Positions 1 through 64,000 of a stretch of 64,000 nt of DNA are shown piece by piece; position 1 is the stretch's first letter, and every line of letters begins with the position of its first letter. The position numbers and the translations under genes are program-made. The notes below the pieces were generated by a model. It made no database searches. It saw nothing but the letters and a program-made list of their open reading frames with translations, and was not told the DNA's origin. This DNA is from a bacterium (lineage in GTDB: Bacteria > J088 > JAWLBW01), in NCBI GenBank assembly GCA_041690355.1, contig JAWLHK010000005.1:62001-126000 (forward strand). Reading direction: 5' to 3'.

Positions 1-668
1 CCTTCTCTGTACGCGGGTTCCGGCAGGTCCCAGATGGCCACGTCAAACGCCTCGACCCGCGTCGACACAGAGGCCGAGTCACCGTATTCGTTCCAGGTCC
101 AGAGATGCCATACGCCTGCAAACGCCTCGTTCCACCGTTCGATGGCCGAAATGAAATCGAGCTGTCCGTTTTCGCCGACATAGGGATTGGGGAAGTAGAT
201 GCGCAGGCCGATGCGGTTGCCCGGAATCTCGAGTTCCCGTGGCCCGGCCAGCCGGAATCCGGCCTCGAGACCCGACCGGTCGTCCCAGAGCAGGCAGAAC
301 TCGCGCGGACCGATCTGGATATGTCTGAAGTCGACGGGACCCGTAGGTAACGGGAGAATGACGTTCAGCAGGGTGTCGGTGCGCACGCTGACCGGCTGCC
401 GCCAGTTTCGACCGAACTGCACGGAGTAGTCCCCCGGTGCGAGCGCGTCGATCCGGTACGAACCGTCTGCCCCCCAGGTCGTCGAGGTAACCGCGTCCTG
501 GTGCGCGTCGAAGACCGTGACCCGTTCGGCGCGCAGGGCATCAGGCTCCAGCGTCTGCACGAGCCCATGCAGCGTGAAGGTCGCTTTTCGTCCGGTGTCG
601 CCCGGGTTTCCGGCCGTCACGCCGCAACCGGCGACGAGTAGTGCAAGCCCGAGAAGAATGCGGCTCAT
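1..668 (-). CDS. Lipoprotein with carboxypeptidase-regulatory/prealbumin-like domain (partial, runs off left edge)
   Basis: Not in ORF track; manual translation from ATG at 668 gives MSRILLGLALLVAGC (lipobox) then ...WGADGSYRIDALAPGDYSVQF...; open to the window edge; TGATG overlap with the upstream gene stop. Confidence 0.75.
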   Translation of the reverse strand, partial: MSRILLGLALLVAGCGVTAGNPGDTGRKATFTLHGLVQTLEPDALRAERVTVFDAHQDAVTSTTWGADGSYRIDALAPGDYSVQFGRNWRQPVSVRTDTLLNVILPLPTGPVDFRHIQIGPREFCLLWDDRSGLEAGFRLAGPRELEIPGNRIGLRIYFPNPYVGENGQLDFISAIERWNEAFAGVWHLWTWNEYGDSASVSTRVEAFDVAIWDLPEPAYRE

Positions 669-1549
669 CACTTGCGTTTCCTTTCGGTTCTGGGACGCAG
701 CGCAGGCGCATCCTTGGGGCGCACGGTGGGAAACAGCTGCATGCCGACCTGGATGACCTGGTCGGGCTCGCGCTTGTCCGATTCGATGAGCTGCCAGACC
801 TCGGCCTCGTACTTGAGCGCAAGCTCGACCAGCCTGGGGAGCAGCTCGTTGGAAACCGCCGTCGTGAGCACGTGAAAGTGCCGCTGCGCAGCCGGAACCT
901 CATGCAGCGCATCGGCGGCTTTCTCGAGCGCCCGTTCATGGTAGGAAAAGAGATGGACGTTGCGTACATCGTCGCCGGAATGAACCTGCGGCTCGGCCTG
1001 TCGCCAGCTGCCGTCGCTCGCCACCGCGACCAATCCTGAACACTGCAGGGTCTCGAGCACGCCGCGGATCTCCGCGGGGGTCACGGGTTCGCCGATGCGT
1101 TCTGCAATCCAGCTTGGATCAGGCTTGAATTCGGGAAAGCGGATCATCTCGTACACCACCGGCGCCAGCCAGTGGCTGAAAAAGGAGAGCTGCGCCGCTT
1201 CCATCGGCCGCGTCTGCCGGCGGCCGGGGTGGCCCACGAGGCGTTGGTAGTAATGTACGCGGTCTGCCTGCGTTCCCGCCTGGTTGAGTAGGACCAGGTC
1301 TTCGAAACAGGCGGCTTCGTTCGCCGAGAGTTGAAGCCCCTCGCAGAATTTCCGGATGCTGTCGGGTGACAGGTTGCGCTTGCCCTGGATGACGAGCTGC
1401 AGAATATTGTGCGCCCGGAAACCCGCCCGCCGGGCGAACCCGCGTGCGGAAAATCGGCCCCGTTCCGCGCGCGCGGCGACCCAGTCGCGAAGGAACATGC
1501 GGTAGTCGTCATAGTCGTAGATGGAGGGGAGCTCAGGCTTCAAACTCAC
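668..1549 (-). CDS. TIGR02147-family protein (N-terminal HTH, DUF4423-like C-terminus)
   Basis: IYDYDDYRMFLRD...FSARGFARRAG...GKRNLS N-terminus, W...IAERI, YHERAL and QVGMQLFP C-terminal motifs typical of the family. Confidence 0.85.
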   Translation of the reverse strand: MSLKPELPSIYDYDDYRMFLRDWVAARAERGRFSARGFARRAGFRAHNILQLVIQGKRNLSPDSIRKFCEGLQLSANEAACFEDLVLLNQAGTQADRVHYYQRLVGHPGRRQTRPMEAAQLSFFSHWLAPVVYEMIRFPEFKPDPSWIAERIGEPVTPAEIRGVLETLQCSGLVAVASDGSWRQAEPQVHSGDDVRNVHLFSYHERALEKAADALHEVPAAQRHFHVLTTAVSNELLPRLVELALKYEAEVWQLIESDKREPDQVIQVGMQLFPTVRPKDAPALRPRTERKRK

Positions 1550-3351
1550 CTCTTGAGGCTGCCCATTGGGTCTAGCGCGGCCTCGAATTCGCCGTCGATG
1601 TAGGGAATAATCGACGAGAGCTGGCTCGAGACCTTGTAGGTGGCGTCATCGCTCATGTCAGAGATATTCCCACCGAGATAGCCCGGCAACGCATAAGAGT
1701 ACTGACAGTTCGCCGTAACCGTGGCGTATTCGGGACCGCCGTGCTGGAGATTTCCGGTCGACGCGTTACATGCATCGGCAGGCAGCCTGCAGTTGTTGGG
1801 ATTGTCCGAGAGATTTCCGGTCAGGAGATCCATTGCGTACGGATCGCCGTTTGCCCCGAGCCGGTCGCGCCCGATACCCGAGCCGCCATTCGGATGCGAC
1901 TTGGTAGCCGGAAAGTCCGGCCCATTCGGCGCGCCGGGCCGTAAGGGGTCCCGCGAGAAATACTGCAGAAGCGCAGGCGAGCCCTGATTTCCATCGACCG
2001 TATCGGAAACGTAGGCACCGTACATCGCTTCGCCGGCCGCGAATCCCGGAATCGATCCGTTGGCGAAGGGCCGCAAATGCGCTGGGGCCTCCCCCCAGCC
2101 CGTTTCGGTGGTTCCGAGGTTGTTGCTGCAATACGGTCCGTTTGAAAACGCCCATTTTGCCCGTCCCGAGTTTCTTTGTGCGGTCTTGAGCACGAGCGGA
2201 AGCGACTCGGTAACGCGTATGCGTTCGACCTGGAAACGGAGCCTGAGTTCCGATGGCGCCTCGAACCAGAGATAGGTATAGGCCTTTATGTAAGCGCTCA
2301 GGTCCTTGGCCGGGTCATAGTTCTCCGTGCTGTTCGGGATGTCAGTGATCATCGGGTCCACGGGTGGTTCAAACAGAACCTCGAACACGATCGGTCGCAG
2401 CGTGACCCAGACGTCCCATTTCGTATCGTCAAAGGGCGTGATTACCACGGTCCCGAACGCTGCCGGATCATGCGCCGGTAGCGTTACGGGCGGCTCATAG
2501 GAGTCAGGAAACGCCTGGGCCCGGGCCTGGGCCTCAGGCCCGTAATCGAAGAACTGCCGCCCGGGCTCGTGGTCGATGTCGGCGAAATACCCGTTCAGGC
2601 ACGCATCGCCCACCAGAGGGATCGCCAGACATCCCATATCGAGAACGGGGCCTATTCGAAGCCGCTCGAGAGGAACGTAACTCTCGTCGTGCGTCACGGC
2701 GTCGAAGTCGGCTCCTGACATCCGGGTGTACATCACGAGATTCATGAAATTCCGGAACCGGTCGTGCGTGGGCGCGGTTGCCGGTGCGAAGACATGGGTC
2801 AGAAGCAGTGACGTAAGATCATCTGATGACGTCCTTAAATCGAGGGGAGTCGTCACGGCAATGGTGTATTGGAAGGCATCGCTGCACTCGACGATCATGT
2901 ACCCCTCGGGGTCAAACGTGCATGGCATGTCGGCGCTGACCTGTACCTCTGCGCTCGCGCTTGCTCCCGCCCCATAGCCGTCGCGGGGGGTCACAACCAC
3001 CCGCCAATGTTCGGAGAGGGTCTGCGGAAGAAGGGGATCAATCGAAGGGTCTGTCTCGAGGACGGCAACCGCATCAGTCTGGCCGCCGGGAAAGTCCTGA
3101 CGCACTCCATCCCGGAACCAGGCATACGAGTAAACCACCGGATCGTTTTCTGCATCTGTCGCGCTGCTTACAAAGCGAACGGAAAGGTAGGCCTCGTAGG
3201 AGTTCCGCATCGTGACGTCGAGACCGACGTCCGGCGCGTACGGAGGGCTGTTCGTCACGTCGGCATCTCGCGGAGCCGGATCCGGCGTACTCGTACAGGC
3301 TGCGATCAGCACCGTGAACAGAAGGACTGCAAGTGATGTTCGATGAATCAT
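1546..3351 (-). CDS. Secreted lipoprotein, N-terminal Ig-like domain, unknown function
   Basis: 601 aa; lipobox LIAAC; TDAENDPVVYSYAWFRDG...WRVVVTPRDGY Ig-like signature; 4-nt overlap with the downstream gene. Confidence 0.75.
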   Translation of the reverse strand: MIHRTSLAVLLFTVLIAACTSTPDPAPRDADVTNSPPYAPDVGLDVTMRNSYEAYLSVRFVSSATDAENDPVVYSYAWFRDGVRQDFPGGQTDAVAVLETDPSIDPLLPQTLSEHWRVVVTPRDGYGAGASASAEVQVSADMPCTFDPEGYMIVECSDAFQYTIAVTTPLDLRTSSDDLTSLLLTHVFAPATAPTHDRFRNFMNLVMYTRMSGADFDAVTHDESYVPLERLRIGPVLDMGCLAIPLVGDACLNGYFADIDHEPGRQFFDYGPEAQARAQAFPDSYEPPVTLPAHDPAAFGTVVITPFDDTKWDVWVTLRPIVFEVLFEPPVDPMITDIPNSTENYDPAKDLSAYIKAYTYLWFEAPSELRLRFQVERIRVTESLPLVLKTAQRNSGRAKWAFSNGPYCSNNLGTTETGWGEAPAHLRPFANGSIPGFAAGEAMYGAYVSDTVDGNQGSPALLQYFSRDPLRPGAPNGPDFPATKSHPNGGSGIGRDRLGANGDPYAMDLLTGNLSDNPNNCRLPADACNASTGNLQHGGPEYATVTANCQYSYALPGYLGGNISDMSDDATYKVSSQLSSIIPYIDGEFEAALDPMGSLKR

Positions 3352-3382
3352 ATCCGGCCTCCCTGCGTTTTCCGTGCATGGC

Positions 3383-3485
3383 AGTATAGCAAGGCGCGAA
3401 CCGGCCGGTGACCACCGCAGGAACGCTCTCCCGGGTAGAGTGTAGACAATCGTTTACACTTTGTGCAATCGCCGCAATATTGCAC
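3383..3485 (-). promoter_or_regulatory. Putative extended -10 promoter plus two imperfect palindromes upstream of the lipoprotein/TIGR02147 operon
   Basis: Minus-strand TGcTATACT at ~3383-3391; AGTGTAGAC-aatc-GTTTACACT (3439-3460); GTGCAAT-N9-ATTGCAC (3463-3485). Confidence 0.4.
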
Positions 3486-3756
3486 CCCGCTGGGGTCGGA
3501 GCTTCGATCTCGGAGCATCCGGCACGCGAAGGACGACTCGCTCGCACCGTGCCGGCGCTCCCGAGCCCGGGGGGAAACGAATCCGCGCACTCCCTACCCG
3601 CGGCTGCCGCCGCGGCTCAGGGATGCGACCTCGCCGGAGTCGGCGCTTCGGGCTCTCCGCCTTCGCTCGGCTCTTGTCTGATCCCCCCAGTCCCCCACTC
3701 TCCCACTCCCCCCCTCCGAATGGACGCACTATCGACCATCATATTTCACGGCTGAC

Positions 3757-4536
3757 TCACCCCGGCCTCCCTACCAGGTACGGCAGCGGAACCGGCATCC
3801 CCTTGACCCGGATCCCCCCGATTTCCCACCGGTATCCCGGGGCATCGATCCCTTCCGTCAGCTTCCGCAGCTCATTCTGGTCATAGGTGCGCAGATGGGA
3901 AACGACACCGTCCCACCAGATGAGCAGCGGCAGCAGGGGAATGACGTAGGTGAAGAAGATCTGCGCAAACGAGAGCGGGCGGATGCGCAGCGTCATGAGG
4001 AAAACCGCCAGCAGAATGAACGGCGAGGTGAGCACCGTGGCCGGATGGCGCACGGTCGGCTCGAAGATGGCGATGGGCGCGCGCGCCCGGGCCGCATTCT
4101 CGAGCACCCTGCGCGCGAGCTCCGGCGGCAGGTGGTGGAAGACGGCCACCATCGTGCGCACGCCTTCAAGGTCGTCGGGAATGCGGGTCGCATCCACCGA
4201 TCGGCTCTCGTAACGGATGTGCGGATCCCCCTGCGCCGCGGCGCGCGTCTTGCCGATCTCGCTCGGATACAAATCGGTGAGCACCAGATCCAGCGTTCCC
4301 CCGCCGGCCGGCTGCAGGGTGCGGAAGATGCGGATCATCGGCCCCGTACTCCCCGACCCCATGTCGACGATGCGCGTGGCGCCCGTCTCGGCCATCAGGT
4401 CGCGCAGTTTCGCCGCAAAGGGAGCAAGATCGACCAGGCCGTACATGGCCTCGAGGTACGCGGTCATGGGGTCACGCAGGAACCGGGGGAACCACTTATG
4501 ATCCATGAATTCGAACAGCTGCAGGCGCGCCATCAA
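3757..4536 (-). CDS. Class I SAM-dependent methyltransferase-like protein
   Basis: IVDMGSGSTGP motif I, LTDLYP, VDAT, FHHL motifs; RLQLFEFMD N-terminus. Confidence 0.8.
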   Translation of the reverse strand: MMARLQLFEFMDHKWFPRFLRDPMTAYLEAMYGLVDLAPFAAKLRDLMAETGATRIVDMGSGSTGPMIRIFRTLQPAGGGTLDLVLTDLYPSEIGKTRAAAQGDPHIRYESRSVDATRIPDDLEGVRTMVAVFHHLPPELARRVLENAARARAPIAIFEPTVRHPATVLTSPFILLAVFLMTLRIRPLSFAQIFFTYVIPLLPLLIWWDGVVSHLRTYDQNELRKLTEGIDAPGYRWEIGGIRVKGMPVPLPYLVGRPG

Positions 4537-4560
4537 AGCCTCCCTTCGACCGGAAAAACG

Positions 4561-4590
4561 TTGAATTCAATCAATCGATTGATTTAGAAT
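4561..4590 (+). promoter_or_regulatory. tetR promoter (TTGAAT-N18-TAGAAT) with a perfect 16-bp palindromic operator
   Basis: AATCAATCGATTGATT (4569-4584) is self-complementary and lies between the -35 and -10 boxes in the divergent intergenic gap. Confidence 0.7.
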
Positions 4591-4598
4591 ATACCGGA

Positions 4599-5279
4599 AT
4601 GCAGCCGAAGTCACGAAAAAAATCGAAGCGCGCCGTTGCCGCCGACTCCGAAGCGGCCGCCCGCCTGCTCCAGGCCGCCCGGGCGCTGTTCGCCGCGAAG
4701 GGGTACGAGGCGGTGGGGATCCGCGAAATTGCCGCCGAGGCCGGGTGCAACCTGAGCCTCATCCAGTACTACTACGGCGGCAAGCAGGGGCTCTACCTTG
4801 CGATCTTCGAGGACAAGATCCGCACGGTGCGCGCCGCCCTCCCCCAGGCCTACGATCTGGATCCCGAGCCGCTCGGGCTGGATCGGGACGGATTCCGCGC
4901 GGTCTTCCAGGCACTGCTCACGGTGAACGTGCAGGCCTATGTCGACGACCCCGATTTCTTCCGCCTCGCGCAGCGGGAGCTCGTGGCCGGCGCGCCGCAG
5001 GGGAAGTCCATTCTCGAGGGGATGTTGACCGAGATGATGACGGGGCTGATCCGCCTCGTCGAGTACGGCAAGCGGCAGGGGTTCGTGCGCGCCGACCTGG
5101 ATCCGCTCGTGTTTCTGCTGCTCGTGAACCGGGGGGTCGACGGCTACCTCAATCACTGGGACATGTTCGGCGGCCCCCGCTCGACCCTCGGCCGGCGCAT
5201 GCTCAACCCCGCGCGGAATGCGGAGGCGCTGGTTCAGCAGATGGTCGCCGTGTTTCTGGATGGTGCGCTGACGCCTTAG
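4599..5279 (+). CDS. TetR/AcrR-family transcriptional regulator
   Basis: LLQAARALFAAKGYEAVGIREIAAEAGCNLSLIQYYYGGKQGLY HTH. Confidence 0.92.
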   Translation: MQPKSRKKSKRAVAADSEAAARLLQAARALFAAKGYEAVGIREIAAEAGCNLSLIQYYYGGKQGLYLAIFEDKIRTVRAALPQAYDLDPEPLGLDRDGFRAVFQALLTVNVQAYVDDPDFFRLAQRELVAGAPQGKSILEGMLTEMMTGLIRLVEYGKRQGFVRADLDPLVFLLLVNRGVDGYLNHWDMFGGPRSTLGRRMLNPARNAEALVQQMVAVFLDGALTP

Positions 5280-5442
5280 TAGACGCTGGGCGCTGGACGC
5301 TGGTCGCTTGGCGCTGGGGCCATCGTGCTCAGTTTCTCGTCCCTCATAATGGGACGGGTCCGGCACGGAAAACTCTGGCGCCCTGTAGCGTAACGCACCA
5401 CTGCCGTGGCAGGTTCACTTATGTTCCACGTACACTGCAGCC

Positions 5443-5820
5443 ATGGGACATGCCTTCGCCGATATCACACTGAGTTACCCGCGGCTTCCCGAACTGAAGC
5501 CGATCCAGGTTCGCGCGCTGGCGGATACCAGTTCTCTCATGCTCTGCCTGCCCGAGCATGTCGCCCTGAAACTGCAGCTCGAAAAAGAATCGGAACGCGA
5601 AGTGACCGTGGCCGATGGCCGGCGACAGAAGGTTCCCTACGTGGGGCCGCTCAAGGTCACCTTCGAGAATCTCTGCTGTGTGGGCGCGCTCGTCCTTGGC
5701 GATGAGGTACTGTTGGGCGCCGTTCCGATGGAAGACATGGACCTCGTGGTCCTTCCCGGTCGACGGGAAGTCATCGTCAATCCCGAATACCCCAATTTTC
5801 CGCACGCTCGCGTGAAGTGA
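5443..5820 (+). CDS. Clan AA (retropepsin-like) aspartic protease
   Basis: ALADTSS catalytic-type motif, VADGRR, LLGAVPMEDMDLVV. Confidence 0.85.
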   Translation: MGHAFADITLSYPRLPELKPIQVRALADTSSLMLCLPEHVALKLQLEKESEREVTVADGRRQKVPYVGPLKVTFENLCCVGALVLGDEVLLGAVPMEDMDLVVLPGRREVIVNPEYPNFPHARVK

Positions 5821-5844
5821 GCCTCTGGCGCGTTCCGCGCCCCG

Positions 5845-6159
5845 TCACGCAGCCGGCTTGACCTCGACCTTGAAGGCAAGCCCCGCCGCGCGGAGACTCT
5901 CTTCAATCGAAAGCCGGATCAGCAGGGCCGGCGGCACGTCGATCGCCTGGGCAATTTGATGCGCCTTTTCGGGACTGACCCCTTTGCGGCCCTTTTCGAT
6001 GTCGCAAAGGTTCGACGGCGAGATTCCGATCTGCTTCCCGAACTCCTTGAGGGTTAACGCCTCGGAATCCCGCCACGTTCGAAGAAACTCGCCGATCGAC
6101 AACTTACCAAGCCGCTTCTCCAGGCTGCGCACCCCAAACCTGCGCTTTTCAATAGTCAT
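5845..6159 (-). CDS. higA: XRE/HigA-type HTH antitoxin
   Basis: LTLKEFGKQIGISPSNLCDIEKGRKGVS HTH; directly downstream of and overlapping the RelE-like toxin. Confidence 0.7.
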   Translation of the reverse strand: MTIEKRRFGVRSLEKRLGKLSIGEFLRTWRDSEALTLKEFGKQIGISPSNLCDIEKGRKGVSPEKAHQIAQAIDVPPALLIRLSIEESLRAAGLAFKVEVKPAA

Positions 6160-6427
6160 GCTTACTTACCTCGATAACTTCGATCAGCTCAACATTTCCC
6201 TGCCGATCCTCTACATAGATAGCGCGATAGGCACGGTTCAACCGCACCGAGCGCTGCCCCCGACGCGTCCCCAGGAGTGGCTCATCATGAAACCCCTTGC
6301 GCTTCCTCACCTCGGCAAGTCCGCTCTCTTCGACGAGCGCCGCCCACAGCCGGAATTTGCGCAGAATGACTTCTGGAATCCGGTCGATCTGCTTCTGCAC
6401 TGACCTGTCCCAGGTGACTTTGTTCAC
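6149..6427 (-). CDS. higB: RelE/HigB-family mRNA interferase toxin
   Basis: 92 aa; HDEPLLGTRRGQRSVRLNRAYRAIY and C-terminal HDY; toxin-first gene order. Confidence 0.8.
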   Translation of the reverse strand: MNKVTWDRSVQKQIDRIPEVILRKFRLWAALVEESGLAEVRKRKGFHDEPLLGTRRGQRSVRLNRAYRAIYVEDRQGNVELIEVIEVSKHDY

Positions 6428-6440
6428 TTGACTTCCATCT

Positions 6441-6457
6441 TACTGCCTTCAGCAGTA
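6441..6457. promoter_or_regulatory. Probable TA autoregulatory operator
   Basis: TACTGC-N5-GCAGTA inverted repeat overlapping a minus-strand TAAGAT -10 box just upstream of the toxin start. Confidence 0.55.
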
Positions 6458-6556
6458 GCAACGCAATGAGCGAGAAGAAGCCCGGTCTTCATCGACAATC
6501 AGTGTGCACCGTCTTCGCCCCGCGGCATGGCTTTCATCGGCGCATCTCCGCGATTG

Positions 6557-6859
6557 GTACGCCAGCCCCGACTCTCATCGCGGAACTGCCCCGAGAACAT
6601 GAACCGGTCGTCCACATCGTTCACGAGGGGAACTGTGTCCGACCAGAAGGGATCATGCTCCACGTGGCGCACGATGGCGCCGCTTTCATCCGTGAGGAGA
6701 ATCGGCTCGCCGAGAATGCCGTTGTGGTACCAGTACACGGCTGTCGACCGCTGCTCCACAGGCGCCGCATGCGCCGGCGTGATCCAGAACTCGAGCACCC
6801 ACGCGGCGCCGCGAAGCGCATAGTTCATCGCCTCCCGCAATTCCGGATACTCGCGCGAA
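6557..6859 (-). pseudogene. Truncated RHS core fragment (paralog of 8950-9250)
   Basis: Encodes REYPELREAM...YWYHNGILGEPILLTDESG...FMFSGQFRDE; 1-nt deletion (actctcatcg vs actcgtcatcg) and loss of homology before the RHS cleavage motif. Confidence 0.85.
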
Positions 6860-7492
6860 CGGTCACCGGACGTCAGACGCCGGACGTCGGTGTCGGAACG
6901 AACCGAGGCATTCCCGGCACCATGTAGCGCGGGAGACCGCGACCGTTTACCCTGCGGAATCCAATACGCTCCAGGGCGTCTCCTGGGACGCTCAGGTCGG
7001 GGTTTGGGACTCTGGGCTTGGGAAGCCGGTATTGCCATTCGATAAATACCGTAGCAGACCGTTGAGCTGGCGTCCAACCCGATGCAGCGTCTCGCTCACT
7101 GCACGCCCGCTTTCCGGATCCATGAATTTCAAACGCTCGGCCAGCAGAAGCTGCGTCTCGACCTCGCAAAGCGAACCTCGGGAGACACGAAGATGGTAGA
7201 TGAACTCATTGTCGCTTCTTCGGCCGTGCCCCTCCGCGATATTCGACGGGACCGACACGGCAGCACGCTCGATCTGCTGACACAGTGAATAACGCTGCTC
7301 TTTCGGGAAGTTCTTCGACAGCCGATAGACCTCCTCCGCAAGATCCATTGCCCCCTGCCACACGTCCAGGTCCTTGAACGATTTTCCTCGCATACCCCCT
7401 CCTTTTCGAGCGAGTATATGCTCCCCCGCGGACAGCATTTGTCTGTGCCGACGTCCGACGTCCGACGTCCGAAGTCCGACGTCCTGTTACCG
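6860..7492 (-). mobile_element. Four-helix-bundle cassette copy 1, with ~31-bp imperfect terminal inverted repeats built of GGACGTC heptamers
   Basis: 6860-6890 matches the reverse complement of 7462-7492 at 26/31 nt; 6860-7429 is near-identical to 9508-10078; no transposase encoded, so mobility is inferred. Confidence 0.6.
6992..7393 (-). CDS. Four helix bundle protein (23S rRNA IVS protein/Avd-like family)
   Basis: FKDLDVWQ...FPKEQRYSLCQQIERAAVSVPSNIAEGHGR...EF..HL..SRGSLCEVETQL; AGGAGG RBS. Confidence 0.93.
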   Translation of the reverse strand: MRGKSFKDLDVWQGAMDLAEEVYRLSKNFPKEQRYSLCQQIERAAVSVPSNIAEGHGRRSDNEFIYHLRVSRGSLCEVETQLLLAERLKFMDPESGRAVSETLHRVGRQLNGLLRYLSNGNTGFPSPESQTPT

Positions 7493-8030
7493 GCGCACCC
7501 CTTCGGAACGCAGAATATCCAGGCGCGTTTTCATGGCTTCGATGCGTGCCGTGACCGTCGGGTCGGTCGTCGCCGCGGCCAGCGTGAGGGTTTCCGCGTT
7601 TCCGCCGCTGCCTCGCAGGCGGGCCAGCTCGCGGACGTCTTCGATGAGCCCCTGCCACGCCGCCTGGGCGATGGGGTTGCCGAGGTCGTTCGTGAGGGCG
7701 AGCACCGTGAAGGTCTCGTCGCCATCCGCATCCGCCGTCGAGAACGTGTCGAGCGGAACCGCCGGAAGCTCGACCCGCCCGGCCAGATCGAGGATTTCAT
7801 TCAGGAGCTGCAGATCTTCGAAGCTGAACAGCCCGAAGAACTGGGTCACAAACGGCTCGACCTGCTCGGTCGGAATGTCGCGCATGTCGGTCAGCAACTG
7901 ATCGACGGCGTCCTGCAGGCGTCGTATCCTCTGCCGCCGACGCCTTGACTTCGTCGAGGGTGAGCAGGCCGCTCGCGAGCGACACTAAAACCGACTCCGT
8001 ACCGCTGTAAGAATCGAGCAAGCGATGCCC
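7487..8030 (-). pseudogene. Frameshifted 3' remnant of an unknown gene
   Basis: Two coding-looking frames (LDSYSGTESVLVSLASGLLTLDEVK... and ...LQDAVDQLLTDMRDIP...) joined by a frameshift near 7920; no good start or RBS; stop codon lies inside the cassette inverted repeat. Confidence 0.55.
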
Positions 8031-8045
8031 TCGGCGACGCGACTA

Positions 8046-8465
8046 TCAACCCACGCGATGTCCTCTGAGTTGTCGCTTGCTGGACCACTCGATGCCTCCC
8101 GCAATCAGTAACCCGGATAGACAGAATACGGTATACATTCCAAAAGCTTGATATTCATTCGTGTACATCCCGGACACTCGTGCGTAGCCATCAATCACGG
8201 CATAGGCAACTGCCAACACAACGAGATAAGCTATTGACCAAGCAGACACTCTCCATCTGAGTCCAATGAAATTCGCTGCTGTCCTTCCGATCAGGCCGAA
8301 CACCAATCCCGCCAGGGTATAGATACCAAGGTACGCACTTCCGAACAGGGCGACCTCTCCAAGATCGTTATCCAGGAAGATCAATGAGCTTAGAATCGCC
8401 CCTCCAATAAACAAGTACGCACCGGCCAATGGTGCAAGACAAATCAGGACTGGGTCTGGCATCAT
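8046..8465 (-). CDS. Putative immunity protein (4-TM membrane protein)
   Basis: 139 aa, hydrophobic, low GC, starts 3 nt after the RHS toxin stop. Confidence 0.7.
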   Translation of the reverse strand: MMPDPVLICLAPLAGAYLFIGGAILSSLIFLDNDLGEVALFGSAYLGIYTLAGLVFGLIGRTAANFIGLRWRVSAWSIAYLVVLAVAYAVIDGYARVSGMYTNEYQAFGMYTVFCLSGLLIAGGIEWSSKRQLRGHRVG

Positions 8466-8468
8466 TTG

Positions 8469-9725
8469 TTACTCACAACAGGTGTACTTTGTTTCGAAGT
8501 CCGGAACTTCAATAAGCGACTTGTGGGTCGGAACGACCAGCGGAATTACCGTTCCTCCTAGTGATTCGCATGCTTTGCAAGCAGGGGGGAGCGGGCCGAT
8601 TGGTCGGCCCGATTTCTCCCTGCCAACCCCTCCAATAGAGTGAACCTCAGAGGAAATCGTCCCCTTGCAGAAGTAGCATTTGAAAACCAGATTGTTACCC
8701 ACGCTCTTGTCCTGCTTGGTGCCAAAGAGCTTATCGAGCTTGTCGCCCCATCCTTGATACCCAATAAACCGACTCCCACAAGTGGTAGCTACTTTTTCTT
8801 GCAAGCACTTGGTCCCAGTACGATCCACATTGGACAGCGGATTTCCTGCAGCATAGATAAATGGCAGTTCATCCACAAATCCAATAGTAACCAGCGGATC
8901 CACCTGCACATACCTTCCCACATCCGCCGCGTACCACCGGTTCCAGTTGTACGCCAGCCCCGACTCGTCATCGCGGAACTGGCCGGGGAACATGAACCGG
9001 TCGTCCACATCGTTCACGAGCGGGACCGTGTCCGACCAGAATGGATCATGCTCCACGTGGCGGACGATTGTCCCGCTTTCATCCGTGAGAAGGATCGGTT
9101 CGCCGAGGATGCCGTTGTGGTACCAGTAGACGGCTGTCGACCGTTGCTCAATGGGCGCCGCGTGCGCCGGCGTGATCCAGAACTCGAGGACCCACGCGGC
9201 GCCTCGCAAGGCATAATTCATCGCCTCCCGCAGCTCCGGATACTCGCGGAACACCTGCACCGCGATCGGCGAGAGATCCCGGTAGTAGAATCGGATGATC
9301 CATTCGCCGAGGTCGTCCCCGGAGAGCACCTGGCCGCGGAACCCACGCAGCACCTGGAGCGCCTGGTGAGAAGCAAGGTCGCATTGGGCCTGGCCGTTGT
9401 AGGCAATGGCTGTTGCGGCGCAACAGCATCCACCGCCTCCGCCGCCTCCGTCGCCCGTCTGGGCGCGCAGGACTTTCGTCACGATCTTCGCGAGCGGTTG
9501 GCCATACCGGTCATCGGACGTCGGACGCCGGACGTCGGTATCGGAACGAACCGAGGCATTCCCGGCACCATGTAGCGCGGGAGACCGCGACCGTTTACCC
9601 TGCGGAATCCAATACGCTCCAGGGCGTCTCCTGGGACGCTCAGGTCGGGGTTTGGGACTCTGGGCTTGGGAAGCCGGTATTGCCATTCGATAAATACCGT
9701 AGCAGACCGTTGAGCTGGCGTCCAA
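8469..9725 (-). CDS. Orphan RHS module: RHS core C-terminus, internal CFI-box-like domain and Cys-rich C-terminal toxin tip (true start uncertain; RHS homology begins ~9506)
   Basis: YGQPLAKI...YWYHNGILGEP...FPGQFRDDESGLAYNWNRWYAADVGRYVQVDP...YAAGNPLSNVDRTG; GC drops across the tip. Confidence 0.88.
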   Translation of the reverse strand: MDASSTVCYGIYRMAIPASQAQSPKPRPERPRRRPGAYWIPQGKRSRSPALHGAGNASVRSDTDVRRPTSDDRYGQPLAKIVTKVLRAQTGDGGGGGGGCCCAATAIAYNGQAQCDLASHQALQVLRGFRGQVLSGDDLGEWIIRFYYRDLSPIAVQVFREYPELREAMNYALRGAAWVLEFWITPAHAAPIEQRSTAVYWYHNGILGEPILLTDESGTIVRHVEHDPFWSDTVPLVNDVDDRFMFPGQFRDDESGLAYNWNRWYAADVGRYVQVDPLVTIGFVDELPFIYAAGNPLSNVDRTGTKCLQEKVATTCGSRFIGYQGWGDKLDKLFGTKQDKSVGNNLVFKCYFCKGTISSEVHSIGGVGREKSGRPIGPLPPACKACESLGGTVIPLVVPTHKSLIEVPDFETKYTCCE

Positions 9726-10078
9726 CCCGATGCAGCGTCTCGCTCACTGCACGCCCGCTTTCCGGATCCATGAATTTCAAACGCTCGGCCAGCAGAAGCT
9801 GCGTCTCGACCTCGCAAAGCGAACCTCGGGAGACACGAAGATGGTAGATGAACTCATTGTCGCTTCTTCGGCCGTGCCCCTCCGCGATATTCGACGGGAC
9901 CGACACGGCAGCACGCTCGATCTGCTGACACAGTGAATAACGCTGCTCTTTCGGGAAGTTCTTCGACAGCCGATAGACCTCCTCCGCAAGATCCATTGCC
10001 CCCTGCCACACGTCCAGGTCCTTGAACGATTTTCCTCGCATACCCCCTCCTTTTCGAGCGAGTATATGCTCCCCCCGC
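9508..10078 (-). repeat. Four-helix-bundle cassette copy 2 (direct repeat of 6860-7429; lacks the upstream heptamer arm)
   Basis: Identical to copy 1 over the gene and flanks except for a few substitutions in the heptamer arm and a C-run length difference. Confidence 0.93.
9640..10041 (-). CDS. Four helix bundle protein, identical to 6992-7393
   Basis: Same 133-aa translation as copy 1. Confidence 0.93.
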   Translation of the reverse strand: MRGKSFKDLDVWQGAMDLAEEVYRLSKNFPKEQRYSLCQQIERAAVSVPSNIAEGHGRRSDNEFIYHLRVSRGSLCEVETQLLLAERLKFMDPESGRAVSETLHRVGRQLNGLLRYLSNGNTGFPSPESQTPT

Positions 10079-10118
10079 AGTGCGCACCTGCCGCTGAGAA
10101 CGAGGCGATGCCATAGAA

Positions 10119-10592
10119 TCAGTCAGCCAAAGGCATCGACACCCAGGTTTTCGACTCGACATCCCCGTAGTATAGAACCGCTGCCTTTTCAAAGTATTCG
10201 ACAATAACACCGTCATATTGAAGCTTGATCGTTTTCGCTTTTTCGCTCGATGCACGAGATGATGAATAAGTGCGACCGGACGCTGCTTTTCGCAGGAAGG
10301 CAATTCCATCATTCCGCGAGCCGAGCTCTTGATGAAACGTCACGCGGCAATCGGCATCACACACGACAACTTCAAATCGAAGCCCATTGGATAGCTTTCG
10401 AAGGATTGCAGCCCCTTTATTCTCCGGGCCAAAGATCACGCGGACGATTCCCGGTGTATCAGGCGCTTTTGCAGCAGCGTCCGAATCAAGGTCACCCTTT
10501 TCTACTATTGTCGCATTGCGTGAGTGGAGCCATTGGTCAAGCCCCCGGGGCTCCGATGATAGAACTGTGGCGATAACAAGAATCGCGATCAT
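10119..10592 (-). CDS. Putative periplasmic immunity protein
   Basis: Low GC; hydrophobic N-terminus MIAILVIATVLS; ATGA overlap with the upstream toxin-tip-like remnant. Confidence 0.6.
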   Translation of the reverse strand: MIAILVIATVLSSEPRGLDQWLHSRNATIVEKGDLDSDAAAKAPDTPGIVRVIFGPENKGAAILRKLSNGLRFEVVVCDADCRVTFHQELGSRNDGIAFLRKAASGRTYSSSRASSEKAKTIKLQYDGVIVEYFEKAAVLYYGDVESKTWVSMPLAD

Positions 10593-10695
10593 AAGTCGAC
10601 CCCTACCTTCTTGCAATCACAGGCGGCTGGGACGCCAGACTTGTTCCCACCCTGCTGAAAATGCCAATGGTCGAGAAATCGATCCCCCCGCTCAT
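10589..10695 (-). pseudogene. Possible toxin C-terminal remnant
   Basis: ~35 codons NERGDRFLDHWHFQQGGNKSGVPAACDCKKVGVDL ending in an ATGA overlap with the next gene; no start of its own. Confidence 0.35.
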
Positions 10696-13600
10696 TTACT
10701 TCCGCTGCTTCCGTATAGCGGCTTTCACGGCGCGGCCCACAGCCTCGGCGGTCGGCTCGAGGACCGGGTTGCCGTCGACGAGAACCACCGGAAGCCTGCC
10801 GGGAAATGCAGAATGGCGCTGAGCCGTGTCCATGATCGCGTCCATGGCTTCTGCATGCTTGTCCGAAAAGAGGCACTGACGGAAGTCCTTCCGACTGAGC
10901 TTCGCCTTTTCGGCGACGGCAAACAGATCGTCAAAACCCTCGACCCGGGCGTCGAACAGCAACGCGTGGAAGTCCTGCAATCGCCGCTTCTCTGCCGCAC
11001 AGAGTTGCGCCCGAAGCATGTAGGGGGTCGTCTCGTTCCAACTCATCGGCATGCCGACGACGAGGAGACCAGCCTCCGGGTGCTTCTGAGGAAGCTCCGC
11101 GAGCGCCGTCTTGAAGAACGTCTTCTCGTCCGCCGAATACGCTTGAAAGGCAAGAACCTCGACCTTCGCGTTGGAGCGCCCCTGGTACGGTAGCGATGTC
11201 CTGCCGGGCTCGCCGAGAATGTCCCGGATCGCGTTTCGCAGTTCACCTTCGCGGGCACGGCCCCTGGTCTGGCCGCGCCGGAAACCGGGCACGGGCGAAC
11301 CGGCCGCTTTCACGTACTGCCGGCTGCGGGCGGGCGGCCAGGCTTCGGCCATCCGTCCGAAGCATGCCTGGAATGCCCCAGTATCAAGCCCTGCCTCGCC
11401 GGCCAGGTCCTGGAACCCCTTGTTACCCCACCGGTCACGCTCGGAGAACAGAGTTCTCAGATAGCGATCGAGCTTGCCCCCATCATGGGCGCAGTGGACG
11501 GCAAGCGCCGCATCATGTCCTGCGTCGAGCATCGGCGCCGGGTACACGGCGATCCGCAATCGACCCTCTGCTTTGCGCAAGACTTCGGGGGCCAGCTCCC
11601 GGAGGAACCTCGACGCGAACGGCTGTGCGTAATCCAGCCAGACTTCGAGGGTCTCGGCGGCGTCGGCTGGCCCGAGCAGAATCGGTTTCTCCATGGCCAC
11701 CGGTTCATTCGATCCGGGGGCGACCGACGCCTGCACCACAGAAGCCTGCGAACTCGGGCTGCTCTCCTGTGCAGCCGGTGCCGGCTCGGCTTTCGATTGC
11801 GCCGGCGCCGCGCCGCCAAGCGCCGCCTGAACCGCCTCTTCGTAGTGGGACATCGGCATGAGCCCCACGATGGTCTTGTCGCCGATCTGCATGTAGGGGA
11901 GGGCCTTGACTCGTCTCCGATCGCCTTCGGCGACGTCGGCGAACACAGCTTTCATCTGCTCGGGGTCTTCCTGGCAGGCCGCGAACTTCACCAGGTCGAG
12001 CCCGAGTAATTTCGCGAACGTGCGCAGCTCTTCGGCCGACCCGCGCCCGAGGTTCGAGAGCACCAGGCCCTGATAAGCAGCCAGCTTGTCCTGGGCATGC
12101 GCGCAACGGACCGCCACAGCAGTCAGGAGCGAGCTGTGCCCGGTCTGGGGACGATCGTAGAAGCTGAACCGGAGCTGCGGGAAACGCTCTGCAAGTCTGG
12201 TGATGACCTCCATATGCAGCCGGGCGCTCATACTCCCCTGATAGTCGTGATAGACGACCACCTCGAGAGCCGGCTTTTCCGCCCCCCACGCGGGTCGTTC
12301 GGCCTTCCCAGCAGTCTGCGTGCGAGGCGGCGAGGGAGCGTCGGCTGCCTGCGTCGCGGATACCCCCGCGGCGTTCAACCGTTCTGCAGCAACGCGCAGC
12401 AGGCCCCGATCCGTTCCAACATAGAGATGTCCCGCCCGATCGGCGGCCACCGCGTGCACGACCCCCGCTCCGGGCCCCCAGCGGGTCACTCCGGGAAGGC
12501 GGTCGTTCAGATCCGCAAGCAGCTTCCACTCTCCCCTCTGGAGCCGGAGCAACCCTGCGGCGGAGCCGAACACCCAATCGTCGGTACCTAGACGGGCGCC
12601 ACGGGTTCCCATGTACAGGGCCGGTGTCGTGCGGTAGATCGCCTGATAAGTCCGATCGAACTCGGCATACGGTCTCCAGGCATCCCCCTCATGACGGACG
12701 AATCCTTTCAGCGTCCCCACGACCGCAACGCCGGGCTCCATCGGGGTATAGGCCGTGGCGAACCAGATCTTCGTTTCGTCCGAAAGGGAGAGCCGTTCGA
12801 AGCGCTCGCCATTCCACTCGAGCACCCCACCCACGAGCGGCGCGCCGTTCAGAATCCGGTGATTCTCATCCGAGCAGACAACCCTGACCTTGCCCGCATG
12901 GGTGAGATGGAGCGTGGCGGGCAGATCGCTCCGGGCGGGGAACTGCTCCGGATCGGTCGCCCAGGAGAATTTCTGCAGCCGCCCTTCATGCCAGCGGACG
13001 ACCCACGGCGGCGCGGTCATCCAGACGGCGCCATCGGGGGCCGTGAGGAAATCGATGATAGGATCGGAAATGCCGGCTTCCTTCAGATCGACGCGCTGCT
13101 CGACTGCGTCGGCTTCAGGGTGAATCGCGTACAGCACGGCGTGCTCGGCGAACAGCACTTCGCCGGCCGCTCCCTCGCGCAGTCGGCGGGTCGTCTTCGC
13201 TGCGACCATGCGGGGCTCGAGTTGACCGTCTGTATTCAGCACATCGATGCGATCCGCGCGTGCAAGGTAGAGTTTCTGGCCGCCGGCGGCAGAGAGCATA
13301 TCGAGCACGGGCCCGTCGGTCAAGCTCTGCAACGACGGGTCTGCGCGCCAGAAATCGGTCGCGGTCATGAGCACGGCATGCCCGACGGAAGCGACCGCGC
13401 CGAAAACGGGTTGCGCCTGGCCATCGCGGACGACGTGGAGCGGTTCGGTGCGGTGCGCGGCATAGAGGTAGACTCCGCGGGGCGTCAGCAGGCCGAGCGC
13501 AGCCCGGCGCCCATCAAGGGGAATACTCGTCAGGCCGTTCACCGGAAGGCCCGGCGGAATGCCGCGCAGGGGAACGGCAACCGTGCGGCCCTTCAGAGTC

Positions 13601-16600
13601 ATCAGCCGCTCGGGCACCCCCCGCCGCAGCACAAACGTCTCGCCTCCGGCGACCGCGACATCGTCTACCCGGCCGGGCAGAATGAATCTCCCCTTTGAAC
13701 GGCCCGACTGCTCGACAAGACCCGAGGGCATGGCCAGCAGCAGCGTCTCGCCCACCTGCGCGGCCGCCACCGCATCACGCGGCAACGATCCGGGGCGGGG
13801 CCTTCCGGCAAGCAACAGCTCGGCACCGCGGGTTCCTCGGTAGACACCCGCCCTCCCCGCTTGCGCCTCGCGCTTCACGGCTCCCGAAGCATCCATTTGC
13901 AGGAGCTGCTCGCCCGTTGACGCCTTGACGATTCCGGAATCGCTCACGACCACGCGGGCCGGCCCTTTCAGCGATGCGCCATGGGGCGCAGGGCTCCAGA
14001 GCCCCGGGTCGCCGAAAGCCGACTCCGCGAACAGCGAAGCACCCGCGAGCGTCTGCAATGGTTCCGCCTCGACCGTCTTCAGGGCACGCTCGGCCGCAGC
14101 ATTCCCGGCAGCCGCCTGGCGTTCGACGGCATCGAGCAGCAGGCTCCAGGTATCCCAGTCTTCGAGCGTGACGCCGTCCGGGCGGGTGCGGGACAGCAAC
14201 TCGTGAGCACTCAGAAGCACTTCGCGCTGCATCTCCCGCCAGGCGTCCCCTTCGCGGCCCGCAGCGGTCCGTCCGACAAAGCGCAGCACCTCCCACGCCT
14301 CTTCGGCCGCCGAAAGCCGCGCGCCAAGGTGCGCCTGCAGCTCGCGGGCAAGGGCGAGCCCCGCGCGCAGGGCCTCCAATTCGGACCCCTTGACTGCCGC
14401 CGCACTCATGGCCTCGGCGTAGGCGAGCCGCAGGCGGGCGACCGAGGGTGGATCTTCGAACAGTTCGGGCACCGAGCCAGGTTCGAAGCCGAACGTCTCG
14501 CGCAGAATGACGCGCACCTGGCGGATATCCGGATCGGCACCCCCGTTTTCGCGCAGGAACTCGGCGAGCGGGAACCGGCGCCCCTGGTATTCGAGCTCCA
14601 TCCCCTCTCCGGTGGCGAGCGGATGGAAGAGCAGCGTGCCATACCGGTTCGTCTCGATGGTAGCAAGTCGCGAACCCTCATACACGAGGGTCGCGCGGAA
14701 ATCCGCCGACGTCGTCACCCCCCGCAGATATTCCCCTTCATCGTCATACCAGGCGCGCACCCAGGCCTCGCCCACACGGACTTCGACGGGGCGCCCCGAA
14801 ACCGGATGGTCCACTCGAATCTCTTCCCGGCCATTCGCATGGCGGATGATGACCCTGCCCCTGGCCGCGTCGACCTTGACCTCTGCCGACTCGGTCTGGG
14901 ACTTCTGGCGGGCGCTGTCGAACCACGCGATGTAACGCAGACTGTTACCGATACCCGGAACGCGCCGGTACTGCGCGGTGTACGCCAGACGGTGATTTCC
15001 GAGCTGGCCGAACGCCTCCCCCTGATGAGAGAGGTTGACCGAGTTGGGCTCGATGCCGCGCAGCCTCTCTGTCAGCAGAAGCGCCACAGCCGGGCTGCCT
15101 CCGTACATGACGTGCAGCTGGATCAGCATCCGAAGCCGATAGACCGACGTGGGGGCGCGGTCGAGGTAGCGCGAAGCAATGGACAGTCCCGATCGCCCCC
15201 CGATCCCGCCCTGGGTGGCCGCGTCCCAGATCAGGTCGCCGTCATCCGGATTCCGTTCGAGGGCGTGCGCGAGGGCCTCGCGCGCCGCATCGCGATCGGC
15301 TTTGGCGACCAGTGCGAAGTACCGGAACTTGCGGGCGAAGCCGGGCCGGCCGCCCATGGCTTCGTAAGCACCGATTTGACGGAGCGTCTCGTCAGCCTGG
15401 CCCGCCTCGATACTACCGTCGCGCAGGTCAGCCACGAGCGTTTCGATGCGTGCCTCCTGCATGGCGAGCCGATCCCCGAACGGCGCCTCTTCGAGGTCGT
15501 CCGCAATCCGATCGAGATGCTTGCCGATGCGTTCAAAGTCCTTCAAGCGCAGAAGTGCGCGCACATAAATTCCGTGCGGCCAGAACCGGCCCGGATTCCG
15601 TTCGGCGGCTTCGCGAAGCGCTTCGTTCCACGCGCGCTCCTCGTCGCCCCGCTCGATGTGGAACCCGTCCCATACCGACGGCGACCAGACGTACCGTTCC
15701 CGAAGACGCTGGTGGTGAAGCGGGGCGGCATCGCTCCCCCCCAGCCGGATATCCCCTACATAGTCTTCGAACGAACCAGGAGCCGCGTGGCCGACCGACT
15801 TTTCGAGCAGCGTGACGGCCTTCGCACGGTCGCCCAGCGACTCGTAGGTTTGCGACAGACGGCGAAGCAGCGACGGCGAACCGGGGTAGGACTCCATTGC
15901 GCGTTCCGCGATCCTGTCCAAGGTCTGGCGGCCCAATCCTGGCGACGCGGCAAGCAGCCATTCGTACGTCACATGCGTCAGCTGCGCATCGAGAAGACCG
16001 TCGGGAAGTTCACCGCCCGCGCGTCCCGCGAGCCGTCCCCACGCAAACGCCATGGCACGCCGGTCCGGAGTCGCCCCCCGCGTTACGGCCGTCACAGCCC
16101 ATGCATACGCCGCAGCATAATTCCGGCTCGCCGACAGAGAGAAGGCAAGCAGCGCGGCCCCGGCAGCCGAGCCGCCCTTCGCGGCGCGTTGCGTTGCCCG
16201 CAGAGCGCGCCCTTGATGACCGGCCTTCGACCATGCCGCATGCACGGCGCGAATCCTCTCCTCATCATTGATGATATCGGCGGCGACCGTTTCAACCGCA
16301 GCGGCCTCGTCGAGGCGGGCCAGGACCTCTAGCAGCTTTCCCCGCAGCCGGTCGCCGAGCATGGGAAACGGGTACCGCGCAAGCGCCTCTTCCAGCTGCA
16401 CCCTCGCCGTGTCGATGTGGCCCGTTTGAATCCAGCGGTCGGCCAGCCAGAGCACCGCGAACGGATCTTCCCCCTCTTCGTTCATCCACTCTGCAACGGC
16501 GAAGGCTTCTTCGTACGGATCGGCGGGACGCCAGCGAAGCACCCGGCTGACCATACGTGCAAGCGGCGTATCCTTCTGCGCCCCCTCGAAAACCAGTTCC

Positions 16601-17106
16601 TCCACCTGTTCGCGAACGGTTTCGTCCGAAGCACACCGGATCAGGATCTCGGCGGTCACGAAATGGTCGGGAAAGCGCTCGAGCATGGATTCTCCGAACC
16701 CGAGCGCCCGCCGGGCGTCAAACTGCTCGAGTGCACCGTAAGCGGCATAATAGAGCGGCCACAGCGCGAGACCCGTGTCAGGCTCGGGAACCCGTGCCGC
16801 CAGGTCGCTCCACCGGCGGGCGCGGAACAGTTGCCAGGCGGTCGCGGGGGATTCCGTCGGCGGTTCCGTCCACTCGCTCAAGGCGGCACCCAGCGGATGC
16901 GCTCCACCGTGGGTCCGCACCGCCTCGCGCAACGCGTCCATCTTTCCATCTCGATAGAGCCGCGCCCACTCCTTGACCTCGCCCCCAGCATATGCAGACG
17001 GAACGTCGGGTTCAATCTTCGGGGGAAACGCCCCTCGCCGGGAGGAGTCGGTCTGGCAGGCGATCACGGATACCGAGAGCAGACAGAGCAGCAGCATATT
17101 CCGCAT
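10696..17106 (-). CDS. Giant lipoprotein (~2136 aa): TPR region, YD-like segment, beta-propeller repeats, three DsbA-like thioredoxin-fold domains
   Basis: Lipobox SVIAC after MRNMLLLCLL; GAGGTG RBS; TPR-like helices; DGAVWM/GHLYVGTDRGL propeller motifs; three C-terminal DsbA-like repeats. Confidence 0.8.
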   Translation of the reverse strand: MRNMLLLCLLSVSVIACQTDSSRRGAFPPKIEPDVPSAYAGGEVKEWARLYRDGKMDALREAVRTHGGAHPLGAALSEWTEPPTESPATAWQLFRARRWSDLAARVPEPDTGLALWPLYYAAYGALEQFDARRALGFGESMLERFPDHFVTAEILIRCASDETVREQVEELVFEGAQKDTPLARMVSRVLRWRPADPYEEAFAVAEWMNEEGEDPFAVLWLADRWIQTGHIDTARVQLEEALARYPFPMLGDRLRGKLLEVLARLDEAAAVETVAADIINDEERIRAVHAAWSKAGHQGRALRATQRAAKGGSAAGAALLAFSLSASRNYAAAYAWAVTAVTRGATPDRRAMAFAWGRLAGRAGGELPDGLLDAQLTHVTYEWLLAASPGLGRQTLDRIAERAMESYPGSPSLLRRLSQTYESLGDRAKAVTLLEKSVGHAAPGSFEDYVGDIRLGGSDAAPLHHQRLRERYVWSPSVWDGFHIERGDEERAWNEALREAAERNPGRFWPHGIYVRALLRLKDFERIGKHLDRIADDLEEAPFGDRLAMQEARIETLVADLRDGSIEAGQADETLRQIGAYEAMGGRPGFARKFRYFALVAKADRDAAREALAHALERNPDDGDLIWDAATQGGIGGRSGLSIASRYLDRAPTSVYRLRMLIQLHVMYGGSPAVALLLTERLRGIEPNSVNLSHQGEAFGQLGNHRLAYTAQYRRVPGIGNSLRYIAWFDSARQKSQTESAEVKVDAARGRVIIRHANGREEIRVDHPVSGRPVEVRVGEAWVRAWYDDEGEYLRGVTTSADFRATLVYEGSRLATIETNRYGTLLFHPLATGEGMELEYQGRRFPLAEFLRENGGADPDIRQVRVILRETFGFEPGSVPELFEDPPSVARLRLAYAEAMSAAAVKGSELEALRAGLALARELQAHLGARLSAAEEAWEVLRFVGRTAAGREGDAWREMQREVLLSAHELLSRTRPDGVTLEDWDTWSLLLDAVERQAAAGNAAAERALKTVEAEPLQTLAGASLFAESAFGDPGLWSPAPHGASLKGPARVVVSDSGIVKASTGEQLLQMDASGAVKREAQAGRAGVYRGTRGAELLLAGRPRPGSLPRDAVAAAQVGETLLLAMPSGLVEQSGRSKGRFILPGRVDDVAVAGGETFVLRRGVPERLMTLKGRTVAVPLRGIPPGLPVNGLTSIPLDGRRAALGLLTPRGVYLYAAHRTEPLHVVRDGQAQPVFGAVASVGHAVLMTATDFWRADPSLQSLTDGPVLDMLSAAGGQKLYLARADRIDVLNTDGQLEPRMVAAKTTRRLREGAAGEVLFAEHAVLYAIHPEADAVEQRVDLKEAGISDPIIDFLTAPDGAVWMTAPPWVVRWHEGRLQKFSWATDPEQFPARSDLPATLHLTHAGKVRVVCSDENHRILNGAPLVGGVLEWNGERFERLSLSDETKIWFATAYTPMEPGVAVVGTLKGFVRHEGDAWRPYAEFDRTYQAIYRTTPALYMGTRGARLGTDDWVFGSAAGLLRLQRGEWKLLADLNDRLPGVTRWGPGAGVVHAVAADRAGHLYVGTDRGLLRVAAERLNAAGVSATQAADAPSPPRTQTAGKAERPAWGAEKPALEVVVYHDYQGSMSARLHMEVITRLAERFPQLRFSFYDRPQTGHSSLLTAVAVRCAHAQDKLAAYQGLVLSNLGRGSAEELRTFAKLLGLDLVKFAACQEDPEQMKAVFADVAEGDRRRVKALPYMQIGDKTIVGLMPMSHYEEAVQAALGGAAPAQSKAEPAPAAQESSPSSQASVVQASVAPGSNEPVAMEKPILLGPADAAETLEVWLDYAQPFASRFLRELAPEVLRKAEGRLRIAVYPAPMLDAGHDAALAVHCAHDGGKLDRYLRTLFSERDRWGNKGFQDLAGEAGLDTGAFQACFGRMAEAWPPARSRQYVKAAGSPVPGFRRGQTRGRAREGELRNAIRDILGEPGRTSLPYQGRSNAKVEVLAFQAYSADEKTFFKTALAELPQKHPEAGLLVVGMPMSWNETTPYMLRAQLCAAEKRRLQDFHALLFDARVEGFDDLFAVAEKAKLSRKDFRQCLFSDKHAEAMDAIMDTAQRHSAFPGRLPVVLVDGNPVLEPTAEAVGRAVKAAIRKQRK

Positions 17107-17196
17107 GGAGCACCTCACAACAGAGGAGAAACCGGAGCGCATCGCCCCGAAAGCACATCTTATCTCGCAGCAAAGCGCTGTCAAGTGCGGGGCACA

Positions 17197-17881
17197 CTGG
17201 TCGCTGGGCGATGGACGCTGGGCGCTGGGGGGATCCTGCTGCCGTAACGCTCCTCAGCCCAACCCGGCGAACGGATCGAAGTGACCGCTCGGAGGGAAAG
17301 GATGGCGATCAGGACAATGGCTCGGGTTCGCTCTCGGCTTTCAGGTACCGGAGAAGGCCGTGGATCATCCGGCCGATGGTCTGGATGCGCTCGCTGACAG
17401 AATGAACCTGCTCCGCGTCGACGAATCCCAGGGAGTGCGCGACCAGGAGCTGCGTCTCCAGCTCGTACAGGGAACCCCGGGAGACGCGGACGTGTTAGGA
17501 GAATTCACGCTTCGCGCCCCTTCCCTTGCCCTCGGCGATGTTCGAGGGGACGGAGACGGCCGCCTTTTCCATCTGCTGACAGAGGGAATACCGCTGATGC
17601 TGCGGAAAGGCAACCGTCAGGCGGTACACGTCGGCGACGAGCTTGAGCGACTCCTGCCACACTTCCAGATCCTTATACGACTTCCCCATCACAGCCTCCG
17701 AGCAGAGCGATGCACCCATCCAACTTCAGGCCCAAAGGTCCGCGCAGGCAATACCCAATTCATGGTATGTTTCCGCGCCCGGAGTGCACGCTGCTCTAGT
17801 TTCCCCAGCGCCCAGCGACCAGCACCCGTGGTTCACGCAGCCCTTGCTTCCCCAGCGCCCAGCGTCCAGCGACCAGCGCCC
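17197..17881. repeat. Inverted GCGCTGG-heptamer arrays bracketing the third four-helix gene
   Basis: 17197-17230 vs 17803-17826 and 17850-17881; 19-nt perfect inverted match CCCCAGCGCCCAGCGTCCA. Confidence 0.85.
17309..17689 (-). pseudogene. Third four helix bundle gene, interrupted by an in-frame TAA
   Basis: MGKSYKDLEVWQ...SNIAEGKGRGAKREFS*HVRVSRGSLYELETQL...LLRYLKAESEPEPLS; TAA at 17495-17497 aligns with a Tyr in the other copies. Confidence 0.85.
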
Positions 17882-17949
17882 AAAGGCCCCTCACTGGTGC
17901 ACCCCGGCCCCCCGCGGTAGAATATCGGAACCTTCCCAAAGCGTTCCCC

Positions 17950-18921
17950 ATGAATCCCCTCGGCACCCTGCTGCGTACGACTGAAGACCTCTTCGGCCAC
18001 GCGTGGTCGATCGGCGAACTGGCCGTCCTCTTCTCGCGCATCGAGGAAGTGCGCGGCGACCCCTATCTGAACGAGGTGCTCGACGATATCGAGCGGCGGG
18101 GCTTCTATCCGCAACTGCCGGTGCCCACGCTGACCGACCGCGGCGACGGATGGCTGCGGGGGAACAATCCGTACCGCCGGCTGGGGGATGGAAAACCGGA
18201 TCGCATTCTCGCCCGCCGCGTGCCGGTGGATCCGGAGACGCCGTCGCGGCGCCTCGTGGTCGTCTGTCACTGCTACGGCGTGCCACTCCCGAAAGTCATG
18301 GAGCGGCTCTTCGGGTTGCACACGATGCGGGACGTCGACGTGCTCTACAACATCATGAACCACCACGCCCTGGGGGATTTCCCCGTGTGGCCGGGGACGG
18401 GGTTCGCGAGTGCGCGGTTGTCGCATTTCATCGAGAACCTGCGCTCGGCCATCGCCGGCGTGCGCGGCCTGGTCGAACACCAACGGCTCGCCCACCGGTA
18501 CGACAGCGTGACCGTGGTCGGCTTCTCCATCGGCGGGCAGCTGGCGATGCACCTGTCGAACACGGGGGTGGTGGATTCGGCCGTGCTGTACTGTCCGGTG
18601 ACGAGCGTGCACCAGACGGCGCAGGAGCTCGGCGCCATGCGCTGGATCGTGCGGCCGCTCATCCAGGCGACGAGCCGGTTCAACGGGAACTTCGACCTAG
18701 AGGCCCTGCGCATCACCGAGCCGCTGCGCTACGACTCCCGCGTGCCGCAGGAGCGTACGCACGTCATCGCCCAGCGCCACGACGCCCTGACGCCGCTGCA
18801 CCAGCTGGAGTCGATCCGTCGCAAGTACCCGAACGTGCGCTGGCACGAATTCGGGGGAACGCATGTCGTTCCCGCCGGCCTGCGCGCCTTCCCGCGCATC
18901 ATCAGAGAAGCATTGCGCTAG
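17950..18921 (+). CDS. Alpha/beta-fold hydrolase
   Basis: GFSIGG nucleophile elbow; candidate Asp (RHDALTP) and His (GGTH). Confidence 0.8.
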   Translation: MNPLGTLLRTTEDLFGHAWSIGELAVLFSRIEEVRGDPYLNEVLDDIERRGFYPQLPVPTLTDRGDGWLRGNNPYRRLGDGKPDRILARRVPVDPETPSRRLVVVCHCYGVPLPKVMERLFGLHTMRDVDVLYNIMNHHALGDFPVWPGTGFASARLSHFIENLRSAIAGVRGLVEHQRLAHRYDSVTVVGFSIGGQLAMHLSNTGVVDSAVLYCPVTSVHQTAQELGAMRWIVRPLIQATSRFNGNFDLEALRITEPLRYDSRVPQERTHVIAQRHDALTPLHQLESIRRKYPNVRWHEFGGTHVVPAGLRAFPRIIREALR

Positions 18922-19102
18922 CGCGGCGCGCGCTGACGCGCGCCGCCGCGCATTCCGGATGTCTGATTCTTGATTCCTGAGCCGGCAAGGGCCGTGCCGG
19001 CAAGTACATTACGTCCAAGCCACCCTTCTCCTTACGAAGGAGAAGGGTCGACGGCGCCACAGCGCCGACGGGGATGAGGTGGCCGCCGCTCGCCTGCGGC
19101 GC

Positions 19103-21898
<2,796 letters not shown>

Positions 21899-22136
21899 GC
21901 TTTCCCCTTCGATCGTGCGTCTTTTCCGCTCGTTCCGGCCGGCGCCGTCGCGGGCAGACCGGTCGGCTTCATGGCCGGTCGGAGTCACGGAAAGACACGC
22001 CCGGCAGTTGGCTCCTGCCAGGCACAAACCGATATGATACCATAATCCGCTGGTGGGGGACTACCTGTGGAAGCAGGGTAACACATGGTTTTTACTGGCA
22101 ATTTACAATTTACGATTGACGATTGACGATTTGAAA

Positions 22137-22265
22137 CCGTTCGTCCCGAGCTGACGGGCTGAAACGGCAGTGGAAGCCGACAGCGAGGGGGCGCACTTGG
22201 ACTCCATGCGCCTGTCTCGCCGTCGCCGTCCGCCCTGCTCCCGGCCGTCGGTTCGACACGAACGG
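22137..22265 (+). repeat. Dispersed hairpin repeat, copy a (REP/MITE- or ncRNA-like)
   Basis: CCGTTCGTcc-CGAGCTGACGG...CCGTCGGTTCG-ac-ACGAACGG; related copies at ~23121, ~25438-25588 and 62800-62839. Confidence 0.75.
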
Positions 22266-22428
22266 AAACGCTTGGCGCTTTGCCAAGTTACGAGTTACGA
22301 GTTACGAGTGACGAGTTTCCGGCAAGGGCAGGAAACCACCTTGTCCTTGCCGGATCGGTGCTTGGCGCTCGGCGCTCGGCGCTCGACCTCAGGAATCAAG
22401 AATCAGGAATCAGGAATCCAGTCTCTCC

Positions 22429-23106
22429 GTGCGTATCCTCCTTTTCGACATCGACGGCACCCTGCTGCTCACCGGCGGCGTGGGGACGCGTGCGTTCGCC
22501 GAAGCCTTCCGGCAGCAGTACCGCAGCGAACCCGACATGACCTGCTACTCCCCCTGGGGGAACACAGACTACGAGATCGCGCGGTCGCTGCTCGCCTACC
22601 ACTTTCCCGACCGCGAAATCGAGGTCGCCGAGGTCGAGGCGCTGCTGGGCACCTATCTGGGGCTCTTCGGCGCCTCGCTCCCCGACGATTCCGGGTTCCG
22701 CCTGATGCCCGCGGCGCTCCGCTGCATCGAGGTTTTTGCGGAACAGCCGGACACCCTCGTCGGCGTCGCCACGGGGAATCTGTCGCGCGCGGCCGACCTG
22801 AAGCTGCGCCGCGGCGGCCTGCACCACTGGATCCGCTTCGGCGGCTATGCGGAAGACGGAGTCGAGCGGGCCGACATTCTGCGGGCGGCGCAGCGGCGCG
22901 CGCTCGACATCGCCGGCCGGGGCGATCACTCCTGGTGGGTCATCGGCGACACCCCGAAGGACATTCACGCGGCCCGCGCCATCGGCGCCCGGGTGGCGGC
23001 CGTGGCCACCGGCAAGTTCGGCCGCGATGACCTGGGCAAGCTGGGGCCCGACCTGCTGCTCGAGGACCTGACGTCGCTCTGCGCGGAACCAGGTCTTCTG
23101 GACTGA
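22429..23106 (+). CDS. HAD-superfamily hydrolase (phosphoglycolate phosphatase-like)
   Basis: FDIDGTL motif I, ATGN motif II, IGDTPKD motif IV. Confidence 0.92.
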   Translation: MRILLFDIDGTLLLTGGVGTRAFAEAFRQQYRSEPDMTCYSPWGNTDYEIARSLLAYHFPDREIEVAEVEALLGTYLGLFGASLPDDSGFRLMPAALRCIEVFAEQPDTLVGVATGNLSRAADLKLRRGGLHHWIRFGGYAEDGVERADILRAAQRRALDIAGRGDHSWWVIGDTPKDIHAARAIGARVAAVATGKFGRDDLGKLGPDLLLEDLTSLCAEPGLLD

Positions 23107-23365
23107 CGGGATCACTTTACTTCCGCCCTGAGCTGACGGGCGCGACCAGCGGAAGCGCCGACAGCGTGAGGGCGTCCATCCAAACCCTGTGGACCTTGCC
23201 TCGGGATTGGGCATTGACCATCGACCATTGATCATTCGCGCAGCGCAGCGCTCGCGTACACGCCGTCGTTTCCGGCGCTGCCTTCAACCGTCGGCGCAAC
23301 GCGGGAAGATACCCAGTCTTCTGCGTGACGCACGGTAAAGCAGCGGCGTCGGAGCCGGCGGGGCC

Positions 23366-25093
23366 TCAGGGCGTCAGCCCCTCACAGTCCTTCTCTGCCC
23401 GGCAGTAGAATGTCGTGAGTACATCGTCGGTTGCCGGTTCCGCATAGGTGTCCGAGGTGTCGGCTTTCAGAAGCAGCACGTCGGCATGCAGGCTGTGGAA
23501 GCGATAATCGAAAGCATAGCTGTAGCTCTTCTCTGCGCCGGGCACCTGAGCGAAAAAGCCGATCTGGCCCTCGGTTGCAAATGCAGCGACACTTGTAGAG
23601 TCCTCGGGCGGATAGCGGGTGGTACCGAGCTGTACGGCGTCCCGGGTGATCGACAGCGTGCTTGCGGGCGACGCTTTCTGCAACGAGCCGCCGAGGAGAA
23701 GATAAAGTTCGTAGTTGCCCAGGAGCCCCTCGTCAATTTCACCGGATGGAGCTGGCGGGACGGCGACGCAGATGCCGTTCTCATCCGTGTTCGGGCAAGT
23801 CAGGAGCCGATTGCCGGCATTGAGATAGTTCTTCGGCGGCAGGGTAATCGAGGCTGCTTTCGGAAATTTGAGAGCCACGACGCCGCTTGCGTAGACAAGA
23901 AGTTCGGCGACGCCATCGCCATCCAGGTCGGCCGGCGTTACGGCGCGCAGATCACTCCTGCCTTTGAGCGCCCAGAGCCGCTGCCTGAAATCCGGTCCCT
24001 TGTACGCAAGCAGATAGGGGGGCAGATTCACCAGCGCATCCCCTACGGCATCGCCGTCGACATCCACCAGGTCGATGTCTGCTTCACCCCCACCGGACGT
24101 AAGAGGCGTGTACGTATGGCCCACCGTGCAGTCCAAAGCGTTATCACGGAGTTCACACGTCGAGATATCCTTGTCGCCGCCGCGATCGACCACCAGATTT
24201 CCCTTGGCATCGACCACCTTCAGGCAACCGTCGGGTTGGCACGCGATGAACAGCTCGGCGTCCGTGCCACCCGAACGCCGCACAAGAACGACGGCAAGCA
24301 CCTTCGCATCGTTTTCCAGCTCCACCCGCCAGCGCTCACTGCCGGCCACCGGATCGACTAGGAGCAGGGTATTTTCGCCCCAGACCACCAGGCTGGCGGG
24401 ATCATCGTCGGTAAGCCGATCAATGAAAGCGCCTTGAATGTGGAACCCGACGGAGTTGCGCCACAGGTAGTCGGGCTGAAACGGGTTCGCGACGGAGACG
24501 CCGGGGGGTGCGGTCACCGGCATCGCCCCGAGATACCGACCCTCGGCGACGATGATCTCCTGCCGGCCGGCGCCGTCAACATCGAATGCAAGCGATCGGT
24601 CGACACTGCCTATACCATACCCGACGGTTTCATCGAGCAAGGTGCGGGTAGAACCAAATCTGTCGAGTTGTTCCAGCGTTCCATTGCCATCCACGTCGAC
24701 CAGCTGGGTAACGTCAAACTGATTCTCGGCGACCATCTGGCCGGATGCCAGGTCCAGCCATGTGGTACCGGCGATCACGAGCGGTTTTCCCGTACCCAGC
24801 AGATCCGCGGCCAGCAAAGGCCCCCACCCTGTCGAGGCCGGGAATGTATAGGTCCAGATCGGCGCGCCCGTGGCGCCGTTGAGGCTGGAGATTTCTCTCG
24901 GGGAGACTGAAATGACGTCATCTTTGCCGTCGCCATTGATGTCGACGACCAGCGGATGCTCTTCGGGTGACGTGTCCCCATGCTGCCAGAGAAGAACCGG
25001 CGGATTCGTGGGCCCCTCGGGGTTGGCGGCTTCCTGGGTGCAGGCAGACAGCGCGGCGACGAACAGGATGGGCATGAGCGCGAACTTGTACAT
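23366..25093 (-). CDS. Lipoprotein with FG-GAP/PQQ-like beta-propeller repeats
   Basis: Lipobox ALSAC; DINGDGKDDVI, DVDGNGTLE, DLDGDGVAELL; ATGAPIW and GSERW propeller motifs. Confidence 0.8.
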   Translation of the reverse strand: MYKFALMPILFVAALSACTQEAANPEGPTNPPVLLWQHGDTSPEEHPLVVDINGDGKDDVISVSPREISSLNGATGAPIWTYTFPASTGWGPLLAADLLGTGKPLVIAGTTWLDLASGQMVAENQFDVTQLVDVDGNGTLEQLDRFGSTRTLLDETVGYGIGSVDRSLAFDVDGAGRQEIIVAEGRYLGAMPVTAPPGVSVANPFQPDYLWRNSVGFHIQGAFIDRLTDDDPASLVVWGENTLLLVDPVAGSERWRVELENDAKVLAVVLVRRSGGTDAELFIACQPDGCLKVVDAKGNLVVDRGGDKDISTCELRDNALDCTVGHTYTPLTSGGGEADIDLVDVDGDAVGDALVNLPPYLLAYKGPDFRQRLWALKGRSDLRAVTPADLDGDGVAELLVYASGVVALKFPKAASITLPPKNYLNAGNRLLTCPNTDENGICVAVPPAPSGEIDEGLLGNYELYLLLGGSLQKASPASTLSITRDAVQLGTTRYPPEDSTSVAAFATEGQIGFFAQVPGAEKSYSYAFDYRFHSLHADVLLLKADTSDTYAEPATDDVLTTFYCRAEKDCEGLTP

Positions 25094-25296
25094 CAGAGCA
25101 TTCCTCCATCGTGAGGGCACGGGCAACTGACAACCCCCGTATCACAGAATGCTACCGTACGGGAGCAGGGAATGCCAACGCTCAGGGGTACGATACTTCC
25201 GCCATGCGGAACCTACTGTGGCGGGCGCGCCAGGAGGGTGCCGGTCGCGGGTCACTCAAAGTTCGTAAGGACCGCGCTCTTGTTGCATCCTCCTGT

Positions 25297-25347
25297 ACCT
25301 GCTGCTCGAGGACCTCACCTCCCTCTGCGCGGAACCAGGTCTGCTGG
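25297..25347 (+). repeat. Duplicate of the HAD gene 3' end (23051-23101)
   Basis: 47/51 nt identical; all four differences are synonymous third positions (LLLEDLTSLCAEPGLL). Confidence 0.9.
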
Positions 25348-25817
25348 GACGCTGGACGCTGGTCGCTGGGCGCTGGGGTGCCAGTCGTCAGTCGTCGGTC
25401 CAATTGACCATCGACCATTGATCATCCGCGCAGCGACCTCCCGCCCCGAGCTGACGGGCTGAAACGGAAGTGGAAGCCGACAGCGAGGGAGCTCTCCAGG
25501 GTGTCCTCGCGCCTGTCTCGCCGTCGCGGAACCTGTCCCGACGCATGGAGGGAGGCGCTGCCTTCCACCGTCGGCTCGACACGAACGGAATGCTGGATGC
25601 CAGGCTCTCTCGCTCGCGTTCACGCCGTCGTTTCCGGCGCTGCCTTCAACCGTCGGTTCAACGCGGGAAGATCCCTGTTCTGGTCTTGCCCTTGCTTCAA
25701 TCCCCCCCTCTCCCACTCCCCCGCTCCCCCCCTCCGGTCTGGTCCACGGCCGAAGATCCCGGTTCACAACTTCCCCATCGTGATCCATAATGGACGCGCT
25801 CCAAGGATCCACAACCG

Positions 25818-27812
25818 ATGCGCAACCAGCCGGCCGGAGGCAGACAACGAGTCATTCTCGAGGACCTGCAACCAGAGATTGACGGCGGAAAATTCCCCAT
25901 CAAGCGCGTGCTCGGCGAGTCGGTCACCGTCGAGGTCGACGCGTTCACCGACGGCCACGAGGCGTTGACGTGTATCCTCCTGTTCCGCCTCGAAGGGGAA
26001 GAGGAGTGGCGCTCGCTCGCCCTGCTCCCCCTCGCCAACGACCGCTGGCAGGGGGGCTTCGAGGTCGCCTCCCTGGGGCGCTGGCGCTACACCGTGCGCG
26101 GCTGGGTCGACCCCTTCCGCACGTGGCAGCGCGACCTCGCCAAGCGCCTCGCGGCCGGCCAGGACCTCGCGGTGGACTATCTGATCGGCGCCGAGCTGCT
26201 GGAAGAGACCGCACGCCGCGCCGACCCTGACGCCGCCCGCAAGCTGCGCGAGAGCGCCGAGGCCCTGCGCTCGCCTCTCACGGAAGAGAAGAGCCGCGTG
26301 GCCCTCGACCCCGCCCTGCTCGATCTGGCGGCCCGTTTTCCCGACCCGGAGACCGTCGTCAGCTGGCCGCGCGAGCTCGGCGTCGTGGTCGATCCCGAGC
26401 GGGCGCGCTTTTCGGCCTGGTACGAATTCTTCCCCCGGTCCGCCGCCGAGGAGCCGGGGCGCCACGGCACCCTCGCCGACGCCGAGCGCTGGCTCCCCGA
26501 CATCCACACGATGGGCTTCGACGTCGTCTATCTTCCGCCCATTCACCCCATCGGGAGCACGAAGCGCAAAGGCCCCAACAATGCCCTCACGGCGGGCCCC
26601 GAAGATCCCGGCAGCCCCTGGGCCATCGGCGCGGCCGAAGGGGGGCACACCGCCGTGCACCCCGAGCTGGGGACCGTGGAGGATCTGCGCACTTTCGTCG
26701 CGGCGGCGCGCGAGCTCGGCATCGACACGGCCCTCGACATCGCCTTTCAATGTTCTCCCGATCACCCGTGGGTGCGCGATCATCCGCAATGGTTCCGCAA
26801 GCGGCCCGACAACACGATTCAGTACGCCGAAAATCCGCCCAAGAAGTACGAAGATATCTACCCCTTCGACTTCGAGAGCGAAGACTGGCCCGCGCTCTGG
26901 GAGGCCCTGCGCGACGTCTTCCTCTTCTGGATCGAGCAGGGGGTGCGCGTGTTTCGCGTCGACAATCCGCACACGAAGCCGTTCCCCTTCTGGGCCTGGC
27001 TCATTCCCGAGGTGAAGGCGCGGCATCCGGAGACGATCTTTCTCTCCGAGGCCTTCACGCGGCCCAAGCCGATGTACTACCTGGCCAAGCTCGGTTTCAC
27101 GCAGTCGTACAACTACTTTCCCTGGCGCAACGTGAAGTGGGAGATCGAGCAGTACTTCACCGAGCTGACGCAGACGCCGGTGCGCGAATTCTTCCGTCCG
27201 AACCTGTGGCCGAACACGCCTGACATCCTGACGGAATACCTGCAGCACGGCGGGCGCCCCGCGTTCGTCATCCGCCTGGCGCTCGCGGCCACGCTGGGGG
27301 CGAGTTACGGCCTCTACGGACCCGCTTTCGAGCTCTACGAACATGCGGCGCGCAAGGCGGGAACCGAAGAGTACCTGGACTCCGAGAAGTACGAGATCCG
27401 CCGCTGGGACCGCGACCGCCCCGACAGCCTCGCCCCGTTGATCGCCCGCATCAACCGCATCCGCCGCGAGAATCCGGCCCTGCAGACGAACGCCACCCTG
27501 CGCTTTCACGGCATCGACAACGGCGAGCTCGTCTGCTACAGCAAGACGACTCCGGCGCTCGACAACGTCATGCTCATGATCGTCAACCTCAACCCGCACC
27601 ACCGGCACGCCGGGTGGACGTCGCTCGACCTCGACGCCCTCGGGCTGGCGGCCGACCAGGCCTACGAGGTGCACGACCTGGTCAGCGATGCGCGCTATCT
27701 GTGGCAGGGGGGCCGCAACTTCGTCGAGCTGAACCCGCACGTGCTGCCCGCGCACATCTTCCGCGTGCGCCGTCGCATCCGCCACGAACAGGACTTTGAA
27801 TACTATACGTAA
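25818..27812 (+). CDS. glgE: Alpha-1,4-glucan:maltose-1-phosphate maltosyltransferase
   Basis: [54 protein letters not shown]. Confidence 0.97.
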
Positions 27813-27835
27813 CCCGCAAGGAGCAAGGCCGGCAC

Positions 27836-30800
27836 ATGCCGATCGACGACAATCCGCTCTGGTACAAAGACGCGATCATCTATGAAGTGCACGTGCGGGC
27901 CTTTTTCGACTCGAACGGCGACGGGATCGGTGACTTTCCCGGCCTGACGAGCCGCCTCGACTACCTGCAGGATCTCGGGGTGACGGCGCTCTGGCTGCTC
28001 CCCTTCTATCCGTCACCCCTGCGCGACGACGGCTATGACACGGCCGACTACACGGCCATCCACCCCGCCTACGGCACGATGAACGACTTCCGCGTCTTCC
28101 TGCGCGAGGCGCACCGGCGGGGCCTGCGGGTCATCACCGAGCTGGTCGTCAACCATACGTCCGATCAGCACCCCTGGTTCCAGCGCGCCCGGCGCGCCCG
28201 TCCGGGAACGGCGGCCCGCGACTTCTACGTGTGGAGCGACACGCCCGAGAAGTACGGCGAGACGCGCATCATCTTTCAGGACTACGAGACCTCGAACTGG
28301 ACGTGGGACCCCGTGGCGCAGTCCTACTACTGGCACCGCTTCTTTCACCACCAGCCCGATCTCAACTACGACAATCCCCAGGTGCGCAAAGCCATCTTCA
28401 AGGTACTCGACTTCTGGATGAACCTGGGGGTCGACGGCATGCGGCTCGACGCCGTGCCCTACCTCTTCGAGCGCGAGGGAACGAACTGCGAAAATCTGCC
28501 CGAGACGCACGCCTTTCTCAAGGATCTGCGGCGGCACGTCGATCAGCGCTACCGCAACCGCATGTTTCTCGCCGAGGCGAACCAGTGGCCCGAAGACGCC
28601 GTCGCCTATCTGGGGGATGAGTGCCACATGGCCTTTCACTTCCCCGTCATGCCGCGCATGTTCATGGCGGTGCGCATGGAAGACCGGTTCCCCATCGTCG
28701 ACATTCTCGAACAGACGCCGGCGATTCCTGAGACGAACCAGTGGGCCCTTTTCCTGCGGAATCATGACGAGCTGACCCTCGAGATGGTCACCGACGAAGA
28801 GCGCGACTACATGTACCGCGTCTACGCCCACGAGAGCGAGGCGCGCATCAACGTGGGCATCCGCCGCCGCCTCGCGCCGCTCATGAACAACCAGCGCCGC
28901 AAGCTCGAACTCATGAACGGCCTGCTCTTCTCGATGCCGGGCACGCCGATCCTCTACTACGGAGATGAGATCGGCCTGGGCGACAACATCTATCTCGGCG
29001 ACCGCAACGGCGTGCGCACCCCCATGCAGTGGAACGGGGATCGCAACGCGGGATTCTCGACGGCGAATCCGCAGAAGCTCTTTCTTCCGGTCAACATCGA
29101 CCCCGAGTACCACTACGAGGCCGTCAACGTCGAGGCACAGCAGAAAAATCCGCAGTCGCTGCTCTGGTGGCAGAAGCGCCTCATTGCCCTGCGCAAGCAT
29201 TACAAGGCCTTCAGCCGGGGGAGCATCGAGTTTCTGCATCCGGAGAACATGAAGGTGCTCGCCTTCATCCGCGAATTCGAGGATGAGCGGATTCTGGTGG
29301 TCGCCAACCTGTCGCGCTTCGCCCAATATGCGGAACTGGACCTCTCGCCCTGGGCCGGGAGCACGCCGGTCGAACTCTTCGGCCACACCGAATTTCCCCC
29401 CGTGATCGCCGACCGCCCCTACCTGCTGACCTTGAGCCCGCACGGTTTTCTCTGGTTCCACCTGCAGGCCGCGCGCGAACCGGCCGAGGTGGCGCCAACG
29501 CTACCGCGGCTCTCCATCGACGGCGCCTGGGGCCAGCTGTTCACGCGCGAGCGCAAGGCGCCCCTCGAACGCCTGCTGCCCGACTACCTGAACGAGGTGC
29601 GCTGGTTCAGCGCCAAGGCGCGGCGCATCAAGGGGGTGACCCTGCGCGACGTCGTCGTGATCCCCGGCGCCGCCGTCGAACCGCGCCTGCTCGTGCTGCA
29701 CGTCGAGTTCCGCGAGGGCGACCCGCTCGAGTATCTGCTCCCCGTCACGTACGTCACCGGCAAGGCGGCGCGCGACGCGCGGGAGCACCACCGGCCGGCC
29801 ATCCTTGCCGAAGTGGCGGCCCGCGAGGGCGGCCGCAACGGCGAAGGGCTGCTCGTCGACGCCTCCATCGATCCGCACTTCGGCGAACAGCTGCTCGCCG
29901 CCATGGAGCGCCGCCGCGTGTTCCGCGGATTCGAGGGCGAGGTCACCGCCTGGTCGTCGCGGGCCTACCGGCAGCTGCGCGGCGCCGAGCCCATCCCCGC
30001 GACCGTGCTGCGGGCCGAGCAGAGCAACACCTCGATCGTCTTCGGCGATCGGTTCATTCTCAAGCTCATCCGGCGCATGGAGGCCGGCGAGAACCCCGAG
30101 CTCGAAATCGGCCGGTTTCTCACCGATCGCCGCGAAGGGGTCAACGTGCCCGCCGTCGCCGGCGCCCTCGAGTACCGCAGAGCGAAGGAAGAGCCGATCA
30201 CGCTCGGCATCCTCGAGACCTTCGTCCCCAACGAGGGCAACGCCTGGGACTACACGCTCGACGAGCTCGGCCGCTTCTTCGAACGCGCCCTGGCGCTGGC
30301 CCGCTCGGGCGACGGCGACCCCGAGCCGCCCCCGTCGATGCTCTCGTGCATCGATCTGCCGGCCCCCGATCAGTACCTCGTGCTGACCGACACCTTCTAC
30401 GAAAACCTGCGCCTGCTCGGGATCCGCACGGCCGAGTTTCACAAGGCCCTCGCCTCCGATCCCGATCACCTGCACTTCAGGCCCGAGCCGTTCACGACGC
30501 TCTACCAGCGCGGCGTCTACCAGTCGCTGCGCAACTCGACCAGCCAGCTCTTTCAGCAGCTGCGCCGACGCCTGCGCACCCTGCCCGACTCTGCCCGGGC
30601 CGACGCCGAAGCCGTGCTGGGGCTCGAAAACCGCATCCTCGAAAAGTTCCGCGGGCTGCTCGACGTCAAGGTCGAGGCGACGCGCCTGCGCGTGCACGGT
30701 GACTACCACCTGGGGCAGGTGCTCTACACGGGCAAGGACTTCGTCATCATCGACTTCGAGGGCGAGCCGCTGCGCAGCGTCACCGAGCGGCGCATCAAGC

Positions 30801-31144
30801 GATCGCCGCTGCGCGACGTCGCCGGCATGATGCGCAGCTTTCACTACGCCGTGCGCAGCTGGTGCTTTCTCGAAACCGGCCAGGGGCTCATCCGCGACGA
30901 AGAGCAGCCCGACTACCAGGCCTGGGCGCGCTACTGGTACCAGTGGACCTCGGGGGTCTTTCTCGCGGCCTATCTCGAAGCCGTCGGCGAGGCCTCGTTC
31001 ATCCCGAAGCAGCGCCGCGAGCTGTCCGTGCTGCTCGACAGCTACCTGCTCGAGAAGGCCGTCTACGAGCTCGCCTACGAACTGAACAACCGCCCCTCGT
31101 GGATCCGCATTCCCCTCGAAGGGCTTCAGGATCTCGTCGCCTGA
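27836..31144 (+). CDS. treS: Trehalose synthase fused to maltokinase (TreS-Mak/Pep2)
   Basis: [35 protein letters not shown]-terminal [20 protein letters not shown] kinase motifs. Confidence 0.97.
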
Positions 31145-31158
31145 GGACAGCCGCCGCC

Positions 31159-33282
31159 ATGAACCAACCGATCCCCGAGGCTGCGCGGCGCGAACATCTG
31201 CAGGCCCTGGTGCGCCTGGCCGATCGCTACGGCATCCGCACCTCGTACCGCGATGGTATGGGCCAGATGCGCCAGGCGGGGGCCGAGGCCCTGCTGCGCA
31301 TCCTGCACAGCCTGGGGGCCGACCTGGGCCATGGGCCTCAAGCGGCGCTCCTGGAGCACGAGGCCGAGCACTGGGAGCGCCCCGTCGATCCGGTTCTCGT
31401 CGCCTGGGGGGGCGATCTGCTCGCCGAGATCCGCCTGCCCGCCGGCCACCGCGGCGGCCTGCTGTGGCGGCTGTCACTCGAAGACGGCGGCCATCGCGAA
31501 AACGCCTGCCCCCTCGACGACCTCGACGGCGCCGAGGTCGCAACGCAGGGGGGGCGCTACCGCACGTACCGGCTCGCCATGCGCCGCCTCCCCCTCGGCT
31601 ACCACCGGCTCGCGGTGCACTCGGGCGAGCACGCCGCCGAGGCGCTGGTCATCGCGGCGCCGCTGCGCGCCTGGGTGCCCAAGGGGCTGCGCGCCTGGGG
31701 GGTCTTCTCCCCCACGTACGCGCTGCATTCCGCCGACGGCCCGGGCGTGGGGACGTTCACCGAACTCCAGCGGCTCACGGAGTGGGTGCACGGCCTGGGC
31801 GGGAGCGTCGTCGCCACGCTCCCCATGCTGGCCACGTTTCTCGACGAACCCTTCGACCCGAGCCCTTACGCCCCGGTGAGCCGGCTGTTCTGGAACGAGC
31901 TGTTCGTCGACGTGCGCCGCCTGCCCGAGATCGCATATTCCGCCGCGGCCCGCCGCCTGCTCGAATCCGACGCCGTCGGCGAAAGCATCCGCCGCCTGCG
32001 CGCCGAGCCGCTGGTCGACTACCGGGCGCAGTACGCGCTGCAGCGCCGCCTGCTCGAGCCGCTGGCCGCCGCCTTCTTCGCGAACGCTCCGGATGCGCGG
32101 CGCGACGCCTATGCCGCCTTCCTGCGCGAGAAGCCCGCTCTGCGCGACTACGCCGTCTTTCGCGCCGCGACCGAGCGCCGCCGCTCTGCCTGGCAGAGCT
32201 GGGAGTCGCCGGCGCGCGACGGCCGCCTCGAGACGCAGGACTTCGATGCGGCGGCGGCCGACCTGCACGCCTATGCCCAGTTCGCCGCCCACGAGCAACT
32301 GACCGAACTGGCGCGACACGGCCGCGAAGGCGGGCTCGGCCTCTATCTCGATCTGCCCATCGGCGCCAACCTCGACAGCTACGACGTCTGGCGCGAGCGG
32401 CGTCTCTTCGCCCTCGACGTCTCGACCGGCGCCCCGCCCGATCCCTTCTTCACGCGCGGCCAGAACTGGGGGTTCCCGCCGCTGCTCCCCGAAGCCGACC
32501 GGCGGCAGGGCTACGCCTACACGCTCGCCTTTCTGCGCAACCATCTGGCCTACGCCGGCGTGCTGCGCATCGATCACGTCATGGCCCTGCACCGCCTCTT
32601 CTGGGTGCCCCGCGGCATGGAGGCGACCGAGGGGCTCTACGTCTACTACCGGCACGAAGAGCTGTACGCCATGCTCCTGCTCGAGTCGCACCGCCGCGAG
32701 GTTCTTCTCGCCGGCGAGAACCTGGGCACGGTTCCCGGCGAGGTCAATCAGGCCATGGCCGACCACCGGCTGCAGAAGCTCTACGTGCTGCAGTACGAGC
32801 TGCAGCCCGACCCGAAGCACCCGCTGCGCCCGACGCCGCGCGAGAGCGTCGCGAGCCTGAACACGCACGACATGCCGCCGTTCGCCGCCTACTGGAGAAA
32901 GCGCGACGTCGACGAGCGGCGCACCGCAGGTCTGCTCGACGACGCCGGCGTCGAGCACGAGCGGGCCGTGCGCGCGCAGATGCGCGCGGGACTGGTGCGC
33001 ACCCTCGCCCGCAAACGGTACCGCATCGCCGCCGACGACCCGCCGGGGCGCGTGGCCCGCGCCGCCCTCGAATTTCTTGCGGCGGGACCGGCGCGGCTCG
33101 TGCTCGCCAACCTCGAGGATCTGTGGGAAGAAGAGGAATCGCAGAACCGCCCGGGCACCACCACCGAGCACCCGAACTGGCGGCGCAAGCTGCGCCTCGA
33201 TCTGGAAACCATCATGACGCAGGCAGACATCGAAGAAGCGCTGGGCGCGATCGACGTCCGCCGCAAGAGGAAATCTTCATGA
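31159..33282 (+). CDS. malQ: 4-alpha-glucanotransferase (GH77)
   Basis: [49 protein letters not shown]. Confidence 0.95.
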
Positions 33283-35348
33283 GCGACGACCGCGACGACG
33301 CAAGCGAACCGACCCGGAGCAAGCTGCGCGATCAGGAAGCCAAGGAGCCCCGTTCGCGACGACGCAGCGGCGCGGCAGCGGCGCCGCGCGATCCGCACGC
33401 CACGCCGCGCACGGCCGAGCACCCGCTGCGGGGGGCCGGGCGCGAACCCTTCAGCCTGCTCACCGACGACGACGTCTACCTGTTCAACGAGGGCAAACAT
33501 TTCCGCCTGTACCGCCACCTCGGGGCCCATCCCGCCGAGCTGGCGGGTCGCGCCGGCACCGCCTTTGCCTGCTGGGCCCCCGACGCCAACTACGTGAGCG
33601 TCGTCGGCGACTTCAACGGCTGGGACAGCGCCGCGAACCCGCTCCGGCCGAAGGGCAACTCGGGCATCTGGGAGGGGTTTGTCCCCGACGCGGGTCCCGG
33701 CACCCTCTACAAGTTCCACATCGGCTCGCAGTACCACGGCTACCGGGTCAACAAGGCCGACCCGTTCGGCTTCCGGCACGAAGAGCCGCCGCGCACGGCC
33801 TCGATCGTGACCGCCTTCGACTACGCCTGGGGCGACGGCGACTGGATGCGCCGGCGCGGCGCGCGCAACGCCCTCGGGGCGCCGATGTCGGTCTACGAGG
33901 TGCACCTCGGCTCCTGGATGCGCGTCCCGGAAGAGGGGAACCGTTGGCTGAGCTACCGCGAGCTCGCGCCGCGCCTCGTCGAGTACGTGCAGCGGCTAGG
34001 GTTCACGCACGTGGAGTTTCTGCCGGTCATGGAGCATCCGTTCTACGGCAGCTGGGGGTATCAGATCACCGGCTACTTCGCCCCGACGCACCGCTACGGC
34101 AGCCCGCAGGACTTCATGTTCCTCATCGATCAGCTGCACCAGGCCGACATCGGCGTCATTCTCGACTGGGTCCCCTCCCACTTCCCCAACGACGAGCACG
34201 GGCTCGCCTACTTCGACGGCACGCACCTGTTCGAGCACGCCGATATGCGCAAGGGATTCCACCCCGACTGGCAGAGCCTGATCTTCAACTACGGGCGCAA
34301 CGAAGTGCGCAGCTTTCTGATCAGCAACGCCCTGTTCTGGCTCGACCGCTATCACATCGACGGTCTGCGCGTCGACGCGGTCGCATCCATGCTCTATCTC
34401 GATTACTCGCGGAAAGAAGGGGAGTGGATTCCCAACGAATACGGCGGACGCGAGAACCTCGAGGCCATCGGCTTTCTGCGCGAATTCAACAGCACGGTTT
34501 ATGCCGAATATCCCGACGTGCAGACCATCGCCGAAGAGTCGACGGCCTGGCCCGGGGTTTCACGCCCGACCTACGTGGGGGGGCTCGGTTTCGGCATGAA
34601 GTGGGACATGGGGTGGATGCATGACACCCTGCAGTACTTCAGTCGCGAGCCGATTCACCGCCGCTATCACCACGGCGAGCTCACGTTCCGCATGGTCTAT
34701 GCCTTCTCCGAGAATTTCATGCTCCCCCTTTCCCACGACGAGGTCGTGCACGGCAAGGGGAGTATTCTCGCGAAGATGCCGGGCGACGACTGGCAGAAGT
34801 TCGCCAGCCTGCGCCTGCTCTACGGATACCTGTGGGCGCAGCCCGGCAAGAAGCTGCTCTTCATGGGCGACGAGTTCGGCCAGTGGAACGAGTGGAATCA
34901 TGACGGCAGCCTTGCCTGGCACCTGACCGAGTACGAACCGCACCGTGGCGTGCAGCAGTGGATCGCCGATCTCAACCGCGCCTACGGCTGCGAAAGCGCA
35001 CTGCACGAGCTCGACGCCGACCCGGCAGGCTTTCAGTGGCTCGAAGCGAACGACGCCGACCAGAGCGTGCTCGCCTGGCTGCGCCGCGGACGCACCGTCC
35101 AGCGCCCCATCCTCGTGGCCTGCAATTTCACCCCGGTTCCCCGCGAGAATTACCGCATCGGCGTTCCGCTTCCCGGCCGGTGGAAGGAAATTCTGAACAG
35201 CGACGCCACTGCCTACGGCGGCAGCGGAGGGGGGAACTACGGAGGAGTCGAGACCACGCCGGTCCCCTCGCACGGCCAGTTCCAGTCGATCAATGTGACC
35301 CTGCCGCCGCTCGGCATTCTCTTCTTCAAGCCCGCGGAGGCTCCGTGA
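33279..35348 (+). CDS. glgB: 1,4-alpha-glucan branching enzyme
   Basis: [44 protein letters not shown]. Confidence 0.97.
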
Positions 35349-37240
35349 CACCCGGAGCGGAATACTTGGGCGATGGGCGCTGCCGCTTCACCCTGTGGGC
35401 GCCGTTCGCGAGGGTGGCGTATGTCCACCTTCTCGAAGGAGGGGGAGAGGGGGGGAGTGGGGAAGGGGGGGAGCTTCCGCTTCGGGTCCCCCTTCGGGGG
35501 ACGACAGGGGGGTCCGAAAACTCGTCACTCGTCACTCGTCACTCGTCACTCACAATGCGCAAAGTCGCCCACGGTTATCACCAGGTGGAACTGGATGGCA
35601 TTGCCCCCGGTGCGCGCTACCGGTTCCAGATTGACGATCAGCCGCCCCGCCCCGATCCCGCGTCGCGGCGCCAGCCTGACGGAGTGCATGGACCGTCGGC
35701 CGTCGTCGATCCGGCGTTTCCGTGGACCGATCAGGCCTGGCGCGGTCTCGACCTGCACCGCTGGGTGCTCTACGAGCTGCACGTCGGAACCTTCACGCCC
35801 GACGGGACCTTCGACGCCATCGTCCCGCGCCTCGACGACCTGCGCGACCTCGGCGTCACCGCCCTCGAACTGATGCCGGTGGCCCAGAATCCGGGCACGC
35901 GCAACTGGGGCTACGACGCCGTCTACCCCTGGGCCGTGCAGGAATCGTACGGCGGACCCGATAGTCTGCGCCGCCTGGTCGACGCCTGCCACGCCCGCGG
36001 ACTGGCCGTCGTGCTCGATCTCGTCTACAACCACCTCGGACCCGAGGGGAACTATCTCGGAACCTTCGCGCCGTACTTCACGCAGCGCTACCAGACCCCG
36101 TGGGGAGACGCGCTCAACTTCGACGGCCCGCACAGCGACGGGGTCCGCGAATACTTTCTCGAAAACGCGCGCTACTGGATGCGCGAGTTCCACGTCGACG
36201 GCTTCCGCTTCGACGCCGTGCACGCCATCGCCGACCAATCCGCGCGCCCGTTTCTGGCGGAACTGAATGAGGTCATCCACGCCGAGGCGCGCGAGCGCGG
36301 ATTCCCCTGCTGGACCGTCGCCGAGACCGACGCCAACGTTCCCCGCTTCGTAACCCCCGCCGACCGGCTGGGCTACGGCTTCGACGCGCAGTGGAACGAT
36401 GACTGGCATCACGCCCTGCACGCCCTGCTCACCGGCCACGACGTCGGCTACTACGCCGATTACGGAACGGTGCAGCAGTTCGAACGCGCTTGGAACGAGG
36501 GGTATGTCTACCAGGGCGAATACGCCTCGTTCCGCGAGCGGCGCCACGGCGCACCGTCGGCCACCCTTGCGGCAGATCGCTTCGTCGTGTTCGCGACGAA
36601 TCACGATCAGATCGGCAATCCGATGGCCGGCAGCCGCCTGGGACGCTTCGCCGACGCCGGCCGCCTGCGTCTGGCCGCCATGGCGCTGATCCTCTCCCCG
36701 TTCGTCCCCTTGCTCTTCATGGGCGAGGAATACGCGGAGGACGCTCCCTTCTTCTATTTCATCGAGCACGGCGATCCGCAGCTCGTCGAGGCGGTACGGC
36801 AGGGGCGCCGCGAAGAATTCCGCGGTTTCCGCTGGACGGGCGAGCTGCCGGATCCGCAGGCCGAAAGCACCTTCGCCCAAAGCCGCCTCCGGTGGGAACT
36901 GCGCATGCAGGGGGAACATGCGGAGATGCTGGGCTGGTACCGGGACCTGCTTGCCCTGCGCCGCTACGACCCGGTCTTCCGCACGCTGTCCAAGGAAGGG
37001 CTCACCGCCCGCGCCGTTCCCGGAACCCGGGCGCTCACCGTGGAACGCAAGGCAGGCGACGAGGCACGTTTGATCGTCCTGCACTTCGCGCCCGAGCCCG
37101 CCGACGTTCCACTTCCGTTCGCCGGCCCCTGGATGCGCATGCTGGGATGTGAGGCACCGCCGCGGGCCGACGCCGTCGCCCGGCTCGGTCCCTGGGCCTG
37201 CGGGGCCTACTGTCGCAAACCGCTTCCCCCCTCCGCATAG
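35345..37240 (+). CDS. treZ: Malto-oligosyltrehalose trehalohydrolase, with an in-frame low-complexity insertion near the N-terminus
   Basis: [60 protein letters not shown] overlap with glgB. Confidence 0.95.
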
Positions 37241-37247
37241 GGACACC

Positions 37248-39683
37248 GTGCCAGCTTCACGCCGCTACATCTGCATTCACGGCCACTTCTATCAGCCCCC
37301 ACGCGAGAATCCGTGGATCGAGGCGATCGAGGTCCAGGACTCCGCTTTTCCCTACCACGACTGGAACGAGCGGGTCACCGCCGAGTGCTACGCGCCGAAC
37401 GCGGTCTCGCGCATCCTCGACGGCGAGGGGCGCATCGTCAAGATCCTCAACAACTACAGCCGCATCTCGTTCAACTTCGGGCCCACCCTGCTCGCCTGGA
37501 TGGAGCAGGCCGAGCCCCGCGTCTACGAACGTGTCATCGAGGCCGATCGCGAGAGCCGTAAGCGCTTCGGCGGCCACGGGTCGGCCGTGGCCCAGGTCTA
37601 CAATCACATCATCCTCCCCCTCGCCTCGCCGCGGGACAAGAAGACCCAGGTCGTCTGGGGGGTGCGCGACTTCGAGCACCGCTTCGGCCGCAAACCCGAA
37701 GGCATGTGGCTGGCCGAGACCGCCGTCGATCTCGAATCGCTCGATCTCATGGCCGAACAGGGGATCCTCTACACGATTCTCGCCCCCCACCAGGCGAAGC
37801 GGGTACGCAAGCTGAGCGGGAAGGGAGACTGGGCCGACGTCACCGGCGGACGCATCGATCCGACCCGCGCCTATCTGCAGCGCCTCGCCTCGGGGCGGTC
37901 GATCACCCTCTTCTTCTACGACGGCCCGATCTCACAAGGGGTCGCCTTCGAGGGGCTGCTTTCGCGCGGCGAATACCTGGCCGAGCGGCTCATCGGCGCT
38001 TTCAGCGAAGATCGCCGCGAGCCGCAGCTCGTCCACATCGCCACCGACGGCGAGACCTACGGCCATCATCACCGTTACGGCGACATGGCCCTCGCCTACG
38101 CGCTCGAGACCATCGAGTCGCGCGAAGATGTCATCCTGACGAACTACGGGGAATTTCTCGAGCGCCATCCGCCCACGCACGAGGTCGAGATCCTCGAGGC
38201 CACGGCGTGGAGCTGCGCGCACGGCGTCGAACGCTGGCGCAGCAACTGCGGATGCAGCACCGGGGGCGAAGCCGGGTGGAACCAGTTGTGGCGCACGGGG
38301 CTGCGCGACGCCCTCGACTGGCTGGCGTCTGCCGTGGCCGGCCCCTTCGAGGCCCGGGGGAGAACGGTGCTGCAGGACCCCTGGGGCACCCGCGACGACT
38401 ATATCGAGGTCATCCTCGACCGCTCGCGCGGCGCCGTGGGCGACTTCTTCGCGCGGCACGCGACGCATCCCCTCACCGACGACGAGCTGGTCACCGCGCT
38501 CCAGCTGCTCGAGCTGCAGCGTCATGTGCTGCTCATGTACACGAGCTGCGGCTGGTTCTTCAACGAGCTGTCGGGCATCGAGACCGTACAGGTCATCCAA
38601 TACGCCGCGCGCGTCGTGCAGCTGGCGCAGGCCCTCTTCGACGGCGATTTCGAGAGCGAGTTTCTCGCGCGCCTCGAGAAGGCCGAGAGCAACATCCCCG
38701 AGCACCGCAACGGACGGGCCATCTACGAGAAATTCGCGAAACCGGCCATCACCGATCTTGCGAAAGTCGGCGCGCACTACGCCATGACGTCGCTCTTCGA
38801 AGACTTCGGCGATCAGACCGACATCTACTGCTACACGGTGACGCGCCAGCACGAGCAGGTGCAGACAGCCGGGCGCGCGCGCGTCATCGTCGGCCGCGCC
38901 GAGGTGACTTCGCGCGTGACCTGGGCGACGCAGGAGTTGAGCTACGGCGTGCTCTACTTCGGCGACCACAACCTGATCGGCGGGGTGCGCGAGTTCCAGG
39001 GTGAACCGGTATACCGGGATATGATCCGGACGATCATGGACTCCTTCTCCCGCGCCGACTTTCCCGAGACCATCCGGTGGCTCGACAAGCAGTTCGGTCC
39101 GCTCATCTATTCGCTGCGCTCCCTTTTCCACGACGAACAGCGGCGCATCCTGGGCGTCGTGCTCGACCAGACGCTGCGCGAGGCCGCGGCCGTCTACCGG
39201 CAGGTCTACGAGAATCACACGCCGCTCATGCGCTTTCTCGCCGATCTCGGCGTTCCGCTGCCCCGCGCCCTGCTCACGGCAGACCATTTCGTCGTGAACC
39301 ACGATCTGCGCGAGGCCCTCTCGCAGGACGATCTCGATCTGGCACGCATTCAGAACCTGGCCGAAGAGGCGCGCTCGCGCAACGTCGATCTGGATAAGGC
39401 CGACCTCGGATTTCTGCTGCAACGCCAGATCGAACAGCGCGCCGAACGCCTGCAGCGCAGCACCTCCGACGCGGCCCTGCGCGAGTTCATCGCCCTCGTG
39501 CGCCTGGCCGGGCGCCTCCCCTTCACGGTCGACCTCTGGCGCGTGCAGAACATCTACTACGATATTCTTCAGAACAACTACCCCAAATACCGGCGCCGGG
39601 CCGAGCGCGGCGAACGCGACGCCCAGGAGTGGGCGGCCGACTTCCGCGAACTCGGGCAGCGTCTTTCGGTGCGGGTATCGTGA
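37248..39683 (+). CDS. GH57-family glycoside hydrolase with DUF3536-like C-terminus
   Basis: HGHFYQPPRENPW, GMWLAET, ATDGETYGHH, WSCAHGVERW, MYTSCGWFF. Confidence 0.9.
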   Translation: MPASRRYICIHGHFYQPPRENPWIEAIEVQDSAFPYHDWNERVTAECYAPNAVSRILDGEGRIVKILNNYSRISFNFGPTLLAWMEQAEPRVYERVIEADRESRKRFGGHGSAVAQVYNHIILPLASPRDKKTQVVWGVRDFEHRFGRKPEGMWLAETAVDLESLDLMAEQGILYTILAPHQAKRVRKLSGKGDWADVTGGRIDPTRAYLQRLASGRSITLFFYDGPISQGVAFEGLLSRGEYLAERLIGAFSEDRREPQLVHIATDGETYGHHHRYGDMALAYALETIESREDVILTNYGEFLERHPPTHEVEILEATAWSCAHGVERWRSNCGCSTGGEAGWNQLWRTGLRDALDWLASAVAGPFEARGRTVLQDPWGTRDDYIEVILDRSRGAVGDFFARHATHPLTDDELVTALQLLELQRHVLLMYTSCGWFFNELSGIETVQVIQYAARVVQLAQALFDGDFESEFLARLEKAESNIPEHRNGRAIYEKFAKPAITDLAKVGAHYAMTSLFEDFGDQTDIYCYTVTRQHEQVQTAGRARVIVGRAEVTSRVTWATQELSYGVLYFGDHNLIGGVREFQGEPVYRDMIRTIMDSFSRADFPETIRWLDKQFGPLIYSLRSLFHDEQRRILGVVLDQTLREAAAVYRQVYENHTPLMRFLADLGVPLPRALLTADHFVVNHDLREALSQDDLDLARIQNLAEEARSRNVDLDKADLGFLLQRQIEQRAERLQRSTSDAALREFIALVRLAGRLPFTVDLWRVQNIYYDILQNNYPKYRRRAERGERDAQEWAADFRELGQRLSVRVS

Positions 39684-42538
39684 TGGCGCACCGGCCCCGA
39701 GCGACCTACCGGCTGCAGCTTCACGCGGGATTCACCCTCGCCGACGCGCGCCGGCTGCTCGACTACCTGGCCGACCTGGGGATCAGCGACGTCTACCTCT
39801 CGCCGATCATGGAGGCGCGCCACACGAGCACCCACGGCTACGACGTGACCGACACGAACCAGGTGCGCGAGGTGCTCGGCGGCGACGCCGGATTCCGCGC
39901 GCTGGCCGAGGACGCGCGCCGGCGCGGCATGGGAATCGTCCTGGACTTCGTCCCCAACCACATGGCCGCCCACCACGAGAACCCGTGGTGGTTCGACGTG
40001 CTCGAACACGGACCGCGCTCCCCCTTCGCCCCCCTGTTCCACCTGCACTGGACGCATCCGCCAGCGAGTCTCCGCGGGGCGAGCGGGCGCCTCGTGCTGC
40101 CGGTGCTCGGCGATACCTACGGCAACGCCCTCGAAGACGGCGACCTGCTGCTCGGCTTTCAGGACGGCCGTTTCGTGCTGCGGTATTTCGACCAGGTGTT
40201 CCCCCTGCACCCGCAGTCGACCGCGCGCCTTCTCATGGGCGAAGGTCCGCAGCGGCATGGGCTTCCGGCCCCGCTCCAGACTGCCCTGCGGGAGGTGCTG
40301 GCCGTCCTTTCCGATGCGAACCCCTTTCTGGGTCCGCCGCTGACCCGGGCAGAGTGCGCGGCGCTCCAGGACGCGCGGCGGCGGCTCGCGCAGTGGACCG
40401 AAGAGGAACCCGCATTCCGCCGTCTCGTCGACGACACGCTGCACCGTTTCGCAGGGCGGCCGGGCGAACCGGATTCGTTCGACCCCCTCGACGACCTGAT
40501 CCGCGATCAGGCCTGGCGGCTTGCCTACTGGCGCACCGCGAACGACGCCGTGAACTACCGGCGGTTCTTCGACATCAACGATCTTGTCGCGCTGCGCATG
40601 GAAGATCCCGAAGTCTTCGAGCACACGCATGCGCGGCTGCTCGAATACGTAAACGCCGGCCTGGTGACGGGGGTGCGCCTCGACCACATCGACGGCCTGG
40701 CCGATCCCGAGTCGTATCTCGTGCGCCTGCGCGACCGCCTGGCGGGCGAGAACGCCCCCTGGATACTCGTGGAGAAGATTCTGGGCGAGGGCGAGAAGCT
40801 TCCCGACTGGCCTGTGGCGGGGACGACCGGCTACGACTTCCTGAATCTGCTCAACGGCATGCTCGTCGATCAGCACGGCATCGAGTTTCTCGACCGCAGC
40901 TACGCCCGCTTCATGCACGATACGCCCCACGCCGGCGCCGTTTCGTTCGGCGAAGTCGTCTACCGCGCCAAGCTCCAGATTCTCGATCAGCTGTTCGGCT
41001 GCGACGTCGACCGGCTCACGCAAGCGCTGGCCCGCCTGGCCGTATCGGATCGGCACGCCAACGACCTGCCCCGCAGCGACCTCCGGCAGGCGCTGCTGCA
41101 CTTCACGGCCCTGTTTCCCGTCTACCGCACATACACCCGCGATGCGACCGTGACCCTGCGCGACCGCTGGTACGTCGAAGAGACGGTGCGCCAGACCGAG
41201 GCGCGCCTTCGCGGCCACGGCGAAGGCGAGGCGCTCGCGTTTCTGCGCCGCGTGCTGCTGCTTGATCCGCCCCCCCGCCATCCCGAGCGGCTCGCAGACC
41301 GCCTGCGGTTCGTCGTGGCCTGGCAGCAGCTGAGCGGACCCGCTACGGCCAAGGGGCTCGAAGACACCGCTTTTTACCGGCACACGCGCCTCGTGTCGCT
41401 GAACGCCGTGGGGAGCGACGCCGCCGAGGTGGATCACCCGGCCGACGTCCTGCGTTTCCACCGGCACAACCGCGAGACGGCTGAACGCTGGCCGCTTGCG
41501 ATGACCACCGTCTCGACGCACGACACCAAGCGCAGCGCCGACGTGCGCGCCCGCATCAACGTGCTGTCGGAACTTCCGCTCACCTGGGCGCGGCGTTTCC
41601 GCCGCTGGAGCGCCTGGCACGCGCACCTGCGCAGCGCGGTCGACGGCGGCCGGGCCCCCAATGCGAACGACGAGATGCTGCTGTACCAGACCCTGCTGGG
41701 GGCCTGGCCGCTCGACGGCGGCGGCGACGGCGAGGGATTCGCGCGCCGCATCCGCGCCTACATGCAGAAGGCGGTTCGCGAGGCGAAGCGCGAGACCTCG
41801 TGGCTGGCCCCCAACGCGGCCTACGAAGAGGCGGTGCTGCGCTTCACCGACGGCGTGCTCGATCGGGAAAACCACCGCTTTCGCGACGACTTTCTGCACC
41901 TCGAGAGCCGGGTGGCCTTCTTCGGCGCCCTGAACGGGCTTGCCCAGGTGGTGCTCCAGAATCTGGCCCCGGGGGTTCCCGACCGGTATCAGGGGGACGA
42001 GATGTGGGATCTCTCGCTGGTCGATCCCGACAACCGGCGGCCGGTCGACTTCCGGCGGCGCGAAGGAGCCCTGGCCGGCCTGCGGGCAGCCGAGGCGGCG
42101 GGCAACCTGCAGGCCTGGCTTCGCGACGCCATGGCGCACTGGCGCGACGGCCGCCTCAAGCTGGCGCTCACTGCGCGCACGCTGGCCCTGCGGACCGCCG
42201 AGGCCGAGCTCTTCGCGGCGGGCTCGTACCATGCCGTGCCGGTGCAGGGTGATCGGTCGGCGCATGCCTGCGCCTTCGCGCGCCGCCACGGCAACCGGTG
42301 GGTGGTGGCGGCGGCGCCGCGCCTGACGACCCGCCTCGTGCGCAGCGGCCGGTTCCCCCTCGGCCCCCGCGTGTGGCAGGAGACGGCGCTGCTTCTGCCC
42401 CCCGGCGCTCCGCCGCGCTGGCGCAACGTGCTGACCGACGAGGTCGTCACGGCCGAGGACGTGAGCGACGGCCGCCGGCTGCGCCTGGCCCACCTTTTCG
42501 CCACGCTACCGTATGCAGCGCTCTTGAGTGTCGAGTGA
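39683..42538 (+). CDS. treY: Malto-oligosyltrehalose synthase
   Basis: ATYRLQ, STHGYDV, DFVPNHM, NYRRFFDIN, RLDHIDGL, VEKIL, THDTKRS, LVDPDNRRPVD. Confidence 0.96.
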   Translation: MAHRPRATYRLQLHAGFTLADARRLLDYLADLGISDVYLSPIMEARHTSTHGYDVTDTNQVREVLGGDAGFRALAEDARRRGMGIVLDFVPNHMAAHHENPWWFDVLEHGPRSPFAPLFHLHWTHPPASLRGASGRLVLPVLGDTYGNALEDGDLLLGFQDGRFVLRYFDQVFPLHPQSTARLLMGEGPQRHGLPAPLQTALREVLAVLSDANPFLGPPLTRAECAALQDARRRLAQWTEEEPAFRRLVDDTLHRFAGRPGEPDSFDPLDDLIRDQAWRLAYWRTANDAVNYRRFFDINDLVALRMEDPEVFEHTHARLLEYVNAGLVTGVRLDHIDGLADPESYLVRLRDRLAGENAPWILVEKILGEGEKLPDWPVAGTTGYDFLNLLNGMLVDQHGIEFLDRSYARFMHDTPHAGAVSFGEVVYRAKLQILDQLFGCDVDRLTQALARLAVSDRHANDLPRSDLRQALLHFTALFPVYRTYTRDATVTLRDRWYVEETVRQTEARLRGHGEGEALAFLRRVLLLDPPPRHPERLADRLRFVVAWQQLSGPATAKGLEDTAFYRHTRLVSLNAVGSDAAEVDHPADVLRFHRHNRETAERWPLAMTTVSTHDTKRSADVRARINVLSELPLTWARRFRRWSAWHAHLRSAVDGGRAPNANDEMLLYQTLLGAWPLDGGGDGEGFARRIRAYMQKAVREAKRETSWLAPNAAYEEAVLRFTDGVLDRENHRFRDDFLHLESRVAFFGALNGLAQVVLQNLAPGVPDRYQGDEMWDLSLVDPDNRRPVDFRRREGALAGLRAAEAAGNLQAWLRDAMAHWRDGRLKLALTARTLALRTAEAELFAAGSYHAVPVQGDRSAHACAFARRHGNRWVVAAAPRLTTRLVRSGRFPLGPRVWQETALLLPPGAPPRWRNVLTDEVVTAEDVSDGRRLRLAHLFATLPYAALLSVE

Positions 42539-42892
42539 CGAATTTGCGGACCCCCTGTCATCCCCGAAGGGGGGATCCAATTCGGCGGGGCGCTCTCGAG
42601 TGACGAGTGACGAGAGGGAATTTCTGGACCCGGCACGCTGGCGCACAAAGCCGGGAACCTAGCCAATTTACAATGGACGACCAGTGCTGTCCAAAACAGG
42701 GAACAGGTGTCAGCTGGAATTGTGAGATTCCGCTGACTTCGTGCGAGCAAGGTCCTGCGACGAAGTTTCCTGAATGAATGGTCGGGTCGGCGGCGGGGCG
42801 CTGGGCGCAAGCCCAGTGAGTCGCTGCCCTTGTTCGTGCCCCCCTCTCCCACTCCCCCACTCTCCCCCTCCTCCGCTCCTCCCCGCGCCCAC

Positions 42893-43714
42893 CTATTTCA
42901 CCTTGCCGCGTGCGATGGCCAAAAGGTCGCGCGCGCGCTTCAGGTCACGGCGGTCGAAATAATCGTGCGGTTTGCGCGGTTCCATCATACGGATGGCCGC
43001 TTCGAGCGCCTTCACCGCCTGCGCATATTCCCCCCGCGCCATGAGCAGCTCGGCCCGCAGCGTGTGGTTGATGCCGTAGCCGGCGCCCTGCCGCATCGAC
43101 TTCTCGAAGTACTCGGCGGCCAGGTTGCGGTCGCCGATCGAGACGGGAAAGCCGGGAAGATGCGTATGCACGGCCCCGATGATCCGGTAACACCCGCCCC
43201 GTTCAAAGCGCCCTTCCGGGTCAACCTCGAAACAGGTCTTCGTGTACGCGAGTATCTGCGGAACCTGCGCGAGCGAATCGAGCGGGCCGTTGATGAGACC
43301 CCAGAGGCCCAGATTCGCCGAGACCCAGAAAAGCCCCTCGACGCCGCGCGGATTGATCTGCGTCGCGAGCCGACCGGCCTGCACGCCGTAGCGCGAAATG
43401 TCGAGCAGCTTCTGCTCCTTCTTGCCGCTGTCGGTCTCCCAGCCCGCCGCCGACTCCCACTGGTAATAGGAGACCTCGGCCAGCCGCCAGGCCGCTTCGT
43501 AGTTCTTCGGGTCGAGCTTGAGCGCGCGCTCGAACAGAACGCGCGCTTCGTCCATGGCCTTCGTGTCGCCGGGCTTGAAGATGCGCGCGCCCTGGCGTAC
43601 GTAATCCTGCGCCGACTGGGCCTCGGCCGCCGCGGGGAGCGCGCAGACCAAGACCGCCGCCAGAAGAAGGCGAAACCGTCGCTGAAGGCCGATCGGGCCG
43701 CGGGACAGATACAT
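42893..43714 (-). CDS. Secreted TPR protein (TatT-like)
   Basis: Signal peptide AAAEA; TPR helices; G..HTHLPGFPVSIGDRNLA..YFEK motif resembling TatT-like proteins. Confidence 0.7.
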   Translation of the reverse strand: MYLSRGPIGLQRRFRLLLAAVLVCALPAAAEAQSAQDYVRQGARIFKPGDTKAMDEARVLFERALKLDPKNYEAAWRLAEVSYYQWESAAGWETDSGKKEQKLLDISRYGVQAGRLATQINPRGVEGLFWVSANLGLWGLINGPLDSLAQVPQILAYTKTCFEVDPEGRFERGGCYRIIGAVHTHLPGFPVSIGDRNLAAEYFEKSMRQGAGYGINHTLRAELLMARGEYAQAVKALEAAIRMMEPRKPHDYFDRRDLKRARDLLAIARGKVK

Positions 43715-43856
43715 GTGGGCCTCCCGGTAACTGCGGCAACATCATACCGATTCGGAGAGCCGCCTGCAATGCTGTGGTGCGCGTGTTCAGCCCCCGCGGG
43801 AACCGTCCTGACGGGGGATTGCCGATGTCTCTCCCGCCGCACGCAGCCGCGGCCCG

Positions 43857-45134
43857 TCAGGAACCCTCGGACGCCGCCCAGACGCCGAGAAACCAGCCGC
43901 AGAACAACAGCGATCCGGTGACGAGAAAGCGGGTTTCCGGCGCGGCGGCCCGCATCCGCGAGACCAGCGACTCGGCAGACACAAGTTCAGTCTCGGCCCC
44001 CGCCAGCGCCGGATCGGCCGCGACGGCCTCGGCTCGCTCGGCCCGGAGCGCCCCGGGGGGCTGCGTGAGCCAGAACCGCGCGCCGGGAAGCCGCAGCGCG
44101 CCCAGCATCGCATTGTGCTCCTTGTCGGCCAGCGTGCCGAACACGATGGTCACTTCTCCGGCGCCGTACAACGATCGCCAGGCGTGCGCAAGAGCCCGGG
44201 ACCCGGCCGGGTTGTGCGCGCCGTCGACCACGACGAGCGGATCGCGCCGCAGTTCATGGAGGCGGGCGGGCCAGCGCACCTCGGCCAGGGCGGCGCGCAC
44301 CTCGTCTCCGACCGAAGAAAGATCGATGCCGACGATGCGCTCAACCGCCGCCAGCGCGCACGCCATGTTGTGCGCCTGGTGTTCTCCCTGCAGGCCGAGT
44401 TTCTCGACGTACTGCAGGGTGAGCCCCTCGTAAAGATAGCCATTTCCGGAGTGGGTTACCGTGAATGCGGAATTTTCCGCATACAGCAGGGCATGCCGCT
44501 CGCGCACCGTTTTCTCGACCACCTCCATCGCCTCGGGCCCAAGCGCGCCGGCGATCACGGCCTTGCCCTCCTTGACGACACCGGCCTTCTCGGCCGCGAT
44601 CTCCGGGAGCGTGTCGCCGAGCAGTTCGCGGTGATCGAAGTCGATCGTGGTGATGACCGCGCCCTCGGCCGGCGCCAGGTTCACGGCATCGAGCCGGCCG
44701 CCGACGCCGACCTCGAGTATTGCCCAATCGAGCCCGTGCGCGCGGAACGCTTCGAAAGCGGCCGCGGTGAGCATTTCGTAATAGGTCAGGTCGGCCAGCA
44801 GCCCTTCGGCTTCGTACCGGAGCACCCACCCCGCCAGTTCCGCATCGGAGATTTCCCGGCGACCGATGCGGATCCGCTCGTTGACGCGCAGCAGATGGGG
44901 CGACGTGTACAGACCGGCGCGGTAGCCGAGCCGGGTGAGCACCGCGTGGATCATGGCCGCGGTGGAACCCTTGCCGTTCGTGCCGGCCACGATGATTGCG
45001 GGGACGGCGCGTTCGGGGCGATCGCGCCGGGCGAGCGCATCGCCGACGGCGCGCAGGTCGTAATGAATCCCGCGCCCCTGCAGGCCGTTCAGCAGGTCGA
45101 AGGCGCCCCGGATCTGTTCAGGCGAGAGGTCCAT
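43857..45134 (-). CDS. folC: Dihydrofolate synthase/folylpolyglutamate synthase
   Basis: VAGTNGKGST, YTSPHL..NERIRI, LEVGVGGRLDA, EKAG, DGAHNP. Confidence 0.95.
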   Translation of the reverse strand: MDLSPEQIRGAFDLLNGLQGRGIHYDLRAVGDALARRDRPERAVPAIIVAGTNGKGSTAAMIHAVLTRLGYRAGLYTSPHLLRVNERIRIGRREISDAELAGWVLRYEAEGLLADLTYYEMLTAAAFEAFRAHGLDWAILEVGVGGRLDAVNLAPAEGAVITTIDFDHRELLGDTLPEIAAEKAGVVKEGKAVIAGALGPEAMEVVEKTVRERHALLYAENSAFTVTHSGNGYLYEGLTLQYVEKLGLQGEHQAHNMACALAAVERIVGIDLSSVGDEVRAALAEVRWPARLHELRRDPLVVVDGAHNPAGSRALAHAWRSLYGAGEVTIVFGTLADKEHNAMLGALRLPGARFWLTQPPGALRAERAEAVAADPALAGAETELVSAESLVSRMRAAAPETRFLVTGSLLFCGWFLGVWAASEGS

Positions 45135-45184
45135 GCGGTCGCAGAAAGGAGGTCCGGCCGGAGAATCCGCCGGCCGCAAATAGA

Positions 45185-45208
45185 AATGCCCCCACGTTGG
45201 GGGGCATT
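45185..45208 (-). terminator. Probable intrinsic terminator/attenuator between the crp-like gene and folC
   Basis: AATGCCCCC-acgttg-GGGGGCATT stem followed on the minus strand by a T-rich tail. Confidence 0.55.
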
Positions 45209-45233
45209 CCTGAGGTATCTGGAGTGCCGGGCG

Positions 45234-45887
45234 TCAGGCGAAATCGCCGAACTGCTCGCGCATGGCGAGGAATTCGAGGAACTTGTTCAGCTTTTCGGCC
45301 GGCGCGACTTCCATGCCGGTGGAGTCGATCTTCAGCAGGTTCGCCTTCTGCAGCTTGCCGAGAATTTCGTCAAGCTTGGCCTGGTCGAGGCCGGTCTGGG
45401 CGATCAGCTCGTCGCGCACGGTGGGGATCTTGAAGTTGCCGGTCGGCAGCTGCTGTCCCTGGTTCTTCACGGCGCGCATGATCGTGTAGACGACCTTCTG
45501 GTTGGCGTCCTTGATCGAGAGCGATTCGATCTGCTGGTTCGCGTCGCGCACGCGCTGCGCCAGCTTCTTGATGATGCGGTAGGCGATTTCGGTGTTGCTC
45601 TTGATCATCGCTTCGAAAGTGTTCGAGTCGATGACCAGGGCCTTGACCTCTTCGAGCACCGTCGCGCTCGCGCTGCGCGGCTCGTTGAGCAGGATGGCCA
45701 TTTCGCCGAGGAACTCGCCGGCCGGAATGACCGCGAGCGTTTTCTCTTCGCCACCCAGGACCTTGGTGATCTTCACCTTGCCGGTCTGCAGCACGAACAT
45801 GGTCTTGCCCTGCTCGCCCTCGGTAAAGAGAACGGTACCGGCGGGAAACGCTTTTCCAAAGCGTTGAAACAACGGATCGTCAGCCAC
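45234..45887 (-). CDS. Crp/Fnr-family cyclic-nucleotide-binding regulator
   Basis: LFTEGE, GKVKI, GEFLGEMAIL..PRSASA phosphate-binding cassette; C-terminal winged-helix-like segment. Confidence 0.9.
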   Translation of the reverse strand: MADDPLFQRFGKAFPAGTVLFTEGEQGKTMFVLQTGKVKITKVLGGEEKTLAVIPAGEFLGEMAILLNEPRSASATVLEEVKALVIDSNTFEAMIKSNTEIAYRIIKKLAQRVRDANQQIESLSIKDANQKVVYTIMRAVKNQGQQLPTGNFKIPTVRDELIAQTGLDQAKLDEILGKLQKANLLKIDSTGMEVAPAEKLNKFLEFLAMREQFGDFA

Positions 45888-46123
45888 CTTCGGCCTCCAT
45901 TTTCCTAAGAGAAGAAATCAAAGGTTAGTTGTAGCAAAATCAAGGGCATAAGTCAAAAGTGGCCAGCGGGTGTGCCCGCCGGTCACCAAGGCCGGAGTGG
46001 GGGAGTGGGAGAGGGGGGGAGTGGGGGACACGGAATCACTGTCACTCCGGACGCTTAGTACGCTTTACCCTCTCACCTTAACCAAAGACTGAAGACTGAT
46101 GACCGACGACTGGCGACTGACGC

Positions 46124-48496
46124 CTACTTGGTCTTCATCTCGTAGACGCCGTCCCAGCCGGCGGAGACCGGGTTGCGGCGGAACTCCTCGATGCGCTTCA
46201 GGAAGATGCGGGTCGTTTCGTCATCGGGATGCGCCTGGAGCAGCTTCGTCCAGACCGCCTGGGCCCGATCCCAATCGGTCGCCCGGTACAACCCGAGCCC
46301 TTCCTCAAAGAGACCGACCTTCTCGAGCAGCGCGTCGCTGACCTGCCCCTTCTTGCCGACCAGCTCATAGATGCGCACCGGCTCGGTCTTGCCCTTGACC
46401 CGAACGGAATCCAGCTCGCGCGTGACGATGGCGTCGCCTGCCCGGCTGCGCGTGAATTCCGAAACGATCATCCGGATCCCGTACTGCTTGGTGGTCCCCT
46501 CGAGGCGGCTGGCCAGGTTCACGTTATCGCCCATGACGGTGTAGTCGAACCGCTGGCTCGACCCCATGTTGCCGACCGTCATCATGCCCGAGTTCAAGCC
46601 GATGCCGATGTCGATGGGCGGAATGGCGCCGGCGGGGATCGACTTGAGCCCCTCGCGGGCCCAACGCGGCTTCAGTTCCTTCTCGAGCACCTCGACCATG
46701 TCGAGCGCGGTGTAGCAGGCGCGCTTCGCATTGTCGGGCTGCTCTACCGGAGCCCCCCAGATGGCCATCAGGGCGTCACCGATGTACTTGTCGAGCGTCC
46801 CCTCGCTCTCGAAGACCAGATCGGTCATGACCGAGAGGTAGGCGTTCAGAAGCTCGACGAGCTGCTCGGAGGTGAGCTGTTCGGAGATCGTCGTGAATCC
46901 GCGGACGTCGGAGAACATGACGGTCAGGTCACGGGTTTCTCCGCCGAGCTTCAGCTTGTCGGGATTCTCGAGCACCGATTCGACGACGCTCGGCGTGACG
47001 TAACTCTGAAAGGCGCCGCGGATCTGGCGGGCCTGCCGCTCTTCGGTCATGTACTTGTAGGTGAGCATGACACCGAAGAGCAGAATGATCTCGAGCGAGG
47101 GGTAGACGATCGAGAGCCAGACCCCCCACTCGGTGAAGGCGTACTGCGTGAAGATGTAGTAGGAGACCCCGACGGCGAACGCCGCCATCGCCCCCTGGAA
47201 GCTGCGCAGCTTCGACAGCACCAGCCCCAGGCCGAGGCCGAGCATCAGGACGATGCCCAGATCGATGACCGTCAGGAGCGCGGGCTTCGTGAGAAAGTTC
47301 TGCGTCAGGATGTTGTCGACGACGTTGGCGTGAATGCCCACCCCCGGATAGACGGCGTCGAACGGCGTGTTCCGCAGGTCGTAGATGCCCACGGCCGTCG
47401 GGCCGACGAGAAAGATCCGGTCCTTCAGCTCCTCGGGCGGAATCCGGCCGTTCATGATGTCGGTGAAAGAGTAGGTGTCGAACACCCAGTTCCCGGCCTC
47501 GTTCATCGTGGGGCCGGCATAGTTGACGAGCAGGCCGCCCTTCTCGTCGGTTGGAATCTCAATATCGCCAAGACGGACGCGCTGAATCGCACCATGGTCG
47601 ATTTCAACCATGATCGGCTGCTGCAGCGCCAGGCTCGCGGCTTTCAAGCCGAGCGACGGATAGAGCCCTTCGCCGAACGGCAGCACCAGATGGTTCCACC
47701 GGATCACGCCGTCTTCCGGATCCGGAAGCATATAGAAGTGGCCGTAGTTCTCGGTGGCTGCATTGAGTACCGCGATGTTCGGGACCACCGCGAGCATCGA
47801 CTTCGCCTGAAGCGGCTCGTCTCCTATCGTGCGTACCTGACCGATCTGGCCCGCCTGGATATCGTCTTCCACATACTTGATCTGTGTGCCCTCGACCTGG
47901 TCGCGCCCCTCGGGCCCGAAGAAGAAGTAGCCGAGGACGATATTGTCCTTGAAACCGGCGAGCGACTCGGCCAGCGTAGCGTCGCTGTTGGCGCGACGCT
48001 CGCTCTCTGCCAGTTCCTGATAGAATTTCGCGGCCGACTCGGAAAGCGGGCGGGCCGTATCGGTCGCCTGCACGGCATATTCAGAGGGGAGTGCCGCAAA
48101 ATCCGGCTGCTTGTCCAGGCCGAGCTCGCGGAACCGGGCGCGCAGCTCCCGCACCTTGATCAGCTCGGAGTTCTGGTCGGGCTCGGAGAAGACGATATCG
48201 AAAGCCACGACGGCCGCGCCGGCCTTCTTCAGCTCGTCGACGAGTTTCGCGTGGGTCCAGCGGGGCCAGGGCCAGCGGCCGAGTTCGCTGATGCTCTTCT
48301 CGTCGATGGCGATGATGGCGACCCGGTCATCGCCCTGCCGGACGCCCCGCATGCGGAACTTGGCGTCGAGCGCCTTGGATTCGATCACGAGCAGAAAGGT
48401 CGGATTCAGAACCACCGCGACGAGCACGATCGAGGTGACGAGCATCGTCAGCCTGAAGGCCGACAGACGCGTGAAAAAGCTGAGCAGGCGCTTCAC
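46124..48496 (-). CDS. CHASE2-domain class III adenylate cyclase
   Basis: IDEKSI..LGRWPWPR CHASE2; three TMs; FSDVRGFT, DKYIGDA, DYTVMGDNVNLASRLE (Lys/Asp pattern indicates ATP specificity). Confidence 0.93.
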   Translation of the reverse strand: MKRLLSFFTRLSAFRLTMLVTSIVLVAVVLNPTFLLVIESKALDAKFRMRGVRQGDDRVAIIAIDEKSISELGRWPWPRWTHAKLVDELKKAGAAVVAFDIVFSEPDQNSELIKVRELRARFRELGLDKQPDFAALPSEYAVQATDTARPLSESAAKFYQELAESERRANSDATLAESLAGFKDNIVLGYFFFGPEGRDQVEGTQIKYVEDDIQAGQIGQVRTIGDEPLQAKSMLAVVPNIAVLNAATENYGHFYMLPDPEDGVIRWNHLVLPFGEGLYPSLGLKAASLALQQPIMVEIDHGAIQRVRLGDIEIPTDEKGGLLVNYAGPTMNEAGNWVFDTYSFTDIMNGRIPPEELKDRIFLVGPTAVGIYDLRNTPFDAVYPGVGIHANVVDNILTQNFLTKPALLTVIDLGIVLMLGLGLGLVLSKLRSFQGAMAAFAVGVSYYIFTQYAFTEWGVWLSIVYPSLEIILLFGVMLTYKYMTEERQARQIRGAFQSYVTPSVVESVLENPDKLKLGGETRDLTVMFSDVRGFTTISEQLTSEQLVELLNAYLSVMTDLVFESEGTLDKYIGDALMAIWGAPVEQPDNAKRACYTALDMVEVLEKELKPRWAREGLKSIPAGAIPPIDIGIGLNSGMMTVGNMGSSQRFDYTVMGDNVNLASRLEGTTKQYGIRMIVSEFTRSRAGDAIVTRELDSVRVKGKTEPVRIYELVGKKGQVSDALLEKVGLFEEGLGLYRATDWDRAQAVWTKLLQAHPDDETTRIFLKRIEEFRRNPVSAGWDGVYEMKTK

Positions 48497-48605
48497 CGCA
48501 TTCCCCCTGTTGCAGATTCCCCTTAGCTTACAAAGTCGGGGGTCCCCGCGCAAACGGGCAGGGGCCGTTGCTCCCGGGGGCGCGCGACCGGTAAGATGAT
48601 GGCGC

Positions 48606-51467
48606 ATGAAGGCCCTGAACCGCTGGTTTCCGCTCCCCCTCCACCAGTTTCTCAACCAGCTGGTCTTTCTCTATGCCGGCAAGGAGCTCTACCGGCTATC
48701 TGTCACGTGGGTCGAAATCGGCCTGATTCTTTTCTCGGCCGTTCTCCTCGAGCATCTGCTCATCCTTGTACGCGAGCGGAGGATCAGCGCGTTCTCATTC
48801 GCCGCCGTCAGCTCGGCCTTCAATGTGGCCTTCATGCTGGGCGCGACGAACATCTGGGCCTACGTGCTCGCGCTGGGCGCCGGCCTGGGGCAGAAGCATC
48901 TGGCCAAGCGGTTCGCAGGCCGGCATTTTCTGAATCCGTCGAACTTCGGCATCGTCGTTGCGCTCCTTGCGCTGCCGCAGTTCACGTACGTCACCTTTCT
49001 CGATTGGGGACAAACCCCCGAATTCGCGGTCGCCATCGCTGCCCTGGGCGGCTTTATCCTGCTGCGGGTCGGTCTGCTCGTCGTTCCGATCGTTTTCCTG
49101 GCCAGCCATGCCGCACTGCAGCTTCTCCTGCACCAGCACGATGCGAACGCTCTCCTGCTTCAGGTCCAGACGGCGGGATTTCTGCTGTTCGCCTTCTTCA
49201 TGATCACCGATCCGCGTACGCTGCCGCACAGCCGCGGCTTTCTGGTGCTGCACACCCTGGTCACCGCGTTCCTGGTAAACCTGCTTCCGCTCCTGTTCGG
49301 CCCCAAGGACGTGAATCTGTTTCTTGCCCTCGTCCTGAGCAGCCTCTTCGTTCCGCTCTGGCGCCGGCTCGAAACGAGGGGCGTGGGCGTGCGCGCCCTC
49401 GCACCGTCTGCAGCGGTATTGGCCGCCTCCATCGTCCTGCTCTATTTTTCGCCCTGGAACGTCGCCCGCAACACGGCACTGGCCTACCAGAAGGCTCTTG
49501 CTCTCGAGCCGGAGGCGTTCGTGCCCGATTCGGCCATGTTACGCGCCGGGCGCGCCGTGACCGATCCGGCTGCCATCTGGGAGGCGCGCGACGAGGACCT
49601 TTTCGCCGCCCGCTGGGAGACCTCACGCGTCGTTCGCCGGCCGCTCGCCGCAAACCGAAGCGCCGACACGGCGTTTCTCGAACGAAGTGACCAATTGCCG
49701 CCCTACCCGAACCGGGTTCCGCCGGAACTGGCTGGCGGCGACGACTCCCGGCAATGGGCCGGTGTCGCGGGGGGCGATCTGAACCAGGACGGCTTTCCGG
49801 ACCTCGCCGTCGCCAAAATCGGCAGCCCCCTTCGGATCTGGATCAACGATCGCCGGGGCGGGTTCGTCGATGCGACCGCTCTGTTCTTTCCCGATGAAGT
49901 TCCCGAACACATCGAACATCTGGCGCTTGCCGATTTCAACAACGACACCTGGCTCGACCTGCTCGTCGTGCCGTCCTATTACTTCGGCACGACGGGCGGC
50001 ACGCTGCATCTTTTCGATCCGGGCTGCCGCTGCTTCGGACCCGCAGTACTCACCCTGCCCCGGCGTCACAACAGCGGCGGGATCACGGTCGCCGACCTGA
50101 ATGGAGACCGGAAGCTCGACTTCTACGTTTCTTTCGGCATCGACGTTTACAGCGAGGCCCTCGACCACCAGTATGCGCCCGACGCCGACGTCTTCTACCT
50201 GAGCGGCCCGGACGGCTGGCAGGATGCGCTCACGGAGACGCTTGCCCCATGGCTCACCGAGCAGTCCTTCGCCGGCATGACGCCGCTGTTCGTCGACTTC
50301 GATCAGGACGGACGTCTCGACTTCCTGCTCGGAAATGATTTCACGGATCCGAGCCTCACCTTCCGGGGGACGGCCGACGGCCGCTTCGAGATCCTCCCTG
50401 CAGCGCTTATCGAAAACAATACCAAGGACAGCATGTCGTACTTCGCCATCGACTTCGACAACGACGGCGAATTCGAACTCTGGGAAAACGGCACCTCGCG
50501 GGAGTTGACCACCGGCCGGGTTGCCTATGCCAAGGCTTTTCCGGGCAGGAACCGGACACCGCTCAACCGGGAGATCGAGCATATCGAGAAGCTTCGCGAG
50601 TTCGGCACGCTCGACTGCGCCGGCTTCTCCGATCCGGTCGGCCAGGCGCTCTGCCGGACCGAGGCGCTGCTGCAGGGCGCGTTGAACCGCGGCGACGCCG
50701 CCGCCTGCGAGAACATCGCCAACCGGGCGTTCTACCACAGCTGCCGCTGGGTCGTACGCATGCGTACCCAGTCGTCTCAAGTTCCCGGCCCGGGCGTCTA
50801 CAAGTATGATGTCGAGCGGTACCCCAAGCAACTCGGCGAAAACGTGCTGTTGCGACGCGACCGGGACTCGGGCCGGTGGCGCAACGTGCTCAAATACCAG
50901 CGGCATGCTGAGTTCACGGGTTGGACCTGGGCCGCATGGCCGATGGACTTCGACAACGACGGCCGGCTCGATCTCTACATCAGCAACGGCTTCGTGTCGC
51001 GCTCGCACGATCGCAACCGCCTGCTGCGCAATGAAAGCCGCGGGCGGCGTATCGTGCTCACGGAGGTCGCCCCGGACTTCGGGCTTGATCTCGAAGACAA
51101 CGGACGCGGCGTTCTCGGTGTGGACTTCGACCTCGACGGCGACGCCGATCTGCTCGTGAACAACTACCTTATCGAGCCCCGTCACTTCGAGAACACGCTG
51201 GGCGGCCCGGCCGCGCTCGTGGACCTGCGCTGCCGCACGGCGAACTACTACTGTCTCGGCGCGGTCATGAAACTGCGCTTCTCGCGCGAAACGCTGACGC
51301 GGGCCGTTACGCTCGGCGGACACTGGAACACGAGCCAGCCCTCCGGACAGCACTTCGGATTCCCGCCCGGCGAAGACCGAGGCGTTCTCTCGGTACGCTG
51401 GCCCGACGGCACCGAGCAGGACCTCGGGCCCGTGTACCCGGGTCATCGCTTCGTCTTCTATCAGTGA
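48606..51467 (+). CDS. Fusion: RnfD/NqrB-like (UnbU-like) membrane domain plus CRTAC1/ASPIC-UnbV FG-GAP domain
   Basis: GRHFLNPSNFG and FFMITDPRT in a polytopic N-terminus; multiple DxxxDGxxD repeats; C-terminal HFG...VRWPDG. Confidence 0.8.
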   Translation: MKALNRWFPLPLHQFLNQLVFLYAGKELYRLSVTWVEIGLILFSAVLLEHLLILVRERRISAFSFAAVSSAFNVAFMLGATNIWAYVLALGAGLGQKHLAKRFAGRHFLNPSNFGIVVALLALPQFTYVTFLDWGQTPEFAVAIAALGGFILLRVGLLVVPIVFLASHAALQLLLHQHDANALLLQVQTAGFLLFAFFMITDPRTLPHSRGFLVLHTLVTAFLVNLLPLLFGPKDVNLFLALVLSSLFVPLWRRLETRGVGVRALAPSAAVLAASIVLLYFSPWNVARNTALAYQKALALEPEAFVPDSAMLRAGRAVTDPAAIWEARDEDLFAARWETSRVVRRPLAANRSADTAFLERSDQLPPYPNRVPPELAGGDDSRQWAGVAGGDLNQDGFPDLAVAKIGSPLRIWINDRRGGFVDATALFFPDEVPEHIEHLALADFNNDTWLDLLVVPSYYFGTTGGTLHLFDPGCRCFGPAVLTLPRRHNSGGITVADLNGDRKLDFYVSFGIDVYSEALDHQYAPDADVFYLSGPDGWQDALTETLAPWLTEQSFAGMTPLFVDFDQDGRLDFLLGNDFTDPSLTFRGTADGRFEILPAALIENNTKDSMSYFAIDFDNDGEFELWENGTSRELTTGRVAYAKAFPGRNRTPLNREIEHIEKLREFGTLDCAGFSDPVGQALCRTEALLQGALNRGDAAACENIANRAFYHSCRWVVRMRTQSSQVPGPGVYKYDVERYPKQLGENVLLRRDRDSGRWRNVLKYQRHAEFTGWTWAAWPMDFDNDGRLDLYISNGFVSRSHDRNRLLRNESRGRRIVLTEVAPDFGLDLEDNGRGVLGVDFDLDGDADLLVNNYLIEPRHFENTLGGPAALVDLRCRTANYYCLGAVMKLRFSRETLTRAVTLGGHWNTSQPSGQHFGFPPGEDRGVLSVRWPDGTEQDLGPVYPGHRFVFYQ

Positions 51468-51525
51468 CCGCGGCGAAGAGTGGCACGGGTCGATGCCCGG
51501 GTGCTAAGCTGTGCACAGGAACCGC

Positions 51526-52029
51526 ATGTCGAACACCACGCCACCTGCCATACCGCCCGGCCCGCGCCTGTCCCGCGCCACGCGCATCTTCATCGCCGTC
51601 TGGCTGAGTCTGTTCGTGCTGGGAGCGCTCAATCACAACATCCTGCCGCGTGCCGGGCTGCTGCTGAATCTGCACCTGCCCCACCTGCGCTACGGCTACG
51701 TGATGTTCAGCCGCAACTTCGGGGTCGTCGCGGTGCCCTACTACAAGCCGGCCGATTCAGAGGAACTGCGGCCGCTGGCGGAGCTGGTGAAGACCCCGGC
51801 CCCCTTCATGAAGCGCACACGCACGGCGGTCATGGTGCTCATGACCAAGTTCGAGTACTTCTTCGCCCTCTGCGAGAGCGCGCCCGAGGCGCACGGCGCC
51901 GAGTTCGTCCTGAAGCTCCATGCCCCGGGCCGGCCCGAAATCGACGACCAATATCGCCGGTATCTCTGTTATCAAGGCCAACTCTATGCTGAAAAAGCAG
52001 AACAGAAACTACCTGACCTCGGCCTTTGA
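51526..52029 (+). CDS. Single-TM membrane-anchored hypothetical protein (possible HTTM partner)
   Basis: N-terminal TM, GYVMFS motif, overlaps the HTTM gene start by 44 nt. Confidence 0.65.
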   Translation: MSNTTPPAIPPGPRLSRATRIFIAVWLSLFVLGALNHNILPRAGLLLNLHLPHLRYGYVMFSRNFGVVAVPYYKPADSEELRPLAELVKTPAPFMKRTRTAVMVLMTKFEYFFALCESAPEAHGAEFVLKLHAPGRPEIDDQYRRYLCYQGQLYAEKAEQKLPDLGL

Positions 52030-52930
52030 GGGGACCTATCCGGCCGGACCCCTCGGTCTCTATCGCTTCCTGGTTTACGCGGGCATCCTGATACACTTCG
52101 CGCCGTCGCTGATCTTTCTCGAAGAGAACTACGGCAGCCGCGTGTTTCGCATGCCCGAGTGGAACACGTTTCTCTTCGACTTTCTGCCCGCGATTCCCGA
52201 AGAAGCGCTCGTTGCCCTGTCGGCCCTCACGCTGCTCGCGTGCGTGACGGGTCTTCTCGGGCTCCTGCCGCGCACCTCGGCCATCGTCGGCGGCCTGGGC
52301 CTTTACGCGTTCGCGAGCTTCAATTCGATCAGCGTGCAGACGCTCGCGCTGTCTTCGGTCTGGGCCATTCTGCCGCTCTTCGCGGTCAGCGGCGCGGGTT
52401 CGGAGGGGTTTTCGGTGAGCGCGCTCTGGCGGCGCTACAAGGGCCGGGCGCCGCGGCCCGCGCCGAAGTGGGTGCGCACCGTCCTGCTCGCCCAGGTGCT
52501 CATCGGCTTCTTCTTCGCGGGGGTCGAGAAGGTCATGGCCGGATGGCCGATGTCGAACGAGATGTACTTCGTGCTCAACTACCCCAAGGACTTCATGATG
52601 CGCGACTGGACGTTCGCGCTGCCGTTTCTTCGCACGCGCGAAGCCGGCCTGGTCCTCAGCGTGCTCACGGTCTTCGTCGAGCTCGTGGTACCGCTGCTAC
52701 TCGTCTGGCGGCCGACCCGGCTTGTCGCCTTTCTGGTCTTCGAAGGCTTTTTCGCCGGCGTCGTGGCGACGCTCGAAGTGCCGCCGCTCTTCTACGCCAT
52801 TTACGCGCCGGCCGCCCTGCTCGCCTTCACAGCGGCCGACTGGGAACGCTACGGTTCGTTCTTCGCACGCCGCAAGGAAGCCGGCGGCGGGCACGACGGG
52901 TCTGCGTCGGCGGCTGAACTTCAGGTGTGA
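51986..52930 (+). CDS. HTTM-domain membrane protein (vitamin K-dependent carboxylase/SdpB-like)
   Basis: LGLYRFLV, GLLGLLPRTS, FSV..LW, QVLIGFFFAGVEK...W, VELVVPLLLVWRPTR. Confidence 0.75.
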   Translation: MLKKQNRNYLTSAFEGTYPAGPLGLYRFLVYAGILIHFAPSLIFLEENYGSRVFRMPEWNTFLFDFLPAIPEEALVALSALTLLACVTGLLGLLPRTSAIVGGLGLYAFASFNSISVQTLALSSVWAILPLFAVSGAGSEGFSVSALWRRYKGRAPRPAPKWVRTVLLAQVLIGFFFAGVEKVMAGWPMSNEMYFVLNYPKDFMMRDWTFALPFLRTREAGLVLSVLTVFVELVVPLLLVWRPTRLVAFLVFEGFFAGVVATLEVPPLFYAIYAPAALLAFTAADWERYGSFFARRKEAGGGHDGSASAAELQV

Positions 52931-52999
52931 GGCCCCTGCGCGCGGCGAGGCACGCGGGAGCCGCGCGAAGGGCGCAAAGAGACCGACCGGCGCATCCGT

Positions 53000-55900
53000 T
53001 CAGGGGAGCCGCAGATACCAGTCTTCGACGCGGTCGCTGTAGACACGCGGCTCGACGACGACCCGGGCCTCGCCGAAGTCGCCCATGACCGTCGCGCCCG
53101 CGGCCGTGCGCACCGCATAGGTGCCCGCCGGAATCGCCGCCGAAACGGCCCCCGACTCCACGGGAACGAGGATCGTGCGCCCGGCAAGAACCAGATCGTC
53201 GAAGAGCAGCGTCTGATTGGCCGGCATGTTGCCGGAGTTCGTCCGCACGGTGGCCATGACGAGCCCGAGGCCGTCGTGGTCGGGGTAGCCGGTCTCATCC
53301 TCCTGCCCGAGCACGAAGGTCTGCAGGCCGTCCGACGCCACCCAGGTCCAGCACGGCAGATGGGTCATGATCAAGCCGTTGACCTCCTGCCACCATGCGC
53401 CGCAGACGGCACGCTGCTTCAGGTTGAAACCGACGAGATTGAACGGGGTCGGCCAGGCGCCGTAGTTCGTGATGTTATAGGCCGGCAGATTTCCCGGCAG
53501 CTGCACGCGGCGGCGCAGTCCGGACATGCTCCACACGGCGTCCCAGGCGCCCGACGCCGGGCCGGTGAGCAGGGCGGCGTACAGGGGATCGGCGTAGCGC
53601 AGGACGGCCGGTGACGGCCCTTCGAGCAAGGTCGGCGGGATGGCCCCGTGCAACCCCTGCGGCCCTTCGATGCCGTCGGGGGGAAGGATGAAGTCGTGCA
53701 CCTCGGTGGCGCCCGTCACGTAGAGGGCCGCGGCATCGAACCGGGTGCCGTACACGGCGGCCGCCGAGACGGTCAGGCTCCCGGTTCCGCCGCTGGCGGG
53801 CAGGCCGTAGCTTCCGTCGGGGCCGGTCAGCGTGCGCGAGTGGAACTGTGTGGCGTGCCACGCGACCTCGGCATTGGCGACCGGCGTCAGATTCTCGTCG
53901 CGCACCACGCCGGTCACCCAGCCGGTGATACCGGGGGAGAGAACACGCAGCTCGACGGATGCCGCGGGCTCGGCGTAGACGACATGCGAGAGCATGCCTT
54001 CTCTCACGGCCATGATCCGCTGCAGGCCGCCCCCTGAGGGCAGGCCGACGACGGCGGCGCCGAAGTCGTCGGTGGCGGCATAGGTGCTGCCGGCCCCTTC
54101 GCCGGCCATCACGAGCGCGACGACAGGGTTGCCGGCCTCATCGGTGACGGCGACGGACATCGTTTCGTCCCAGGCCGGCGTCTCGAGGATGGGGGCCGTG
54201 GCCCACGTGACCTCGCCCGCGGCATAGAAGCGGCCGAGCACCGGCAGCTGCGGGTAGCGGAAATCGGGCTGGATCCGCGCGATGCCGATGCCGTCGCGAT
54301 CGAGAAGGTCGCCGAGCGGGTAGCGCAGCAGCTCCACGCCCGACGGCGAGCGGACGGTAACGACGCTGGTCACCAGGCCGCCGTAGGGAACGCCGAGAAT
54401 CCGTGAGGCCGAAAAGCGCAGCGGTCCGTGGCGCCGCGCGATCGTGAAGGTCTGCGGCGCGCAGTCGTCGACGACGCGCGCTTCGCCGATGTTCACGGCG
54501 CCGTCTTCGTTCTCGTCGAGGATGAAGGCGCAGACGCCGGTCGCCGGAACCGAGACCGCGAGCGGAAAAGCGGGCGCGCCCAGCGAGACATGCGTGACGG
54601 GCCAGGCGTAAAGCGTGGGCCGCCATTGGAAAAGAACCGGCTTCGCGGGGAGCCCGGCATCGGCATCGAGCATCGCGGCGGCGTCGGTCGCGTGCGCCGC
54701 CATCGGCCAGGGCGCGGTTGCGACGACTAGCGGCCGGGCCACCGCAAGAAAGCGATCTTCGTAGCGGTCGGCCGGATTCGTAACAAGCGTGTCGTAGGCG
54801 TCCCAGCGATCGTCGGCGTGGCGGTCGTCGACAGCGAACAGGTGCGGCACCCGGAACCCGGCGTACGGCACCTCGCCGGCGCCGTACGCGCCGAGGCGCA
54901 CGGCCTCGAAGCCCGGCACCGTGGATTCGGATGCGTAGACGAGCCACTGTCCGGCCGGAGCCGGCAGCGTAATCGAGGCGCCGCTGCGGTAGACCGCGTG
55001 CGTGCGCCATTCCAGGCTCCCCGCAGGGCGGTAGAAGAACTCGTTCCACCCGGGGGCGAGCCAGAGATCGTTGACGGTCTCGGTCGCCGCCATCGGGCTG
55101 CCGTCGGGGCGGTAGACTTCGGCGGGGGTCACGCCGACCACGTCGGCCAGCGGCCAGCGCGCCTCGGTCGTCATGGGAATCGATTCGGCCGGCGGCTCGG
55201 CCCAGGCTTCGGCGAACGCGGCCCAGCCGAAGGCGCGCGCGGGGAGCACCGTCTCGTTGCCCGCGAGGTCGGTGACGCGCACCGAAAGGGACACGGCGGT
55301 GTCGGTGCGATCGGTGAGCGCGGTGGCATAGACCCACTCGAGGCCGTCGGGGGTGAACGCTTCGCCGCAGACGTCGGTCGCGCCGTTGCAGAAGAGAACC
55401 CGGTCGACCCCCGAACCGACGTCGGCAACGTCGACGCGCAACTGGTTGCGCCAGGTCATCCGCGTAAAGTTCTGGGCCGCGGTTCCCCACGCGGCCGTGG
55501 GGGCGTCGGCGTCGATGTCGAGAACCAGCTCCTCGCCCGGCCAGACCTTCTCGTCGGCGTCGACGATCCGGCAATCGACGGTGCGGGCGCCCGTGGTCGC
55601 GAAGGGTCCGATGGTCACCGACTCGGCCCCTTCGCCGTCGCTGACCGCCAGCTCGGTCCATACGCCGTCGACCGCCATCTCGAGGCGGCTCAGGGCGGTG
55701 GCGCGCCGGTACTGCAAGGTCAGGGGTATCGGCACGCCCCCCGTATAGAGCGTGCGCGCCGGGGGAACGAAGGCGCAGGCGCCGTCGTGGATGGGACTCG
55801 TGAGGCGGTATTCGAAGAAATACGGGCCCCAGAGCTTCGGATTGCCGGCGCGGCGGGCGAGCACGACGATCTGGCTCGTGCGGATGATGCGCACCGAGAA

Positions 55901-56152
55901 CGAACCGACGTAGGGATAAACCCCTTCGACCGCCGGATCGCGGTCGATGTCGTAGAAGAGCTCCCACTCGGGGCTCCCGGCACTAATGGAGACGGGCAGC
56001 GAAAAAGCGCCGTAGTCGCCCGGCGGCGGCGTCGTCACGAGCGTCGGCGGCTCGCCGTCGCAGGTCGTGCACGCCGGCGGGTCGACCGGTTCGCTGGTCG
56101 TGCAGGCCGCGACGGCAAGGACGAAGCCGAACAACAGGCCGCGCCATGCCAT
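53000..56152 (-). CDS. Large lipoprotein with Fn3-associated/Ig-like and carboxypeptidase-regulatory-like domains
   Basis: Lipobox AVAAC; PPPGDY...LFYDIDRDP; VTDLAGN Ig motif; VTGVVRDENLTPVANAEV...TGPDGSYGL; alternative start at 56167. Confidence 0.75.
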   Translation of the reverse strand: MAWRGLLFGFVLAVAACTTSEPVDPPACTTCDGEPPTLVTTPPPGDYGAFSLPVSISAGSPEWELFYDIDRDPAVEGVYPYVGSFSVRIIRTSQIVVLARRAGNPKLWGPYFFEYRLTSPIHDGACAFVPPARTLYTGGVPIPLTLQYRRATALSRLEMAVDGVWTELAVSDGEGAESVTIGPFATTGARTVDCRIVDADEKVWPGEELVLDIDADAPTAAWGTAAQNFTRMTWRNQLRVDVADVGSGVDRVLFCNGATDVCGEAFTPDGLEWVYATALTDRTDTAVSLSVRVTDLAGNETVLPARAFGWAAFAEAWAEPPAESIPMTTEARWPLADVVGVTPAEVYRPDGSPMAATETVNDLWLAPGWNEFFYRPAGSLEWRTHAVYRSGASITLPAPAGQWLVYASESTVPGFEAVRLGAYGAGEVPYAGFRVPHLFAVDDRHADDRWDAYDTLVTNPADRYEDRFLAVARPLVVATAPWPMAAHATDAAAMLDADAGLPAKPVLFQWRPTLYAWPVTHVSLGAPAFPLAVSVPATGVCAFILDENEDGAVNIGEARVVDDCAPQTFTIARRHGPLRFSASRILGVPYGGLVTSVVTVRSPSGVELLRYPLGDLLDRDGIGIARIQPDFRYPQLPVLGRFYAAGEVTWATAPILETPAWDETMSVAVTDEAGNPVVALVMAGEGAGSTYAATDDFGAAVVGLPSGGGLQRIMAVREGMLSHVVYAEPAASVELRVLSPGITGWVTGVVRDENLTPVANAEVAWHATQFHSRTLTGPDGSYGLPASGGTGSLTVSAAAVYGTRFDAAALYVTGATEVHDFILPPDGIEGPQGLHGAIPPTLLEGPSPAVLRYADPLYAALLTGPASGAWDAVWSMSGLRRRVQLPGNLPAYNITNYGAWPTPFNLVGFNLKQRAVCGAWWQEVNGLIMTHLPCWTWVASDGLQTFVLGQEDETGYPDHDGLGLVMATVRTNSGNMPANQTLLFDDLVLAGRTILVPVESGAVSAAIPAGTYAVRTAAGATVMGDFGEARVVVEPRVYSDRVEDWYLRLP

Positions 56153-56166
56153 CGCAGCCCCTCGCA

Positions 56167-59100
56167 TCACATCTGCCCGCGGCGCCGCGCGCGCCACCCC
56201 AGACCGAGCAGGGTCAGGACCAGGACGATCAGGCCGGCGTCAGGCTCATTGCCGCCGACGTTGCAACCCCAGTTCCACCACCAGCTCGACGCCTCTTCGA
56301 CGACGATGACCCGCGAGGCCGTGTTCGTGAGGCCCACGGCATCGGTGGCCCGGACGCGCAGCGTGTGGCGTCCGTTCTCGAAGCCGCGCACCGACACCGA
56401 CGGTCCCTCGAGGGGTTCCCAGTTCGTGCCGTCCCAAGAGTATTCGGCCTTCAGCTCCTCGAACGGAGTCTGGAAGTCGCGGATTTCGACCTGGACGGCA
56501 CGGTTATAGGTACCCTGCGGGCTGGGCAGGATGTTGACCAGGGGCGGCACCGTGTCGATGCGGAAGTTGATGAGCGTCGGCTCGAGCGCGGCGTAATTGC
56601 CGTCCTGAGCATGTTCGACGGCGCGCAGCGCGAGGGTGTGCTCGCCCTCGGTCAGCGTCGCCAGCTGGAGGATGTCGTCGGCCACCGGCGAGTGCCAGGT
56701 GCCGCCGTCGACCGCGTAGGTATACGAGACCTCGGTCTTGCGGTCGGTCATCGCCCGCACGGTCTTCACGTCGAATGAAGGCGTGTTGGTCGCGAACAGG
56801 CGCTGCGATTCGAGATCGGGCACGTAGGCCAGCGGTTCGAATCCGTTCTGGGGCGCGAACAGGGCCGCCGATTCCAGCAGGCCGAAGACGTTCAGATTCC
56901 CCAGGAACCGCGTGTAGATGCCGACGAAGTCGCCGCCCCCCTTGCCGTCGTCGTTCGGTCCGTCGGGACCGACGTAGAGGAAGTCGAAGGTAAGGTTCTG
57001 GAAGCTGAACCGCGCCACGGCGAACACCTGGATGACCGAGCTGAGCAGCGTCGGGAAGAACTGCGACAGGCCGATCATGTCGCACCGGTTCTGGCCTTCG
57101 GGCGTATCGCAGAAGGTCTTCTCGATGACGACCGACGAGCTGCCGCGCGTGTTGCCGATGGTCTTGTCGCTCCAGTACCCGGCCGGGAAGTCGCTGCCGT
57201 TTTCCCAGGCCGAGGTCAGGTTCGGGTGATTCACGTCGATGTAGAACTCATAGTAGCCCGACACCGTGCGCACGTTCACGAGCTGGCTCGTGCACTTCGG
57301 ATCGTTGGCGATCATGAGCGGGTCGAGGTAGTAGCAGCGCCTGACGTGCTGCATGGCCAGACCGATGAGGGGCGTCCAGTAGAGCGTCATGATCGACACG
57401 TCTTCACCCGTTTCGGGGTCGGTGACGAGCATTTCGAAGCGCACGTCGGGCACCGCCACGCTGAGCATGTAGCTGCCCGACATCGGCCGCGGATCCTCGC
57501 TGGCGTCCCGGACGCCGTTCTTGTAAGCCTGAATGTTCGGCGTATACGACATCGTGCCCATACCGGTGCGGATGCGCGGCGAAGCGACGGGGCTGATGCG
57601 CACCTTGGCCGTACCGCCCGGATAGAGCACCGCCAGTTCGGGGATGAACGAGGCGAAGGCTTCGGTGCTCAGGATGCTGCCGAGCGCCTTGCCGATGACG
57701 TCGGTGCTGTCGCCGCTGATCTCGATGCAGCCGATGCCCGAGGCCACCATCGCCTGCAGGAACTGGGCAAGCGTGCGCTGGTGGATGTGGATACTCAGGT
57801 CGTACTGGATCGCGCTCGGATCCATGCTGCCGTCGTTGAAATCCTGGCGCAGCACCGAGTTGGCCGGCATCTGATCCCAGTCGCCGACGGTGTTGCGGCC
57901 GGCGTCGACCAGACCCGAACCCGCCGGCGGATTATCGTACGTGTTGTCGAACGACAGCCAGCGCGTGCGCGGGTAAATCGTCTTGAAGAGATCATCGTCG
58001 GCGCTGGTGCGCAGCGTTCGCGGGGCATTGTTGCCGTTGAGCTGCATGCACCAGCTCGGGGGGCTCTTGAGCGGATCGAGCGGCCCCTTCCAGTACTCGG
58101 GCACGCGCTTGTACTGCGAGAGTAACAGATTGGCGCCCCCCTTCGGATTCGCATAATATCCGCCGCCCGCAGCCGTGACATAGTCATCGTTGTCGTACAT
58201 CTGGTCTTCGTCTTCGGTCGACGCATGCGCTCCCAGCGAACAGTTCGTGCCGCAGGGGGTCGTGTCGGGGTTCATCAACGTCGGCACGCCGTAGACCGAG
58301 TCGGGGAGCGGCGGATCGTTCAGATCGATGTCCATGACGTTGTTCGCGCCCGGCGGCCTGAAGGCGACCGGCTTGAAGCCGATGCTCATGCGCATGTCGG
58401 TGATCTCGCGGTTCGCCGCCGAGTACGGCAGCATCGGAATCGGGTAGCGCTTCGTGCCGTCGGGCATGTTCTGCACGGTGTAGCTGCCGCCCACCGCGAA
58501 GATACCGGTCTCGATCATGGCCGTGCCCAGCGTGATCGGGTCGCCGAGAATCTGGTTCAGATTCGGGATGGCGGCCGTGAAGTCCGACAGCGCCGGACCG
58601 ACCAGGTCCTTGAGGGCGTCTTCGATGATGTCGACGATCATCGTCGTCGTGCCGACGGGAATCGTGATACCGAAGATGTCGATCTCGTCGTTGAGAATCT
58701 CGCAGAGTGTCGTGCGCCAGGTCGTGATCAGAAGGTCGACCTCGAAGGCATCGCATTCCCCCGAATAGAATGGGTCGTCGGGGGTCACGGTGATGTTGCC
58801 GACGGCGATGTCGAAAGCGATGTGATCGGGGTTCAGCTTCTGGTCGTCGACGCTCTTCCAGAACCCGCTGCAGGTCGCCGCCTGCGCGGGATTACACGAG
58901 GTGTCGTCGACGCTGTAAAGACGCAGGGTCGCGTCGATGACCATGCTCTTGATGCGGGCGCGGCCGACAGCACGCATGTTGTTGTCTTCGGCGGTAACGG
59001 TACCCTCTACGCGGGCGTCGGCAACGGCGGCGATTTCAAGACGGATGTCCTTGCCGCTGAGGCGCAGCTCCATGCGCGGATCGGCGCCGGAGTACAGGTT

Positions 59101-60666
59101 CAGGTAATCGAGCTGGAACATGTACCAGCCGCCCCCCGGCGTGAAGAGGTAGTTGCGCCAGCTGGGGTTGTTCGTGATCGCCTTTTTGCCGTCGGGCCAA
59201 GCCCAGGTGGAGCCATAACCGTCGGTTCGGCTGGTGCAGGTATAGTCCGTGCACGGGGGCTGGGCGCCGCAGCGGCCGGGGCTGCTGAACCCACCGGTAT
59301 CCGGATGGCCAGGGTACATCCACTTGGCATCGTCCCGATTCTCGTTCAGCGTGCCGTCGGCGTTCCACGTATCGTACGGGTCGCACTGCGTCCACCGGTT
59401 CGTCGTGATGTTGAACCACATTTTGGGGCGCATGCAGTTGGCGATGCGGTCTGTATCCTGAAGAATCTCAGGCTGTCCGCTCACGAGGCGGCCGGTATAG
59501 AACTTCTCCCCTTCGCAGTCGCGGGAACCGTTGAACGAAGCCCGGTCGACGCTGTGAATCTGCATCTGGTAGATGTTGAAATAGAGCGCGGTGTCGTCGC
59601 CGGCCCGGAAGTAGGTGCCGGTGATCCGATCCCAGGCGTTGTTCGGGTTGTGGCCCGCCACCGTCGTGGGCAGCGCGCGGCGCCAGATGTTGACCGGCAT
59701 GTTCCAGGTGCCGGCGTTGCAGCTGACGGTCCATCGATCGCCGGACTTCCAGCAGATCCAGGCTGCGCAGCTCGTGCAGTTACCGACGTCGGTACAAGTA
59801 CTTCCGTTACCGCAGCCGTTGATCCAGCGCACGGTGGTGGCGCCCAGGCCGCTCATGCCGCTGAAGGGGCCACGCAGCGTCGGCGGCGCCCAGCCGTTCA
59901 CCGGGTCGGCGGCATACTCCTGGCGCATGTTGGGGAAGATGTAGAGGCGGATGTTGTACTGCAGATAGGCCGATACGCAGATCCAGACCGCGCACTCGTT
60001 GAGCAACTGGGTGCGGGCCGCCGTGCACCGCTTGGCGGCCAGGTTCGACGGGCTGTCGCGCCCCCCGCGGTCGAAGTAATAGCGCTCGGTGCAGAACTGG
60101 AGCTGGTAGAAGTCTTCGAAGGGGTTTGCCTTGTCGGCCACGTAGAAGCCGTAGTCGCGATAGGCCAGGCGCACGTCAGACGGTACGGTCGGGAAGTCGT
60201 TCCAGCTGAAACCGGGCTTGCGCACCTGCATCCAGAGCGGGCTGGGGGCCACGGCCTGGGTCTTGTTGCAGTCGGGAGTGCATGTGATCGTATCGGCCTC
60301 GCCGCCGCAGCTGTTGCAGTTGCGGTAGTGGGTCGAGGTCCAGACGACGTCGTAGCGAACGTAGTCGTAGCTGAGCGGCGTCGTGCGCACGAATCCGGCG
60401 TCGCCCGGGTCAGAATAGTTGTAGCCCGGGTCGAGCAGCGTGTTGATGCCGGCGCCGCCGGGGGCCGACCAGGTCTTCATCGTGTCGCGCACGGTGATCT
60501 TGAGGTAGTCCCAGGTACCCTTCGTCAGTCGCATGCGCGCCCCTTCATTGACGACGTTGGCGTCGTTGAGGGGGAGCACGAGTTCGGCCTGGGTTTCCTG
60601 CGCCTCTGCCCGCGCCGGCAGCAGCAAGCTGAGCGCTGCGGCGAACAACCACATGGTGCGTTTCAT
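56167..60666 (-). CDS. ~1499-aa surface protein: BPI/LBP-like segments, Cys-rich insert, two Ig-like domains, MYXO-CTERM-like sorting signal
   Basis: Signal peptide ARAEA; GARMRLTKGTWDY; DLSIHIHQRTLAQFL; EGEHTLALRA and GRHTLRVRATDAVG; WGCNVGG-TM-RARRR tail. Confidence 0.75.
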   Translation of the reverse strand: MKRTMWLFAAALSLLLPARAEAQETQAELVLPLNDANVVNEGARMRLTKGTWDYLKITVRDTMKTWSAPGGAGINTLLDPGYNYSDPGDAGFVRTTPLSYDYVRYDVVWTSTHYRNCNSCGGEADTITCTPDCNKTQAVAPSPLWMQVRKPGFSWNDFPTVPSDVRLAYRDYGFYVADKANPFEDFYQLQFCTERYYFDRGGRDSPSNLAAKRCTAARTQLLNECAVWICVSAYLQYNIRLYIFPNMRQEYAADPVNGWAPPTLRGPFSGMSGLGATTVRWINGCGNGSTCTDVGNCTSCAAWICWKSGDRWTVSCNAGTWNMPVNIWRRALPTTVAGHNPNNAWDRITGTYFRAGDDTALYFNIYQMQIHSVDRASFNGSRDCEGEKFYTGRLVSGQPEILQDTDRIANCMRPKMWFNITTNRWTQCDPYDTWNADGTLNENRDDAKWMYPGHPDTGGFSSPGRCGAQPPCTDYTCTSRTDGYGSTWAWPDGKKAITNNPSWRNYLFTPGGGWYMFQLDYLNLYSGADPRMELRLSGKDIRLEIAAVADARVEGTVTAEDNNMRAVGRARIKSMVIDATLRLYSVDDTSCNPAQAATCSGFWKSVDDQKLNPDHIAFDIAVGNITVTPDDPFYSGECDAFEVDLLITTWRTTLCEILNDEIDIFGITIPVGTTTMIVDIIEDALKDLVGPALSDFTAAIPNLNQILGDPITLGTAMIETGIFAVGGSYTVQNMPDGTKRYPIPMLPYSAANREITDMRMSIGFKPVAFRPPGANNVMDIDLNDPPLPDSVYGVPTLMNPDTTPCGTNCSLGAHASTEDEDQMYDNDDYVTAAGGGYYANPKGGANLLLSQYKRVPEYWKGPLDPLKSPPSWCMQLNGNNAPRTLRTSADDDLFKTIYPRTRWLSFDNTYDNPPAGSGLVDAGRNTVGDWDQMPANSVLRQDFNDGSMDPSAIQYDLSIHIHQRTLAQFLQAMVASGIGCIEISGDSTDVIGKALGSILSTEAFASFIPELAVLYPGGTAKVRISPVASPRIRTGMGTMSYTPNIQAYKNGVRDASEDPRPMSGSYMLSVAVPDVRFEMLVTDPETGEDVSIMTLYWTPLIGLAMQHVRRCYYLDPLMIANDPKCTSQLVNVRTVSGYYEFYIDVNHPNLTSAWENGSDFPAGYWSDKTIGNTRGSSSVVIEKTFCDTPEGQNRCDMIGLSQFFPTLLSSVIQVFAVARFSFQNLTFDFLYVGPDGPNDDGKGGGDFVGIYTRFLGNLNVFGLLESAALFAPQNGFEPLAYVPDLESQRLFATNTPSFDVKTVRAMTDRKTEVSYTYAVDGGTWHSPVADDILQLATLTEGEHTLALRAVEHAQDGNYAALEPTLINFRIDTVPPLVNILPSPQGTYNRAVQVEIRDFQTPFEELKAEYSWDGTNWEPLEGPSVSVRGFENGRHTLRVRATDAVGLTNTASRVIVVEEASSWWWNWGCNVGGNEPDAGLIVLVLTLLGLGWRARRRGQM

Positions 60667-61565
60667 GACCCGTCTCCTGTGGAACCTTCCTTGAACTTCG
60701 AACCCGTGAGAAAACCGCCGAAGAGCCACTTGGCGTGCTCTGCAGGCATGGCGGGATCCCACGCAGCAATCACATATCCCAATACGTACGCGCCGGCCAG
60801 GGCGAGGTCTGTCGCGCCGCCGACGTTCTCACCCCAGCTGCCGCGCGCATTCTGCGTATCAATGACGGCGCGGACGGCAGCGGTGTCGAGCCGCGAGCCG
60901 AAGCCCGCGTGCATGATCTCGTAAACGGCGAAGACCCGATCGCGGTCACGCAGGTCGGCGAGCCCTTTCAGGATCTCGTCGACCAGCGGCGCGCCGAGCC
61001 GCTTGAAATCAGTGCCGCCGAGGCAGCCGTTGTCGCGCAGACGCAGCAGCCAGTTCAGCCGGCGCACGGGCTCGGGCCAGCGTGCCTGCAAAACGTTCGC
61101 GGCGATTTCGGCATTCAGCGTCGCTTCGGTGTCGACGCAGACCGAGGCGAACCGCTGCAGCAGCATGGCCATCGGCAGCGAAACCGGCTTGCCCCGAATG
61201 CCGCCGCGCAGCAGGTCGCGCTGCCCGGGCTTCATGTCTTTCAGGCCCGCGCGCCCGTCGAGCGGCAGGCCGGCCATGACGCGCTCTTGGTCTTCGAGGC
61301 GCGAGGCATAGTAGTTCGGGTCGAAAGGCACCTTGAGATCTTTATTGAAGGCATGGACGATGGGGACGAAGAACTGCCCCCCCGCCGCCTGAGGCGTCTT
61401 GAAGGCTGCCTGCAGCGCCCCCTCGTACCGGGCTATCGCCTCGTCGACGGTCATGCCGTAGAGCACAGACGAGTACGCGATCGGCTCCGACGACTTCACG
61501 TCGGCCCACGCCAGCCCCGGCGTCATGGCGATCAGCAATAGATGGAAAAATGCCTTTACCCTCAT
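60663..61565 (-). CDS. Secreted helical hypothetical protein
   Basis: Signal peptide GLAWA; IDTQNARGSWG resembles a QW/prenyltransferase-type repeat; ATGA-coupled to the next gene. Confidence 0.65.
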   Translation of the reverse strand: MRVKAFFHLLLIAMTPGLAWADVKSSEPIAYSSVLYGMTVDEAIARYEGALQAAFKTPQAAGGQFFVPIVHAFNKDLKVPFDPNYYASRLEDQERVMAGLPLDGRAGLKDMKPGQRDLLRGGIRGKPVSLPMAMLLQRFASVCVDTEATLNAEIAANVLQARWPEPVRRLNWLLRLRDNGCLGGTDFKRLGAPLVDEILKGLADLRDRDRVFAVYEIMHAGFGSRLDTAAVRAVIDTQNARGSWGENVGGATDLALAGAYVLGYVIAAWDPAMPAEHAKWLFGGFLTGSKFKEGSTGDGS

Positions 61566-61785
61566 TGCGTCTTATGATAGCCCGCCGGCTACCCTGACGC
61601 AAGGCTCGGCAAACGGGTTTTGTGACGCGCCGCGCTATACCGATAACACCCGTGTTTACTCTTGCCAAATTTACAAGACCTGACGGAAATTGCTTTTTCG
61701 CGAGAAGCGGAGCGCTCCGAATTCAAACGTTGTTATTCGCGCCCGCCGAAGCCCCTGAGGTATAGTGAAGGGCTCCCAAGGCCGT

Positions 61786-62754
61786 ATGCTCGCGTTTTTC
61801 CGCAGACATTACTTCAACCTCGCCCTCGGCTTTCTGGTCGCCGCGGCCTGGGTGACCCGCGACCGACCGGTGCCGTTCGACCCCCTGCCGGTGCACGCGG
61901 CGGCCGTCATGCTGGTCTTTTTTATCACCGGTTTTCTGCTTCCGCTGCGTCAATTTATTTCGGGATTCCGCAACGTTCGTCTGCATGTTTTCGCGCAGGG
62001 ACTGTCCTATGCGGTCTTTCCGCTCGTCACCTGGGGGCTCGTGGCGGCGGCGGGCGATGCGCTGCCGCGCGACATGCGCCTCGGGTTTCTGGTGCTCGGC
62101 ATCCTGCCCACCACCATCACGTCATGCGTCGTCTTCACGAACCTCGCGGGGGGCAATCTGGCCGCCGCGGTCTTCAACGCCGTGTTCGGCAACTTCGCGG
62201 GCATCGTGCTGAGCCCGCTGCTGTTCGTGCTGTTCGTCGCGCGCTCGGCGGGAATCCACTTCGACCCGACGCAGCTCACGCGCCTGGTCGCCCTCATCGT
62301 GATTCCGCTCATGGTGGGACTGCTGGCACGCACGCGGGTCACGGCGCCGCCGCCGCGGCTGATGCGCGCCCTGCCGTATATTTCGGCGACGGCCCTGCTC
62401 ACGATCATCTTCTTCGCCGTGCATGACGCCTTCGCTCCCGCCAGCGCCGTCTGGGGGTGGTCGGCCGCCGAGCTCGCGCTGCCGCTGGGGCTTCTCGTCG
62501 CCCTGAACGCGATCATGATGGGGCTCGCGTGGGGGCTCGGGCGCGCCTTCGGCTTCAACCTTGCCGACCGCAAGGCGGCGCTCTTCGTCGGCGTGCAGAA
62601 GACGATCGCCATGGGTCTGCCCATGATCCATTTCTTCTTCGCCACGCAGCCCGACCTGATCGGCACAATGAGCCTGGCGCTGGTCGTCTACCACCCGATG
62701 CAGCTGATCATTTCGGGCATGCTGGCGCCGCGCCTCGCGAAAATTGACGATTGA
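61786..62754 (+). CDS. Bile acid:sodium symporter family (SBF-like) transporter
   Basis: LPTTITSCVVFT..AGGN, FGNFAGIVLSPL, QKTIAMGLP, YHPMQL. Confidence 0.88.
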   Translation: MLAFFRRHYFNLALGFLVAAAWVTRDRPVPFDPLPVHAAAVMLVFFITGFLLPLRQFISGFRNVRLHVFAQGLSYAVFPLVTWGLVAAAGDALPRDMRLGFLVLGILPTTITSCVVFTNLAGGNLAAAVFNAVFGNFAGIVLSPLLFVLFVARSAGIHFDPTQLTRLVALIVIPLMVGLLARTRVTAPPPRLMRALPYISATALLTIIFFAVHDAFAPASAVWGWSAAELALPLGLLVALNAIMMGLAWGLGRAFGFNLADRKAALFVGVQKTIAMGLPMIHFFFATQPDLIGTMSLALVVYHPMQLIISGMLAPRLAKIDD

Positions 62755-62884
62755 CGATTTACGATTGACAATTTACCGTCAAGGGCGAGGACGCTACTTC
62801 CGTTCGCCCCGAGCTGACGGCGCGGCTCGACAGGAACGGTCCTTTGACGACTGAAGACTGAGAGACTGAGGACTGGAGACTGCC

Positions 62885-63601
62885 ATGCAACGAACCGCGC
62901 TCGTAACCGGCGGCGCCGTGCGCGTCGGACGCGCCATCGCCGAAGCCCTGGCCGACGCCGGGTTCCACATCGCCATCCATGCGCACTCGAGCGATGACGC
63001 CGCGCGCGCCGTCGCCGCAAAGCTCGCTTCGGCTTCCGTGCATCTTGCGGACCTCACGGTGGATGGGGGCGGCGAGCGGCTCGCCGGCGAGGTGGCCGCC
63101 CTGCGCGGGCGCGTCGACGTGCTCGTGAACAGCGCGGCCGATTTCTTTCCCACGCCGCTCGGCGCGACGACGTATGCCCAGTGGGAGCGCCTGCACGCGC
63201 TCAATCTGCGCGCGCCGTACTTTCTCGCGCAGGCCGTGCGCCCGCACATGTCTCCCGGCGGTTGCATCGTGAACGTCGCCGACGTGGCCGCCGAGGCGCC
63301 ATGGCCGGGCTACGTCTCCTACGGCATCACCAAGGCGGGAATCGTGGCCATGACCCTCGGGCTCGCGCGCGAACTGGCGCCCGACATCCGCGTGAACGCC
63401 GTGTCGCCGGGACCGGTCCTCCTCCCCGAACGATACGATGCGGAACAGCGGCAGCGCAGTATCGACCGCACCCTGCTGGGGCGCGAGGGTACGCCCGAAG
63501 ACGTCGCGCGTGCCGTGCGGTTTCTGGTGGAAAACGAGTACGTGACCGGTGCGGTTCTCCCGGTCGACGGCGGACGCCGGCTGAAAGTCCCCGGCGAATA
63601 G
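62885..63601 (+). CDS. SDR oxidoreductase, pteridine reductase-like
   Basis: TGGAVRVG, LVNSA, NVAD, YGITK, RVNAVSPG, VDGG. Confidence 0.88.
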   Translation: MQRTALVTGGAVRVGRAIAEALADAGFHIAIHAHSSDDAARAVAAKLASASVHLADLTVDGGGERLAGEVAALRGRVDVLVNSAADFFPTPLGATTYAQWERLHALNLRAPYFLAQAVRPHMSPGGCIVNVADVAAEAPWPGYVSYGITKAGIVAMTLGLARELAPDIRVNAVSPGPVLLPERYDAEQRQRSIDRTLLGREGTPEDVARAVRFLVENEYVTGAVLPVDGGRRLKVPGE

Positions 63602-63612
63602 CGTCGCGGCAA

Positions 63613-64000
63613 TCAGTCCGGCGGAATTTGTCGGCGCGAGGTGTTCGACAGAACGATGAGGTTCGCCTCAATGCCGGCCCCCCGCCCCCCCCCTCCGGCA
63701 CCGGCCAGCGTTGAAAGCACGATGTCGCGCACGCCGCGGCCCTGCAGATCGCCCGACGCCATGGCCATCCACGGCTTGCCGTTCACCGCGGGCACGTTGC
63801 GCGGCGTGAAGGCGGCGGCCCCCGCTGCGCCGGTGTTCTCGAGCAGCACGAAGCTTTCGGCACGCACCGCCTTCGGATCGGGAAACAGTGCGATGGCCGC
63901 CAGATCGATGCGGCCGTCGCCCGTGAAGTCTTCGGCGAGCACCTGGCCCACGCCGTGCATCGGGTAGAAAAACGATTTCGCAAAGTGCCCCTTGCCGTCG
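63613..64000 (-). CDS. C-terminal part of an FG-GAP/VCBS repeat protein (partial)
   Basis: EDFTGDGRIDLAAI and GDLQGRGVRDIVL repeats; frame open to the right edge. Confidence 0.75.
   Translation of the reverse strand, partial: DGKGHFAKSFFYPMHGVGQVLAEDFTGDGRIDLAAIALFPDPKAVRAESFVLLENTGAAGAAAFTPRNVPAVNGKPWMAMASGDLQGRGVRDIVLSTLAGAGGGGRGAGIEANLIVLSNTSRRQIPPD

Follow-up and report, generated by a model that had tools for sequence, protein, structure and literature searches.

A PF05635 gene cassette between inverted heptanucleotide arrays adjoins orphan RHS fragments at different RHS positions

Tandem heptanucleotide repeats are known from bacteria, as in the STRR sequences of cyanobacteria and in long simple-sequence repeats. 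Such heptamers have been noted for decades and, to our knowledge, have gone without explanation. Protein-coding genes also occur within the 23S rRNA of some bacteria, and Leptospira is among those with ORF-bearing 23S rRNA intervening sequences (IVS). Orphan rhs-CT/immunity modules are said to have been attributed to C-terminal displacement by Poole et al. in 2011. The IVS of Coxiella burnetii is described in PMC4990558 as encoding a protein, S23p, and as having ends that form a stem cut by RNase III. Here we compare these systems with a locus in which a PF05635 gene, heptamer arrays and orphan RHS fragments lie side by side.

The window, that is, the whole 64,000-nucleotide stretch that was analyzed, contains two 568-bp cassettes at 6860-7427 (cassette A) and 9508-10075 (cassette B), both on the minus strand, as are all genes at the locus. 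Repeat search, MAFFT, and BLASTN gave 565 identical positions of 568 (99.5%). The initial annotation, which had placed a near-identical cassette of about 570 bp at 6860-7429 and 9508-10078, was correct to within 3 nt. It had also described a four-helix-bundle gene with a ribosome-binding site and a TATACT box, and these are present: the 133-aa ORF (6992-7393 in A and 9640-10041 in B) is identical in the two copies, is preceded by a GGAGG ribosome-binding site and TATACT, and is followed by a 3′ untranslated stretch. Its product matches PF05635 across the entire profile (positions 1-106 of 106; 128.7 bits against a cut-off of 33.8) and TIGR02436 at 122.1 bits against a cut-off of 24. A third copy, on contig C2, is 94% identical over the aligned blocks and abuts a third RHS fragment; its PF05635 ORF is intact, TTTACT replaces the TATACT of A and B, and a deletion ends 8 nt from its left arm. 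The three mismatches between A and B are confined to the final 35 bp, where the arm lies, with none in the first 533 bp, a clustering that hypermutable arrays alone may account for.

The cassette is a PF05635/TIGR02436 gene, encoding an Avd-like four-helix bundle, enclosed by inverted arrays of what may be called a private heptanucleotide, here GGACGYC. In cassette A, the right arm consists of an array at 6868-6888 and an outer flank at 6860-6867, and the left arm, (GGACGTC)5 in the sense orientation, spans 7449-7484; the array units are GGACGTC (5.3 copies) and CCGACGT (3.4 copies), and likewise in the C2 copy. Read as inverted ends, the arms are CGGTAACAGGACGTC and CGGTCACCGGACGTC. Cassette B has the right arm (array 9516-9536, outer flank 9508-9515) and lacks the left. 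Minimum-free-energy folding of 6850-7495 as RNA (−279.5 kcal/mol, z −3.2) predicted pairing of the left arm with the right, and the resulting stem around the ORF applies to both A and C2. Window positions 5800-18000 gave no Rfam match, terminator prediction at the arms returned nothing, no clear target duplication was seen around the cassette, and no transposase was identified. The cassette resembles the Coxiella IVS, as described in the source cited above, in encoding a PF05635-family protein, in being a short selfish unit of about 0.4-0.6 kb, and in having ends that pair into a stem enclosing the ORF. In contrast to an IVS, it lies between protein-coding genes rather than within an rRNA helix, and its stem, which is predicted only, is built of tandem heptanucleotides that also occur in the genome as many solo arrays.

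The arrays belong to a genome-wide family. At least 37 GGACGYC arrays with the conserved flanks GGTCWTC...GGYRAARCAAG are spread across the genome, which holds 866 period-7 arrays in total; the only other genome of the family has the same arrays and no cassette. As short tandem arrays of a 7-bp unit, present in intergenic spacers in many copies per genome, they are like STRR-type repeats; unlike these, they form inverted pairs around a PF05635 gene, both here and at 48 of 119 related loci from many phyla. This count covers loci with at least 200 bp of flank on both sides (56 from genomes and 63 from metagenomes). The cassette conforms to the class defined by tandem heptamer arrays, inverted and with complementary units, no more than about 200 bp from either end of the gene. 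Of the 56 genome loci, 23 had period-7 arrays on both sides of the gene, 9 on one side only, and 24 on neither; for the 63 metagenome loci, the corresponding numbers were 25, 16, and 22. When all two-array loci are counted, the units are reverse complements, with at most one mismatch, at 23 of 24 genome loci and 27 of 29 metagenome loci. Array density near the PF05635 gene was 1.37 (genome) and 1.52 (metagenome) per kb, compared with 0.154 and 0.211 per kb, respectively, in the remainder of these loci. The closest relatives of the cassette share 57% (genome contigs) and 59% (metagenome contigs) amino acid identity; the family and the class of this lineage were represented by two genomes each. 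Related elements lie between genes, in the spacers of housekeeping operons, and 48 of 57 are co-oriented with the upstream gene, which suggests that they ride on, or depend on, host transcription. Within the studied genome, 11 PF05635 matches were found, with arrays on both sides in eight, on one side in two, and on neither in one. Among them is a fourth, diverged element in the window (17197-17882, minus strand; ~70% nucleotide identity), just upstream of a 2162-aa ORF; its gene (17357-17674, minus strand) has an in-frame TAA and lies between its own inverted GGGCGCT/CCCAGCG arrays. In the open-access literature, we found no paper that ties PF05635/TIGR02436 proteins to RHS or to heptamer repeats. 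The PF05635 proteins make up a large orphan family, and inverted arrays around its members would offer heptamer repeats a possible partner protein and a hairpin geometry.

The cassette end common to the RHS junctions is the outer edge of the heptamer array, (GGACGYC)n. Downstream of cassette B, at the junction ...GACGTCCGATGACCG|GTATGGCCAACCG, this edge meets an RHS C-terminal fragment (fragment B, 8469-9507, minus strand) that starts YGQPLAK, contains the Rhs-associated core motif, and was aligned to a further orphan, E. Fragment B ends in CT1, a Cys-rich C-terminal domain of ~115 aa from no known family, which is presumed to be a toxin; a 139-aa predicted membrane protein (8046-8465, minus strand), also without a family match, is presumed from its position only to be the CT1 immunity gene. 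Downstream of cassette A, at ...GACGTCCGGTGACCG|TTCGCGCGAG, the edge meets fragment A (6553-6859, minus strand), which starts REYPELR. Fragment A is a frameshifted, truncated pseudogene remnant: 1 nt is deleted near 6574, and its homology gives out ahead of the DPxGL core end. The aligned junctions thereby bear out the earlier claim that one cassette end is joined to YGQPLAK in one copy and to REYPELR in the other. Fragment B contains 255 nt more RHS sequence than A, and the A and C2 junctions are 12 nt apart, so that one cassette end meets three different RHS positions, with the arm edge within about 5 nt of the start of RHS homology at all three. The claim that the RHS parts differ mainly at synonymous sites next to a nearly identical cassette was likewise correct: over the 272 nt of RHS that they share, A and B differ at 29 sites (~90% alike), with 22 synonymous and 3 non-synonymous changes in 90 codons. 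The RHS parts of A and C2 are 94.8% identical.

Fragments B and C2 and orphan E (L031 17597-19333) score 53.1, 56.8, and 46.9 bits, respectively, against TIGR03696 (cut-off 32.5); fragment A, being truncated, gave no match to this profile. B, C2, and E keep the Rhs-associated core motif (PxxxxDPxGL) and lack the N-terminal part, the combination by which an orphan rhs-CT is recognized. The locus resembles known orphan rhs-CT/immunity modules (Starsta et al. 2020, PMC7043789) in that RHS cores truncated at the 5′ end retain the core motif, with a variable C-terminal domain and then a small ORF behind them, and in that several fragments with cores of different length stand in a row. It departs from such arrays in two respects. 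No full-length rhs gene with a homologous core was found upstream or elsewhere in the assembly, where tblastn for a parent returned only the four fragments, and three of the four fragments start exactly at the arm of a PF05635 element, not at the end of the previous immunity gene. A full-length parent was not found in the only related genome either, the C26 full-length RHS gave no match to orphan E at E ≤ 1e-3, and the best full-length relative anywhere is 45% identical. Orphan E has no cassette and runs uninterrupted through both junction positions, as an empty site would. The statement that a cassette heads each orphan RHS module therefore extends to the third fragment, on C2, and fails for the fourth. 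A constant sequence heading variable modules also recalls integron cassettes (attI/attC), with their promoterless arrays of accessory genes, toxin-antitoxin pairs included. Unlike in integrons, there is no integrase nearby, there are no attC-like core sites, and the far ends of the modules are undefined, so the resemblance is one of layout only.

We consider it probable that the cassette is a copy family of a widespread, IVS-like selfish element, that its arm edge is a joint prone to rearrangement, and that its adjacency to RHS is incidental. None of the 114 nearest-neighbor ORFs at 62 related loci was RHS, and tblastn found no RHS in 142 related loci; on the loci compared, the RHS link appears local to this genome and not general to the element. 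Copies A and C2 appear to be one duplicated composite, because their cassette and RHS parts are both 94-95% identical and because a remnant of the ORF upstream of A is shared. This 136-aa ORF (7487-7897, minus strand), whose stop codon directly meets cassette A's left arm, persists as a 56-bp remnant upstream of the C2 cassette; it had no relative but itself in a search of 5.8 billion proteins and is perhaps a former immunity gene. If A and C2 are one composite, there were at most two independent junction events, not three.

The following history would fit this reading. One element would have come to lie between the 136-aa ORF and an orphan RHS fragment, and the composite would then have been duplicated to give A and C2, whose cassettes and RHS parts have each diverged by about 5-6%. 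The interior of the cassette may then have been copied, very recently, between A and B, 2.6 kb apart, whether through gene conversion onto a cassette of older date or through one-sided repair primed in an array that already headed fragment B. Gene conversion onto an older B cassette predicts older homology upstream of the A-B identical block, and none is evident there. A simple recent tandem duplication of a 2648-bp unit was rejected, since the two units match at only 90% in their RHS parts. The constant cassette end would be the outer arm edge, a stretch of structured and repetitive DNA where an insertion, deletion, or illegitimate join may come to a stop, and arm edges acting as rearrangement endpoints would fit the deletion endpoint in the C2 copy. 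The 568-bp direct cassette repeats flanking the toxin/immunity module are a ready substrate for module gain or loss: RecA acting on them could excise the intervening RHS-CT1/immunity module as a loop or duplicate it. Read-through may also transcribe the orphan genes.

Several observations count against this account, among them the lack of older homology upstream of the A-B identical block and the possible hypermutability of the arrays. The same exact arm edge at three RHS positions is more orderly than random deletions predict. That the RHS frame stays open into the cassette at all three has about 1 chance in 9 of arising and could hint at selection. In addition, 5 of the 11 PF05635 genes in this genome, from three lineages, lie within about 2 kb of RHS sequences, which is more than chance placement would give. 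These observations bear on an alternative that we regard as unlikely but worth weighing, namely that the outer edge of the heptamer arm is itself a DNA-joining end, protein-independent or PF05635-assisted, that moves or copies cassettes and strands gene 3′ ends, that strikes RHS repeatedly here, and whose bracketing copies swap toxin/immunity modules. The more specific form, to which we likewise give only limited credence, holds that the cassette ends incoming modules (RHS core fragment, CT, immunity gene, small ORF, cassette) or captures fragments of this kind. With each arrival, the RHS 3′ end already in place would be shifted to just behind the right arm, amounting to C-terminal displacement without a transposase. 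The single arm edge at three RHS positions argues for an active joint, as does the ~10%, mostly synonymous divergence of RHS B from the other fragments next to a cassette almost identical to that of A. Because that divergence is mostly synonymous, B and A/C2 had separate histories as working genes before the cassette was joined; this, too, counts against the account given above, in that it favors two or more separate joins at that one edge. A PF05635 element on C26 likewise stands at the downstream end of an orphan RHS and a small ORF, and the order in the window (cassette, module, cassette, displaced fragment) is the one expected from integration through cassette homology. Against an active joint, the search around all 142 related loci turned up no RHS, the probable single origin of A and C2 leaves two events at most, orphan E was displaced without a cassette, the assembly offers no full-length RHS target, and cassette B, without a left arm, is not a complete unit. 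Moreover, there is no recombinase nearby, and the sole reverse transcriptase is on another contig. The recombination hotspot proposed for the cassette end thus survives in part: the end is a special sequence, the arm edge of a genome-wide repeat, and joins three RHS positions, but the expected RHS enrichment is absent from the related loci. If the arm edge were an active joint, it would explain the transposase-free spread of these elements and the origin of some orphaned gene ends; if it is not, the locus still illustrates cleanly how selfish elements accumulate in a toxin island. The locus also cautions against inferring a system from three copies that are not independent. A dedicated system for building, expressing, or shuffling toxins is unlikely, and no evidence for one was seen.

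It is doubtful that the cassette serves the orphan modules as a promoter, or as an RNase III-type processing stem, for expression of the downstream toxin and immunity genes. Salmonella has Rhs toxin-antitoxin pairs that are expressed internally (PMC7043789). At this locus, the cassette is co-oriented with the RHS fragments and directly adjoins them, copies A and B have TATACT and a strong ribosome-binding site, related elements tolerate positions inside operons, and all three copies have an RHS frame that stays open back into the cassette (the offsets of 12 and 255 nt are multiples of 3). However, the portable promoter that the initial annotation had envisaged does not emerge: no sigma-70-type promoter was predicted at the cassette (the 5 kb scanned gave a single site, which lies elsewhere, where shuffled sequences would give 1.7), the candidate −10 box is mutated in C2 next to an intact ORF, and the co-orientation of relatives with their upstream genes suggests reliance on host transcription. 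Nor is there an in-frame ATG, GTG, or TTG with a ribosome-binding site between the PF05635 stop codon and the RHS fragment, and fragment A, one of the modules that would be served, is a frameshifted stump.

An assembly artefact, in which the assembler chained one cassette from two strain contexts into a tandem arrangement found in no single genome, is very unlikely. The draft comprises 42 contigs with scaffold gaps (N beside C7:221362), and because the first 533 bp of the 568-bp repeat are free of differences, short reads could not phase the two cassette contexts. Even so, two different sequences would still precede the cassette and two would still follow it, which leaves both RHS junctions real; a third copy has its own junction on another contig, and window positions 5000-18000 contain no N. 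The only public run with matching pieces, DNA run X1, yields three short ones at the locus (34, 21+19, and 265 nt); none spans a junction, so they speak neither for nor against the assembly.

Least likely, and effectively refuted, is a diversity-generating retroelement (DGR) or other Avd-dependent system acting on the RHS C-termini. In its favor are the homology of PF05635 to the accessory protein Avd, members of one four-helix-bundle fold family according to PMC10053308, and weak Avd-model matches. Against it, these matches are below the cut-offs (35.4 vs 80 for DivGenRetAVD, and 34.4 vs 40), the cassette has no adjacent reverse transcriptase (the genome's only RVT_1 match is on contig C18) and no template/variable repeats, and the RHS differences, mostly synonymous and about 55-65% transitions, do not reflect adenine-directed mutagenesis.

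A genome-wide comparison was also made between array edges and the ends of dispersed repeats that are 150 bp or longer. Of 321 such ends, 42 lay no more than 15 bp from the edge of a heptamer array, whereas 1.05% of random positions did so, a control that is inadequate because arrays and repeat ends both favor spacers; 8 of the 42 come from this cassette family. Directly upstream of cassette B, a 165-aa ORF (10119-10616, minus strand) with a hydrophobic N-terminus had no Pfam or NCBIfam match, and the 265-nt contig of run X1 matches 10157-10421 within it. At the other side, a RelE/HigB-like gene (6149-6427, minus strand; RelE_StbE at 22.1 bits, below cut-off) and an XRE-type HTH gene (5845-6159, minus strand; HTH_31 at 7.7e-11) together form the downstream border of the island (5845-6427).

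In the window, positions 62001-126000 of contig C5, all genes relevant to the locus lie on the minus strand. Their order, read 5' to 3', opens with a PF05635 pseudogene, diverged and enclosed by arrays of its own (17197-17882), a 2162-aa TPR/DsbA-domain ORF that is not RHS (10696-17184) and a 165-aa ORF (10119-10616). Cassette B (9508-10075), one of two copies of a PF05635/TIGR02436 four-helix-bundle gene unit in the window, is followed by RHS fragment B with CT1, its presumed toxin domain (8469-9507), a 139-aa membrane ORF (8046-8465) and a 136-aa ORF (7487-7897). A (GGACGTC)5 array (7449-7484), cassette A (6860-7427), RHS stump A (6553-6859) and a RelE-like/HTH gene pair (5845-6427) complete the order. 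Between 8.0 and 10.4 kb, G+C content drops to 51-60%, compared with ~65% in the surroundings. Besides TPR repeats, the 2162-aa ORF encodes two or more thioredoxin/DsbA-like domains and a lipoprotein-like signal. The pseudogene directly upstream, with ~70% nucleotide identity to the cassette and an in-frame TAA, is enclosed by inverted GGGCGCT/CCCAGCG heptamer arrays, of which the 47-nt repeat called at 17775-17868 forms part. Adjoining the RelE-like/HTH pair, a plus-strand 125-aa ORF (5443-5820) gives weak retropepsin-like aspartyl protease matches (E ~1e-3, below cut-offs).

The initial annotation had described a near-identical cassette pair 5' of RHS fragments, with one cassette end joined to different RHS positions, and both observations are confirmed. 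Cassettes A and B agree at 565 of 568 positions and encode identical 133-aa proteins. The end ...GACGTCCGRTGACCG is common to both junctions, meeting RHS at YGQPLAK in B and, 255 nt further into RHS, at REYPELR in A. The RHS parts have diverged mostly synonymously, as had been stated (89.7% alike, 22 of 25 changed codons synonymous), whereas the cassettes have hardly changed, which supports the proposal that the cassette spread or was homogenized after the RHS parts diverged. Fragment B scores above the TIGR03696 cut-off, confirming it as RHS; fragment A, a stump, has lost 1 nt, and its homology ends before the DPxGL end. Inside the RHS core fragments (~9170-9400 in the window and ~18310-18480 in locus L031) lies a Gly/Cys-rich insert (GGGGGGGCCC...), an odd passenger in an RHS shell that scores 37.7 and 38.7 bits against NCBIfam NF041770 (CFI-box-CTERM), just below the cut-off of 40.

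A third cassette, on contig C2 (371891-372393), shows 94% identity, interrupted by a 42-nt gap in its 3' untranslated part. An RHS fragment again adjoins the cassette directly on its 3' side, with another C-terminal domain and an Lcl_C-domain ORF behind, and the junction, ...GATGACCG|GCCAGTGCAAGTCTTCCGCGAG, falls at VQVFRE, 12 nt from that of A. Behind the C2 fragment sits a fourth, cassette-free orphan, E (L031, 17597-19333, 578 aa), which is continuous across both junction positions and thus provides the empty site that had been sought. The full-length parent RHS, also sought, is absent from the assembly and from the one further genome that represents the family and class, and the best-matching full-length relative anywhere reaches 45% identity. 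Family and even class comprise two genomes in the collection searched, marking a deep, poorly sampled lineage. Contig C26 holds a different RHS locus, in which a full-length gene is accompanied by an orphan of its own. Of two PF05635 genes there, one is ~1.9 kb upstream of the full-length RHS and the other, frameshifted, just behind the orphan's small ORF. In this second island (C26:12001-42000; L032, L033), the 2402-aa RHS carries Big_9/cadherin/NHL domains, the orphan matches the core of this RHS at 76% identity, the two are separated by a tyrosine integrase and a DUF4365 gene, and the frameshifted PF05635 gene sits between CAATGGT/TTGACCA arrays.

The last ~30 nt of the cassette form a tandem heptamer array, GGTCAYC-(GGACGYC)3-GGT on the plus strand. 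At least 37 GGACGYC arrays are scattered over the contigs with the same outer (GGTCWTC) and inner (GGYRAARCAAG) flanks. The sister genome has the same arrays but lacks the cassette. Genome-wide, tandem arrays with period 7 and 2.9 or more copies number 866 and cover 27 kb, the commonest canonical units being AATCGTC (128), ACGAGTG (92) and AATCAGG (81); with only 11 PF05635 genes, most arrays are solo. On contig C7, a GGACGTC array with at least 70 nt of its inner flank occurs twice in identical form, at 221058-221078 and 221362-221382, with a spacing of 304 bp. The homology starts precisely at the outer flank GGTCGTC, and the latter copy meets a scaffold gap (N) and may be an assembly effect. 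Upstream of the gene, copies A and C2 carry a second array of the cassette-end unit in opposite orientation, so the element comprises the gene and two inverted arms, which are predicted by RNA folding to pair as a closing stem. Copy B is without the left arm, its identity to A starting 22 nt inside it.

This arrangement extends to relatives at up to 59% identity from many phyla (62 genome and 80 metagenome loci). Where each side of the gene offered at least 200 bp of sequence, period-7 arrays flank the gene on both sides in 23, on one side in 9 and on neither in 24 of 56 genome loci; the metagenome values are 25, 16 and 22 of 63. These loci contain orthologous sets, and the counts are not independent. 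Paired units are reverse complements (at most one mismatch) in 23/24 genome and 27/29 metagenome loci, the unit varying between genomes, and array density beside the gene is 7 to 9 times that elsewhere in the same loci. In our genome, 8 of 11 PF05635 matches have an array on either side, and each uses a unit of its own; one of them has 8-mers and one has direct rather than inverted arrays. Inverted-array bracketing is, at the sequence level, a general architecture of the gene family; we found no paper describing it in the open-access texts searched. Elements occupy the same operon spacer across related genomes (L060, L066, L070, L078, L079, L090, L099; L091-L100; L076 and L084), namely trpE|trpG in Acidobacteriaceae, hydratase|thiolase in Saprospiraceae, where recognizable arrays are lost, and sdhA|sdhB in Bacteroidota. 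These sets look like old, vertically inherited insertions.

RHS is not a general partner. None of the 114 nearest ORFs flanking the 62 genome loci is RHS, and tblastn of three RHS proteins from this genome against all 142 loci (957,540 bp) gave no match, contrary to the suggested RHS enrichment. Neighbors are housekeeping or defense operon partners (e.g., trpE|trpG, enoyl-CoA hydratase|thiolase, sdhA|sdhB, carboxyltransferase|biotin carboxylase, BrxC|PglX-like, ymdB|thioesterase). The element shares the orientation of its upstream gene in 48/57 cases and of its downstream gene in 38/57, a pattern more suggestive of a passenger on host transcripts than of a promoter carrier. The proposed portable promoter likewise finds no support: a promoter/terminator scan detected neither a sigma-70-like promoter at the cassette nor a terminator at the arms, and in C2 the proposed −10 box reads TTTACT. 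All three copies have an RHS frame that stays open upstream into the cassette, with no in-frame start codon and ribosome-binding site seen behind the PF05635 stop. No reverse transcriptase lies nearby, and models of Avd, the DGR accessory protein, score below cut-offs.

Plain recent tandem duplication of the window copies is ruled out by their RHS parts, which are only 90% identical. Copies A and C2 have the left arm in common, as well as a remnant of the upstream 136-aa ORF and almost the same RHS junction, and their divergence is alike in cassette (94%) and RHS part (94.8%). We infer that they are one duplicated composite, in which an in-frame indel of 12 nt distinguishes the two joints. The RHS part of B is ~90% identical to all other fragments. 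Cassette B equals A over its first 533 bp, and all three differences are confined to the arm-bearing final 35 nt; under uniform mutation, such clustering has a chance of ~(35/568)^3 = 2e-4. Either the arm of B is older or separate in history, or arrays mutate faster. In the former case, the cassette may have arisen by gene conversion onto an older one, or by repair primed in an array already heading fragment B. In C2, most of the 136-aa ORF has been lost by a deletion with its endpoint 8 nt from the left arm, a further case of rearrangement ending at an arm edge. Repeat ends genome-wide show a 12-fold excess at array edges over random positions, a comparison confounded by the preference of both for spacers.

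The preferred reading, which we consider probable, is that 23S rRNA intervening sequence (IVS)-like, heptamer-armed PF05635 elements accumulated in a toxin island. Of the initial interpretation, a special, rearrangement-prone cassette end and the later spread or homogenization of the cassette stand; promoter activity is unsupported, RHS is not generally associated with the element family, and no full-length copy accompanies the fragments. The stronger alternative, that the arm edge is an active joining end, appears unlikely. Independent junctions number at most two, in one draft genome. For the accumulated elements, the only mechanical consequence that the data allow us to state is that two 568-bp direct repeats 2.6 kb apart are a substrate on which homologous recombination could loop out or duplicate the block of RHS-B, CT1 and the 139-aa and 136-aa ORFs.
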